A DNA stretch of 63,765 nt, counting the filler, from Neoconidiobolus thromboides FSU 785 (lineage: Eukaryota; Fungi; Entomophthoromycota), in NCBI GenBank assembly GCA_025603075.1. It is 4 parts of 4 records of this genome, joined end to end, with 100 filler letters (N's around TTAATTAATTAA, not from the genome) between each part and the next. Parts side by side here need not be neighbours in the genome. Positions count along the whole stretch, not along the records: positions 57,129 to 63,765 come from MU626725.1; 3 more parts are not named here. One strand, given 5' to 3'. Position numbers and translations under genes: made by a program. Under the pieces are notes generated by a model that was given only the letters and a program-made list of their open reading frames with translations, was not told where the DNA came from and did no database searches. Below, one piece after another: positions 1 to 63,765 of this stretch. Position 1 is the first letter of the stretch. Each line of letters opens with the position of its first letter.

Positions 1-550
1 AGTATTTTCACCAATGTTAAGATATAAATTTAAAGCAGGTGATAGAGTTGGTGTCGTTGGTATTGGTGGGTTAGGTCATTTAGCCATTATGTTTGCTAGT
101 AAATTAGGATGTGAAGTAACTGCATTTTCAAGAAATGAAAGCAAAAAGGAAGAAGCTCTCCAATTAGGAGCTAAACATTATGTAGCAACAAGTGATGAAG
201 GTCAATTAGAAAAAGCTAAAAACTCATTAGACTTTTTAATTGTTACAAGCAATGCTAAAGACTCCCAATGGTCTCAATTTGCTAGTTGGATGGACTTAGA
301 AGGCAGAATTATTTTATTAGCTATCCCAGAAGAGCCATTGAAAATCCAACCTTTTGTACTTTTAAGCAAGAATTTATCACTTACTGGTAGTTTAATTGGG
401 TCCATTGAAGAGATTGAAAAGATGCTACAATTTGCAGCTAAACATGAAATTCGCCCAGTTATCGAAAGATTTAAGATGAAGGATGTAAATAAAGGATTAA
501 AGCATGTAAGGGATGGTAAAGTACGCTACAGAGTAGTATTAGAAAATTAA
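1..550 (+). CDS. NADPH-dependent medium-chain alcohol dehydrogenase (cinnamyl-ADH/ADH6-like), 3' part only
   Basis: Rossmann motif VGVVGIGGLGHLA and C-terminal GKVRYRVVL are typical of the CAD/ADH6 family. The frame is open to the window edge (VFSPML), so the ORF-track Met is internal. Confidence 0.92.
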   Translation, partial: VFSPMLRYKFKAGDRVGVVGIGGLGHLAIMFASKLGCEVTAFSRNESKKEEALQLGAKHYVATSDEGQLEKAKNSLDFLIVTSNAKDSQWSQFASWMDLEGRIILLAIPEEPLKIQPFVLLSKNLSLTGSLIGSIEEIEKMLQFAAKHEIRPVIERFKMKDVNKGLKHVRDGKVRYRVVLEN

Positions 551-759
551 AATTAAATTAAGTAAAAAAAATAAGATTTAAAAAAAATAAGATTTATTTC
601 AAATGTTTTATTATTTATAAATCATAGTTAGAATATTACATTAAAAATGAGTCCACCATAATAAATTTTATATTTAAAGAAAGGTTATGTATAAAAATAT
701 TTAAAATTTAAGTTAAAGAATAGACAGATTCAGTCAACCAAAATTCTTCACTAATAAAC

Positions 760-2430
760 TTATTGCTCTTTTGAAGTTGAACTAAAAATGCAATTTAGAT
801 TACTAATCATTTAGCTTCAAATGAGATGAAATTTACCTTTCATTTTTTAGTTTAGATGGAATAGTAGGTTGATTGGAATTTGTAGGTGGCCAGTTAAAAG
901 CATGAGCTCCATTATTCACTGCAGTGGAAGGTGTTTGAGTAACTAGAGGAGAAAGCATTTCACCGCCCTGATAAAAACCAGGATAAAAGGTAGAAGGACT
1001 TGGTAAATTAGGCGCTTGTAAACAGTGGTTGATCATACCCTACAGTAAAAAGTTAAACTAAGTTCATGAAATTTATTACACAAAAACTTACCATTTGACT
1101 TATTGATTTCTTTTCCTCCTGTTTAATCTGTACTGCTTCTTTCTCAACTTTAGGCTCAATAATAGATTTATTCACTTTAACCTCATTTTGGATTTCTTTT
1201 AATTGGACATTGTTAACATCTTCTTTATTAGTGTCTATTGTTACATTATTTTCAACATCAGTTTCTGTATTTACACTAGGTGATTGTGTATTTGATTCTT
1301 CATTTTTGGATTTTTTTAATGGTATTTGAACTCTTAATCCAGCAGGTCGTTTAAAGCCTTGATTTAATGCTTCATTCTTATCGTTACTAACTGTGTTACT
1401 ATTCATTGGACTTTCGATTGGTTGACCTGAAGTGACTGGATTAGAATGTGAATGTTGCATTGGTTGACTTGATATATGTGATTGTTCTCTTAATTCTTGG
1501 GCTGAATTGATTCGATTCATTTGTTCACTTTGTGGGTGATTTAACTAGAAAATAAAATAAATAAAGTTACTAATTAATAAATTTCATAATTTACCTGTGG
1601 AATTTGGTTATTAAAATGTGGAGTTTGCATCTGTTGCATGCCTTCAGTATTATATCCTTGATTGACCATAGCTCCCATATTTGGATGAATTTGGCCCATA
1701 CTTGGGTTATGTATTTGCATGTTATTATTCGATTCCACTTGATGCATCATATTATTTTGCATTTGCATATTGTTTTGCATATTACTTGGCATATTTCCAG
1801 GTATATTAAAATTATTCGCAATAGGTGAATTCATCATGCCATTATAATTTTGATTTTGATAAGCAATATTAGGATGAAGATAATTATAATTCCCTGGCAA
1901 ATTCATCATCTGATTTGGCTGGAACTGATTATTATTATACATCTAATAAAAGCAAATAAATTTTATGTTTATAATATCTATCTAGTTTACTTACTTGACT
2001 TTCCATTATAGTTGAAGGATCAGGAGTATGTGACATACTGATCTTATCATCAGAACCATCTCTATCATCGCCATTAACAAACTAAAATGACAATTAATAT
2101 TGCTAATTAAACAAAAACTCAGCGTACAAACTTACATCAATGTTACTTTTGCTTTCAAATGGTTCGCCATATTCTGTATATCGCATAAGGATCTTATCCA
2201 TATCAGATGACGCAAATTGACAAAGTTTATTATTGGAATTAAAAACAATTACTGCAATTTCACAGTCACATAAAACGCTTAACTCGTACGCTTTTTTCAT
2301 TAGACCGGCTTTACGTTTTAAAAAAGTAACCTAAAACTCATTTAGTATCTTGACTTTTTTAATAAATGCTACTTACCTGCTTATTCCTCTCATCAGTAAG
2401 ACCTTTAATCTCAATTTTCTTACGACCCAT
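760..2430 (-). CDS. MEF2: MEF2-type (type II) MADS-box transcription factor, multi-exon
   Basis: ATG at 2430 gives [18 protein letters not shown]. After intron 2331-2376 comes [54 protein letters not shown] (MADS+MEF2 domain). Downstream N/Q/M-rich exons match ORFs 1574-1942, 1053-1520 and 833-1036. The last exon and stop near 760 are inferred from splice sites. Confidence 0.92.
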
Positions 2431-2741
2431 TGTTTGAAGTTATTAGCAGTTTGATGTTAGTTGATATAGTGCCTATAAATAAAGGATAAATATACAGACA
2501 TTTTAAACCAAAGATATTGATAATTTAAAATTAAGCTTTCTAACTTAACAGTTAACTTACAATTTTTTTGACTTGTTATTTTTTTTAAAACTAAAATATT
2601 TATTTTTAGTTCTCTCTTATATTTTTATAAAAAAAGTAAAGAAACTTTGAGAAATTTATTTTTAGCCCCCCTTTTCTTTTTATTGTTATGGTGCTATTTT
2701 TATCCTATTGGTTAGTAGAAATTCTATTTTTAAAAACAGGT

Positions 2742-2751
2742 CTATTTTTAG
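2742..2751. promoter_or_regulatory. Candidate MEF2/Rlm1 binding site CTATTTTTAG upstream of the MADS gene
   Basis: Exact match to CTA(A/T)4TAG about 310 bp upstream of the ATG. Chance matches are common in such AT-rich DNA. Confidence 0.3.
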
Positions 2752-4058
2752 TTCTAGCTAAAGCTTATTGGCGATAACAAAGTCCAAAATGCTTGATGCT
2801 CACCAATTAGATCAACTTTAAGGTCCAGATTTATGAGATAGATTAGAAATTAAATTAATGGAATTAAACTGTCAAATATTAAAAAATTTATGCAGCTAAG
2901 CTAAAAATAAATTATTAATACACAATTAAACTAAATATCTAAAAGATTATTAAATGAAAGGTAATGATCATCAATTATCCGCGATTAATGCATCCACTTG
3001 CATTTGCTTCAATTAATAATTCCATCTATTGTAAAATTTTAATTGATAACAAACTAAATGAACTAAGAACTATGATTGTTTCTCCTTTTTACACAATCAC
3101 TAGTTTTAAAATTATTTAAAAATCAGATTAAAATGAAGTCATATTTCATTATAATAATTACTTATCCATAAACTACTACTGAATACTGTTCTATTAAATT
3201 TAATATAATTGCTGAAAAATACTTATTTTGGAGAAATCAATTGTATTAATAAGTAAGCATAAATCAAGGGAGTTTAGCCTGGTATTTAATAACATTCATC
3301 ATGATTATTGTATAGTTTATAACCTCATTACCAGTTTATTCGATTATTAGACTATCAAAGGAGATTAAGTTTTCTATTAAAAGCTATCCCCTTTTCTAAT
3401 GTTGTGGTTTTAATATACATTTGTAGCTTTTGGTAATGAAAAAATACTTTGGAGCTAATTTACTAAACTCCTAATGTGTTTTGACAAATTATGTTGTAAT
3501 ATTTAATCGGACTTAGTGATGCTTGATATTTTTTATAATAAAGTATTATTATATTAGTAGATGTGAATGTTATTTCACTCTTTGTTAATTTTTATTTAAT
3601 ATTAGATTAAAAAAAGTATTGGCTGTCTGCTGAAATAAAAAACATTGTCATAGTAGATAAATATCGGACATTCTGATGTTTTGTTAATAAAATAATAATT
3701 ATAACAAGTACAACAAAATGTTCGTAGTCATAGTTATTTACTGCTTATATAAACTACTAAAAATTCCTATAACAAATTATAATATCATTCATATATTAAA
3801 TGTCAAGTAGCAGTTCATTAACGGCGCTTATATTAACTTTCCTAATGACCTTAAAATAGTACATTAATATAGTACTATATTATTCTATTCAAAATAAAAA
3901 CATACAATTCATATAATATAACTTTTTAAACTATTAAGCCAAGCCTAGCATTTTTCCTCTATCCCCAAAACTCAAGAAATTCCAAAAAATTTGCCCAATA
4001 ATTCCTAACAAAAATCTCAATATACTAATCAAATTATCAAAAATTGATTTAACCTTCA

Positions 4059-6632
4059 ATGTTTTCTAATAACTTAACATTCAAATTGATCAATAAGAGA
4101 TGCTTTAAATTGAATTTAGTACGTTATGCAACCACCGGGAAAAAAATATCAACTACAAAAATATTAGAAAAATATCTACCAAAGGAAGATAAGGATGAAT
4201 TAGTGGGAGATGTGAGAAAGACTAGTTTAAAGGAGATACCAAGAAGGGGGAATGATAAAAGAAATCGAGGTGGTAGAAATTCATATAGACAACAGAGGTT
4301 TGAGTTTCAAGGTAATTTAGAATTGAGTGATAATTTTTTTAAATGGAATTAATTTATATTAAAAAAAATAGATTATTTAAATCATGTATATCATTTCAAA
4401 TTCAATTCCACTATCAAGTCGTTAGTCCTAAGTTTAGGCTGGAATGAAAGAACCTATAAAACGGTGATGGGAGAATTTATAGAATTGATTAAATCGGACA
4501 AATACCCGAAATTCAAATTTTCAGACGCAGCTAAAGTAGTATCAGAAAGTAATTTATTAGCTTTAGATCAAGCAATCTTGAGACAGTTTCTTAAATTTGG
4601 TAGTAGACAACTAGGAGAAAAAGAAAAGGAAAAATTTGATTATATTAAAGGGTTAGCGACTTTAGAAAACCCAATTCATTGGTTTCCTCAAGCTAGAAAG
4701 ATGAAAAGGTAAGTTTGGAATTTAACTTTACTTTGCTTATTTAATTTTTTATAATAAAATACAGAAAAATCATCATGCATGTCGGCCCCACAAATTCCGG
4801 AAAAACATACAAAGCTTTACAACGATTAAAAACAGCTCCACGAGGTGTGTATTGTGGTCCATTACGTTTATTAGCGTTTGAAATCTTTAAACGATTTATT
4901 GATGAAGGTATACGATGTAATTTAGCCACTGGAGAAGAACGTATAGATGTTGAAGATTATATCTCCAATTTAGAAAAAACTACTGGTCAAAAAATTGAAT
5001 TAAAAAACTATTCAGATATTGGTAGTTTGAAACAAACGATAACTTCAGCTACAATAGAGATGTTGAATTTAAGTAAAGTTTATGATGTGGCTGTATTTGA
5101 TGAGATTCAACTACTTTCCGATGCACAAAGAGGATGGGGGTGGTTAAGAGCTTTAGTAGGTGTCCAAGCACATGAAATTCATCTTTGTGGGGAACCAAGT
5201 GCTATTCCTTTCGTAAAAGAAATTTGTAAACAAATGAATGAAGAGGTTATTATTAATGAGTATGAAAGATTATCGCCCTTAAAGATAAAAGAAGATGCCT
5301 TAGATGGGGATTATAAAAAATTTAAAAAGGGAGATTGTTTAGTTACTTTTAGTAGAGACGGAATCTTTGAACACAAAGATAAAGTTGAAAAAGCTACAGG
5401 ATTAAAGTGTGCAGTAGTATATGGTAGACTGCCACCAGGTAAGTTATTTTTTTAGTTTTGTTTCATGATGGGCATTAAATATATAAACATAACAGAAAAT
5501 CGAGCTATGGAAGCTAAATTATTTAACGACCCTGATTCAGGTTATGATATTATGGTAGCTTCTGATGCAGTTGGTATGGGTTTAAATCTGTAAGTCTTTA
5601 TTGGCTTTTATTATAATTATAAATTAATAATTTATTAAATTCAAAATATTAGAAATATTCAACGAGTAGTATTTGATAGTTTATCTAAATTTGATGGTAC
5701 TGGTATTCGAAAAGTAAAAATATCACAAGTAAAACAAATTGCTGGTAGAGCGGGGAGATTTGGTACTCACTTTGCTAATGGAGAAGTTACAAGGTAAATT
5801 ATTTAGTTATTATGATCATGAGTTTAAATTACTGATTTTTTAAAATATAGCTTTTATAAAACAGATGTAGATTATCTTTTATATTGTATGCAACAAAAGT
5901 TTGCTCCTTTAAAAGTAAGTTAATGCTTTGTAGCATAAATTAATTTTTAAATTATTTAATAGACAATTGGATTACAACCTGAGTTATCAATCTTAAAAGC
6001 TTTCTTTTATCAATTTCCAAACGAATCTTTTTCAATGATATTGGTAATATAATAATAATAAATTTTAATAACATATTAATAGTTAAATTAAAATAGATAA
6101 AATTAATGGTATTATGTGAATTACCTAAAGGCTATTTTTTATGTTACACAGATGATCATATTAAATTAGCAGGTATATTAAGTGAAATACCATTATCTTT
6201 AGAAGATCGATTATCTTTTTTAATGGCACCAATCCCTGCTAGAGATCCACAAGTAGTAAAATTTATTGCAAAGGTAAAGTGATTTAATAATTAATATCAA
6301 CAATTTGTAATGTTTTAGGCAATTACTACACATTCTCAAGGACATCCAGTAAATATTAAAGATCATTTAAATATACCTAATACTGCCCAAATGAATGATG
6401 AAGATTATCTAAAACAATTAGAAACTTGTCATAGGTGCATTATGTTATATTTATGGTTAAGGTAATATACTAATTAATTATTATTTTAATTTTAATTATT
6501 TTAATGTTTAGTTATCGTTTCCCACTTTCTTTTCATGATGTTGAAACATGCAAAATCTTAAAATTAGATATAGAAGATGCCTTATCGGGTACATTACATA
6601 CTAAAAAAATATTACCAAAATCAAAACATTAA
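4059..6632 (+). CDS. SUV3: Mitochondrial ATP-dependent RNA helicase SUV3, multi-exon
   Basis: [10 protein letters not shown]|[56 protein letters not shown] and [11 protein letters not shown] are joined across GT-AG introns. The N-terminus is basic and targeting-like. Confidence 0.96.
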
Positions 6633-6708
6633 ATTAATAAAAAATAAATAGACAAATCAAAAAATCAAAATAATCCATGATTTTACTTATTTTATTTTTT
6701 ACATATAA

Positions 6709-6812
6709 TGTAGGGGGATGTGTTTTTTGTTCAAGAATTTTACTACAATCTTTTCACTCAAATAATGCTTAAAAGACGGAAAAATAATGAAATCAAAAAA
6801 ACAGTCCCATAT
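6709..6812 (+). mobile_element. ~105-bp foldback MITE-like element
   Basis: GGGGATGTGTTTTTTG...AAGAATTTTACT...CACTCAAATAATGCTTAAAAGA...AAAAAACAGTCCCATA. Confidence 0.8.
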
Positions 6813-6824
6813 AATATTCAACTT

Positions 6825-7790
6825 TTATAAATTTTCAACTAAAGAATATAATGAATTGACTTTACTCTCTTTTAATTTAAAACCATATTTAATTAAATCC
6901 AACTTATTAACATTAGGACATTGTTTCGGATGAAATATTTCTGGAGGAGAATGGACAAACTGAGGTCCAAAATTTAATTTAACTTTTGCACCATTATAAA
7001 TTGAAATAGCAGGATGGTATTTAGCCAAATAAAGATTTAAAAATGAATGATCAATCAATTCCCCATTAACAAAAAAACAAAGTTGAGAACCAGAATGAAT
7101 TGGTAGCTGATCAAACTTTAAAAAAGGATCTTGAAAATTATAATCAAATTGTTCAGGAAAAGGTATTGGAGTTGCTAATTCACTTTCATTTTCACCACAT
7201 TGAACTTTAATTGGATTAATTTTGGATGATAATTGAGGATTAATTTCATATGAATATTGTCGTGCCCCTATTGCTTGATCTAACACTCTAAACTCAATTT
7301 CTTTCCTTTCAATTTCGTTTAATTGTGGTAAATGTATCAATACTCCTACTACATCTCCTTCACAATAACCTTTATTAACATCGAATGGTCTAGATCGATG
7401 AAATAATGTTCCTGGGTTTGCTCTATAAGAGTAAGAAAATCCATCATAGCCTAAGGGTACATCTTTTGGTGTAGAAACTTGTGCAATACCTAGTCTTATA
7501 TTAGAATCTTCAGGCAAATCTAATATTCTAACTTCAAAATAATAGGTGCCTTCGGAGATACCATAGTTGGCTAAAGTGATATTATAATCTTTATTACATT
7601 TCACTGTTAATCCATCCGTGGAAAAGATGATATCTTTGGAACTACAATAACTTCGTTTATCCATCTGTATTGAGGTAGTATAGATTGGGTTAGGTCGATC
7701 TGGATTCATATTTAAATAAGGGAACGAGATAGATTTTAAATGTGTCTTGTTTTCATGGTCAGAGTTAGACTCGTCGTTGATTGTGTTCAT
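6825..7790 (-). CDS. ASH2: SPRY-domain protein, ASH2/BRE2-like COMPASS subunit
   Basis: GTYYFEVRI, IRLGIAQ, PLGYDGFSYSYR, GTLFHRS, GYCEGDVVGVLIHLP and YHPAISIYNGAKVKLNFGP match the ASH2-type split SPRY domain. Confidence 0.75.
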   Translation of the reverse strand: MNTINDESNSDHENKTHLKSISFPYLNMNPDRPNPIYTTSIQMDKRSYCSSKDIIFSTDGLTVKCNKDYNITLANYGISEGTYYFEVRILDLPEDSNIRLGIAQVSTPKDVPLGYDGFSYSYRANPGTLFHRSRPFDVNKGYCEGDVVGVLIHLPQLNEIERKEIEFRVLDQAIGARQYSYEINPQLSSKINPIKVQCGENESELATPIPFPEQFDYNFQDPFLKFDQLPIHSGSQLCFFVNGELIDHSFLNLYLAKYHPAISIYNGAKVKLNFGPQFVHSPPEIFHPKQCPNVNKLDLIKYGFKLKESKVNSLYSLVENL

Positions 7791-8278
7791 GGTTTTTTTG
7801 AGGTTTGGTTAAAAATTGATTTAAACAAGGAAAAATTAATTTTTGATGTGTAATAAAAAGTAAAGTTGAGAGACTGTTTTTTTCGATGAGATTAATTAAT
7901 TTTTTTTTAGACTAGAAAAATGAACATTATTAAAATAAAAGATAGACATGCTGTTTTTAGTATGTTTGTATAACTTAAATAGGATAGTTTGAGCATATCT
8001 AAATTAACACTAAAATTTAGGGTTGAAGTTACAATTATAAATAAAAAGTCATAAAAGTCATACACTTAACTGACTACCACTATTTGTAAAAAAACTCACC
8101 GAAAATCTATTAGTAATCTACATTACTAATAATCATTGAAAAGTAACTTATTTATCTTTAACCAATCAATAGCAACCAGCTCGAATTTAATATAAAATCG
8201 GTTAATTAAAACTCAATCTTTATATAAAAAACTATTTTTAAAAAAACATAATATTAAATAAATAATAACAACTAATCA

Positions 8279-8740
8279 ATGTCATTTCCAAGCCCAATTA
8301 AGTACTTCGACTTACATTTTTACTTTAAAGAATGGGATTCAGCTTCTGTTGCTTCCATAACGACTTTAAGACAAAGTTTTATTCAAGCTTTTCCACATAT
8401 TAAAGTATTTGAATTGGTACCAAGACCAGTTGGTAAGTTCAATTGAATTCAATCATGTTTTATTCATATGTTGAATATTAGTAAAACATCTAGTTCATTA
8501 TCTCTATTATAAAAACATAATGTTAATATTTCATCTTTAGGACCTCATCCTGTTGGTATGTTTGAAGCACATGTGATGAGTGAAGAAGATTTGGGTAAAA
8601 TTATCCCTTGGTTACTAGTTAATAGAAATGGCCATTCAGTATTGGTGCATCCTAATACAGATAATGCCTTGAATGATCATTCAATTCATGCTGTTTTTGT
8701 GGGTGAAAAACAAGAGTTGAAGTTAAGTATTTTCAATTAA
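8279..8740 (+). CDS. DOPA 4,5-dioxygenase family protein (2 exons; intron 8433-8540)
   Basis: Spliced protein MSFPSPIKYFDLHFYF...ELVPRPVGPHPVGMFEAHV...IPWLLVNRNGHSVLVHPNTDNALNDH carries the family motifs xHxYF, GPHP and SVLVHP. Confidence 0.88.
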
Positions 8741-9565
8741 GAAGAGGGAATGTATAAGGAAAGAAAGGAGAAAGAATAAACTTAAAAATAAGTTCGATCT
8801 TATGCTTTTGAATTTATGATTTATTGTCTTTACCTATTGTTTATTGAATTTAGTTTTAGATTTATTAACTTTCAATTTATTATTGTTGAAAATTAAAGAA
8901 TAAAGAATGACACTATTGAGTTCTTTTATGAGTTTATTGATTTGTAAAAATAAAAATTTAAAAGAAATTAAATTGCTTTAAATTTATTACCATTGGTTAT
9001 AAAACAGTTTCAATAGTGACTGCTATTAGATCGTATAAAAAGAAGCATTATATCTTCCAAATTATTGCCTTATTACTGATAAGTTAATGCGTTATTGAGA
9101 GTATTCTACTACTTTCTGGTTAGAATAATGGTAGTAATTGCTATACGTCTCTATTGTATTCCAAGTTCATTACTCTTAGATTATAAAAGTATTCTAACTA
9201 GTATAGATAGATTAAAAAACCCTTATTAAATAAATAACTGCTAGGATCTTTAATAGGGAATAGAAGCAGAGTGGCTGATCAATAAAGCTTAGATTATATA
9301 ATTTAGCAACTTTATACTACCATATACTATTGCCCAACATACATCATAATCGTATAAAACAATAAATCATAATGTAAAATAAACCAGTCTTAATCCCCGC
9401 ATCAACCAATCAATCTTCAGGTAATACTTTTTTACTCATTCAAAATCAAAAGCATAAAAAGGGGCATATATTTGACCACGTCATAAATGATTATAAAAAA
9501 AAATTTACACAAAAATAAACTTTCTAAAAAAATTTCAATTATCAAAAAAAGTAAAGAATAAAAAA

Positions 9566-12500
9566 ATGTCACCTTCACACGATGAAGATAGCGAGAATAC
9601 ACCCTTTATTCATCATGATACAGAAGCAGCTAATGGAACCAATCAAGCTCGTCGAGAAGTTGGTAGTACTTGGTCCGAAGTATTAGATTATAAAAGTTTA
9701 CGTAATGTCTTGAGATTATTTTCTACTATCAGTATTGTACTTATCCTCGGTTTGTTAATCACTTTATTATTCCGTGATTTTAATACAGATAGTCATTTGA
9801 TTGGCGATAAAATGGCTATTTCTTCAGCTTCCGTTAATTATGGTTACAAACAATGTAAAAAATTGGATGAGTTAAACGTTAAAAGACAAGATTATTTTAA
9901 ATTGATGAAAGAAGGAGTTAAAGAAAAAGAAGTAAAAAAGAGTAAAAATGGTCGATTTGTTAATGGCACTAGACCTATTGTTATTCGTGGAGTTACTATT
10001 TGGGATGCTTTAGGCAAAGAAGCTTACAGAAGTGATTTACTTTTAGATGAAGGGATTATTAAGGGTATTTCTAGATTTATTCATATTCCTAAAGATGCTA
10101 TTGTTATCAACGGTAAAAACAAAATTGTTACTCCTGGTCTCGTAGACATGCACAGGTAATAACAATAATAATATAATAATAATGCTATTATATTGACTAA
10201 TTTAGTCATATTGGTGTTGATTCTTGGCCGATGTTAGTAGGTACAGATGATACCAACGAAATGACATCGCCCGCTACTCCAATGGTAAAACACAATATAA
10301 CATAATGTAATATGATAATAAATTAACATCAATATTCTATTAGTTAAGAACTCTTGATGCATTTAATCAAGATGATCTTGCATTACCAATTGTAATGAGT
10401 GGTGGTATTACTACTACATTGGTATTACCTGGATCTGCTAATGTAATGGGTGGAGAAGCCTTTGTATTTAAATTAAGACCAATCAAAAGTAAAAGTAATG
10501 AGGAAGCTTTAGTTAATTATAATGATCAAAGTAATAAAATGCCATGGAGATATATGAAATTTGCTTGTGGTGAGAATCCAAAAAGAGTTTATGGGGAGCA
10601 AGGTAAAATAATGAATAGTATCTTAATAAAATTAACTTTAATTTTATTTTAAATAGGCAAAACTCCATCAACTAGAATGGGATCCGGTTATCTAATGAGA
10701 GAAATGTTTTCTAAAGCAAGTCAATTGGTACGTGAACAAGATGAATGGTGTGATTTTTTAAAGGATCATTTTAATGAAGTTGATATTCGTAAAGGAAGAG
10801 TTCATTCAATAACTAAAGAATTTCCAACAGATATTAAATTAGAGTCTTTATCAAATGTGATTCGTGGTAATGTTCAACCTCATATTCATTGTTATGAGGT
10901 AAATATTAAATAACTGAATATACAATTGAATAGAATATAAACTAATTATTTTATTTACTTTTAGCCCGAAGATTTAGAAACTGTTATTAGAGCTTCAGAA
11001 GACTATGGTTTCCAAATTTGGGCCTTCCATCATGCTTTAAGTGCTTATCGAGTACCTGAACTCATTAAAAGAGCTGGCCGCTATGGATTTAATGTAACTG
11101 TAGCTACATTTAGTGATGGATGGGGTTATAAAAAAGAAGCATATGAAGAAGATCCAAGAGCACCAATAATATTGACTGAACATAATATACCAGTAGCATT
11201 AAAATCAGATCATCCAGTAATTAATTCACAAACCTTAATGTTTGAAGCTACTAAAGCTTATCATAATGGATTAGATGCTAAACATGCATTAGCATCAATT
11301 ACTTCTAATCCAGCCAAAGCATTGGGATTAGGACATAAAATTGGGGGTATTCAAATAGGTATGGATGCTGATTTAGTACTTTGGAATGAAATTCCATTTA
11401 CTGTTGGTGCAACACCAGAACAAGTAATAATTGATGGTATATTAATGTTTCCAGAAAAATATGAAGATGATGAAAATCAAGAACTTAATGCCTTTGATTA
11501 TAATAATCCAATTCAATATCCTAAAATCAAAAATGAACATAAAAAACCTAAATGTTATGATGGATTAAAGAGTTTTATATTAAAAGGTGTAAATCAAGTG
11601 ATAATGAATAATTCAACTAAAGCAATGAAAATCCAAAAGAATAAAGTATTATTAATAGAGAATGGAAAGATTACAGAGATTGAAGAAATGTCAGCTAATA
11701 AAATGAATTTAAAAACTGTATACGCAGATAGTAAAGCATGGATGATACCAGGTTTAATTGGAGTAGCTACTAAATTAGGTTTAAATGAAATCATACAAGA
11801 AGATTCTACTGGTGATGGTAATGTTAAAAATATTGATCCATTCAAATATGAAGATTATCCACGAGCCATTGATGGTTTAACTTTTGAAGGTAAACATTTA
11901 AAGAGAGCTTTTAAAGGTGGAATTACTGCTGCTGTTTCAGCTCCACTGTTAGGATCTGGCATAATTAACGGTTATTCTACATCTTTTTTTACAAATGGCA
12001 ATACTGCCTATTTAAATGAAGATATTGTTAATCCAGTTACTGCTCTTCATCTTGCTGTTGGTTATGAATACTTAGATTCAACTACTACTACTATATCTCA
12101 ACAATTTTTAAAAATAAGACAATTATTTTTAAAAGCAATTGAACAAAATTCTAAAGATTGGCCAAAAGCAACTAATTTAATTAGTCAAGTTATTAAAGGT
12201 TTAATACCAGTTGTTGTTCGTGCTCATAATAAAGACGATATTATTCGTTTAATCCAATTACGTAATTTAATTCGAGATAAATTTCATCAATCGGGCGGCT
12301 TTGGACTCGGTTTAGATTTGATCATCCTTGGTGGAGCTGAAGCTTGGTTGGTAAGTTATAATACAATAATAATAGTAATAATAATATACTAATTCAATTT
12401 TAAGGTTGCTGATGAATTGTCTTATGAAAGAATTAAAGTCATTTTACAACCTGTACGTTGTGTACCTGATACTTGGTCTAAACGTCGATGTTTGACTGGT

Positions 12501-12809
12501 GCTCCGTTAACTAAAAATACTACGTTTACGGTATTGAATAAAGCAGGCGTTGAACTTGGATTTGCTCCAGATGAAGATGGTGAATATGCTCATAATTTAA
12601 TTTGGGAAGCTTCTTGGGCTTATCATCAAGCTAAAGGGGAGTTATCGGAAATAGAAGCTATTGGTTTAGTATCTTGGAATCTACAAGAAATGTTTCATCT
12701 CAATCAACCTTATCAAAATCACAAGTTTTTATTATATGATCAAAACCCATTGAATGTAAACTCTAAGTTGATGTGGTCATATGATGGAAAAAATGGACTT
12801 AAATGTTAA
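9566..12809 (+). CDS. Type II membrane protein with two tandem amidohydrolase-superfamily domains, multi-exon
   Basis: N-terminal TM (LFSTISIVLILGLLITLLF). Domain 1 has VTPGLVDMHS|HIG, GGITTTLVLPGSANVMGG, MKFACGENPKR, HIHCYE, ALKSDHP and GMDADLVLW. Domain 2 has MIPGLIGVATKLG and AFKGGITAAVSAP. Confidence 0.88.
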
Positions 12810-12986
12810 ATAAAAAGTGAGAGATTTTATTTTTACTTAAAGTTTTTTTAATTTTGTTATTTTTGATTTGTAATGATTATTTTTTGAGAATTTTCAACCC
12901 CGAATTTAAATTTAAAATATGCGCAAGATTTGTAGAAAAAGTGCTTTTTAATTTTTTTTAAACCTTCAATTTAACAATAAAAAAGA

Positions 12987-14565
12987 ATGAGTTCAACTAG
13001 CAACAGTAAATTACCCACCACAATTTTATGTATTGGTATGGCAGGTAGTGGTAAAACTACGTTCATGCAAGTAATTACATCCCCTTCTTTTACCCTTAGC
13101 AAAAACTAATCTAATTAAAAATCAATAGAGATTAAATGCTCATTTATTTGAAACATCGCAAAAACCATATGTATTAAATTTAGATCCTGCAGTTACTAAT
13201 CTGAGTTATCCGGTTAATATTGATATTAGGGATACAGTGAATTACAAAGAGGTGATGAATCAGTAAGGTTTTTGTTTTAGATATTTGAAATAATCATACT
13301 ATAATGATAAACTATAACAGTAACAGTTTGTAATTTAAAAAAAACGAAGATAGGAATAATGAGATAGGATAATCAAGAATACTAATATTCGAAAATCAAC
13401 TAGATATTCTTTAGGTCCTAACGGTGGCATCTTAACCAGCTTAAATTTATTTACTACCAAGTTTGATCAAGTATTAGATTTGATTCAAAAGAAACAAGAA
13501 AATATTGAGTAAGTTTTTATATTCCCTACTTATCTCCACATCCACTTAAAACTATAAACCATCAACAATGAAATTAAAAATCGTTAACTAGTAGTTCGAA
13601 TTAATGACAACAATAGCTAATTCTTTTTCGTTTTTCTTTCTAGCTACCTCCTCGTTGACACTCCAGGACAAATAGAAATTTTCACATGGTCCGCCTCTGG
13701 TGCTATTATCACTGAAGCATTAGCTCTATCTTACCCAACAGTTATTGCCTATATTATAGATACACCAAGAACAGCATCACCAGCTACATTTATGTCTAAT
13801 ATGTTATATGCTTGTAGGTAAGTAATAAGAAAAATTTAATTAACTGAAACTGAAAAAAAAACAGAAACAAAAAAGCAATATAATTATTATTAGCTTTATT
13901 TATTTATCTTATTGACTCATTGTTTATTTTTGATTAGTATTTTATATAAAACAAAACTACCCTTTGTATTAGTCTTCAATAAAGTGGATGTCGTTAGCCA
14001 TGAATTTGCTGAAGAATGGATTACCGATTTTGAAGCTTTTCAACGAGCTTTAGGTGAAGATGGTAGCTACATGGGCTCCTTTATGCATTCAATGTGTTTA
14101 GTACTTGAAGAATTTTATGCTCATTTAAAGGTAATTAAATATTTTTGATAAATTTAAAGAGGGGAAAGTGGGAGATCGCGTGAAATTGGAGAAAGGTTAA
14201 GAACTGGAATTGATTTGTTTTTATATATAGACTGTTGGCTGTTCTGCTGTGACTGGAGAGGGTATGGACGCTTTCTTTGAAGCGGTAGAAGAAGCTAGGA
14301 AAGAATATGAAACGTAAGTTGATTTATTATAATCTACTATCTGAAAATATTAATTTTCTTTTTTTACAGTGATTTTAAACCAGAATTAGATAGGAAGGTT
14401 AAAGAAAAAGTAAGTTTGACTATCATGATAAAGGGTATAAAAATAAATGTTAATATTAATTCGATTTATTTTTATTAGGAAGAAAAAGAATTAGCCAAAA
14501 AACAAGAACAAATTGATAAATTAATTCAAGATTTAACTATAGATGAAGAGGGTAAAGAAATTTAA
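12987..14565 (+). CDS. GPN1: GPN-loop GTPase 1 (Npa3/XAB1), multi-exon
   Basis: [81 protein letters not shown] and [11 protein letters not shown]. Confidence 0.96.
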
Positions 14566-14719
14566 AATATTAAAATAGCTAATCATTCTCAAAATTTAAC
14601 ATATAAAATAAAAATAAAAATAAAAATAAAAACATATACATTTCTTAATTTAATCAATATTTTTTTAATTAATAAAACAAAAAAGAAATGTCACTGCATT
14701 CATTTCTCACCTATCAACT

Positions 14720-16081
14720 TTAACTCCTATTTGATTCCACTTCACCCATATCCTGTCCATAGCCCTGGGTAATTAATCTATCCGAATTAACAAACAAAGG
14801 TCGAACTTGGTCCGTTACTTCCTCACCTAAATCGGTATTTAAAGCCATAAAACAACAACAAGGAATACAGCAACCGAAGCAACAAAGCATAAATGATAAC
14901 AAAATAAAAATAGGTACTAATACCATAACTAATCGAATAGAATTAGGATCATCTAATTTTTTGATTAATAAACCTAAGAAGGGATAAAAAAACAAACAGA
15001 CGAGGGCAAATAATACAGTTAATAATAACCATATGTTTTTATCTGGTCGTTCATTATCGGATAATTGAGAATGATTGGCGGTGTGGAATTTAATTCTTAT
15101 AATGTATACGATAATAAAAAACAATAAATACATTGGTATAAAAACAACTGCCCAAGATACTGTTTCAAATGCAACAGCATCTAATTTACAAATAATTAGT
15201 ATAATTTGTAAGCAACGTATGAAGTTGGGCCATAGCTCATTACATATAGTAGCTACATATTCAGATTGTAAATGCTTTAATTTTAATATTAAAGTAACTA
15301 TTGTCTTTATCAATGCTAATCCTTCCAATATAATCAATGGACTAAATATTTGTACCCCTGATAAATTCAATGTATCATCAATTTTTAATACTAAAAGTAC
15401 TTGAAATATAATAATCAAACTCAAAGTAAAAACAATAACACTTGCCAAGACTAAAGTAGCCACAAAGGATTGATCATCCATCTTCATCCCTGTAGGTTGG
15501 TTTAATACATCATCATTTTCCTCTTCAGTTTGATTTTTTCCATTTCTCCAACTAATAAATGCATCCTTTAATAAATTTAATATACCAAATAAAAATCCAC
15601 AGTCAATTAACCATAATGGTATGAAGATAATTGAATAATGCCATAGTATTGAGTTATCATCTTTAGCGGATAAGAAGCTAAAGAAGAGAATCAAGAGGAT
15701 AGTGAAGAGATTAAGGATGATAAAGAAGAGATTGAGTTTTGTACCAATATCTTCATCAAGTCCAGAATCTCCAAAAGTACTCATAAGTTCAAGTCCTCGT
15801 TCTCCATATTTATCATAGATCTTTCGTTTTTTTGGATCACTTAAGATATCATAAGCATGCTTAATTTGTTTAAACTATAAAGAAAGATAAATAAAATTTA
15901 GAATTAATACTTTTTAAGAATTTAATTTGGCTAAATAACTTACTAAATCTAAATCGTTAGGATTTTTATCGGGGTGATGTTGTAAAGCTAATCTTTTATA
16001 CGATCTTTTGAGCTCATCATTGGTAGCTGCCTTATCTACTTTTAGTATAGTGTAAAGTCTCGTTTTAGAATTCGGTTGCAT
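14720..16081 (-). CDS. J-domain (DnaJ) multi-pass membrane protein with TMEM185-like helices and a C-terminal cysteine string (2 exons)
   Basis: ATG at 16081 gives LYTILKVDKAATNDELKRSYKRLALQHHPDKNP. After an intron (about 15877-15940): FKQIKHAYDILSDPKKRKIYDKYGERGL, then about 8 hydrophobic helices with repeated xxFIPLW/VFIPMY motifs, then CCFGCCIPCCC. Confidence 0.88.
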
Positions 16082-16725
16082 TTCGAACAATTTATAGAGA
16101 TGGAAATGGAAATATTGAAAAAACGATCAAACTTAAATTGAAGCTTTCAATTCAATGAATTGATTTTCAATTTTGGGCTTTCGAGGCTTTGATTGGTGCA
16201 AATAAAGGTTAATTGATAGACGGAGAAATTGAAAATGGATTTTTAATTTAAAGAATTTCTAGTTTTGGTAAGGACAATGTTTTTAATGAATTGTTATTGT
16301 TAATAAGTAAATATATTGTTTAATATTTAAAAAAGAAGATTGGTTTTGTAAAAGTAAAAGTGGGTTTTACTAATCTCATTGATTGTATTAAAAGGCAAAG
16401 AATATTAGATAGATAATTATTAATAACAGCAACAAAATACCTTTTAAAAAGATAAAAATGGTACTATTTTTTATTCCGATAATGGAATACAAATATTAAA
16501 AAATTCCAATAATCAATAGAAACCAAAATATTGATAATATCAATATATCCCTAATCATCCTCCACGTCAACTACTTCATTTTAAAATAAAGCCGAACTAA
16601 TAAAATTGAAAAAAAGAAGATACAAAGATAAAAAGAGCTCATCAAAAAAACAAAATATTAACCAATCAAATTTATAGTAATTATTGAAAAAATCATCAAA
16701 AAAATTATTGCTCTCACTCTTTCCT

Positions 16726-19700
16726 TTACAATCCAGGCCTCTCTCCTACATTTTGACTTTGACTTCTCATCTGAGGAATAGGTGTAGGATTATTAGACCT
16801 TCTTTGCTCCTCTTGGCTAAAATCTGGAATTTCTGGTCTCGACGTACTTTTAGATCTTCTACTACTGGAACCAAAATTCATTTTATCTATAATTTTACTT
16901 AGCCTATTTCGATCACTACCCGTATGAGGAGCAGACAAAGTGGGTCCTTCTTCTTTTACTGTACCTTGAAAGAAGGCGGAATTAGCTTTATCTAAGTCCC
17001 AACTTTTTTCAATTTTATCTTGATATTGAACATCTTTTTCATGCGTGGTTATAAATTTCAAAGCGGTATACCATAATTCATGTTTTTTAATAGAATCCGC
17101 TTTAACAATGACTCTTCTTGTACTTGTAGTAATTTGTAAGGATCGATCCAATTGATCTTTTATATAAGCACATTGATAATCATCAAAAATTTCAGTAACA
17201 GAAAGAGCATATACTTGTCGATATGGGCCAGAATAATCTGCTTTTGGTGGTGTTTTGGACCAAGCTAGTACTTTTGTATATGGATTAATCCAAAAGAATC
17301 GACGATGATACATCATAGATCCTAATCCACTTTTTACAAATTTATTTAAATATTCACCATCCATAGCTTTATTTAATCCTGAAACAACAGCTGGATCAGC
17401 AGTTAATGAAATACCACTACGGGCACTAAAACTTATACTTTTATTTTCATTCACACCTAATAAACTTGTTTTATGATGCATAATTGGTGAAATAGGCCGG
17501 GATTGACTTCTCAATCCAACAATTCTAGGTTCATTTAAGTTAGTATAACTATTTGTTAAATTTGGATTGGAACTGTTATTTTTCTTTTCAATTGTTGAAT
17601 AAGGTATTACACTTGATGTTGATTCTTCCATCGTAACAATTGAATTTTTAATTGAATTTTCATTTTCATTTTCATTTTCACCTACAGTAACAATAGGTTG
17701 AAATGGCTTAATATCCAATGAATAATCATGAATCGAAGGTGGTCGACTTTGTCCATTAAAGCTATTAGATTTTGAACGATATTCAGATTTCGATGGTTTT
17801 TTAACCACCTCATGTCGGGATTTAAACGCTAATTTAACTTCTTTTAAACATAACTTCAATTCCTCTACATCATCTAATTTAATTCCTGCTCTTTTTTTAA
17901 GTGCTAAATCTACTTTTTCTTCTGCATTGATAATTAACCCTAAAATGACTTTATCTACTAATAAATCATTTGATTTAACTGATGAGGGACTTATCATTGA
18001 ATCTATTGTTTCTCCTTTAATTATTTTGTACATATTATCAATTTCTTCATCAGTCATTAAGCTATCAAACTCTTGTTTGATAATGGATTTACTATTATTT
18101 GACTCAACTTCATTTGTTTGTAATAATTGTTCTTTTGATGAGAATGGAATACTACTAATAAAGTTATTAATAAAGTTAAGTTATTTAGAATATTCAGTTC
18201 AATTTACCTATTTATATTTTGTAATTCCAATTCTGATTTATTATAATTGTTTTCAGTACCATGGGATAAGTTTGAAATTTCATTTTCTTTATAATAGTAA
18301 CTGGATTTATTACTATTTTCGACGCTATTTTCCAATCGATCAGCTTTGATATTATCTTTTCCTGTTGAAATACCGCCATTAACTATTGTTTCTTGAACAG
18401 AATTATCTTGTTTAGATGAATTAAACACTTCACTCTCTTTATGAGAACAAACGGATACTTTAGCATCATTTGTAGTACTATTCAACTTATTAAATTTAAT
18501 ATTATCTTCTACATCAGTTCGTTCTCTTAAAATTGGATCTTCAATTCTTATTTCCTGAACAGAAGGATCTTGTTTAGATGGGCTTAAAACTTCAATTTCT
18601 TTATGAGAATAGCTAATTTCTTTAACATTATCCAACTTATCCGATTTAAGGTTATCTTGTACATTAATTTGTCCTTTTGAAGTTGGATATTCCACCTTTG
18701 GTCTTTGAATAGAATTATCTTTATCATTTACTTTCACATCATCTTGGTGTTCGATTCCACCAGTAATAACACCCAACATAAGTGGTTCATACTGTTCCAC
18801 TGCGATTAGATTATTGAAGGCATCTTTACGTTGATAATCTTCCTTTATCATTTTATGATTATTATTATTAATTGAATTTAAAGTCTTAATTTTATCTGGA
18901 TTATTGATTTGATTTTCAGGTGACGTAATAGGGAAAGGTAATGGTACTGTATTAGGTAATTCCGCATGAGTTGGTGAGAATATATTAGATGGGCCTGCTT
19001 TAATTAATGGACTTGTTTCTCTATTAGCTTCCAAGTTACTATCAGATAACTGTAGTTTTTGGATGGAATTTCTACTAGATGATCGATTCTTATTCTTATT
19101 ATTTAGTGAAATTAATGAAGTTTCATTGACTGATGGTAAATTATTGTTAGTTTCCACACAATCAATAGTATTTTTAATTATATTAAATTGTATTTGGTCT
19201 TCCTGAGTGTTAGACTCTTTTAGGTTCTTAATAATATTTAAGATATAAGACATGTTTAATTCAGTTGGTTTGTATTCAATTAAAACTTCCGATTTATTAA
19301 ATTGGTTTGTTTGAATTAAATTATCATGGCTATTGTTTGGAACTGGTTTATCAAATTCATTTAATTTGTCCTCATCTAACGCTTTAGGATTAATGTTTTT
19401 GTTTATTTCAACTAAATTGTTATCTTTAATTAACTCTGTTTTAATTATTGACGGAGCTATCCTTTCAGGTTGATCCATCCCAATCTCTTCAGAATTGAAT
19501 CTTAATTTATTTGAGTTTCTATTAACTTTATTAATAGCGTTCTCTTTATCTTCCTTATTTTGTAAATCTAGAGTATCTATAGATTCGCTATTATTACTAT
19601 CAATCACTGTTTTATGATTATTGAAATCTTGTTTAATTTCATTTAATTCATTATCCATATTATTTGTTTCATTGTTATGTTTATTTTTAGCTTTAGAATC

Positions 19701-22700
19701 TGTTTGATTGTTTGATGATTGATTATTATTATTAGAAGCAAATTCATTGTGTTCATTATCTTTAATTAAATTAATATTAGTAATCTTATCTTGAATTTCA
19801 TTTGATGAATATTTGTTATTAATTATTGTTTCCATTTGTTTACATTCAAGTTTATTGTTTAATTGATTATCATTATTGAAATCATTCCTTTCTCCTTGTT
19901 TATTATTATCAATTAGTAATGAATTATTAGTATCATTTAATTTTAATAAATCCACAAATTCGTTGTTATTTAATGAAATAGTTTGGGTTGATACATCAAT
20001 CATTTTACCACGTGGTAATTGATTACTTAATGTTAATTTTTCTTTGTTTTTATTATCTAGCTGAATTGATTCAATAGTATTATTAAGTTGATGATCTTTT
20101 TGTTCATTTTGAATCAATACAGTTGAACTATTATTATAAGATTTAGTAACTGGAGTTATGTCATTACCAACGACTTTATCAGTTTCCAGGGTTTCATTGT
20201 TAATTGATTTTATTTTATTATTTGATGGAGTTGGTTGAATATTTGCTATTTTATCTTGTATTGCGTTAGTATCGGGATGGTTATTTTCCTTAATATGTTC
20301 TGAACTTGATATAAGATCAACGATAGCACTATCATTTAATAGCTGAGGATTATTTAAATGATTTAAACTTTCTTTCAAATTGGTTTCATCTAAAGAAACA
20401 TTTGTTTTATTCTTGCTATCTAAAAACAAATATAGATTAGTTATATATCGCAATTTACTTTATTTTAAAATTTTAATAAAATTATTTGACTACTTACCCA
20501 AATCTTTCAAATGAGAGACCTCTTTATTCAGTGAATCCTGTAAAATACCCTCAGCCGTATCTTCTAATATAACGGATGGTATTTTAATATGTTCATTTTT
20601 AGATTCTACATTAATAAATTTTTTAATAGCTTCATTGAAAATAGCTTCTCCTTGTAAATTATCATTGGGATTATCTTGATCTAAATTAATAAACAATGAA
20701 CTATCAAAATTATTCTTCAATGTTTTATCGACAATATGAAGTTGACTTTGATTAGAATTTTTCAATTTCATAATTGTAAAATTTACAATTTCTTTTAGTA
20801 TTGGTGCGGTAAGTGTATTGATTTCTATGTTCTTGTCATTTTCTTTGAAATCATTAATAGATCCAAATTTACTTAAACTGGAATAAGAAGCTGCTTCAAG
20901 TGCATGTCCTAAATTAATAGAGACTTCCGTTTCAGCTCGAAGTTCACTATCATAGTTTTTATCCATTATAAAAATAGATGATTTTCTACTATAGTCACTT
21001 TCAGTATGAGAATCTAACTCTTGATTGGAATCAATTTCTTCTTCTTCTTCAGAAGAGAACTGAGGTTGGTCTTGTTTTTGAAACTTATTTTTTTTAATAT
21101 TTCCTCTTTTATTATTACCTTTTTTACGATTTAAATCTAATTGTTTGTTGAATAATCCATCATCTAAATAAGAAGTAGTGGAATTATCAAAACTAAATTG
21201 TCCACCTAATAAACTTCCTTTATTTTCATTGCTTTCTACTACTTTTGCTTTCTTTTCTTTGAACCCACTAACTATATTTTCTCGAATCATATCTAAATCC
21301 CAAACTTCATTAGCACTATCATTACCTTCTTCTTCTTCTTCTTCCAAAGAATCATCGCTATCACTACCCATCTTTTTGATCCCATTTGATTCCTTTAATT
21401 TTCTTAATTCATTCCTTTCTCTCTTGGCCTTTCGTCGATATTCACTATACTCTTTAGCTAATTTATTATGCTTTTCGACTAATTCTGATATCTTTTCTGA
21501 ATAAGCATCAATCTTTGGTAATTCTGCTTCTGAATAAGTAGGCGTTTGACCATTCATCATAGTAGCTAATGAAACTTCTGGACTAATTAATAAACTTAAT
21601 CGATCCTCTTCTTCATTTTTTATTGGTTTTAAATTATCTTTAGATGGTACTTTATTTAATTTGAAATTTTGTAACGATTTTAATTCTTTTTCAAGTAGAT
21701 TGATTTTGGCTTGTAAATTTTTATTATCCCTAGTAGTAGAATAAACTTGAGTACGATAAGTATTATTATCATTTGTAAATTTAATCTTCGCTTCTTTTAA
21801 TTCCTCTTGAATTTGTTGAATCTCTACTTTGTATTTATCTGATTCATCATTGAATGATCTTATTTTTTCTTGTAATTGTTTTTCATTAGCTTCGCTGTTC
21901 TTTAACTTAAATAGTAACATATTCTTTTCTTTAATCCAATCTTCATTACGTTGACTTTCTCTTAATATATTATCCATTTCCCTTTCTCTTAGATCTAATA
22001 TGTTTGATTTATAATCTAAACTTTGTTGCAAACTACGAATCTGATTTTCGCTTTCAATTCGATTTGCTTTTTCATCTCGGTATTGTTTTTTAATCGATTT
22101 AACATCGTTTAATAAACTAGGTACGGATTCAGTTAAATACTGGATTTCAGACAGCAAAGCTCTTAAAAAAGTAGTTTCATTTGATAAAGATAAAAAATTG
22201 GAACTATTCGATCGATCTAAACTCGAATTCCCAAGAACATTAGGAGTAATGGAACGTGGATTCATACCCTTTAATTTACGAGTGGGCATGGAATGAGTAT
22301 TACCCGAAGGCTTTGTCATAGAGCCTGAAATTTCACTATGGATTTGATCTTTTAAACCAAAGAATGGCATTTTTGATATTGAAGAATGAAACAAATCAAA
22401 CTCTGTCTTAAAATGTTCAAATTTTTCTTGAATTTCTTTTAGTTTAGCTTTATCTTTAAAACTTTCTTGTTGAAACCTAGTAAATGTTTGATTTAATATA
22501 TCTTCTTTATTTAGCATACTTGTTGTTTTGGATCCTAATGTTTTCTTATCAATTTTGGTTTCATCAATATAGTCCGATAAATCAGAATCATAATTATCAT
22601 TAGCTGTTGGACTACTATCTTGTTTTTCCAATTGTTTTTCTTTCATTTTAGGCGGTGATGGCGATTTTGGTAAATTTAAATTCGGGCTATTAAAAGATTG

Positions 22701-22892
22701 ACTTCTTCTTCTTGGGTTTTTATCTAATAAAGTAACCTTCTTTTCTAATGGATTGGGAGGTAATGGACTTGTTCCAAGGTCTGAAGTAGCCGCTGGTATG
22801 ATGGATTTTCGTCGATTTGGAAAATGGGCACCTCCTCTAGGTAATGAATTGGAGGTACTATTTCGATTGGATTTTTTTGTCTTTGGTGCCAT
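16726..22892 (-). CDS. NUM1: Num1/Mcp5/ApsA-like cortical dynein anchor (about 2000 aa; 3 exons joining ORFs 20490-22892, 18204-20453 and 16726-18057)
   Basis: In-frame splices: intron 20420-20497 gives DL-D-SKN, and intron about 18153-18208 gives IN-S-IPF. There is an N-terminal coiled coil and a long N/D/E/K-rich spacer. The C-terminal PH domain (AMDGEYLNKF, HRRFFWINPYTKVLAWS) is of Mcp5/Num1 type. Confidence 0.75.
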
Positions 22893-24163
22893 GAAAAAGA
22901 CCTGAGTATTCGGGTTACTACAATTATTTTTATGGTAATATTGGACTTACTTTATATTTTCAAAAATTAGGTAAATATTTAGTGGATTGAAAATTGATAA
23001 CAATATTCAATTTTAATTGAGGATCTCTTTTTTTTGCAAATACGAATGCTACCGACTTACACAGTAAGTTGAAAAAAACTTGGGCTATTAAAAAAAGAGT
23101 TAGAAATCCCGTTTTAACCTTAACAATCCCTTTTTTATATAAAAAGTATTAATCCAACTAAACAACATGTATCTCCAAAACTAGCCAAATTAAGCTCACC
23201 TTTTTAAAAATAACAATCTTTTAACTTTTTAATTAGAAACTCGTAAGTTTTGTTGATAGTTTGAATTGGATTTTATCAGAAAGTAAAAATTAACTTTTTT
23301 CTACTACCACTTGGAATGTGCAATGTCAATAAAAAATGAATTTAAACCAATCAAGGATTCCGATTAATTAATTTGAATTTTCAACCCTTTAAAAATGAAT
23401 GAGATCGATTTGATTGGCAAGAATTTGTTATTGATTTAGATGGCTAACAAAATAGAAATTTGGATTTTTTCTTAAGGGAGTAAAAAGAAGGGTATATTGC
23501 TATTTTTATAAGGGATTGAAGGACTGTATTGTTGTTACAAAAACCGTAACTGACTGAAGGCATTTAAACAGGGGTATATTTTAAACTGCATATTCTTCAA
23601 TCGATAGTTTTTAAAAGCTTATTGTAGTTGTTAATAATTTTCCAAGGTTCGATTTTAGAAATCAGGAACACTAGGGATTTGAAAAATATTCAAATTATAT
23701 TTTCATAAAAATTAACTTTGAAATGAAGAGTACTCTGATTTTTCAATACTAAGATCTAGATTATATTTACAAAGTTAAAACTCAACCACATTTTTTAAAT
23801 ACATTAATGTAAATAAATATGGTCAAATTTATAATTACAGCTTTGTTATAGTGAAAGCTTCACTAAGTCATTAATATCTAAAGCTATTTTTCATACAGAA
23901 AGTAAGTTAGTTTTTAAAAACTCTCAAATAATGAAATGGACAAAAAGGAGCTAGTATTGGCTACTTTTTCTACTTTTTTGCTAATATTTAAAAAGGCTAT
24001 AATGTAAAAAAGCGACCAATAAACTCATTTTGTACATCATCAAATAGCTTGAATAACTTTATATCATGCTAAACATTATATTTTATTTGAATTTACTCAA
24101 GCTATTATAAAAATAAAAATAAAAATAAAAATAAAAAATCGAACAATCTTAGTAAAATTCAGT

Positions 24164-24271
24164 ATATGGGGATGTATTTTTTTGTTTAAGAATTTTACTA
24201 ACAGTCTTTCCACTCAAATAGTGCTTTAAAAAAATGAAAAAGTAACGAAATCAAAGAAAACACCCCCATAT
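24164..24271 (+). mobile_element. ~105-bp foldback MITE-like element
   Basis: ATATGGGGATGTATTTTT...AAAACACCCCCATAT with terminal inverted repeats. Confidence 0.85.
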
Positions 24272-24406
24272 TAATATGCATTTTTAGCTTATCTTTAATG
24301 TATATTATTAGTTTAAATTTCTAGACATTTTTATACTTAATTTTTAAATGAAAATTCAAATAAAAATAAAATAATAATAATTACTAAAGAAATCTTAAAT
24401 TTAATT

Positions 24407-24956
24407 CTAGTTTTCCAATATCGCTCTATAACGAATTTTATCGTTCCTCAAATGTTTTAATCCTTTATTTACATCCTTCATCTTAAATCTTTCGATAACT
24501 GGGCGAATTTCATGTTTAGCTGCAAATTGTAGCATCTTTTCAATCTCTTCAATGGACCCAATTAAACTACCAGTAAGTGATAAATTCTTGCTTAAAAGTA
24601 CAAAAGGTTGGATTTTCAATGGCTCTTCTGGGATAGCTAATAAAATAATTCTGCCTTCTAAGTCCATCCAACTAGCAAATTGAGACCATTGAGAGTCTTT
24701 AGCATTGCTTGTAACAATTAAAAAGTCTAATGAGTTTTTAGCTTTTTCTAATTGACCTTCATCACTTGTTGCTACATAATGTTTAGCTCCTAATTGGAGA
24801 GCTTCTTCCTTTTTGCTTTCATTTCTTGAAAATGCAGTTACTTCACATCCTAATTTACTAGCAAACATAATGGCTAAATGACCTAACCCACCAATACCAA
24901 CGACACCAACTCTATCACCTGCTTTAAATTTATATCTTAACATTGGTGAAAATACT
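24407..24956 (-). CDS. Second, inverted copy of the alcohol dehydrogenase (3' part; 5' part in gap)
   Basis: Reverse complement of 1-501 with one synonymous mismatch seen by eye. The last 16 codons are diverged. The copy runs into the gap at 24957. Confidence 0.92.
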
Positions 24957-25056
24957 NNNNNNNNNNNNNNNNNNNNNNNNNNNNNNNNNNNNNNNNNNNN
25001 TTAATTAATTAANNNNNNNNNNNNNNNNNNNNNNNNNNNNNNNNNNNNNNNNNNNN
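24957..25056. other. Assembly gap: 44 N + TTAATTAATTAA + 44 N
   Basis: Identical 100-nt structure at three places; the linker encodes stops in all frames. Confidence 0.95.
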
Positions 25057-25655
25057 TAAAAATACGTAGCTCAAACTGTATATTGCTCATTTATTAAACT
25101 ATGGTATAACTTTGAAGAAGCATCAATAAGGTAGCTTTTTACTTTATAAATAGATGTAGATGTAGGTTAAATAGAACATTAGTTGTATATTGAGATCTCT
25201 TTAAAATATGGGATTTTTAATCTATTGAATAATTCGCTTTTACAAACAAATATAAATTATTCCCAAGACAAGGAATGATATATTAGAAATACTTCAAATA
25301 TTTGCAAATCTATGTTAAATAAGAATCTAATATGATCTTTTAATTAATTTACAATTCTATAAATAATCTAATTCATTTAATTGTATAGAAATTAAGTTTT
25401 CAAAAATCATTTTATCAAATACCCCCAAATATAGTATAAACAGGGTTTAAAAAATGTATGTATATTATAAAGGTAGTGGCATTGTTTTGATTTTTTAAAA
25501 GTTACAATAAATCAGAGAACAAAATAGTAATAAATCACTTTAATGTATATAAAATAAAAAAGAATATAAAAGGAGAAAAAGTAACTTTATTTTGATAACT
25601 AAATTTTAATTGTTATTGACTAACATTATAATAAGCATTTAAATTGATTTTAAAT

Positions 25656-26627
25656 ATGAAATATTACTCTATTTTATCAGCAATAATCGCCATTACCGCA
25701 GTAACTGCCTCTCCATATTGTGAAAGGCGCACTCAAATAACAACCAGCTATTGCACTAAAACCGTCACTTCAACTGTGACCGGAAATGCAGTAAAACCAA
25801 GAACATCCACTATAACTACTACATCCACTAGTACTCAAACCCAACTTTCTACTATTAGTGAAACTAAGGATATAGTAGAAACTAGCACGGCTACTACCAC
25901 ACTAGTTTTACCTGGCACAACTAGCACCAGCTTATGTACTGAAAATAAAATAGAAACTTTACCTGCTATTGAAGGTAAAGTGATCACAAGTACTGAGAAA
26001 GCCTTTGTAACTACCACTTGCACTGTTACAGGTCTACCTACTGAAGGGCCAGCAAAGACTGAAACTATAACAACTAGTATTCCTGGTACTGGGACAACTA
26101 AAATAACAAACACCGTTACAGAATCTGGGCCAGTAGTCACATTAGCTCCTATTATACAAACTATTCCCATATGTACCTCAACAGAAACTATACAAACTAC
26201 CATCCCTGGTACTATAGTAACTGCTCCAGCTAGTACTGTAATCAGCACTATATCTGTACCAGGTACTGAAGTTCAAACCATCACAACTACTTGTACAACT
26301 AACGCACCAGATGTTACTGGCGAGCCCAGCACCATAATAGTCACTGGAAGTGAAGTACAATCAACCACTATTACTGTTGAGGCTCCACCAGTTACTGGCC
26401 CAGCTTCAACTGTTACTAATACTATTTCTTTGCCTGGAACAAGTGTAACTACAATGTTTAACACTGTTACAGAGACTGGAAAGCCTACCCCTTGCCCACC
26501 AGTAGTAATCACTTCTACTGCAGTAGTAACCAACACTCCACAATGTTCCCAGCCTCAGCCCCTCCCCCCAATCACAATTACTTCTGACCAGGTCGTCTCA
26601 GTTACTACCTGTCCTAATATTTACTAA
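25656..26627 (+). CDS. Secreted Thr-rich mucin/adhesin-like protein with scattered Cys
   Basis: Signal peptide MKYYSILSAIIAITAVTAS, then imperfect TTTIPGT/TVTETG/PVTGP repeats. No obvious GPI signal; intronless. Confidence 0.85.
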   Translation: MKYYSILSAIIAITAVTASPYCERRTQITTSYCTKTVTSTVTGNAVKPRTSTITTTSTSTQTQLSTISETKDIVETSTATTTLVLPGTTSTSLCTENKIETLPAIEGKVITSTEKAFVTTTCTVTGLPTEGPAKTETITTSIPGTGTTKITNTVTESGPVVTLAPIIQTIPICTSTETIQTTIPGTIVTAPASTVISTISVPGTEVQTITTTCTTNAPDVTGEPSTIIVTGSEVQSTTITVEAPPVTGPASTVTNTISLPGTSVTTMFNTVTETGKPTPCPPVVITSTAVVTNTPQCSQPQPLPPITITSDQVVSVTTCPNIY

Positions 26628-27100
26628 ATGTAAAATGGCTCTTGCTTTATACCATCGTTGCTCGAAATAAAGTTTAATACTTATAACATGCTTTTATATA
26701 AATAGTTGCTTAATGTAAAGTTGAAAATAGATTTAAATAATAATTTGATTAGTTTGATTTTATCTGCTTTGAATCTTTTACAGCTTTTATTAAAATTATT
26801 TCGGTTCTCATGAGATCTAGTTTTTTTTAAAAGGCGTTAATATAGCTATTATTCAACAACTTCTAGATAAAACTACTTTAAGGAAAATAAAAGAAGCTTT
26901 GAAGGGATAGTATACATAAGTTGATGCAAATAAAATAAAAAATAGAAAAGAAACAGATAAAAAACTAATTCTAGAAAGCAAACTTCTCAAGACAAATTAA
27001 TTTATGGATTATAATAGTATCAATTCTATAAAAAGTTTAAATACAACATAAATATTTCTAAAGATAAAAATAAATTTAAAAAAATCGCGAATCTATTAAG

Positions 27101-27194
27101 TTTATTTTTGTTTAAGAATTTACTAACAATCACTCCATTCAAATAACGCTTAAAAGATGGAAAAAGTAATGAAATAAAAAAAACATCCCTATAT
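27101..27194 (+). mobile_element. MITE-like element, left end eroded
   Basis: TTTTTGTTTAAGAATTTACTAACAA...CGCTTAAAAGATGGAAAAAGTAATGAAA...ACATCCCTATAT. Confidence 0.8.
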
Positions 27195-27592
27195 CATGAT
27201 TTAATAAAATTACAATAGCTTGCATTAAAATATAACATGTCTTTTTTGGTTTCATCATCTTTTCTATCTTTTAGGCGTTATTAGGTGTGGGGAAAATAAA
27301 ATTCCAAAGCGAAAAAGGCATATCCATATAAAATATTTTCAATATTTTATTTTTGTAATTTTATTTTTATAATTTTGACAAACACTAATAACGAACTAAT
27401 AGCGTTTATTTAAAATTTTTATTTAACAATCAATAACAATCTTTATGAAAAAATAACATGAGGATGAAAATTTTTAATCTTTTAAATATAATGATTTATA
27501 TACAAATATATATAATATTTAAAACAATTAATACCGAGTTATGCATAAATTATAAAATACTTTATATATCCTCTCTATAAAAAACTACAATG

Positions 27593-29592
27593 TTATTCCA
27601 ATATTTTGGACATATAAGGACCATCTAGAGAATATCCTAATTTAGCATAGTAATGACGAGTACCAACACCTAATAAATGATAATTAACATAATTTATCGT
27701 TTAACTACTTTAATTTTACCTGCGATAACTGCTAATTTAGACGAAAGATGCTCTTCTCTTGCAATACGCTCAGCTTCTTCCATAAGGAGAGTACCGTAAC
27801 CTTGATGCTGAAAAGTAGTAGGATCTCTAGCATGAATAGGTACAGCAGTACCATAAACATGTAATTCTCTAACAATGGATTGTGGTTGGTCATCAATAAG
27901 TAACTCTTTCCTGAATGTTGTGTCAGAACATTTTCTAAGTCTTAATAATCCAACTAAAATATCAGTTTTAGGATCTTCATAAGCTAAAAATGTTTCCCAG
28001 CCTCCATTTGCGTAATAATCTCGACGAATTAGCTCCACTTGATCTGGTTTCACTTTTTCGTGAATATCTACAATTCCGACTTCTCTTGTTCTAACATCCC
28101 TACATTTCGTACCCAAATCTTTCATTCTAGCTAATGCTAATTCTCTCAAGTTACCATGTTCAACACCACTGGATACTAAAGGCATAGGTATATCTCTTTG
28201 TACACGATAAACTCTGGTCCAAGGTGGTACTAAAGCTAGGATTCTAGCTACCAAATCTACTAAAGCATTAGGTGTATAATTCTTGTACCTACCAGTACGC
28301 CACAATTCGTAAAGGCCAGTACCACGAATAACTAAAGTGGGATATAGTTTCAAACCATCTGATCTGAAATTTGGATTTTCAAAATATTCTCGAAACTGTT
28401 CAATATCTCTCTCCATCCCAACATTTGGTAAATCAGGCATCATGTGTGCAACTACTTTATAACCTGCATCTTTACTCATTTGGAAACTCTCACACACAGC
28501 TCTTACAGTATGTCCCCTGATTTATTTAATAATAGTTTAATTATGAATTGTCTAACTATTTTTACCTGTTTGTATCTCTAGCAACATCTTCATAAACAGA
28601 TTGAACACCAATTTCCAATCTAGTACAACCGTATCTCAAAAGTTGACTAGAAATTACGATTAAGATAAATAAATTATATAACTTAGTTTAATACCTTAAA
28701 TGTGATTTTAAACAATAATCTGGTCTAGTTTCAATGGTAATCCCAATACACTTAGTAACTGATTGTTGACTCATTCTAACTGCTTCTTCGACTGTAGTGG
28801 AGTTATTTCCGGATAAAGCGTCATGTAACTGAATAATGAAGTTATCTCTATATTCTTGGCTCATACTCATAAATGTTCCACCCATAATAATATACTCTAC
28901 CTAATTTCAAGAAATTAACAAAAAGACGCTAAAGTCATGTACAAAATTACTTTATCTACTGAATGGCCTAATTGCTTTAATTGTTCAATTCTTCCTTGTG
29001 CTTGCTCAAAGCCGTTATAACGAGCACGGATAGCACGCATAGAAGTGGGTTCATATCCAGTATAACTCTGTGTTGAATACTCGAAATCAGAATCAGGCCC
29101 ACCTGGGCAATATCTAATAAGGTAAGTTAAATTCAATTTTGTCATTGGTTAATTTACTTACACGCAAATATTTCCTGTCATTGCAATATGCGGGCATCTA
29201 TGGGGTTTACACATCACAGCAACAACAGCAATCTAATAAATTATTTATTTAGGTTTTGTTTAAAAATAATTAAGTTTCTTACACCACTAGCGGTACGAAC
29301 AGGTTTTGCTCTAAGTTGAGGTAATAGCATTTTTTTATACTCATTAGGAACTGCTGCAATTATATCCACTAATCTAGGTTGACTACTTAATTTATTCATT
29401 CTTGAAAATTTTTGTTTTAATCCATTTAAATTCATTTCTTTCCCTTTTTCGATTCCTTCTATTAATGCTCTTACAATCTGCTGACAGCATAGTAAGAGTC
29501 TTTCGCTTTGGCTTGCTATAATTCTTTGGCTTTAATATTTTGATAATAGTAATGATTTTTCTTCACTCACCTTGCTTTTCTTTCGCTACCAT
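27593..29592 (-). CDS. ELP3: Elongator complex catalytic subunit (radical SAM + KAT), multi-exon
   Basis: [105 protein letters not shown] and final exon [22 protein letters not shown]. Confidence 0.98.
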
Positions 29593-31254
29593 TTTGTCTA
29601 TTTTTTATAAAAAATTATCCTGTTTTTTATCAAGGTAATCTAATATCCAATTTTTATTTTTATTGGTTTAATTACCTTTTTTCCATTCAAAAAAATAGCT
29701 TTAAATCAAACTTTTGCTCGGTTACTGCAATTTGACTTTGACTGGGTTTTTGGATCATTTTTAAATTGAGTTGCTATTTTTGAAAGTAACATTTGGAATT
29801 TTTTTTCATTTTCAGTTATTTGTCCACTTATAAATAAGCTTAAAATTTATAAAACAGTGGGGGCAAGGGTTTCTAATCAAAATACATGCACATTTTAATG
29901 ATTTTAGCAAAATAAACTTAAAATCAATTAATTTTCAGAAAAAACTTAAAGTTGGAAAAGGAAAGAAAACAATTTTAAAAATTTGCTTTAATTATAATGT
30001 AGGTTAACTAAGAAAATTCTCATATTATATGAAAGCTTTAAGTTGTAGCTTTTTTTACTTCACTAAGCATTATAGTAAATTTAATAAATGAAGGCTATTT
30101 TATGACGGCTATTAGCTCTTAATTTTAGATGAGCAGTTGTTTTAAGATAAATTTTTGATTTCAAAAGTATATTTCTAAAGTAATCAAACATATTGATAAT
30201 TTATTCAAAAGTACAAACTACTATATGAAATATTGAATTATGACTAATGTTCAGATATTTCGGATGGTTACATTCAAAATAGAGCTAAAGTAAAGACTTG
30301 ACTTAGATTGTCTTGAGTTTCCAAATATGAATTTTTAAATTCACTTTCAAAACCTTCAAGTTGAACGTGGTCAAAATAAAAGAATAGCAGCTATAAATAT
30401 TTTGAAAACTTGTATGTAATTTTTTATTATTTTAATATTTATAAATAAATAGCATTAATGAAATGATATAATCCCAACGCTATGATATTACTAATTGATG
30501 TTTTGAAGGTATTGTTTATAATATACCAATTGTTGCTGATTTATTCATTTTTTAAAGGTAAAAAACTAGATATACAGATATATATATATAAAAGAATACA
30601 TGATATAGTGAATCAATTGTCCCGTTGATGTTATATATTATATTCTACTTAATAATTTATTCTAGATATTATTACTTTTAATATAATAATAACAATAATA
30701 AAGGTAGCTGGAGTTATAAAAATTTAAGTGTAATAATTTAGCATAAAAATTAGAGTATTTACACTGATTTAGTCAAATGGAGCAAATTTTGATTAAAATC
30801 AATGCTTTGTTCACCAAACTTAAAAGGAATAAAACATCATACAATATAAAACAATTAATTTTAATATTAAAGAAAGATAGTGCAATATCAAATTAATGGA
30901 TAATGAATTAGGGTAGAGAACCACCAAATAAAAAGATTAAGCGAGTAAAGTCACCTATTTGAAATTTCAATTAAAAAATCAGAAAGAATAATATACAATA
31001 ATTAAAAAGAGGAACTTGGAAGGGTAACTGCTATGCAAATAAAATAAAAGCTTTGAGATAATTAAACAAAATTAGCGGTACCGAATAGATGAAATTAATT
31101 GGTAAAATAATATATAAAGGGATCAAAGTTTACGTTGAAATAACAATAATAATATTTTACACAAAGTTATCTTAGAAACGTATTGAGATAATTTAAAAAC
31201 TAATTTAATTATATTCAAAAGTATTGTTCAATAAAATAATAATTAGATAATAAA

Positions 31255-32732
31255 ATGAAATCTCAAATAATCGCCGCTATTTGTTTGGCTATCATTACCG
31301 GTAATGTACAGGCTAATGATCAGGTTAACGCTGTTGATTCTTTGAATTTAAGTGGTAATGCTATCCCCGCTTATCAAGTAGAAGAACACTCCCAAGCTTA
31401 TAAAGTAGATCCTCCAATCACTGAGCCAAAGTATCCAGTAGATCCACCTGCCACAACCTCTACTGCTGTAGTTCCACCAGTAGAAACTACCACTGAAGTT
31501 GAACCGCCAACTACTTCTACTCCTACTGAACCAAAATATCCAGTAGAACCCCCAGTAACCACTAATCCACCAGTAGAGCCACCAGTTACTTCTACTCCTC
31601 CGGTAGAACCACCAGTTACTACTTCTACTGCTGTAGTCCCACCAGTAGAAACTACCACTGAAGTTGAACCCCCAACTACTTCTACTCCTACTGAACCNNN
31701 NNNNNNNNNNNNNNNNNNNNNNNNNNNNNNNNNNNNNNNNNNNNNNNNNNNNNNNNNNNNNNNNNNNNNNNNNNNNNNNNNNNNNNNNNNNNNNNNNNNN
31801 NNNNNNNNNNNNNNNNNNNNNNNNNNNNNNNNNNNNNNNNNNNNNNNNNNNNNNNNNNNNNNNNNNNNNNNNNNNNNNNNNNNNNNNNNNNNNNNNNNNN
31901 NNNNNNNNNNNNNNNNNNNNNNNNNNNNNNNNNNNNNNNNNNNNNNNNNNNNNNNNNNNNNNNNNNNNNNNNNNNNNNNNNNNNNNNNNNNNNNNNNNNN
32001 NNNNNNNNNNNNNNNNNNNNNNNNNNNNNNNNNNNNNNNNNNNNNNNNNNNNNNNNNNNNNNNNNNNNNNNNNNNNNNNNNNNNNNNNNNNNNNNNNNNN
32101 NNNNNNNNNNNNNNNNNNNNNNNNNNNNNNNNNNNNNNNNNNNNNNNNNNNNNNNNNNNNNNNNNNNNNNNNNNNNNNNNNNNNNNNNNNNNNNNNNNNN
32201 NNNNNNNNNNNNNNNNNNNNNNNNNNNNNNNNNNNNNNNNNNNNNNNNNNNNNNNNNNNNNNNNNNNNNNNNNNNNNNNNNNNNNNNNNNNNNNNNNNNN
32301 NNNNNNNNNNNNNNNNNNNNNNNNNNNNNNNNNNNNNNNNNNNNNNNNNNNNNNNNNNNNNNNNNNNNNNNNNNNNNNNNNNNNNNNNNNGAAGTTGAAC
32401 CACCAACAACTTCAACTCCTACTGAACCAAAATATCCAGTAGATCCACCTGAAACTACTTCTACTTCTGTAGTCCCACCAGTAGAAACTACCACTGAAAC
32501 ATCAGTAACTTACACTACTACTACCGAAGTTGAACCACCAACAACTTCTACTTCTACCAAGCCAAAATATCCAGTAGATCCACCTGAGACTTCTACTTCA
32601 GCTACTTCTACCACTGAAGTCGAGCCACCTGTAACCTCTACTCCTACTCAACCAAAGTACCCAACTGATCCAACACCAATTGAACCACCATCAGTGTCTT
32701 CTCACAAATATGAAGTTGGACCAGAATATTAG
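31255..32732 (+). CDS. Secreted Pro/Thr/Glu/Val-rich repeat protein (extensin/mucin-like) spanning a gap
   Basis: Signal peptide MKSQIIAAICLAIITGNVQA. Repeats EPKYPVD/EPP, TSTAVVPPVETTTEVEPPTTSTP occur on both sides of gap 31698-32390. The post-gap frame ends HKYEVGPEY* at 32732. Confidence 0.85.
31698..32390. other. Sized assembly gap (693 N) inside a tandem-repeat CDS
   Basis: N run with the same repeat unit on both flanks. Confidence 0.95.
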
Positions 32733-33267
32733 ATTGTAACAATTTAATTGTATCAGTTTTGAGTTTTTAAATTTTCTATTCTTATTTCCTATTAAACAAT
32801 TCATATTTTAAAATATTTTCTATTTCATAGCTATAATTTTTTTTCTTTTTTGACTCAAATATTCGGAAAATGCTATAGTATTTTAGTTTAAGCAAATGAT
32901 GGTAATGAGATTAGTATAATTTCAACTTTTTTATTTCAGCGTGCGTAAAATTAAAATGGAACTAGTTTGTTTATCTTTTAAAGCCCTACAATGTATAGGC
33001 ATGTATTATTGATTATAATAATGTATTATTCATTTACATATTTTAATTTATAATATATATATAATAAATAATTTCATAAATGAAGATGAATTAAAAACCT
33101 ATGAAAACCAATATGTAGATCAAAAGTAGAGGATTAGCAACTAAATAAAGGTGTACAAAATTTTATTTTTATACCTATCTTTTATAAAAATGAAAATACA
33201 AGTAATAAAATATAATTGATCATATTGCTTTACTAATTAAAAGTATTATATATTACTATTAAGTGTT

Positions 33268-33594
33268 ATGAACTACAATTGTAAGCCAGTTGATGAAGAC
33301 ATGACTGAGTTTGCACCTGAAAACAATGATTTACCTCCCATTTCTAATTTAGCTGAAGCTTTTATAGGTAAGAAAGTAGATAAAGCATTTTCCCCAAAGA
33401 AGGTATTATTTATTTATCAACTACTCAATCCATTTCAATATTATTCATTCTTTTATTAGATATTCCCCACTGATAAAGAGCTAGTTTATTCAGTATATAA
33501 AGAAGGCTCCCCAGTTCATTTTGATTATGTTCCAAATCGAGTTAATATTGTTTATGATGAAAATAATATTATAGAGGATATTAGTTATGGTTAA
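33268..33594 (+). CDS. Small serine protease inhibitor, I78/potato inhibitor I-like (2 exons; intron 33403-33459)
   Basis: Spliced ...AEAFIGKKVDKAFSPKK|IFPTDKELVYSVYKEGSPVHFDYVPNRVNIVYDENNIIEDISYG* fits the pattern (L/F)xG...xGxxVxxDYxxxRVNIxxD...I..I..G. The start codon is uncertain. Confidence 0.7.
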
Positions 33595-33688
33595 ATATAA
33601 ATAAAAAACTGTTTATTAAAATTATGTTATTTATTTAATAAACTTGGAGTAATAAACTATTTGATTGAGTAAATTATTATTCTTAAAC

Positions 33689-34252
33689 TTACTGGAAGTA
33701 AGCAGCAACGGCAAGGGGAAGAAGCATCATGCTTGAAGCTAAAATTGAAGCTGAAGAGCCTGGATCAGATGGTTTAGGTTTAGTGCTTGTGCTAGATGAT
33801 CTTGAGGAGGAGGATGCTTTAGATGATTCAGATTTAGATGATTCAGATTTAGATGATTCAGATTTGGAGGACTCAGATGAAGATTTGCTTTCTGAAGATT
33901 TAGTTTCAGAGGATTTTTCTGAGGTAGAAGTAGAGGTTGGGGTGCTCTTGGTTTCGGTAGTTTTAGTTTCTGATTTAGTTTCTGATTTAGTGGTTGGCTT
34001 ATCAGATATTTTAGTAGTATCTTTTTGATAATCAAGGTAAATTTTTTTGACACAAGCTTCGAAACAAGAGTCACCTCCACCACTAGTGGTACATTCAGCA
34101 TTACAATTTTGAGTACCAATAGCTTGATCCTCAGTTGGATCAGGTAAACCTAAGCATTTGACAATGCAAGTAAGGTCTCGATTTCCGCATCCGCAGCTGG
34201 CGGCAATGGCACTGCTAATACTGGCAAGTAATACAACGAGTTGGAACTTCAT
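33689..34252 (-). CDS. Putative GPI-anchored Ser/Thr-rich cell-surface protein with small Cys-rich N-terminal domain
   Basis: Signal peptide; 8-Cys domain (CGCGNRDLTCIVKCLGLPDP...CNAEC...CFEAC); SSKSE repeats; hydrophobic tail PGSSASILASSMMLLPLAVAAYFQ. Confidence 0.85.
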   Translation of the reverse strand: MKFQLVVLLASISSAIAASCGCGNRDLTCIVKCLGLPDPTEDQAIGTQNCNAECTTSGGGDSCFEACVKKIYLDYQKDTTKISDKPTTKSETKSETKTTETKSTPTSTSTSEKSSETKSSESKSSSESSKSESSKSESSKSESSKASSSSRSSSTSTKPKPSDPGSSASILASSMMLLPLAVAAYFQ

Positions 34253-34986
34253 CTTAATAGTACTAAGAATGTTTACTTTAAAATCAACTTTTTGTTTCTT
34301 ATAGTTTTAGATGGAGAATTTACATTCGGGCTCTCAGCCAATCAGTGAGTAGAAAAACTTGGGTTTATTAATAGTTGGTTTACGCTTAATTATTTATAGA
34401 ACCACTCTAGCTATTTTAAGTGATATATTTCCATTTATAGTCTATTTTTCAATTTTCTTTTCTATAATTAAGTTGAAATGAAATTTGCTTTTGCTTTAAA
34501 TAACTTCCTAAGCTTCTTTCGAAAGCTTTTTAGCCCCGTTTTTGAATCATTTGTTTCCTTTTTACATTAGACCAGTAATTTGACCTTATATTTATCAATA
34601 AAATATATATTTGAATTAATAGTTGGGTTTAATAATAAATCTAAACAACTTGAAGATTATTTAAAGAACAAAATATAAAGACATTATAAAAAAGTCATAC
34701 AAAAATGAATAGGATTTAGTAAATATGCTAAAGTTTTTTTGCTACTATCCCAAGTTCTTAAATAGGACATTAAAGTTTCCACTAGTTGATCTTAATTTAA
34801 AAGCACTATCTTAGCTGCATTATTTTAGCCAATGGTGTTATTAGCGTTCAACCATGATTAAGTAAGGGGAGGATACATTCGATAATAGCAACTTTAAATT
34901 CTATAATTTTTACGCTGTCTTCTATTAAACAAATATTGTTAAAATAGTATAAAAAATTTGTTGATAATGCTGTAAATCGGTTTTTA

Positions 34987-35070
34987 AATCCTAACCAAGT
35001 CATACTCCTTTACAATTTTGTAAACCCGAATGGAAATCTTTCCTGGTGAAGGAGCTTTTCCTCCCATCCT
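34987..35070 (-). mobile_element. Possible eroded non-LTR retrotransposon RT fragment
   Basis: Minus-strand translation GGKAPSPGKISIRVYKIV resembles the LINE motif KAPGPDGI...YK. Short and isolated. Confidence 0.3.
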
Positions 35071-35306
35071 TCAAAACTAAATAACTAAAAAAGTTGTGAA
35101 ATCTCACAAACTGAGCTCTTTAGATTTTTTACTACTAATTAGGATAATAATTTGATTTTCTAATTGTTATCTTACTTCTGTTATCTTAATCAACACTGCC
35201 TTGGACACACAACTTTTAAAAATATGTAGAAAAATAAGTTATTAATATAAAAATAGTTTAACATAAAGATAAAGCAGCCTCGATAACATAAGCAAATTTT
35301 GTTTGA

Positions 35307-35375
35307 ATATGTAGGGATGTTTTTTTATTTAAGAATTTTACTAATAATCTTAAACACAAAAATACATCCACATAT
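35307..35375. mobile_element. 69-bp derivative made of two inverted left ends of the MITE
   Basis: ATATGTAGGGATGTTTTTTTATTTAAGAATTTTACTAATAATCTTAAACACAAAAATACATCCACATAT. Confidence 0.7.
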
Positions 35376-35713
35376 TGTGTTTAAATAAATTTATTGACAT
35401 ATTAGGCTGGTGAAACCATTCTATAGGATTAAATCTAAAGGCTCAAAGCTATTAGTGCTATTTCAGAGTTTTAAAACTAGTTTCAGAATTTACCTTTAAT
35501 AAAAATTGAGACAAACTAGAACGTAAAAAGATACGCTGTATAACCGAATCCTTAAAATAATAGCTTATTTAAAAACCTCTTGATTCACTTAATGTTGCCA
35601 TTGATACCTCTAATTATTTTAAATAATTAAGTATTATAACCAATTTCTAACAAAACCATAAACAAAACATCACTTTAAATATATCAATTTTTATTACACA
35701 AATTTCAAATAAA

Positions 35714-37252
35714 TTATAATAAATCAGCAATTGGCTGATAACCTTGTAGTGAATTAAGAATTGAAACAACAGTAGCTAATTTCTGCTCATTAGAACGTAC
35801 CTCTTGTAAGTTCAAGTTATTCATTGAAATATAAGACTCAGGTAAGGGATTAGGTACTCTAATTTTACCTCGAGTTTGACGATCTGATGGTGAAATTACC
35901 TTTTGTAATACGCCATTAAATCCATTTTTTACCATAGCTTGAATTTGAGTGTCAAAATCTTCATTAGCTCTACGACCAACTCTAGGTGGATTACTGATAC
36001 CAAACAAATTCGTTGGAAAGGTTGGTGGGGTGAAAAAACCATTATTTCCGGTGCTTCCTGTAGTTCCAGTAGTTCCAGTGTTCCCAGTAGTGCCAGTACT
36101 TCCAGTATTCCCAGTAGATCCAAACAAGTTTCCAAATGGGTTGCCTGAAGTTCCGAATGGGTTGCCAAATAAATTTCCAAATGGATTACTTGAAGTTCCA
36201 GTGCTTCCAGTAGACCCAGTTCCAGTAGACCCAGTTCCAGTAGACCCAGTTCCAGTAGACCCAGTTCCAGTAGATCCAGTTCCAGTAGATCCAGTTCCAG
36301 TGGATCCGGTGCTCCCAGTAGAACCAGAGCCTGTACTTCCAGTAGATCCAGTGGACCCAGAACCATTGGTAGCGCCAGTAGCGCCGGTTACAGCTTGATT
36401 ATTTGCGGACCAGCGATTATAAGTATAGCAATACCCCGGAGCTTGGGTATTAAATACAGCAGAAACTGGTACATCAAATGGTGCCATATTGTCATTTGGA
36501 GTTACTTGACCACCATTATAAGTATTTGCTAAACTTGGGTTTCTTTGTTGCCATTCATTCCACAATAAATCAATAAAACAATGGTGTAAATAAAATAGAG
36601 GATCGTTAGAAGAATACATATAAGACATATCACCACTATTCCCACCAATACCTACATGTACAGCACCATGGGGTCCATTTTCAATACCGTTATGGAATGA
36701 ATTATAATCTCTCGATTGAATGAAGATAGCCTCTACAGCTTCTGGTGAATAAAAAGAATTGATAACATTACCACCATTAAATTGACGTTGTAAACAATGT
36801 CCATTTGGAATAAAAGTCTGGAAATTATTAAACTTTGAAGCATCTCTAATACAGCCGCCTGAACCACCATTGCCTCCAAAATGATCCGGTTGAAATACAA
36901 TTGATTTTTCGGGAGATTGAGAGTCTTTTGTCCAATCCCAATAAGGAAGAATAACAGTTGGATCTACCTTTTGTAGAGCCAATTCAAATCGACGTAAAAA
37001 TTCTCGATGCCATGGGAAAAAAGCAGGTACACCATGAGCTACTGGCGAATTATTATAGTGGATACCAGAACTTATAGAGTAGTAGTTGTTTTGAGTACCA
37101 TTCAATTTGATAAAGGCATTGATAAATCTAGACAATTGATCCCCATTTAATTCTCGAATTTCAGGCCTTCTTGTAATAGTTGAACAACCTTGACCATTGA
37201 TTTTGGCTATTAAAAGCGTAATAAATACAAAGATATTAGTTATAGTAAACAT
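35714..37252 (-). CDS. Secreted tyrosinase (type-3 di-copper protein) with G/S/T repeat linker and C-terminal domain
   Basis: Signal peptide. CuA: IH...AHGVPAFFPWHREFL...LPYWDW. CuB: ENGPHGAVHVGIGG...SSNDPLFYLHHCFID. Then (GSTGT)n and NPFG/LFG repeats, VGRR and a C-terminal domain. Confidence 0.93.
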   Translation of the reverse strand: MFTITNIFVFITLLIAKINGQGCSTITRRPEIRELNGDQLSRFINAFIKLNGTQNNYYSISSGIHYNNSPVAHGVPAFFPWHREFLRRFELALQKVDPTVILPYWDWTKDSQSPEKSIVFQPDHFGGNGGSGGCIRDASKFNNFQTFIPNGHCLQRQFNGGNVINSFYSPEAVEAIFIQSRDYNSFHNGIENGPHGAVHVGIGGNSGDMSYMYSSNDPLFYLHHCFIDLLWNEWQQRNPSLANTYNGGQVTPNDNMAPFDVPVSAVFNTQAPGYCYTYNRWSANNQAVTGATGATNGSGSTGSTGSTGSGSTGSTGSTGTGSTGTGSTGTGSTGTGSTGTGSTGTGSTGSTGTSSNPFGNLFGNPFGTSGNPFGNLFGSTGNTGSTGTTGNTGTTGTTGSTGNNGFFTPPTFPTNLFGISNPPRVGRRANEDFDTQIQAMVKNGFNGVLQKVISPSDRQTRGKIRVPNPLPESYISMNNLNLQEVRSNEQKLATVVSILNSLQGYQPIADLL

Positions 37253-38639
37253 TATGTTTTATATTAATTTTTTAGTATTAACTTTTTATATTACAATTTT
37301 TATAACTTATTTACATTTGATTTTATTTGTTTTTATACTCAATCTTTCTGCTGATTTTATTAGCCTGTTGCCCCCTTAATAGTGCTATTTTTATTCTTGG
37401 GGTGGATTAAATGCTTAAACTAAATTAAGGTAAGTTCAACTAAGCCAAAATAACTCAAATTTAAATCGATTTAAAATTATTTTTGTACCTTTTTACTTAA
37501 ATTACAAGATTATAAAATTTAAATTAAATTTAAATTTAAATTTAAACTAGTTTATATTATTACACCTCTGCAGATATATATTTGTTCTATTTACTTAGTT
37601 CTTTGATTTCATAGTATCTTATAAAATTATTATATAAAAATAATTATCGATTTTACCCCTATTGAACAGGTTAACTTGATCTCTATGTTTTTGAATCTAG
37701 CTTTATAAATGTATTCTAGAAATATCAGCTTTCGACTAACAATAAATTTAGTTTTTGACTAAAAAGTCTCTTTTCTAGATGATTCAGGGAAATGTATAAA
37801 TTGAAATTCAATTAAAATTAGTCATCTCCATGTAACAAAGCATCAATAAAACCTTATTTATAGTTTATAAAACTACGGCTGCTGTAACTTTATTACGATC
37901 TAATTTGCAGTAATTTTTAGGTCTAGATATTTGTTTATTTAGGTTTTTCAAGCCTAGAATTTAGATTCTAACATAATTTTGCAAAACTTTCTTCTTTAAT
38001 AAACAATTATTTAGTTCGCAATAGAGTTGCAGCAGCTGTAACACTAGATTTAGGACTAAGACTCTAGATTTTTAACCTTAATTTCTATTTTTCTAGCTTT
38101 ATTTTTTAATGTTTTAAAATTTTAGTATTAAAATAGACCATACTTGCATCAAAATATAAGCTTAAGTGATTCTATTCTACTTGTTAATAGTTCATAAACA
38201 ACTTGCTTTTAGTATAATTTATAAAAATACATTCAAAACAAAGCTATTCTTGTTATAAAATTTTTAAATCAGTTAATAAAACTAGAAGATTTCTAACAAC
38301 TGCCAAAGTTCACTTTTAAAATAGTTTATAAATTTGGTGCTTAAAGCCTGGTTGTTTTATATTAGTTACAAAAAGCTAAAATATATAAAAAAGTATATAA
38401 AAATTTATTAAAAAACATATAAAATAAAATAAAACTATTTAACAAAATACAAAATTATATTAGTAATAATAATAATAATAATGTAGATAAAAAAAATTAT
38501 GTTAAAATATTGTTTAATCAGCTAAAAAAATAAAAAAAAGTTTAATAATAAAAAGCTGAAAATATAAATAAAGTTTAAAACCTAATTATAAAAAACATGA
38601 TGTTTTAATAAAAATGATTATAATATGCAGCATTACAAT

Positions 38640-38915
38640 TTTGAATAAAGCTGTGATATATCGCCTTGTCAGCTCCACGGTTGAGTATAGCATAATGATC
38701 ACTTGAGTTGTTGTGCTCTCGAGTTCAGAGACAATTAATCCTACGTTCTTAGTTTGATTTGCTATGAGAATTTCTAACTTCATCTCAAAGAGTGTTATCT
38801 TCTCATTTTGATATTTGTACTTGTCAGAATATAAAGAATATCTTAGAACATAGTAGCTTGAGGCTTTTTAACTGAATTATTCCCTGATATCTCGTACATT
38901 TAATGAAGCCACTAA
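38640..38915 (-). mobile_element. Possible eroded LINE APE-endonuclease fragment
   Basis: Across frameshifts the minus strand reads VASLNVRDIR, DILYIL, NVGLIVS and VIIMLYST, in the order of the LINE EN motifs SLNVRG / DILxLQE / GVAIL / INVYAP. Confidence 0.3.
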
Positions 38916-39220
38916 ATTTTCTTAATAATATTTTATGTAAATTTTACATTGGTATTGTTTATTCTATTTGTCTTACATAGTCCGTAGCCTATTACGTGCT
39001 ATTCTTCATAATTCAAGCCTACCTTAGTCACATAAATTAAGACCTTTCGACTTACAGTATAGTCAACCAGACAATAGCTGTTTTTGATTCTAATCACTAG
39101 GTACCAGATTTCACATAGCTGATAATTAACAAAATTTAATTTATAATATAAAAATTAATATTTAATAATTAATAATTAAAGTTAAAAGCAGTTTTTATTT
39201 AATTAACTAGCTATAAATTA

Positions 39221-39251
39221 AAATTCTTAAACACGAAAATATATCCCCATA
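39221..39251 (-). mobile_element. Solo left end of the MITE
   Basis: AAATTCTTAAACACGAAAATATATCCCCATA, about 30 bp before a full copy. Confidence 0.65.
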
Positions 39252-39279
39252 AGCTTTAATACAAAAATAAAATATAAGC

Positions 39280-39385
39280 ATATGAGAGTGTTTTTTTTTA
39301 CTTCATTATTTTTTCCATTTTTTAAGCACTATTTAAGCAGAAATTTGTTAGTAGGATTCTTAAACACAAAAATACATCCCCATAT
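39280..39385 (-). mobile_element. ~105-bp foldback MITE-like element
   Basis: ATATGAGAGTGTTTTT...CTTAAACACAAAAATACATCCCCATAT. Confidence 0.85.
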
Positions 39386-40297
39386 CTAAAACTGTTAAAA
39401 GTTCAAAATGAATTAAAACTTTTTTATTTGAATTAATTTATACAAGTATAGTATTTTTGTTGAAACATTTTTAATTAAAATAGAATAATTTTCATACTTA
39501 TATTGTATTCATATTATAATATAATAATAACTATGTTTATTTAAATAAATAAGAATTATTAATAGTTTATGCAAGTTTTAAAAATGTTCATCAAAATTTA
39601 AAATAAAATTTGTTTTTTATCAGTTTCTTTATTTAAGATCATATAGCTAAAAATTAAAAAAGTATTAACAAAATCAATTTAAGTTAACAAGAGCTATTTA
39701 GCTTCGTTTAAAATAAGGTTTATTAGTAAAACAGTTATTCAAACTTAAATATGCATCAAATGCTATTTTTATAACAATAAAAATTATTATTATAAGGTTT
39801 TCTATAATTTCCTACAGTTTTTTTATTCTAAATAGCCTACATTTAAGTAATGTTTATATTATGATAAAAAATAAAGAGTTGAAATTTTATGATATAAATT
39901 TAATGCTTATAGTTTTATAATTTAATTATACAATTTTAGCTAATATTTTTTTAATTTTTTTAAAAACCGGTGTTTGCTTTGGATATCATCATTTTCAATA
40001 TTTTAGCTTATTATTATTACAAAATAAGTAAAAGTTTATAATATTTTTAATTAGAAAAATAATTTGTTATCATATTATACTATTTATTAAAAAAAAGTAT
40101 AGAAAACCTTTTAATAACACTAAAATTTAGTAATTCTATTATTGATATTAATTATTTGCTATTTTTGTATTATAATAATAATAATATAACTATTATTATC
40201 ATAAATAATTTTAATAATATAAATACGTTATATTAATATTAGATAGATGATTTTATTACGGATAAGCATTTTGATTATAAATTTTATTTTATTAAGT

Positions 40298-40402
40298 ATA
40301 TGGGAATGTATTTTTGTATTTAGGAATTTTACTAATAATTTTTCCACTCAAATAGCGCTTAAAAGAGGGAAAAAGTAATGAAACAAAAAAACACTCTCAT
40401 AT
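40298..40402 (+). mobile_element. ~105-bp foldback MITE-like element
   Basis: ATATGGGAATGTATTTTT...CCACTCAAATAGCGCTTAAAAG...ACACTCTCATAT. Confidence 0.85.
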
Positions 40403-41655
40403 TATTATCTTAAATTTAAATTTTTTATCAAGAAACTAAAATAAAGAGATTAAAAAATAACATTAAAACCATCAAATCCATATTAGAGTTTAACAGTAAT
40501 TATTATATAATTGTATTTATTTACTTATTTCTATATTTCTATATTTCTATACTTTTTTATTTTTAATCTATTTTTTGAAGTAAAATTAATTTAAATTTAA
40601 ATTTATTTTAAACATAATATCAAAAAATGAAATAAATTTGGGCATTATTTATATGTAATTGAGTATTCCAGTTTACTTGCAATAAATCTTTGAGCAGCAG
40701 TAACATCAAAAGCATAAAAAGTATGACTTGACAGTATTATCTCTTCTAGTTATGTTTATTTAAGGAAAAAGTATCTCATTTAAATCATTTGTTTTTAATT
40801 CTCTAAATTTAGATTAAAACATAATATTTAAAATGAAGGGCTAAATTAAATTCATTTTGAAATTTGTTTATTTTGAAATTTATTTATTTTCATATTTATT
40901 GAGTTTGAAATTATGTTGTCATTATTAATAAGCTGAAGTTGAAATTATATAAAGATAATGACCTAAGTTAGGTTTGAAAATGATTGTTAATAATAAGACC
41001 GCTTTTTGATTTTTGTTAGATTTAGGAAATTTCAAAGTCAGTTTAAATTATTATAGTATTTATTCTTATTAGAATACTATAAATTCAATAAACAAAAGTC
41101 AATATTAAGTTATCTATTATAATTGATAACTTTGAATATCAACTTATTGAAAAATACTAAAATTTCTAGAATAAGGGAATTTCCGATCAAAGAATAATAA
41201 GTTATATTTCGGTAATTATTACACCATTAAAATCATTTTATAAATTCTTGATTTGCTTGTTAAAAATTTGTCCATTTTATCCATTCTTAATTTTTAATCA
41301 TTTATTAGTTTAATAGGGAAAATAATCTAAGAATCAGAAATTAAGCCCAAGAAAACAAATAAAGTACATAAATCATAAATTTAGTAATTTATCATTAAAT
41401 ATTCAAAGAATGCTTAGTTTAAACTAATAAGAATCCAATCTCAATTCATAACTAAACTAGGGATTAAATAATTAACCAATAGTAATTGAATAGATTATAG
41501 AAATTAACAAATCACATCAGTTATGCCATTATCTTTCAATACGGGAATTTAAAACAATTTAACAATCACTTCATAATTTCAACTGCCAATTTTCAATTTA
41601 TCATTTTTTACTTTAAAATAAACCGTGATTCTCATTCCATTAATACAAAACATAT

Positions 41656-44128
41656 ATGGAAACCAATACCACGAGAAAATCATCTATCTCTACAAACCGA
41701 GACAGCATGGGTTCTGATATGGGTTATTTTTCCACTTCTCCAGGTCAAGACTTACCTGCTACACCACATACTAGTCTTTTAGATTTCTATAAAAGTAATA
41801 GTAACACACAACTTCAATTAATCAATGAGGATGGTTATCATACAGCTAGATCTTCTTTATATTTAACTCCAAGTTCAGTTTATTCTAATTTATCCTTTAG
41901 TGATCTACCAATTTTTGTTAATGAAGATGGGGGGAATGGGGGTATACTTAATGGGTTTAATGAAGAAGAATATAAATTAGAAAGTACTTATCATACACCC
42001 AAAATGAGTTTTTTGGATATGAAAAATGGTAAAGAGAGTAAAAAGAATACACCGATATTGAAGGAAGAAAAAGAGGTATTTTTAGAGTGTGAAGAAAGGA
42101 CATCAAGTCCAACAACAATCGAAGAAGAGGAAAAAATTGATTTAGTAAAAGAACAAATGGAAGAATTACAACTAAGTTTAATGAATGATGAAAGTAATTT
42201 ACAAAGGAGATTAAATATTGCTATGGAAATATTAAATACCGAAAGAACTTATTTGGCAGGATTGGAATTAATTGAAACTACATTTTATAAACCTTTATTA
42301 GAAGCTAGTCAAAGTAATAATCCAATTATTGAAAGTAAAAGGATCGCGGATATATTTTCTAATTTGATGGGTATTTTGGCGGTTAATAGAGAATTTTTAT
42401 CGCAATTAGAAACCAGATTAGTAAAAAACGAATGGTGTCCTAAAAATGGATTGATTGGGGATATCTTTTGTCAATTGGTAAGAAGAAATAACGTAATAAG
42501 TTAATAATTTTTATTTATATATTGTTATTTAGGCACCCTATTTCAGAATGTATTCGTTATATGTTAAAAACTTTAATTCAGCATTAGCCGTTATCTCTGA
42601 ACAAATGGGTAAATCAGTAGCATTTGCTACTTTCCTTAAAGTAGGTTATTAATTTGAATTATATTTATTTCAATTAATTATTTTTATTATTAGGATAAAA
42701 AAATAGTTGAACAATGTAAAGGGTTACCATTTGAATCTTATCTTATATTACCAGTTCAACGTATACCTAGATATAAATTATTAATTGAAGATTTAATTAA
42801 AAGAACTCATTCATCTCATGTTGATTATGATAATTTAGTTAAAGGATTAGATATTGTCTCTAAAGGTAATTTATAATATACTAAATATATTAAATATATT
42901 AATATTAATAATATTATTAATTAGCTGCAACCTTTGTCAATGAGACTATAAGACAACATGAAATGTTTATGGATATGTTATTAATACAAAAATCACTACA
43001 AGGATTTAATGAAAATTTATTAATACCAGGAAGAAAATTAATCAAAAAAGGCAGTGTTTATAAGATATGTCGAAAAAACCATCAATTAAGAGTATTTTTT
43101 TTATTTAGTGATATACTAATTTATGGATCTGGAAATCCAGATTCGGATTCAACTTTAGTATTTCACCGTAAAGTAGATTTAGAAGTAGTTAAAATTGTAG
43201 ATGTTCCAGATACAGATAATATTAAGAATTTATTTCAAATTATTAGTCAAGAAAAATCATTTGCAGCTTATTGTGATACAATAAAAGAAAAACAATCATG
43301 GTTAGATGCTTTTAATACAACAATTAAAGAATTACATTCAAATAAAAAAACATTGAAATTAGATACTAATAGTATTCGACAAAAAAAAGAAATTATATTA
43401 CCTTTAGTGGTTAAAGATTATTCAGCACCAGTATGGATACCAGATGATCAAGCTATAGATTGTCATTGTTGTAAAGAAGAGTTTACAGTATTTAAAAGAA
43501 AACATCATTGTCGATTATGTGGTAATGTAGTATGTCATACTTGTTCCAATAATACTTTTTTTATACCTGGACAATCTTTGGTAGATCATCGACCAGCAAG
43601 GGCATGTGATAAATGTTATAAATTAAAATTTAAAGGAGAGAATCCACCTCCTCATACTAGTTTATCTGCATTAAAAAGATATTCCTTTTTAGGAACTGGA
43701 AGTACAAGTTCAACATCAACATCTAATTCCGATTTATCAACTTCATCACCTATTTTTCCACCAGCAAGATTTCCATTCAATGCACCTAAAAGATTAGTTG
43801 AATTAAGAGAAACAATTAATAATTCTAGAGATTCTTATTTTTCAGATTCATCATCTTTATTATCTTTTTGGACAGATGAAGACACAAAAAATAAAAATAA
43901 CAAAAGTAATGAATTTAACAATAATAATTCAACAAATAGTTCTTTGTCAAGGTTAAGTAGGGTAAGTTTAAAATTATAAAGTTATAAAATTAATTTACTA
44001 ATTGTTTTTATTAATAGTTACGTTCTATGTCGGGTTCAACAGCTGCATTAATTGGTGGATTTACTTCTAATACTAGATCATGTGAATTATGTTTAATTGA
44101 ATTTAATGTATTTAAATGGAAGGTAAGA

Positions 44129-44170
<42 letters not shown>

Positions 44171-44599
44171 AATAATAATTTATTTAGTTAACTAATTTTT
44201 AATATTGAATAGAATGAGTGTCAAACATGTAAAAAAATAGTATGTGGTGATTGTTTAAGTAAAAAACCAATAATTAAAGCAAAGAGACAATCAATGGTTA
44301 ATTTACAAAAAGAAATTCATAAAAGTCAACATCATGAAGATAGTAGTAGTATTATTAGTAATAATAATAGTAATAATTCAACATTAATAGATGATGTTGT
44401 ATTATGTGATCCATGTTACCTTGGTGTTGATCCAAATCATGTAGTTGTTAATCCAGAAGGTGGGGGTTGGGGAGTACATGAAGTAACTTCATTAACATCA
44501 CCACCAAAACAAAAAGAAAAAGAATTAAATGAAAGAATTAAAATGGAAACTAGTAATCCATTGGTTAGTGAACCAGAAGATTTTAAATTGAGTGGATAA
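41656..44599 (+). CDS. FGD/frabin-like RhoGEF: DH-PH-FYVE plus a second FYVE-like zinc finger, multi-exon
   Basis: DH: [38 protein letters not shown]: [21 protein letters not shown]: [38 protein letters not shown]...RACDKC. The tail has [20 protein letters not shown]. Confidence 0.9.
44130..44168. repeat. (TTA)n microsatellite in an intron
   Basis: About 13 perfect TTA units just after the GTAAG donor at 44123. Confidence 0.9.
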
Positions 44600-44824
44600 T
44601 AAGATAAATGAATTTATTAATTGATACAATGGGATTATGAATTAATGAGTTTATTTTACGTATGTGTTTTATTGAGATGAAATGAAATGAGATGAGATGA
44701 GATGAGAGAGATGGTTTTATTATTATAAGTTGTATATTGTTTTTTTTTATTTTTTTATTATATATATTAAATTAAGTATTATTGTTAAAATTATTCTGTT
44801 TTCTATTTTCTATTTAGTATTTAA

Positions 44825-46630
44825 TCATTTAAATTCCATATCATCACCTACAACTTCCATAATTTTAATATAGAATTCTTCACAAATAGCAAAATAGGGT
44901 CTTGAATAATCAATCAATTTAATGGCTCTTTTTAAACCATCTTTAGCAAATAATCTCAAACCTTCATCTTTATCATCTAAACAGTAAGCAAAAAACAAAG
45001 AAGCAGCAGATAAAGCATAAAATAAATAAGCAATACCAAATCTAAAGTAATAAGGACCTAAAGATTCTACAGCAATTGTAATTAGTCTAGCTGAAAACAA
45101 ACCTCTAATTAAATAAAATTTATATTCTTTTGAATCTTTATATTTTAAAAAATATTGACATAATCTAATAATCATAACATTCATCAGACTAAAATTCTGG
45201 ACCATTAATGGGATTGCTAATTCAATTAACCATTTGGGTTGATCTTTAACTAATGAATTCATTTTTTGAAAAAATCGTTGATAACAATTAGCAATTTTCA
45301 GCATTAGTTTTCCACATAATTCATTTGCCTTTTCTCTATTATTTGAAAATCGAATTTTAATACAACCATGAACATGACCTAATAATTCTGCTAATTCCGT
45401 ATAACATTTAAAATAAGTAGATGCTAAATATTCTCTAGCAATAATAAATTCATCTTTATCTTCTTCTTCCGATAATCTGGGCAATTTGGCTAATTTAGGA
45501 TATTGATATAAAGTAGTGCCATTAATTAAAATAGGTCGATTAGTAAAATGAAATGCAATTTTATCATGGATACATAAAGTCCACCAAACATGAGCGCGAA
45601 TTCGAATTTCTCTCTCCGATAATTGAAATTCTTTAGGTAATGGTAAATGTAATCCTAAAGTAGTAGCTAAACTTACCGCATATCCATGGTAAATCCAAGT
45701 ATTTTTAAATTGACTCGGTACATTTTGAAATTGACACATTAATAATAAACAAATTACTAAATCTAAAGTAGGTTTAGGAAATTGAGTTTGAAATTGAAGT
45801 AAAATTTGATTATCAAGATATTCGTATAATCCAGGAATCGGTGCTCCTTTAGGTAAATATTTTGCTCCAACACCTGCTACTAATCTTTTTAACATTAAAT
45901 TATCTTTTTTATCAAAACTTAATTCATCAATAATGGGACAAAATCGTGCATAATATGTAAAATAAGCTTTAGAACATTCTGTAAAGATACTCTCTTCAAT
46001 TAATTCTTCTTGAATTTGACTTCTATTTAATGAAAATACATCACTCTTTTTTACTTCCATTCTATCTTTTGCTTTATCCATTTTTTGCTGTAAATCATAA
46101 TAAACGGTCAATAAACCACCAATAGGACTTTGACCATAATATTCTAATTCTTTAGAGGCTGTTTTATAAATAAAAGTAGAATCCGTATCTAAATATGAAT
46201 TTTTTAAAATCAATCGAACAATAGCTACATTCCTCCAATTAGTATAAATACTTTTACTTATCTTAGGTTTATTTTTAAATATTCGAAATTGACCTACATT
46301 AACTGAATTAAATTGAATTTCTTTTTTAGTTTTATTTTTAGATTTAACTGAAGAAGGTGAATTTGGTTTCATTTTCCAAGAAATCACGGCGGTATCTGTA
46401 GGTGGAAATTGGATACCGGCGTTATCGAAATTGACAAAAGTATTGAGTATCATATTATCAGAAATATAAGTACATGATTGATTTTTATTATAACATAATT
46501 GACAAGATGGAAGATATCGATCACAAGATAAGTTTTGATTTTGACATTGAGTACATTCAATTTTAGATAATTTACTTTTAGGTTTGGATTTGTTGTTTGA
46601 ATTAGCTTGTATTATAAAGGAATGATACAT
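44825..46630 (-). CDS. Zn2Cys6 / fungal-specific transcription factor, intronless
   Basis: CTQCQNQNLSCDRYLPSCQLCYNKNQSC has CX2CX6CX6CX2CX6C spacing. The Fungal_trans-like middle region reads YAVSLATTLGLH...EREIRIRAHVWWTLCIHD. Confidence 0.88.
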   Translation of the reverse strand: MYHSFIIQANSNNKSKPKSKLSKIECTQCQNQNLSCDRYLPSCQLCYNKNQSCTYISDNMILNTFVNFDNAGIQFPPTDTAVISWKMKPNSPSSVKSKNKTKKEIQFNSVNVGQFRIFKNKPKISKSIYTNWRNVAIVRLILKNSYLDTDSTFIYKTASKELEYYGQSPIGGLLTVYYDLQQKMDKAKDRMEVKKSDVFSLNRSQIQEELIEESIFTECSKAYFTYYARFCPIIDELSFDKKDNLMLKRLVAGVGAKYLPKGAPIPGLYEYLDNQILLQFQTQFPKPTLDLVICLLLMCQFQNVPSQFKNTWIYHGYAVSLATTLGLHLPLPKEFQLSEREIRIRAHVWWTLCIHDKIAFHFTNRPILINGTTLYQYPKLAKLPRLSEEEDKDEFIIAREYLASTYFKCYTELAELLGHVHGCIKIRFSNNREKANELCGKLMLKIANCYQRFFQKMNSLVKDQPKWLIELAIPLMVQNFSLMNVMIIRLCQYFLKYKDSKEYKFYLIRGLFSARLITIAVESLGPYYFRFGIAYLFYALSAASLFFAYCLDDKDEGLRLFAKDGLKRAIKLIDYSRPYFAICEEFYIKIMEVVGDDMEFK

Positions 46631-48857
46631 CTTCTTTTTACAATGTAAAAAATAAAATAAATAATTGATACAAAGAATAAAGAAATAAAAAAAGAATAAA
46701 TAATTGTAATTTAATCATATTGTTTACTCATCAATGGCATGAATAAAAGTTTCAATTGATTGTGAATTATTACAAATTAAACCCTTCACTTCACCCTTTA
46801 TTTTTTGGAGACTGAAAATTAAAATATTGTTTATTGATAAAAGTGATAAAAAGGGGTTGTTGGTGAGCTAATTTTAGTAAAAGTTAGTGTTAATATTTTA
46901 TTAGTGAATTTATAACGTTTTTATCTAAAAAGTCGCAAATTTTGCAGATGTTTATGTTTAATGTTTAATATTGATGGTAACAGATTGCAGCAGTAAAAAT
47001 CTATTTACAAGATAAATATTAGTTCTCAAAGGAACTTAATTTTGATAAAAAAATATTAACTAACATTAAAAACTGCTATATTGCTACTGAAGTTCACATG
47101 CATTATTCAACTTTAAAAATAAAGATTTCAAGTTACATTATTTTCATTTATGGTTTATACACTTTTATAATAAAAGTGTACATTTTATAATCAAAATTTG
47201 CACAATTTTACAAACTCAAAGATTAAAATTTTCATATTTATAAGTAAGAATATGCAATGTTTTTCAGACAAATGGCAAAATCTTTCTTAATTGCATTATG
47301 AATTTATACTGGAACATTTTTAAAAAACAATCGTTTATTGGTTGCAATATTATTAAAGAATTTGCATTAAAAATACTTTAAATCTTTACAATTAGGAAAA
47401 ATTCACTGTTACAACCAAACATTGTTTTTATTTTATGTGAATGAATTTATACTGAAACATTTCAAATAACTTAATACTATTATAATAACTATTTTCATTA
47501 ATTACAAAATTTTATTAAACAAATGGTAAACATTAAGCTTAATTAGTGTTTTATTTAATAATTTAAAATCAAAATCAAAATTTATAAAAACTAACTCTAA
47601 TAAAAATTTTAGTTATGAAATTATTATTCTAGCTAATAACCTTATTTCTCTAGTAAATTTTGCCTTTTTAAGTAAGAAAATACTGTAAAGTTTGATATTG
47701 AAAATTAAGATTCATTAAATTTCATCATTTCCTTAAATTTTTTATCAGAGAAATAAATCTTGATGAATTTCAACAAAGAAAATGATAATTCTCAACAAAA
47801 TTAAAACTAATCTGAATAATTTCAAATATAAAACAATTTTTAGAGCAAAATGAGAAATGTTAATTTTAGTAAGTATCGATTACAGTTTTATTATTTTGAT
47901 CATTATTTATTTAGTGTAAAATCTTAATGAGTGCTAAAATAATTTTAAGCTAAAAAAGATAGAAATAACTATTAATACAATATTATATTTGAATTTTAAA
48001 AATTTATATAAAGATCAAGACAAAATCTTTGATTCCAAGTATAAACAACTGCTTATAAGATTACCATCAAAACATCTCAATAATAAAATATTATGAACAA
48101 CAGTTGAATTCCAATGACTACTAAAATTTCATTTAATAATTTAAAGTTAATAAAAGTCATTACATTTAAGAAAATGGGTGCAATATCATTATAACTTTAT
48201 TAAGAAATTGACATCCGATTCTTTAAGGTTGATTCTTTATTTTTAGTCATAATGAAAATAAAGCCTACCTTTATTTTATCATTCAATCTGTTAATCTTAA
48301 CTATTTTCCGCTACTAAATAATCTTTAAATAGTAAATGAATGTAAGTTCTGCTCGGCATAAATCTTGTATTAGCTTATTTTTAATTATAAAATTGATGAT
48401 TTTGGGTATTTGAATGATGTTTAATAGCCCCTAAAATTATTATAAAGGTCACTCTTCTTAATGCAATTAATAGTATACATATAGTTATATTGATTATTTT
48501 GTAGTTGTATATTTATGATTTATTTATCGAAAGTCTGAAATAATTTAAACTATAATTTTACTTCATAAATAATAAATTTAAATACATAATTTACAAGTCA
48601 TTATTTCTAGATAGAGTAAGTTCTATTTGATTAGTATTTGATTTATTATAATCTTCTTTTTAAAAAGAATAGTCCTATTAATTTAAAAGTTAATAAAAAT
48701 AGTATCAAGCCGGAAGGATCTAAGATCTTAACTTATAGCATAACTGATGCCCAAACTTAGAAATTAACAACTTTTACAACGTAAATATCGAGAAAATAAT
48801 TATATCAAATATTAATTTAGTTAAAAAAATTTAAACTGAAAATAAATAATTTTATTA

Positions 48858-49625
48858 TCAATCAAATAATACTTTGATCAATTTTAACTGTCTTAAATCT
48901 TCAGAATTCCTAATTAAAATAGGGTAAGGAGGAGTATTTACAGGTGTAAGGGAGGTGCTATCTGTTTCACGTAAGAAAGAAGAAATCGGAGGTAAACTAG
49001 TTATATCTTCTTTAGAATCAACATAATTTTCACATTTGAAATATGGAGGTGATCTATTAATATTAGAATTGAAAGAGTTATTAATAAAATTAATTGAATA
49101 AAGAGGGAGAGAGGGATTATTAATTGAGTTGTAAGGACTTGGATTCGATTTAATAATAGATTCATTATAAACAAAAGATCCAATTTCAAGCTTTGTTAAT
49201 ATAGAATCAAAATAAGTATCTTGTTTTGGATTTGTTAATTTATTTAATAATAAATCATTGGGATGATAATAATTAACTAAACGAAATTTACTATTTTGAT
49301 ATTCTACGCTAATTGTTTTTTTATATAAACTTAAATTGGAACTGTTAGTACTTGAATAACTCATTGGATGATCAACTTTAAATAATTCTCTATAAACTAA
49401 AAATTTGCCTTGAAATCGGGATGCTGACCATCTCCTTCCATCTCGCCATCTCTTTAAGTTAGTTTCTGTTTCATTCCAAATATAAATGGAACCAGATCGT
49501 ATCTTTTTTAAATCTCTAGCTGTTAATTTTTTATTGACCATTTTTATTAATCCGGATTGTCCAGCTTTTATTAATATTTGAACATCTTTAGGGTCCGCTA
49601 TATAACCAAAATAACTCTCACTCAT
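48858..49625 (-). CDS. Gti1/Pac2 (WOPR) family transcription factor, intronless
   Basis: YFGYIADPKDVQILI...IRSGSIYIWNE...KRWRDGRRWSASRFQGKFLVYREL...LYKKTISV...FRLVNYY. Confidence 0.92.
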   Translation of the reverse strand: MSESYFGYIADPKDVQILIKAGQSGLIKMVNKKLTARDLKKIRSGSIYIWNETETNLKRWRDGRRWSASRFQGKFLVYRELFKVDHPMSYSSTNSSNLSLYKKTISVEYQNSKFRLVNYYHPNDLLLNKLTNPKQDTYFDSILTKLEIGSFVYNESIIKSNPSPYNSINNPSLPLYSINFINNSFNSNINRSPPYFKCENYVDSKEDITSLPPISSFLRETDSTSLTPVNTPPYPILIRNSEDLRQLKLIKVLFD

Positions 49626-51365
49626 TTTAATTGGAATTTTTTTAAATTATTTTTATTTCAAAACTCAGGGGTAATTTTGTATTTTATATTATAACTATAA
49701 ACTATAATAAAGCCCCTGTTTTACTTTATCTCAATACATTTTATTTTTACACTAAAATATTTATACTTTTTTAAAACTATAATAGTAGTGAATTCGTTTT
49801 ATTGAATTATAAAGCAGCCGTTAATCGCATTAATCACTTCATTATGGCTGATTAAACTTTGAGGATAATGAAGCTAGATTGTTTAAGTTTAAAAAAATAA
49901 TACTTTTAGAAATTTACTATATTTAATATAAAGCATTTTGTTAAGAAGGGGGGAATTATTTAATTATTCCTGTATTTTAGAATAGCTCATGGAAAAGCTA
50001 GAAGGTAAATAATAAAAAGAGTGAAGCTATAAATTACAGTGTTCTATCTTATATGGTTTAATTTTTGTTTAAAAAACAACCTTTGGAGCACTGAATTGAT
50101 AGTTATAGTTTAATATGAAAGTGGATTCTCAAAGAATCTATTTTTTAGAATTTAAAATATTAGTATTGCATTTTATTTTTACACAGGAAACCTTTGTCTT
50201 CTAACAATTAATTTCGGATAAAAATGTTAGTCTAAAAAAGCTTGCTTAGTCCTCATCTTGATTTACCGAAAAAAACGCAATTAAGAACAAAAAATCGATG
50301 ATCGATGATTAAATTATACAATAACTAACTATATAAATAATCATAAACATTTAACTTTTAAATATTTAAACTCAAAGATCTAGTTTTACTTTGAATAACA
50401 ACATAAACCATATTCCCCCTGGATTCATGCACCAAATTAATGATGTTGCTGAATTTCACCTCCATTTTATTTTTAGCAATTTTTGCCACTTTTTTCCAAA
50501 TTTAATCATTTTAATGTTTAAGATTAATTAGTTTAACTGGCATTACCAACAATTCTTATGTTTACCAAAGTAAAACCAAAATAACAATATTGTTTTTAAC
50601 GTTCAATTTTATACCTTCAATAATGAATTACTTTTTTAATTTGTTACTATATTTTAGTACTCCTTTCGAAAAACAGGGGGTTAAAGTTTGATGATATTCC
50701 TTTAGTTAATTTTAAAAAAGTAATTTAAGTTGCTATTAAAGTAATGTTAAATTAAACTATAAAATAAATTAAAAGAATATAAAAAATAACATGTGATGCT
50801 TAAATTGTTAAAATAAGTCCGATTTCAGAAGTAAAATGGACTAGGACCTTTTTTAAAACAATTAGTATACTTCCATTATTTTTGAGGCAAATGGTATTAG
50901 TAATAGAGAGCAAAACAAATCAACCAAACTAGCATAAACTATGCCATTTCTTTTATCAAAGCAACAACAATTTCAAAGTAGAGTTATGCTAAAAGCCTTG
51001 TAAATTTCTGATAAATGTGCTATTAAAAATATTAAAAATTCTATTAATAAATGTTTACTATTATTTGAATATCAAAAAATAAAACCCTAAATATTTTATT
51101 AAGAAATGATATAAAGTTTTTGATAAAGCAAATTTTTAAAAATAACAACGGAGTTATAAACTGAGTTGTTATTATTAACTTTAACTTTAACTTTAACTTT
51201 AGCTTTTCAATCTTAACTTTAATATAAACTTTAATACTAATTCCAATCTTAACTGTTTAATTCCATTTTCAATGTAACTTTAACATTACATTTGGCATTA
51301 GCATTAATGTTTAGTTAATTGTATATTAAATTCTTTATACTAAAAACTGTATTATCATGATTATT

Positions 51366-51471
51366 ATATGGAGATGTTTTTTTTGATTTCATCACTTTTT
51401 CCATTTTTTAAGCGCTATTTGAGTGGAAAAATTGTTAATAAATTCTTAAACAAAAAAAATACATCCCTATA
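51366..51471 (-). mobile_element. ~105-bp foldback MITE-like element
   Basis: ATATGGAGATGTTTTT...TAAGCGCTATTTGAGTGG...AATACATCCCTATA. Confidence 0.85.
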
Positions 51472-51879
51472 ATACCATCTTTAAATTATTTTTGCAAAGA
51501 AATATTTATCATGTTAACTGTCTCTGTAGCTATGAATTTCTATTAGAGGTATGATAAAAAGATGAAAAAAATAGTTTATTTGTTAAATATAAAATGAAAA
51601 TTAACTAAAAATGTACTAAAATAAAGCTTTTTTATAAAGAGTTAGTGTTAAATCAATTTATTTGTCTTCATATTTATATAATGAATTGGAGAAATAATTA
51701 GTGTTCTTCTTTGAATACGTCATCCTCAATCTTCAGAAATCTGGCTTATGGTTGGATAGATTCATTTTTCTCCTTTGATCCAATCATATTTCATCTTCTC
51801 TTTCTATATAGTATAGAACTATTAACAGATTTTTTGTCAGACTTTAAATAATTTTATAATCAATTATCCATTAAACAAG

Positions 51880-52740
51880 ATGAGTGAGTCTAAAGCTCAA
51901 GGTGTAAAAGCTGGTGGTTCGAAAATCACTCAGACATCCAAGGTAACTATGAAAGAGATGGGAGGCTATAAGCTTGGGGATCTAGTTTACGTCTTAGGAA
52001 TGAGGTGTACTATTCGTTGGCTAGGTGAAACTGAGTTTAAAGAAGGAGAATGGGTTGGTGTTGAACTGTTTTTACCCAAAGGTAGGAACGATGGTACAGT
52101 TCAGGGAAAGAGATACTTCGACTGTAAGCCAAACTGTGGTATGTTCACCCGTATTGAAATCGTGAGCAAGACCCCTAAATCAATACGTGAGCTCAAAAAG
52201 TTAGCTAAAAAAAGCCCAACAACTGATGAAAAGCCGATTGTTGATGTCAACGCTGATGTCAATGCTGATGCTGATGTCAAATCTCCAAAGGAAGATGAAA
52301 TAAAAGACTTTGCTCCAATAAATATGGATTTTAAGGAGGGTGAGCCTGTACCATATTCAGAAGTCCAAGAATTGTGTGCCAGGATCAAACATTTAGAAGC
52401 TGCAAGGGCCAAAGATCGTGAAAATAGTTCCATAACTGAGAAGGATATTGAAAATGCAAAAAAATTCAATGCAATTTATCCAAGATTAAACGCCCAGTTT
52501 AAGCAAAGACTTGAAGAAAATACAAAACTTAAAAGTGACAAGGAAGCTCTTGAGTCCGAATTAAAATACATTAAAGAGGAAAGAGAGATGGATCTTGGAC
52601 TTATTAAACAGCTTGAAGATGCATTGGATGAATCACAAGAAGTAATTAAAAATTATGAACAGAAGCTCATGTCCATGAATGATGATAATGAGTTCAAGAT
52701 AGCTGCTCAATCTATTCCAGAGAGTGATTTAGTTCCAGAT
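51880..52740 (+). CDS. CAP-Gly + coiled-coil protein (dynactin p150/CLIP-170-like), 3' end lost in gap
   Basis: TIRWLGETEFKEGEWVGVELFLPKGRNDGTVQGKRYFDCKPNCGMF, then heptad-rich EIQELCARIKHLE... The frame is open into the N run. Confidence 0.85.
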
Positions 52741-52840
52741 NNNNNNNNNNNNNNNNNNNNNNNNNNNNNNNNNNNNNNNNNNNNTTAATTAATTAANNNN
52801 NNNNNNNNNNNNNNNNNNNNNNNNNNNNNNNNNNNNNNNN
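52741..52840. other. Assembly gap: 44 N + TTAATTAATTAA + 44 N
   Basis: Same linker structure as at 24957. Confidence 0.95.
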
Positions 52841-52947
52841 CAACTAATAAGACTACTAAAGTAAATCTAAATAGAGAGATAACTGAATTTAATATTGATT
52901 CTATTACAAACAATATCACAGTTAATTCAACTAATGATTTCAAGTAA
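52841..52947 (+). CDS. 3' end of a paralog of the Kelch membrane protein (remainder in gap)
   Basis: STNKTTKVNLNREITEFNIDSITNNITVNSTNDFK* aligns with the C-terminus of 54203-56029 (SSNRLTKINPIDETISFDINSIKNN...FVNSASNFK*). Confidence 0.7.
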
Positions 52948-53099
52948 GTTATTAAATTATAGCTTTATTACTTTATAAATAGTAATCGCTGTGTTCGGCA
53001 ATTTTTATTTGCTAATAGGCTGATAGGATTGATTTCATCTTTAGTTATATTGTTATTAAAATTTGAAGGAGTTAGAAATTCTCAAGTGCTTTATTATCG

Positions 53100-53500
53100 G
53101 AAGTAAAATATGCTGGTATCACGAAACAAGGGAATGTGGTTTAAATGTAAGAGGGGGAACAGATAACTTAAAAAGGTTGAATCAAAACAACAAGGCAACT
53201 TCTGGGAGATACTCTAATTTAAAGGTACCTATTGGGATCTGAATAAGATAGTTATATCTGTTTTAGATTCAATTTTATACAAACTTATCTAGATGTTGAA
53301 TAGGATGAATTAGCATTTGGTGGAATAGGGATGAATTTAGTTGAAAGGTTTGAATAGCAAAAATGAACAGCCCAAGCCTTGATATTTATAATGAATGACT
53401 GGGCAAATAACATAAAAGCCTTAAAAGCTTCAATAATTTGATTAAAACAAAGTTGAAGGGAGTCAAAGACGAATTTGGTCAAATAAGTCAAAATTGAAAC
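53100..53500 (+). mobile_element. Possible eroded LINE RT C-terminal fragment
   Basis: EVKYAGIT (cf. VKYLGI) followed by AFGGIGMNL...AQAL (cf. GGLGIxxL...AL), with stops between them. Confidence 0.35.
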
Positions 53501-54202
53501 CTGAAGCTCCTAATAAACTTTACATTTTTTATATCTATATTTCTTATTTAAATCATAAAAATTATCACTTTTTTGGTTTAAATTTGTGCTATGTAGGGAT
53601 AATTTTATTAGCAATAATACAACCTATCATACAGATTTGAAGCTTGAAGCTTTACTTTTTATTCTTAAATGAACAGCTAGCCACCATCATCATATATGGA
53701 AACTAAAGCAGCTGTACAAAATTGATTTTATACATTTAGTGCTCTCTAAGGAGCAAGTCAGCTTTGGCTAGTTTATTTTAGAAAAAAGAGTAAGTTTTCA
53801 GTCAGATGTTTTAATTTTATAGTTGTAGTTATAAAATATGCTTAAATAGAGAAAAGTAAGAAATTCAAAACTAAGTCATAGGAATTAATGTTGACTTTTA
53901 TAATTTTTAGTCAGAGATTTAAGCAATTTGGTAATACATTTTCAAGTGGTTAATCTTCTTTAAAATTGTAGTAAAGTTGTAGTGCAAAAAAGGGTTATTC
54001 CAAATTAACACTAATCTATGATATCAGGAATAGTCGGAAATGAATAGAATTTTGTCTTTAATATGTTAAATAAAGCTTCCACTTTACCCTTTATTTAATT
54101 TATTAACACTGAGGCCAGATAGTTAAAGGCTTCATTCAAATAGAGCTAGAGGAAGCAATAAAACTAAAAAAGACATTATAATCAGAGAGTTAGGATAAAG
54201 AT

Positions 54203-56029
54203 ATGATTTGTAGTGCATATCTATTGACAATAGCGTTATTTTCATTAATAACAAGTGTAAATAGCAACGAGTTTGAGAAAATTAAGAATAATAACAAAGT
54301 ATTTATAAAATGTAGCACGATATTATATGATCAAATATTGTTAGTTCATAACACAGTGAAAAGGAAAGAGATCAATAGCAAAGAAGAAGCAAGTGAGAAT
54401 GAAGTAAGCTTAAACAATAGTCACTTTTTAGTCAACTTAACTTCATCTATGAACTTACACCAAATTTATTCAAATGTCAACTTAAAGATGAACGTTATAA
54501 AAAACAGATACGATTTACATTTTTTCACGTATGAAAACAATTTAAACGTTGCAATAACACTAGATAAATTTCATTCAAATAATAAATTTAATAATGACAA
54601 TAACAATTATTTAGAATTATATACAGTTAATTTAAGGGATCAAATATGGTTGGTTAAAGGCAGCATGCTCGAATCTATAAATGAATTTAGTGGTAATACA
54701 ATAACGAACACCAAAGATAGTTTATACTCTTATGGTGGCTGGCAATTAAGCTTGGATACTAATACTCCTATATCAAATAATAAACTTTTAGGCTTTAACC
54801 TAACTTACAGTGTTTCTTCTCAAGCTAGATTTAATATTGATTCGAGTATGCCTCCCAATGCGTTCCATACGGCTACTATGATAAATTCTACTACTATGAT
54901 TATACTTGGTGGTATACATAACAAAAATAACGATACTATTAAGCCTGGAAGCGAGAAGAATGCAAACGGTCCAAATAATTTTGAAGAGCCAGGAATAACA
55001 AATTTAAAGTATGCTCATATGTACAATACAGATTTGAGGTTATATAAGAAAATAGAAACAAAGGATTATGATGATAGAGTAAGAATGGGACACTCTGCTA
55101 CTTATTTATCTGATATGAATTGTATATTAGTTTATGGTGGTACAGATAAAGTAAATAATTACACTATTTTATATAATGATATTCAACTATTAAATTTAAC
55201 TGATTGGAAATGGACAAAAATTATCATAAAGGATTTCAATGATGAGGTATTTAATGTTGGTAGAGCATGGCATTCAAGCGAGTTGATTGATAATAGAATA
55301 GTGTTTTTTTATGGTGACATCAACTACTACAATTATAACTATAATTATGATATTATTGCAATTAAATTAGACTCACTTGATTCAGGAAAGAAAGCAATTA
55401 AGTTGAGTAATACAATTGGACCAGCAATAAAAAAAGATGAAGAAGACTTTAATAAACTATATACATCGGATGAATACACCAAATATAATGGAGATGGATA
55501 CAAATCAAAGTTCGCAAATCCAAGCTCTTTAAATACATCCGATCTTGTTGGTATTGTACTTGGAATAATTATATTTCTTATATTGTTAGCATGTACATCC
55601 TACTATTTTATAAATGATTATAGAAAAAGGAATTTGATTAACAAGTTTAACGTTGTTGAAGTAGCCCCATCTTCGTCTTATTTAACATCCTTAAATGTAG
55701 CCTTACCTAATACTAGCAGTGGAGATGAATATGGGATTTGGGATTTGGATTCCCATTATGCTAATTCAATTCATAGTTTAGAAATTGAATTTAGTAAATT
55801 TAAAGAACCAATGAAGCTATGTCATCATAATAGTAATATCTCATCTAATAGACTAACTAAAATAAATCCAATTGATGAGACAATTTCATTTGATATTAAT
55901 TCAATCAAAAATAATACAGTTGCTAATTCTACTACACATAACACATTTGTTGATCCTATTACAAATGATACCATGGCCAATACAATTATAAATGATACCT
56001 TCGTTAATTCAGCTAGTAATTTCAAGTAG
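54203..56029 (+). CDS. Type I membrane protein with Kelch/galactose-oxidase-type beta-propeller, intronless
   Basis: Signal peptide. Kelch blades LYSYGG, AFHTATMIN..MIILGG, RMGHSAT..ILVYGG and GRAWHSS..IVFFYG. TM LVGIVLGIIIFLILLACTSYYFI followed by RKR. Confidence 0.88.
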   Translation: MICSAYLLTIALFSLITSVNSNEFEKIKNNNKVFIKCSTILYDQILLVHNTVKRKEINSKEEASENEVSLNNSHFLVNLTSSMNLHQIYSNVNLKMNVIKNRYDLHFFTYENNLNVAITLDKFHSNNKFNNDNNNYLELYTVNLRDQIWLVKGSMLESINEFSGNTITNTKDSLYSYGGWQLSLDTNTPISNNKLLGFNLTYSVSSQARFNIDSSMPPNAFHTATMINSTTMIILGGIHNKNNDTIKPGSEKNANGPNNFEEPGITNLKYAHMYNTDLRLYKKIETKDYDDRVRMGHSATYLSDMNCILVYGGTDKVNNYTILYNDIQLLNLTDWKWTKIIIKDFNDEVFNVGRAWHSSELIDNRIVFFYGDINYYNYNYNYDIIAIKLDSLDSGKKAIKLSNTIGPAIKKDEEDFNKLYTSDEYTKYNGDGYKSKFANPSSLNTSDLVGIVLGIIIFLILLACTSYYFINDYRKRNLINKFNVVEVAPSSSYLTSLNVALPNTSSGDEYGIWDLDSHYANSIHSLEIEFSKFKEPMKLCHHNSNISSNRLTKINPIDETISFDINSIKNNTVANSTTHNTFVDPITNDTMANTIINDTFVNSASNFK

Positions 56030-56416
56030 GTTACTAACTAATGCTCTTTTGTTTTCTTTTTAAAAAATTAAATAATAAACTTTTTTACTGTTCTATTTTT
56101 TATTGAAACTATACTTTTATCTTGTACTATTTTTAATATTTGATAAAATGTGATATTATGGTAGTAAATTGTTCAGTTTAGAAAAAAAATTCATAAAGAT
56201 ATCAGTTGAGTTTGTTTTCTTTGAGGACTTATAATCAGAATCAAAAAATACACCTAATTGAGCTAGTTGGCCATTAGCCATCACATCAAAAGTTTGGTCC
56301 CTTAGTAGACTTACGGCAGTGCTCTTTTTAAACAACAGTAATTTTAACTAATAATCTGTAGAATTAACCAACATCTAGTTTTGATAAAGATCTGTTTGCT
56401 TTATTATTAGTTAAAC

Positions 56417-56523
56417 ATATGGGGATGTTTTTTTTTGACTTCATTACTTTTTCCATCTTTTAAGCGCTATTTGAGTGGAAAAATTGTTAGTACAATCCTT
56501 AAATGAAAAATGGATCTCCATAT
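56417..56523 (-). mobile_element. ~105-bp foldback MITE-like element
   Basis: ATATGGGGATGTTTTT...TAAGCGCTATTTGAGTGG...TCTCCATAT. Confidence 0.85.
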
Positions 56524-56564
56524 TATTGTACTAAGTTTGGTTACTATAACTATAAATAAGTATC

Positions 56565-56659
56565 ATAAGGAGATGTGTTTCAAAGAATTTTACTACAATT
56601 ATTCTACTCAAACAGTGTTTGGAAATAGAAAGGTGATAAAATCAAAAAACACTCCTATA
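56565..56659 (+). mobile_element. Diverged MITE-like copy
   Basis: ATAAGGAGATGTGTTTCAAAGAATTTTACTAC...CTACTCAAAC...AAAAAACACTCCTATA. Confidence 0.75.
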
Positions 56660-56851
56660 GATAGTATCTGTTTTTAAAAAAATAGATTCGACACAACGTC
56701 AATCCAGAAGAAAAACGCACTTTAGTAAAAATAAAAAATGTATGCCCTTGTGTAGGATTGAATAAAGAACTTTCTATATATTAAATAATAGTTTTTGTGA
56801 ATCTTTGTAAACAGAGCTTCTTTTATTAAATAAAATTTTCTTGATATTACT

Positions 56852-56957
56852 ATATGGGGATGTATTTTTCTGCTTAAGAATTTTACTAATAATTTTTCCA
56901 CTCAAATAGCGCTTAAAAGATAGAAAAAGTAACGAAGTAGAAAAAACACCCTCATAT
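56852..56957 (+). mobile_element. ~105-bp foldback MITE-like element
   Basis: ATATGGGGATGTATTTTT...CCACTCAAATAGCGCTTAAAAGA...ACACCCTCATAT. Confidence 0.85.
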
Positions 56958-57028
56958 TTAGTTTTTATTAAATACTTTTATGTTCAACTAGTAAACAAAG
57001 CACTAGTTAAATTGAAAATTAAAAAAAC

Positions 57029-57128
57029 NNNNNNNNNNNNNNNNNNNNNNNNNNNNNNNNNNNNNNNNNNNNTTAATTAATTAANNNNNNNNNNNNNNNN
57101 NNNNNNNNNNNNNNNNNNNNNNNNNNNN
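57029..57128. other. Assembly gap: 44 N + TTAATTAATTAA + 44 N
   Basis: Same linker structure as at 24957. Confidence 0.95.
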
Positions 57129-58465
57129 TAGCTATTTTCATAAAAAGGCTTTCTAATATAAAAACTAGATAGCCTATACCTTTGAAATTAAAATTGTGGA
57201 GTATGAATTTAGTTAATGTAACAGCAGATGATACCCCAGTAACATAATACTAATGATAGAAAACGTTTATAATAATTTAGGTAACTACATTATTATAATA
57301 TGTTTAAATGGTAGTTGATTAAACAAGATATCAATTAACCAAGCATAGGATCATATTGAATGAAATAAAAATGGATGGTACAAAATATACTTATCTTGGA
57401 CTTCCCCTAATATAAAATTTCTATCATATTTTAGCCCCCTTATAAATAATTTTTACCTATATTTGAAAGTGTATTTGGTTTAATCCTATTCAAGTTAAGT
57501 CTATAGTTAACGCTCCGCAATTGTTTGTTGATCTATTCAGTCAATATAATTATGAGCCACAAGTTGAAGCCCAAGTCTAATTATAACTTAAATGTAGTAT
57601 AGTAATAATTTTATTAAATTTAAGTTTTTATGATAGAAGAGAGGATAAACCAAATAAATCGTGTCTTCTCAAATACTTTAAACGTCTTTTTTCTTTCGGG
57701 TATCGGTTCCGAATATTTTATTTAATACAAAAATTTTAAATCAAAAATTAATAAACTTAAAGCGCTGAACCATTGAGAGCAGCCTGTTTAAGAACTCAAA
57801 GATATAGTTCAGCTCATTCTTAAATTTGGTTGATATAAGAAGGTAAAATAGTAATTTCTTGATTCTAATTTCTGGAGGATATCTCAATAAATGAGAAGAG
57901 GATTGTAATTATAGGTAAATGATGGGATTGTCAGTGGATTAAGTGAGTTAAAGTGCAACTTTTATGTAAAGTCCATAATCGTGTAGAAGAGATAAAAGGC
58001 CTTATCAAAAAGCCAAAATAAAAAATTAGACAAATAGTGGGAGGAATGAGATAAGTTAAATGTAGATAGTATCTGGAACAATAAAGGTAACACAAGGGAT
58101 TCATTACGAAAACTTATGAAAGTGTGGAATTTAGTGGGAAGTAATGGCAGCAGTTGATTGAGACGAACTCGAATTCGGAAATGGTATTCAAAAGAATAAA
58201 TGCTATATAGGCATCTTTCCAGAGGTTATAGCAAACATGCATCTAGGGTTTTTAGCTGGAAAAGGTTAGATAAAAGAGTAAATCAACAAAAAGAGTTTAG
58301 ATAAAGATAAGTCTATATTTTTTATTAGGATTACAAATATAATCTTACTGAAAGTATCAAATGCGGAGCATGATTTGAGCTTTCTAATCAAAGTAAGCTG
58401 GTTTTTTGAGGCTCTAATTGAATAGGTTTAACAACTTATATAAAATACATCAAATTACTTTGATC

Positions 58466-58574
58466 ATATGGGGGTGTTTTTTTTTTTGCTTCATTGTTTT
58501 TTTCATCTTTTAAACATTATTTGAGTGGAAAAATTGTTAGTGAAATTCTTAAACACAAAAATACATTCTCATAT
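58466..58574 (-). mobile_element. ~105-bp foldback MITE-like element
   Basis: ATATGGGGGTGTTTTT...TTTGAGTGGAAAAATTG...AATACATTCTCATAT. Confidence 0.85.
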
Positions 58575-58714
58575 ATTTTGACATTTATACCAGAGTCCAT
58601 CCTTAATTCAAATCTTAGTTTGAGTTGAATGATTATGGAACTATTAATTATACTCTTTTAAACTAGCCATATTAAATTTTATAGTTCACTAAACAATAGA
58701 CTAGAAAATTTAAT

Positions 58715-58815
58715 ATATAAGAGATGTATTTCTTCAAGAATTTTACTAACAATCTTTCTGCTCAAACGGCGCTTAAAAATGGTAAAAGTGGTAAAATCAA
58801 AAAACACTCTCATAT
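58715..58815 (+). mobile_element. ~100-bp foldback MITE-like element about 130 bp upstream of the GPCR-like ATG
   Basis: ATATAAGAGATGTATTT...GCTCAAACGGCGCTTAAAAA...ACACTCTCATAT. Confidence 0.8.
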
Positions 58816-58948
58816 CATGTTTTATGTTCTATTTGAAAAATCAAATAAATACAATTTATTATAGAACAAGTTAATCAATTAAATAAATAAAAGTTATCAG
58901 ATATAAAATTATAAAAAAACACTTTCCTTTTAACTTTTAACTTTGAAG

Positions 58949-59841
58949 ATGAATATCTCTCGTGAATTTAATATGAATTTAACTAACTTTTTCTCTAATT
59001 CAATATCATTAACTCTCATTCTATTCTGTTTTTTTTATTTACTATTATATCATATTATAACAAAGAGATTAACCGTTCAATTACTTACAAATCGTCCTTA
59101 TGTATACTATTAAGTGACTTAATCTATAATTTAAGGTTAATACTTGGAACAATACTTTATGAATATAAGTCACCATCAGTTTGTTATTTAAGGATTTGGA
59201 TGGTTTCATTTGATATTTCAAGTTCAATGTTATACTCAATAGTCATAGCAGTGGTCTATCTAATCAATATAAAATATCAATACAAAATCACAAAGTTAAT
59301 TAAACGCTTAATCCTTATAATTTCAATATTGATATCGTTGACAATAAGTCTATCACCCATTGCATTTAACAAAATTGATGCTACAGAAAAGAGCTGTGGA
59401 TACAGAACTGAAAAGGGAGGAGAATATTGGTTAGTAGTATGTAATTTTTTAACAGTATTTGTAGGGGTAATAGTAATACCAATTACATATACAGTACTAA
59501 TTTACCATCTAATAAAGAAGAAAAGAGAGTTAAATAAGACAAATATCAAATTAAATAGAAGTGGTCTGGATATTAGCTATTACACCCTTTATAGATTAGC
59601 TTTATACCCATTGGTACCAATCATTGCACATGGTGTTACTATTTATTTATCAATTGGTGCTCTTTTAGGAATATCAATTGATAGTTACTCTGTGCATATT
59701 TTGAGCTTAATTTTAACTTTCTTTTCTAGTATACAAGGGCTTATAAACTCAATTTTATATCTTACTAACTCAATCTTCTTAAAAGAGATAAATGTTCTTA
59801 CTGATAAGTTATTTGGATCTGACTATTATAAATCATTATGA
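58949..59841 (+). CDS. 7TM GPCR-like protein (cAMP-receptor/Git3-like), with a 1-nt frameshift in a T8 run near 59029-59036
   Basis: ATG 58949 frame gives TM1 (NSISLTLILFCFF). Adding one T continues LFTIISYYNKEINRSITYKSSLCILLSDLIYNL...PSVCYLRIW into the 59200 ORF. That ORF has further TMs, a KSCGY loop Cys, RLALYPLVPII and SSIQGLINSILYLTN. Confidence 0.7.
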
Positions 59842-60349
59842 TTAGTAGAGTTTTTTTGATCAACAATAAATTCGATCCTCACTCAAAAAGCATAGTATTC
59901 ACATTTAATAGATTATAGCCCTAAGTTCAATTTCATACAATATAGTCAATCTTGTAAAAATCTTTTAATTCTAATATTTTATCCATAGCTTTTTTGTATT
60001 CCTTGTTTAAATAAACCAAGTACTCGTAAAGATCTGCTATAAAAAATAAAGTACTAAAAGCTATTTATTGTTTGTTTATACAAATTATCAATTTAAGCTT
60101 AGCAAGAAGCTTTTAAACTATGTACATAATTTATTGTTAAACTTTTATTATTTATCCTGATAGCTTCAATCTAGGTTAGCAATCTTTATGTAGCGAATCT
60201 CACAAGCAAATGAAATGTGTTTTTTTTTTCATTGAGATGGTAGGGGTTATTCATAGTAAAAAAGATTACTATCAATAAAGATCTTTTAGTATTAGGACTG
60301 ACAAATACCTAAATATTCGATGGTAACATCAAGCTAGATTGATTTGTGA

Positions 60350-60925
60350 TGACAAGCTTGTAACTTCTTCTGAAGCTACTGTTGGGGTAGATAGAATTTT
60401 CTATTTGATTAATGAGGCCCATAGTCTTTGTACATCTATAAAATTTTTAGAAGATCAATACAGTTAAGTACCAGATTGAAATATTGATAATTTTATAGAT
60501 ACAGAAGAAAATTTTAATTTTTTAAACTCTAGTATTACTTCATTATAAACACTAAACTTTGTAAAACTTTTTTATAGATTATCTGTGTTATATATCTACT
60601 AAAATTTCTCTAATAAAGCTTTGGTAGTTTTTATCTAAACATATAGTAGAGCTAAGATAGTAACTCATTGTTAAAGATATTCGAGTAGAAATGTTTGTTT
60701 TCAAAGCCTTAGCTTTTGACTATAGATGGACTGCAAAGTTAGTTTTGTGATTGTTCAACTACTAAAATTTTACAATACAGTTATTTATATCTCAATATCA
60801 TACTAGTAAATATAAAAGAAATGAAATTGGAAATGTTTTCATCAGGAATGGAAGATCCTAATTCTTTGCAAAGGAAAACATGCTCTTACGTCCATCTTTG
60901 ATTCTAAGCTGGCAACGGTATGAAA
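60350..60925 (+). pseudogene. Possible RecQ-like helicase relic
   Basis: KLVTSSE, FYLINEAH (cf. DEAH) and FSSGMEDPN (cf. FGMGIDKPN) occur in the expected order. There are many stops and the spacing is shorter than canonical. Confidence 0.22.
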
Positions 60926-61224
60926 GCCATAATTCCTTAACCTAAAGGTTAGAAACCTGGACCATTTCTCGATTTTTCTGCTTTACATTTGAAGAATATT
61001 TTTTCATTATTTAGAATGTTTTTTTACCTCAATAATTTACTAGAGATATTTCTAGATTTTGTTTCGTAAAAAATGCATTTTGGTGCTAAAATGTTCGCTT
61101 CAAAAATGAGATTTATTTACTAAAATTAATAATATATTACAGCCTTTAAATAAAAAATATAAGTTATTTAGTTTATTTGGGAATAAGTGCGACTCTAGTA
61201 CTAATCTAGTGTTTGGTTCAGAAT

Positions 61225-61350
61225 TTAAGGCCAGTGACGATGAGTCCCACTATTAAAGAATTTTCCAGCAGCTGGTTGATTATTGATCGAAACTGAGGCG
61301 ATTGAAGACAAGATGTAAACAGTGTAAGCGATGAGTAAAGTAACTTGCAT
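61225..61350 (-). CDS. 41-aa secreted peptide precursor, copy 1: MQVTLLIAYTVYILSSIASVSINNQPAAGKFFNSGTHRHWP
   Basis: Own translation (below the ORF-track cutoff). AAA-ATG context, hydrophobic leader and exact length match to the paralog at 63449-63574, with several synonymous differences. Confidence 0.8.
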   Translation of the reverse strand: MQVTLLIAYTVYILSSIASVSINNQPAAGKFFNSGTHRHWP

Positions 61351-62054
61351 TTTGTTTATAGTTGATAAGTACCTAACACAATTAAATTTTATAAAGGTGA
61401 TAAAATTACTTATATTTATATTTTTTGGTAAAATTATAGAACTATACTAAAAACATTAGATGTATTACTACCCATGGCAATTCAATTAAACTTTATAGTT
61501 TGATTTCTTTATGACCTGATTTATGTCAATAGCTCGTGGTATATATCCCACTGTCGTTGACCAAATACATACTTGATTTACGGTTATAGTGTATCATTAT
61601 TAGTTGCTTCTAATTTAAAAACTCTATATTTATGTTTTATAATTTGAATAAAAAAAATAGATTTCTCATATTTTTATACACCCTTTTAATAAATATATTT
61701 AAAACCTAGGTCCACTTAAGTTTATAAATATTCATCCGGTACATATTGACTTATAAAAATAAGTTAATAGTCGTTTTTGGCTATTTCGTATCTATTAGTC
61801 ATTTTCACGTTATTGTTATATAAAATTATTTTCATTACAATTTGATATTATAAAATACTTAACTGTTAACAACTTGTTGTTTTGAGCTGTCGACTATATG
61901 GTCTCTAATCTTGTATTAATTGTTATTACCTTGACATCATTGTCTATTTTATAGTTATTTGACTTTTAGCTCAGGTAATAACGAAATTAGAAAAAAGTAC
62001 AAACATTGAAGTTGAAGGAACTTTTAATGTGTGTTTCTTTAGAAATATTGATAA

Positions 62055-62160
62055 ATATGGGGATGTATTTTTTTGTTTAAGAATTTTACTAACAATCTTT
62101 CTGCTCAAATAGCGCTTAAAAAGTGGAAAAGTAATGAAACCAAAAAAAACACTCCCATAT
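62055..62160 (+). mobile_element. ~105-bp foldback MITE-like element
   Basis: ATATGGGGATGTATTTTT...CTCAAATAGCGCTTAAAAAG...ACACTCCCATAT. Confidence 0.85.
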
Positions 62161-62789
62161 ACTAAATATAACCAAAGTATTATAGTCCAATAAAAAATCG
62201 AGTTTAACCTAAAATTGAATCCCTTTGAAATTTAACTGATTTTATAATTTAGCTCTTATATTTAAAATTGGAGTACAAATTACTAAACTTATTAAGTTAT
62301 CCATAAAAAACTAGTATAATATATTTGGTACTCTTAAAAAAAGATTATTAATATCTGAGATAGATTATTTGTATCATTAGATTTAGAAGCGTAGGATACA
62401 AGACTTTGATTAGAATAATAGTTTTAATCAATAAAGTACAAATGATATCTCAGTAACGAGAAGAACCTCAACAAGTATTGGGTATTATTATTATCCTTTA
62501 GTTTTAGCAAAAGTGTAGTGATAAAAGATATTGAACAAGTTGCTTGGATTAACCAGGTTTAGTTTCCTACAGTTAAAGCAAGAAATGATCATCAAAGAAT
62601 AGATCAAGCACAAGTTTCCCTTAGTATAAAATATCTAATAAGGTTTAGTCCCATGTATATAGCTTTGACTTATTTAAAAATGTGATCGATTTAGTCCTAA
62701 TCAAGTTAATACAATGTATAATACCCCTTTATTGTTCACTATTTTATTCCATTAATATAATTAATGAACCACGAGTTGAGATAGAAGTC

Positions 62790-62895
62790 TATGAGAGTGT
62801 GTTTTTTGACTTCATTGCTTTTCTCATCTTTTAAGCGCTATTTGGTAAAAAAAATCGTTAGCGAAACGCTTAAATACAAAAATATATCCCCCTAT
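62790..62895 (-). mobile_element. ~105-bp foldback MITE-like element
   Basis: TATGAGAGTGTGTTTTT...TAAGCGCTATTTG...AATATATCCCCCTAT. Confidence 0.8.
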
Positions 62896-63448
62896 GGTAT
62901 TCTAGAAAAAATGATGTAATTTTGTAAACCTTTAGTTTTCATGAAATACAAAATATCAAAATATTACAATAAAATATGAAATTTGGTTTAAAGATATAGA
63001 GCCAAAGTGCAGATGTATATATTTTAGTGAAGTGGTAAAACAATAAATAATAAGTTGATGTTAGCAAACATGAATTTGTTAAAATCGTAAACTTATCAAT
63101 ATTCTATTTATTTTAGCACATTAAAGTTTTGTATGACTAAAATCTCAAGCATATTCGTTAACACATCAAGTTTTATCAATATAAAGCAAATTTAAAATTA
63201 TCTTTGATGTAGGAATATGTTCAAGGTCTAGTACAATTTTATTCAATTTTACTGTGTATAAAGAGTGAAAAAATAATACATTGTCATATCTAAATATTCT
63301 ACTATTAATAAAATAATAAACTTTTAACTTTCATGATTTACAATAAATATTGTTATTTGGAGGTATTCAAAATAGTGTTATTTCTATATCTTTGTCTTTA
63401 TTTCTAAGTAATATCTCTCTAATAGTCATCTAAGATATGATTTAATGT

Positions 63449-63574
63449 CTAAGGCCAGTGACCACGGGTTTCAAAACCATAGGCTTTATTAGCAGCTGGT
63501 TGGTTGTTGACCGGAACTGAAGTGATTGAGGACATAATGTAAACAGTGTAAGCGATGAGTAAAGTAACTTGCAT
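63449..63574 (-). CDS. 41-aa secreted peptide precursor, copy 2: MQVTLLIAYTVYIMSSITSVPVNNQPAANKAYGFETRGHWP
   Basis: Homology with copy 1 begins at AAA-ATG 63574, so the start is there rather than at the ORF-track 63634. TATA-like TATATA lies about 65 bp upstream. Confidence 0.8.
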   Translation of the reverse strand: MQVTLLIAYTVYIMSSITSVPVNNQPAANKAYGFETRGHWP

Positions 63575-63765
63575 TTTATCTATAAGTAATTTGTATCTAA
63601 GGTAATTTGAATTAATTGAATGGTAAAGTACCACTATATATACTCCTTGATTACAATATATAATTGTGAGTAAATATTGATTTGGTTTTATGGTATATAT
63701 CTCAAATTAAGTTCAATAATTAGCCTCGTTTGTAACTTAATTTACATTAACAACACATGGTAGAT

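Follow-up and report, generated by a model that had tools for sequence, protein, structure and literature searches.

Two short open reading frames (ORFs), denoted A and B, on a 6.6-kb scaffold of Neoconidiobolus thromboides FSU 785 raise the question of whether they are real genes for small secreted peptides and, if so, what such peptides might do. The window analysed is a stretch of 63,765 nucleotides made of four joined parts of this genome (assembly GCA_025603075.1), of which the scaffold (MU626725.1) occupies positions 57,129 to 63,765. We reproduced the positions, lengths and translations of both ORFs reported in the first-pass annotation; the two start codons lie 2224 nt apart, and the proposed layout of leader, variable core and fixed HWP is present in both copies (Table 1). 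Neither ORF is listed among the called genes of the public collection, which does list the 213-aa neighbour, and an exact-sequence look-up of peptides A and B in public assemblies returned neither of them. Reading frames of ~40 codons are too short to pass the thresholds that fungal gene callers and secretome surveys apply. A GTG-started 61-aa extension of ORF B appears in the ORF finder listing and has no counterpart in copy A.

Table 1. Coordinates of the peptide genes, their parts and neighbouring features in the window.
Feature	Positions	Strand	Description
Peptide gene A	61225-61350	minus	41 codons + TAA, 126 nt
Gene A, leader	61267-61350	minus	residues 1-28
Gene A, core	61237-61266	minus	residues 29-38
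Gene A, HWP + stop	61225-61236	minus	
Peptide gene B	63449-63574	minus	41 codons + TAG, 126 nt
Gene B, leader	63491-63574	minus	
Gene B, core	63461-63490	minus	
Gene B, HWP + stop	63449-63460	minus	
Conserved unit A	61193-61392	minus	~200 nt: short 5′ leader, ORF and ~30 nt of 3′ flank
Conserved unit B	63417-63616	minus	~200 nt
TATA[AT]A, copy A	61415-61420	minus	candidate core promoter, at -70 relative to ATG A
TATA[AT]A, copy B	63635-63642	minus	overlapping hexamers, -68/-66 of ATG B; candidate core promoter
AATAAA, copy A	61172-61177	minus	+48 after stop A; candidate polyadenylation signal
AATAAA, copy B	63397-63402	minus	+47 after stop B; candidate polyadenylation signal
7TM gene	58999-59841		open frame; 1.4 kb from the peptide genes

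Alignment of the two ORFs revealed differences at 25 of the 126 nt, with the initial 38 nt identical; the encoded peptides share 71% identity (29 invariant columns). The run of identity ends at codon 13 with an ATC/ATT exchange, the single synonymous difference claimed for the first 13 codons, and the further synonymous changes that had been listed (tct/tcc, aat/aac twice, act/acc, taa/tag) were all found. The claimed loss of similarity outside the ORF was likewise confirmed: at a fixed offset, similarity is limited to ~61195-61389 (~195 nt per ORF) and falls to background level beyond. Over the conserved units the copies are 74% identical without gaps.

Within the ORFs the divergence is a mosaic. 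The leader carries nine changes in 84 nt, none of them at a second codon position (p = 0.026), and the core 15 in 30 nt (50%), whereas HWP and the stop differ at one of 12 nt (TAA to TAG); Fisher tests gave p = 2e-5 for leader versus core and p = 0.015 for HWP-stop versus core. Estimates of dN/dS, which for both regions rest on small counts, were ~0.23 for the leader (Nei-Gojobori, from ~5 synonymous changes and ~4 non-synonymous ones, namely L/M, A/T, S/P and I/V) and ~1.8 for the core. At their 3′ ends the two ORFs also share an unchanged 13-nt block, GTCACTGGCCTTA. The most likely reading of this pattern is that NNQPAA and the C-terminal HWP are constrained and that the 10 residues between them are free to vary or are diversifying. 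The conservation of a lysine, an aromatic residue and a threonine that had been claimed for the core did not hold up, as two identities in 10 near-saturated positions are at chance level and not significant.

Retention of the frame is a weak test when taken alone, since ATG, open frame and stop survived 25 random substitutions in 8-11% of simulations. Of the five alternative frames, four are interrupted by 3-6 stops in A as well as in B. The fifth, the minus-strand +1 frame, stays open across all 126 nt of either copy, but it lacks an ATG and meets a stop within 2 codons of both edges. Codon use in the ORFs favours ATC for Ile (6/7) and TAC for Tyr (4/5), compared with 8/47 and 8/24, respectively, in the neighbouring 7TM ORF, and GC content reaches 0.40 (A) and 0.43 (B) versus 0.26 for the scaffold. 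Although some of the individual tests are weak, chance is a poor explanation of the ORF pair.

Both ORFs are flanked by candidate expression signals at matching distances. The AAA-ATG context and the TATA-like box, which had been placed about 65 bp upstream, were both seen, with A at -3 of either ATG and the boxes at -70 (A) and -68/-66 (B). At a background of 0.0048 per strand-nt (~1 per 200 nt per strand), only the matching position of TATA[AT]A in A and B is informative; AATAAA, with a background of 0.0032 per strand-nt, agrees in position within 1 nt between the two copies.

Contigs from two sequencing runs that are probably RNA cover the ORFs. A contig of run X6 spans 61219-61387 over ORF A (169 nt), which coincides with conserved unit A, and a contig of run X5 spans 63401-63566 over ORF B (166 nt); both are unspliced and free of mismatches. 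The X5 contig continues without a joint for 48 nt beyond stop B and terminates at 63401, inside the AATAAA of copy B. Pieces of the 7TM ORF are also covered by X6 and X5, and no contig of either run was found on ~3.4 kb of unique intergenic DNA; by a rough estimate, the chance that four unique pieces all fall within predicted transcribed units is ~0.005. The assignment of X5 and X6 as RNA is a guess, the depth is 3-4, and the contigs carry neither strand nor ends; we regard ORFs A and B as probably transcribed. Neither unit matched an Rfam family at E up to 1, and the two units fold more weakly than their shuffles (z = +1.9 and +1.1).

These observations bear on whether the ORFs are coding at all. 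A fortuitous ORF within a short non-coding element, transcribed or regulatory, that was duplicated and is conserved in two blocks with a free spacer, would be compatible with the presence of only two visible copies, with the identity of the initial 38 nt including their synonymous sites and of the 13-nt block at the 3′ end, with the second open frame and with ORF retention, for which p alone is ~0.08-0.11. We nevertheless consider such an element quite unlikely because the leader lacks second-position changes and its replacements are conservative, because the ATG with its A at -3 and the stop are retained, the latter through TAA to TAG, and because of the ATC/TAC codon bias, the negative Rfam search and the weak folding. 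The scaffold carries many MITE copies, including two in the interval between the ORFs, which might suggest that A and B are remnants of a transposon or other dispersed repeat. This origin is close to negligible in our judgement: the depth of DNA run X3 over the ORFs is 22-97, near the baseline of ~25 and far below the ~2.6e5 over the nearby MITE, the 200-nt units are without flanking inverted repeats, a tblastn search detected no third copy on the 6.6-kb scaffold, and the ORF is intact in both copies. On the strength of the depth values, the view of the first-pass annotation that these are coding paralogues and not a repeat stands. Its proposal of a peptide family was borne out as far as a paralogous pair is concerned; more than two copies were not seen by tblastn on the scaffold. 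We also rejected an exon of a larger gene, as the stop is conserved, the contigs of the probable RNA runs cross it colinearly, no long ORF follows downstream on the minus strand, and the second frame has neither an ATG nor shared splice signals.

Collectively, the coding-type divergence, the GC content, the flanking signals, the probable transcripts and the absence of an Rfam match or a stable fold indicate that A and B are most likely real, paralogous and independently transcribed coding micro-genes. Each would give rise to an unspliced mRNA of ~240 nt in which a TATA box at about -70, an ATG with A at -3, 41 codons, the stop and AATAAA at +47/48 follow one another. To the further reading that these tandemly duplicated micro-genes encode pre-peptides with a hydrophobic targeting segment, from which a peptide may be released, we attach roughly even confidence. 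The N-terminal ~20 residues (VTLLIAYTVYIL/MSSIA/TSV) would form the targeting segment of the 41-residue pre-peptide and most likely bring it into the ER post-translationally; signal peptidase would cut near SSIA|S|V, and the product would comprise ~21-23 residues, that is (S)VxxNNQPAA, the 10 variable residues and HWP-COOH, with the C-terminal proline possibly shielding it from carboxypeptidases. It counts against this reading that Met-Gln N-termini are substrates of NatB acetylation; in yeast, acetylation of the N-terminus has been reported to impede the import of proteins into the ER after translation.

Residues 3-20 have a mean KD hydropathy of 1.9 in A and 1.7 in B, compared with -1.4 for the tail. 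The hydrophobic stretch comprises 18-20 residues; no Lys or Arg precedes it, and K30 follows behind. ER targeting, secretion after cleavage at A/T-S|V and any bioactivity of the two peptides are inferred, and the missing basic n-region together with the length of the stretch means that the segment could equally be a membrane anchor. In that case the products would be microproteins with an uncleaved N-terminal transmembrane (TM) anchor, the whole 41-mer staying in a membrane with a short polar tail that ends in HWP. The stretch is long for the h-region of a signal peptide, the best 19-residue windows (KD 1.8 in A and 1.5 in B) lie around the usual TM threshold of ~1.6, K30 on the C-terminal side is the only nearby positive charge, and weak PDB matches to a photosystem II D1 TM helix were obtained, which reflect hydrophobic composition only. 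The small residues at the candidate -3/-1 positions (SSIA/SSIT-S-V), however, suit the signal peptidase rule, and a tail that varies strongly except at its very C-terminus is more characteristic of ligand or toxin peptides that are released than of membrane microproteins. Neither point constitutes a test, and on balance we regard anchored microproteins as unlikely.

Searches for relatives of the peptides were negative throughout. A word-indexed protein search with peptide A gave no candidate, and a two-sequence HMMER profile run against 1.84 billion representative proteins gave no credible relative; two HMMER hits to long repetitive bacterial-type proteins summed 'S.SINYQPASGSFF..GT'-like repeats of at most 10 bits each and were dismissed as chance. 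Pfam and NCBIfam contained no match for the peptides, the ESM Atlas, queried by features, no usable one, and the PDB profile search returned TM-helix noise only (E ~0.6). A degenerate leader pattern had 0 matches in the JGI metagenomes. The pattern NQPAA-N30-HWP-stop had 12 there, on contigs of 49-69% GC with upstream stops or without a leader, which we attribute to chance. Judged by sequence, A and B are an orphan small-peptide gene pair, and a search of titles and abstracts on Conidiobolus returned no report of a peptide pheromone or small secreted peptide.

Apart from the peptide genes, the scaffold has a single ORF of appreciable size, the 7TM gene, and its presence bears on the suggested function as pheromones. 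Small paralogues in tandem whose mature region varies, next to a 7TM gene, would be expected of mating pheromone precursors of an early-diverging fungus that are possibly sensed by the receptor 1.4 kb away. As claimed previously, however, both peptides are without a CAAX box and a Kex2 dibasic site and thus fit neither the a-factor nor the alpha-factor type; they also lack repeats. The nearest Atlas clusters of the 7TM protein are cAMP-receptor-like (Dicty_CAR), 7tm_2, GPR157 and Git3-type, and it has no Pfam match to STE2 (PF02116) or STE3 (PF02076) at E up to 1, so that it resembles cAMP-receptor-like GPCRs and not pheromone receptors. In addition, no mating-type genes are visible on the 6.6-kb scaffold, and adjacency of genes is no evidence of binding. 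We therefore rate this function as very improbable, and the present data support neither the pheromone claim nor a role as RiPP or host effector.

A broader and improbable idea is that A and B belong to a larger, lineage-specific family of secreted signalling peptides, of which no more than these two are in view, with the neighbouring cAMP-receptor-like GPCR as a possible sensor. The invariant NNQPAA and the C-terminal HWP would then serve processing or receptor docking, and the hypervariable 10-residue core would give specificity. If true, this would be the first ribosomal peptide signal, whether for self-signalling, mating or directed at a host, described in an early-diverging fungus. Should A and B be real secreted peptides in whatever role, current effector and signal catalogues would lack peptide genes that AT-rich early-diverging fungi possess, and the leader with ...HWP-stop would offer a simple motif for mining the remaining genome. 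The practical value hinges on further copies or orthologues and on detection of the peptides.

The layout of A and B recalls several known precursor types. Kex2-processed repeat proteins (KEPs) contain multiple cores that are nearly identical and bounded by KR/RR Kex2 sites (PMC6339444, PMC7329392); the comparison takes in alpha-factor-type pheromone precursors and the dikaritin (ustiloxin-type) RiPP precursors. Like these, A and B are short fungal precursors with a hydrophobic N-terminus, in A and B a putative signal, from which small peptides would enter the secretory pathway, and the paralogues vary in the peptide core. They differ in being far shorter (41 aa) and in having a single core, no KR/RR/KK and no internal repeat; moreover, the short 6.6-kb scaffold carries no UstYa/DUF3328 or tyrosinase-type tailoring gene of the dikaritin kind. 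The a-factor precursors of Ascomycota and Basidiomycota have a prenylated CAAX Cys and no hydrophobic signal, and exit via an ABC transporter. A and B resemble them in size class (~35-60 aa), in occurring as more than one paralogous copy and in the unchanging tri- or tetrapeptide at the C-terminus, but end in HWP without CAAX or any Cys.

MSDIN precursors (amatoxin, phallotoxin and cycloamanide) are 34-37 aa long and consist of a conserved leader, a hypervariable core and a conserved follower peptide that the POPB macrocyclase requires; an invariant Pro closes both leader and core. The very short length, the conserved leader and the hypervariable core recur in A and B, and P26 and P41 are invariant, a weak likeness with two sequences. 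One could accordingly picture MSDIN-like RiPP precursors that a prolyl oligopeptidase cleaves behind Pro, in which the leader ends at P26 and a 15-residue core, AAxK...HWP, ends at P41, with an invariant Pro at exactly the two positions that bracket the 15-mer. This we hold to be extremely unlikely: the follower is absent, with the stop directly behind P41 in A and B alike, the N-terminus is hydrophobic and signal-like and so differs from the cytosolic MSDIN leaders, neither an MSDIN motif nor any sequence similarity was found (Pfam; 1.84 billion representatives), and no prolyl oligopeptidase or tailoring gene is present on the scaffold. Precursors of animal toxins and antimicrobial peptides, such as conotoxins and frog skin peptides, differ from A and B, which have no pro-region, Cys framework or strongly cationic amphipathic mature part (net charge ~+1 to +2) and come from a fungus-like organism and not an animal. 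What A and B have in common with these precursors is the evolutionary pattern, a constrained putative signal region joined to a fast-changing putative mature region.

The two paralogous 41-codon peptide ORFs, denoted A and B, lie 2224 nt apart on the complete 6637-nt scaffold MU626725.1 of assembly GCA_025603075.1 (window 57129-63765; GC content ~26%). Their products share 71% identity, with 29 invariant positions (M1-I13, S15-I17, S19, V20, N23-A28, K30, T36 and H39-P41). Nucleotide alignment of A and B confirmed the paired ORFs recognized in the first-pass annotation, together with the peptide sequences and synonymous changes listed there. At the fixed 2224-nt offset, above-background identity was confined to ~61195 to 61389, a block that takes in the ORF with ~40 nt ahead of its ATG and ~30 nt following its stop; beyond it, the identity of 30-40% is that expected for this base composition. 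No third copy was found on the scaffold by tblastn with both peptides as query.

Features of scaffold MU626725.1 (window positions)
Feature	Position	Strand	Remark
ORF A	61225-61350	-	41 codons + stop
ORF B	63449-63574	-	41 codons + stop
7TM receptor gene	58949-59841	+	all seven helices in frame open from 58999
MITE-like element copy	58465-58575	+	
MITE-like element copy	58715-58818	-	
MITE-like element copy	62050-62165	-	
MITE-like element copy	62795-62895	+	

The 25 of 126 nucleotides that differ between A and B are spread very unevenly: 9 of 84 fall in the leader (codons 1-28), 15 of 30 in the core (codons 29-38) and 1 of 12 in the HWP codons and stop (Fisher's test: p = 2e-5 for leader versus core, p = 0.015 for HWP-stop versus core). 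None of the nine leader changes falls on a second codon position (p = 0.026). Nei-Gojobori counting classes about five of them as synonymous and gives the leader a dN/dS of ~0.23; the four replacements are all conservative (L/M, A/T, S/P, I/V). The stop is preserved between the copies (TAA to TAG), as is an ATG with A at -3; a caution is that ATG, open frame and stop survived 25 random substitutions in 8-11% of simulations. The ORFs form GC islands (40% and 43% versus 26% for the scaffold) and prefer ATC (6/7 Ile) and TAC (4/5 Tyr), differing in this from the neighbouring seven-transmembrane (7TM) ORF (ATC 8/47, TAC 8/24). Of the five alternative frames, four are interrupted by 3-6 stops in both copies; the fifth, minus-strand +1, likewise stays open across the 126 nt, but it lacks an ATG, meets a stop within two codons on each side, and the leader changes read in it would be radical replacements. 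The core dN/dS of ~1.8, from ~13 versus 2 changes, does not depart significantly from neutrality, and K30 and T36, previously regarded as conserved core residues, are no more than chance would leave.

Contigs from X5 and X6, two probable RNA runs with one organism label between them, were placed on 58700-63765. A single 169-nt X6 contig (61219-61387) spans ORF A without mismatch and extends 37 nt ahead of its ATG and 6 nt past its stop, and a single 166-nt X5 contig (63401-63566), also without mismatch, runs from codon 3 of ORF B to 48 nt beyond its stop. Both are colinear with the genome, and there is therefore no splice at or after HWP. Elsewhere in this region X5 and X6 covered nothing but the MITE copies and portions of the 7TM ORF, leaving all ~3.4 kb of unique intergenic DNA bare. 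This pattern is as from RNA and unlike low-coverage DNA; we estimate from the lengths a chance of ~0.005 that four unique pieces would all fall inside predicted transcribed units. The evidence is good but not final, because depth is only 3-4 and the contigs carry neither strand nor true ends. With the substitution pattern, it supports with moderate confidence the first-pass view that these are real peptide genes.

The hexamer TATA[AT]A occurs at -70 (A) and -68/-66 (B) relative to the ATG, and AATAAA follows the stop at +48 (A) and +47 (B). Since both are common on the scaffold (0.0048 and 0.0032 per strand-nt, respectively), the argument lies in the matching positions in A and B and not in their presence. 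The copies also share a short motif after their stops, TAGAT.A.TA.TAGAG, and the X6 contig ends ~30 nt past the TATA hexamer. Hexamers, 3′ motif and contig end combine to suggest that each gene yields an unspliced mRNA of ~240 nt. In X8, a further probable RNA run, summed contig depth was 132 at 63263-63431, immediately 3′ of the ORF B AATAAA, and 0 over ORF B itself; this signal may mark where the ORF B transcript ends, belong to another transcript or be an AT-rich look-alike.

A structured RNA was rejected as an explanation of the ~200-nt conserved units around the ORFs: neither unit has an Rfam match, and both fold worse than their own shuffles (z = +1.9 and +1.1). The scaffold has no tRNA genes, and its single Rfam match, U1A_PIE (U1A polyadenylation inhibition element; 59592-59661, +), lies inside the 7TM ORF, is sub-threshold (26.9 bits versus a gathering score of 50; E = 0.022) and is most likely due to chance. 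A repeat was rejected on summed depth in the DNA run X3, which was 22 over ORF A and 97 over ORF B versus ~25 over unique DNA and ~2.6e5 over a nearby MITE; A and B are thus present in single or low copy number. The depth of 97 extends over 63432-63600 and may reflect further close B paralogues in the X3 strain or else overlapping unitigs.

As judged from sequence, secretion of the peptides is plausible. Residues 3-20 are hydrophobic (mean Kyte-Doolittle 1.9 for A, 1.7 for B), residues 23-41 are polar (mean -1.4), and small residues at -3/-1 are available in SSIA-S-V (A) and SSIT-S-V (B), where signal-peptidase cleavage would release a predicted peptide of ~21-23 residues ending in HWP. An uncleaved membrane microprotein is a serious rival, given the hydrophobic run of 18-20 residues, long for an h-region, the absence of a basic residue ahead of it (K30 lies behind) and the Met-Gln start; the best 19-residue window is near the transmembrane threshold (1.8 for A, 1.5 for B). 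A Met-Gln N-terminus is a substrate of NatB, and N-terminal acetylation reportedly impairs post-translational import into the ER, the route that a 41-mer would need because it is released from the ribosome before SRP can act. All three features count against a simple secretory signal.

The 7TM frame (58999-59841, +) encodes seven hydrophobic segments. Its nearest clusters by language-model features are cAMP-receptor-like, GPR157 and Git3-type GPCR (0.96); in Pfam it has only a sub-threshold 7tm_1 match and none to STE2/STE3, and it is therefore not of pheromone-receptor type. Its first ATG (59200) lies past TM2, and an earlier ATG (58949) with two N-x-S/T sequons behind it sits in a different frame. 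Joining the two frames would take a short intron or a 1-nt shift close to the T8 run (59028-59036). This break is probably not an assembly error, since an X3 contig crosses it without a gap. The MITE-like element (~105 nt; terminal inverted repeat ATATGGGRGTG ... CATCCCCATAT) occurs four times on the scaffold, twice between the peptide genes. Its X3 depth relative to unique DNA points to a per-genome copy number on the order of 1e4, and it is also abundant within contigs of the probable RNA runs. The stretch 57629-58400 (+), which is purine-rich, shows a positive GC skew (up to 0.40), has GC slightly above that of the scaffold (30-31%) and contains no long ORF, could be a decayed element or an untranslated part of a gene.

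No relatives of the peptides were found by word-indexed protein search or in ESM Atlas, PDB, Pfam and NCBIfam, and exact look-ups in public assemblies did not return their sequences. Two profile HMMER matches among 1.84 billion representatives were rejected as summed weak matches to repeat domains in long bacterial-type proteins. Of two pattern scans of JGI metagenomes, one gave 0 matches and the other chance matches alone (12, on GC-rich contigs). Gene callers left A and B uncalled even on MU626725.1; same-size paralogues would therefore also be absent from protein libraries, and a blank there is no proof of a small family. A and B are a clear example of micro-genes that were missed although transcripts support them, and they merit genome-wide follow-up.

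Roles as pheromone, RiPP or effector are unsupported. The first-pass exclusion of the a-factor and alpha-factor types holds: the peptides lack the CAAX box of the former, and the repeated Kex2-flanked cores characteristic of alpha-factor, KEP and dikaritin precursors (PMC6339444, PMC7329392). Likeness to MSDIN precursors is limited to two invariant prolines; A and B lack the follower peptide required by that pathway and have a hydrophobic N-terminus. A conserved signal, a fast-changing mature region and a fixed terminus are the pattern of many secreted ligand and toxin families, and peptides A and B, an orphan family, follow this familiar pattern.
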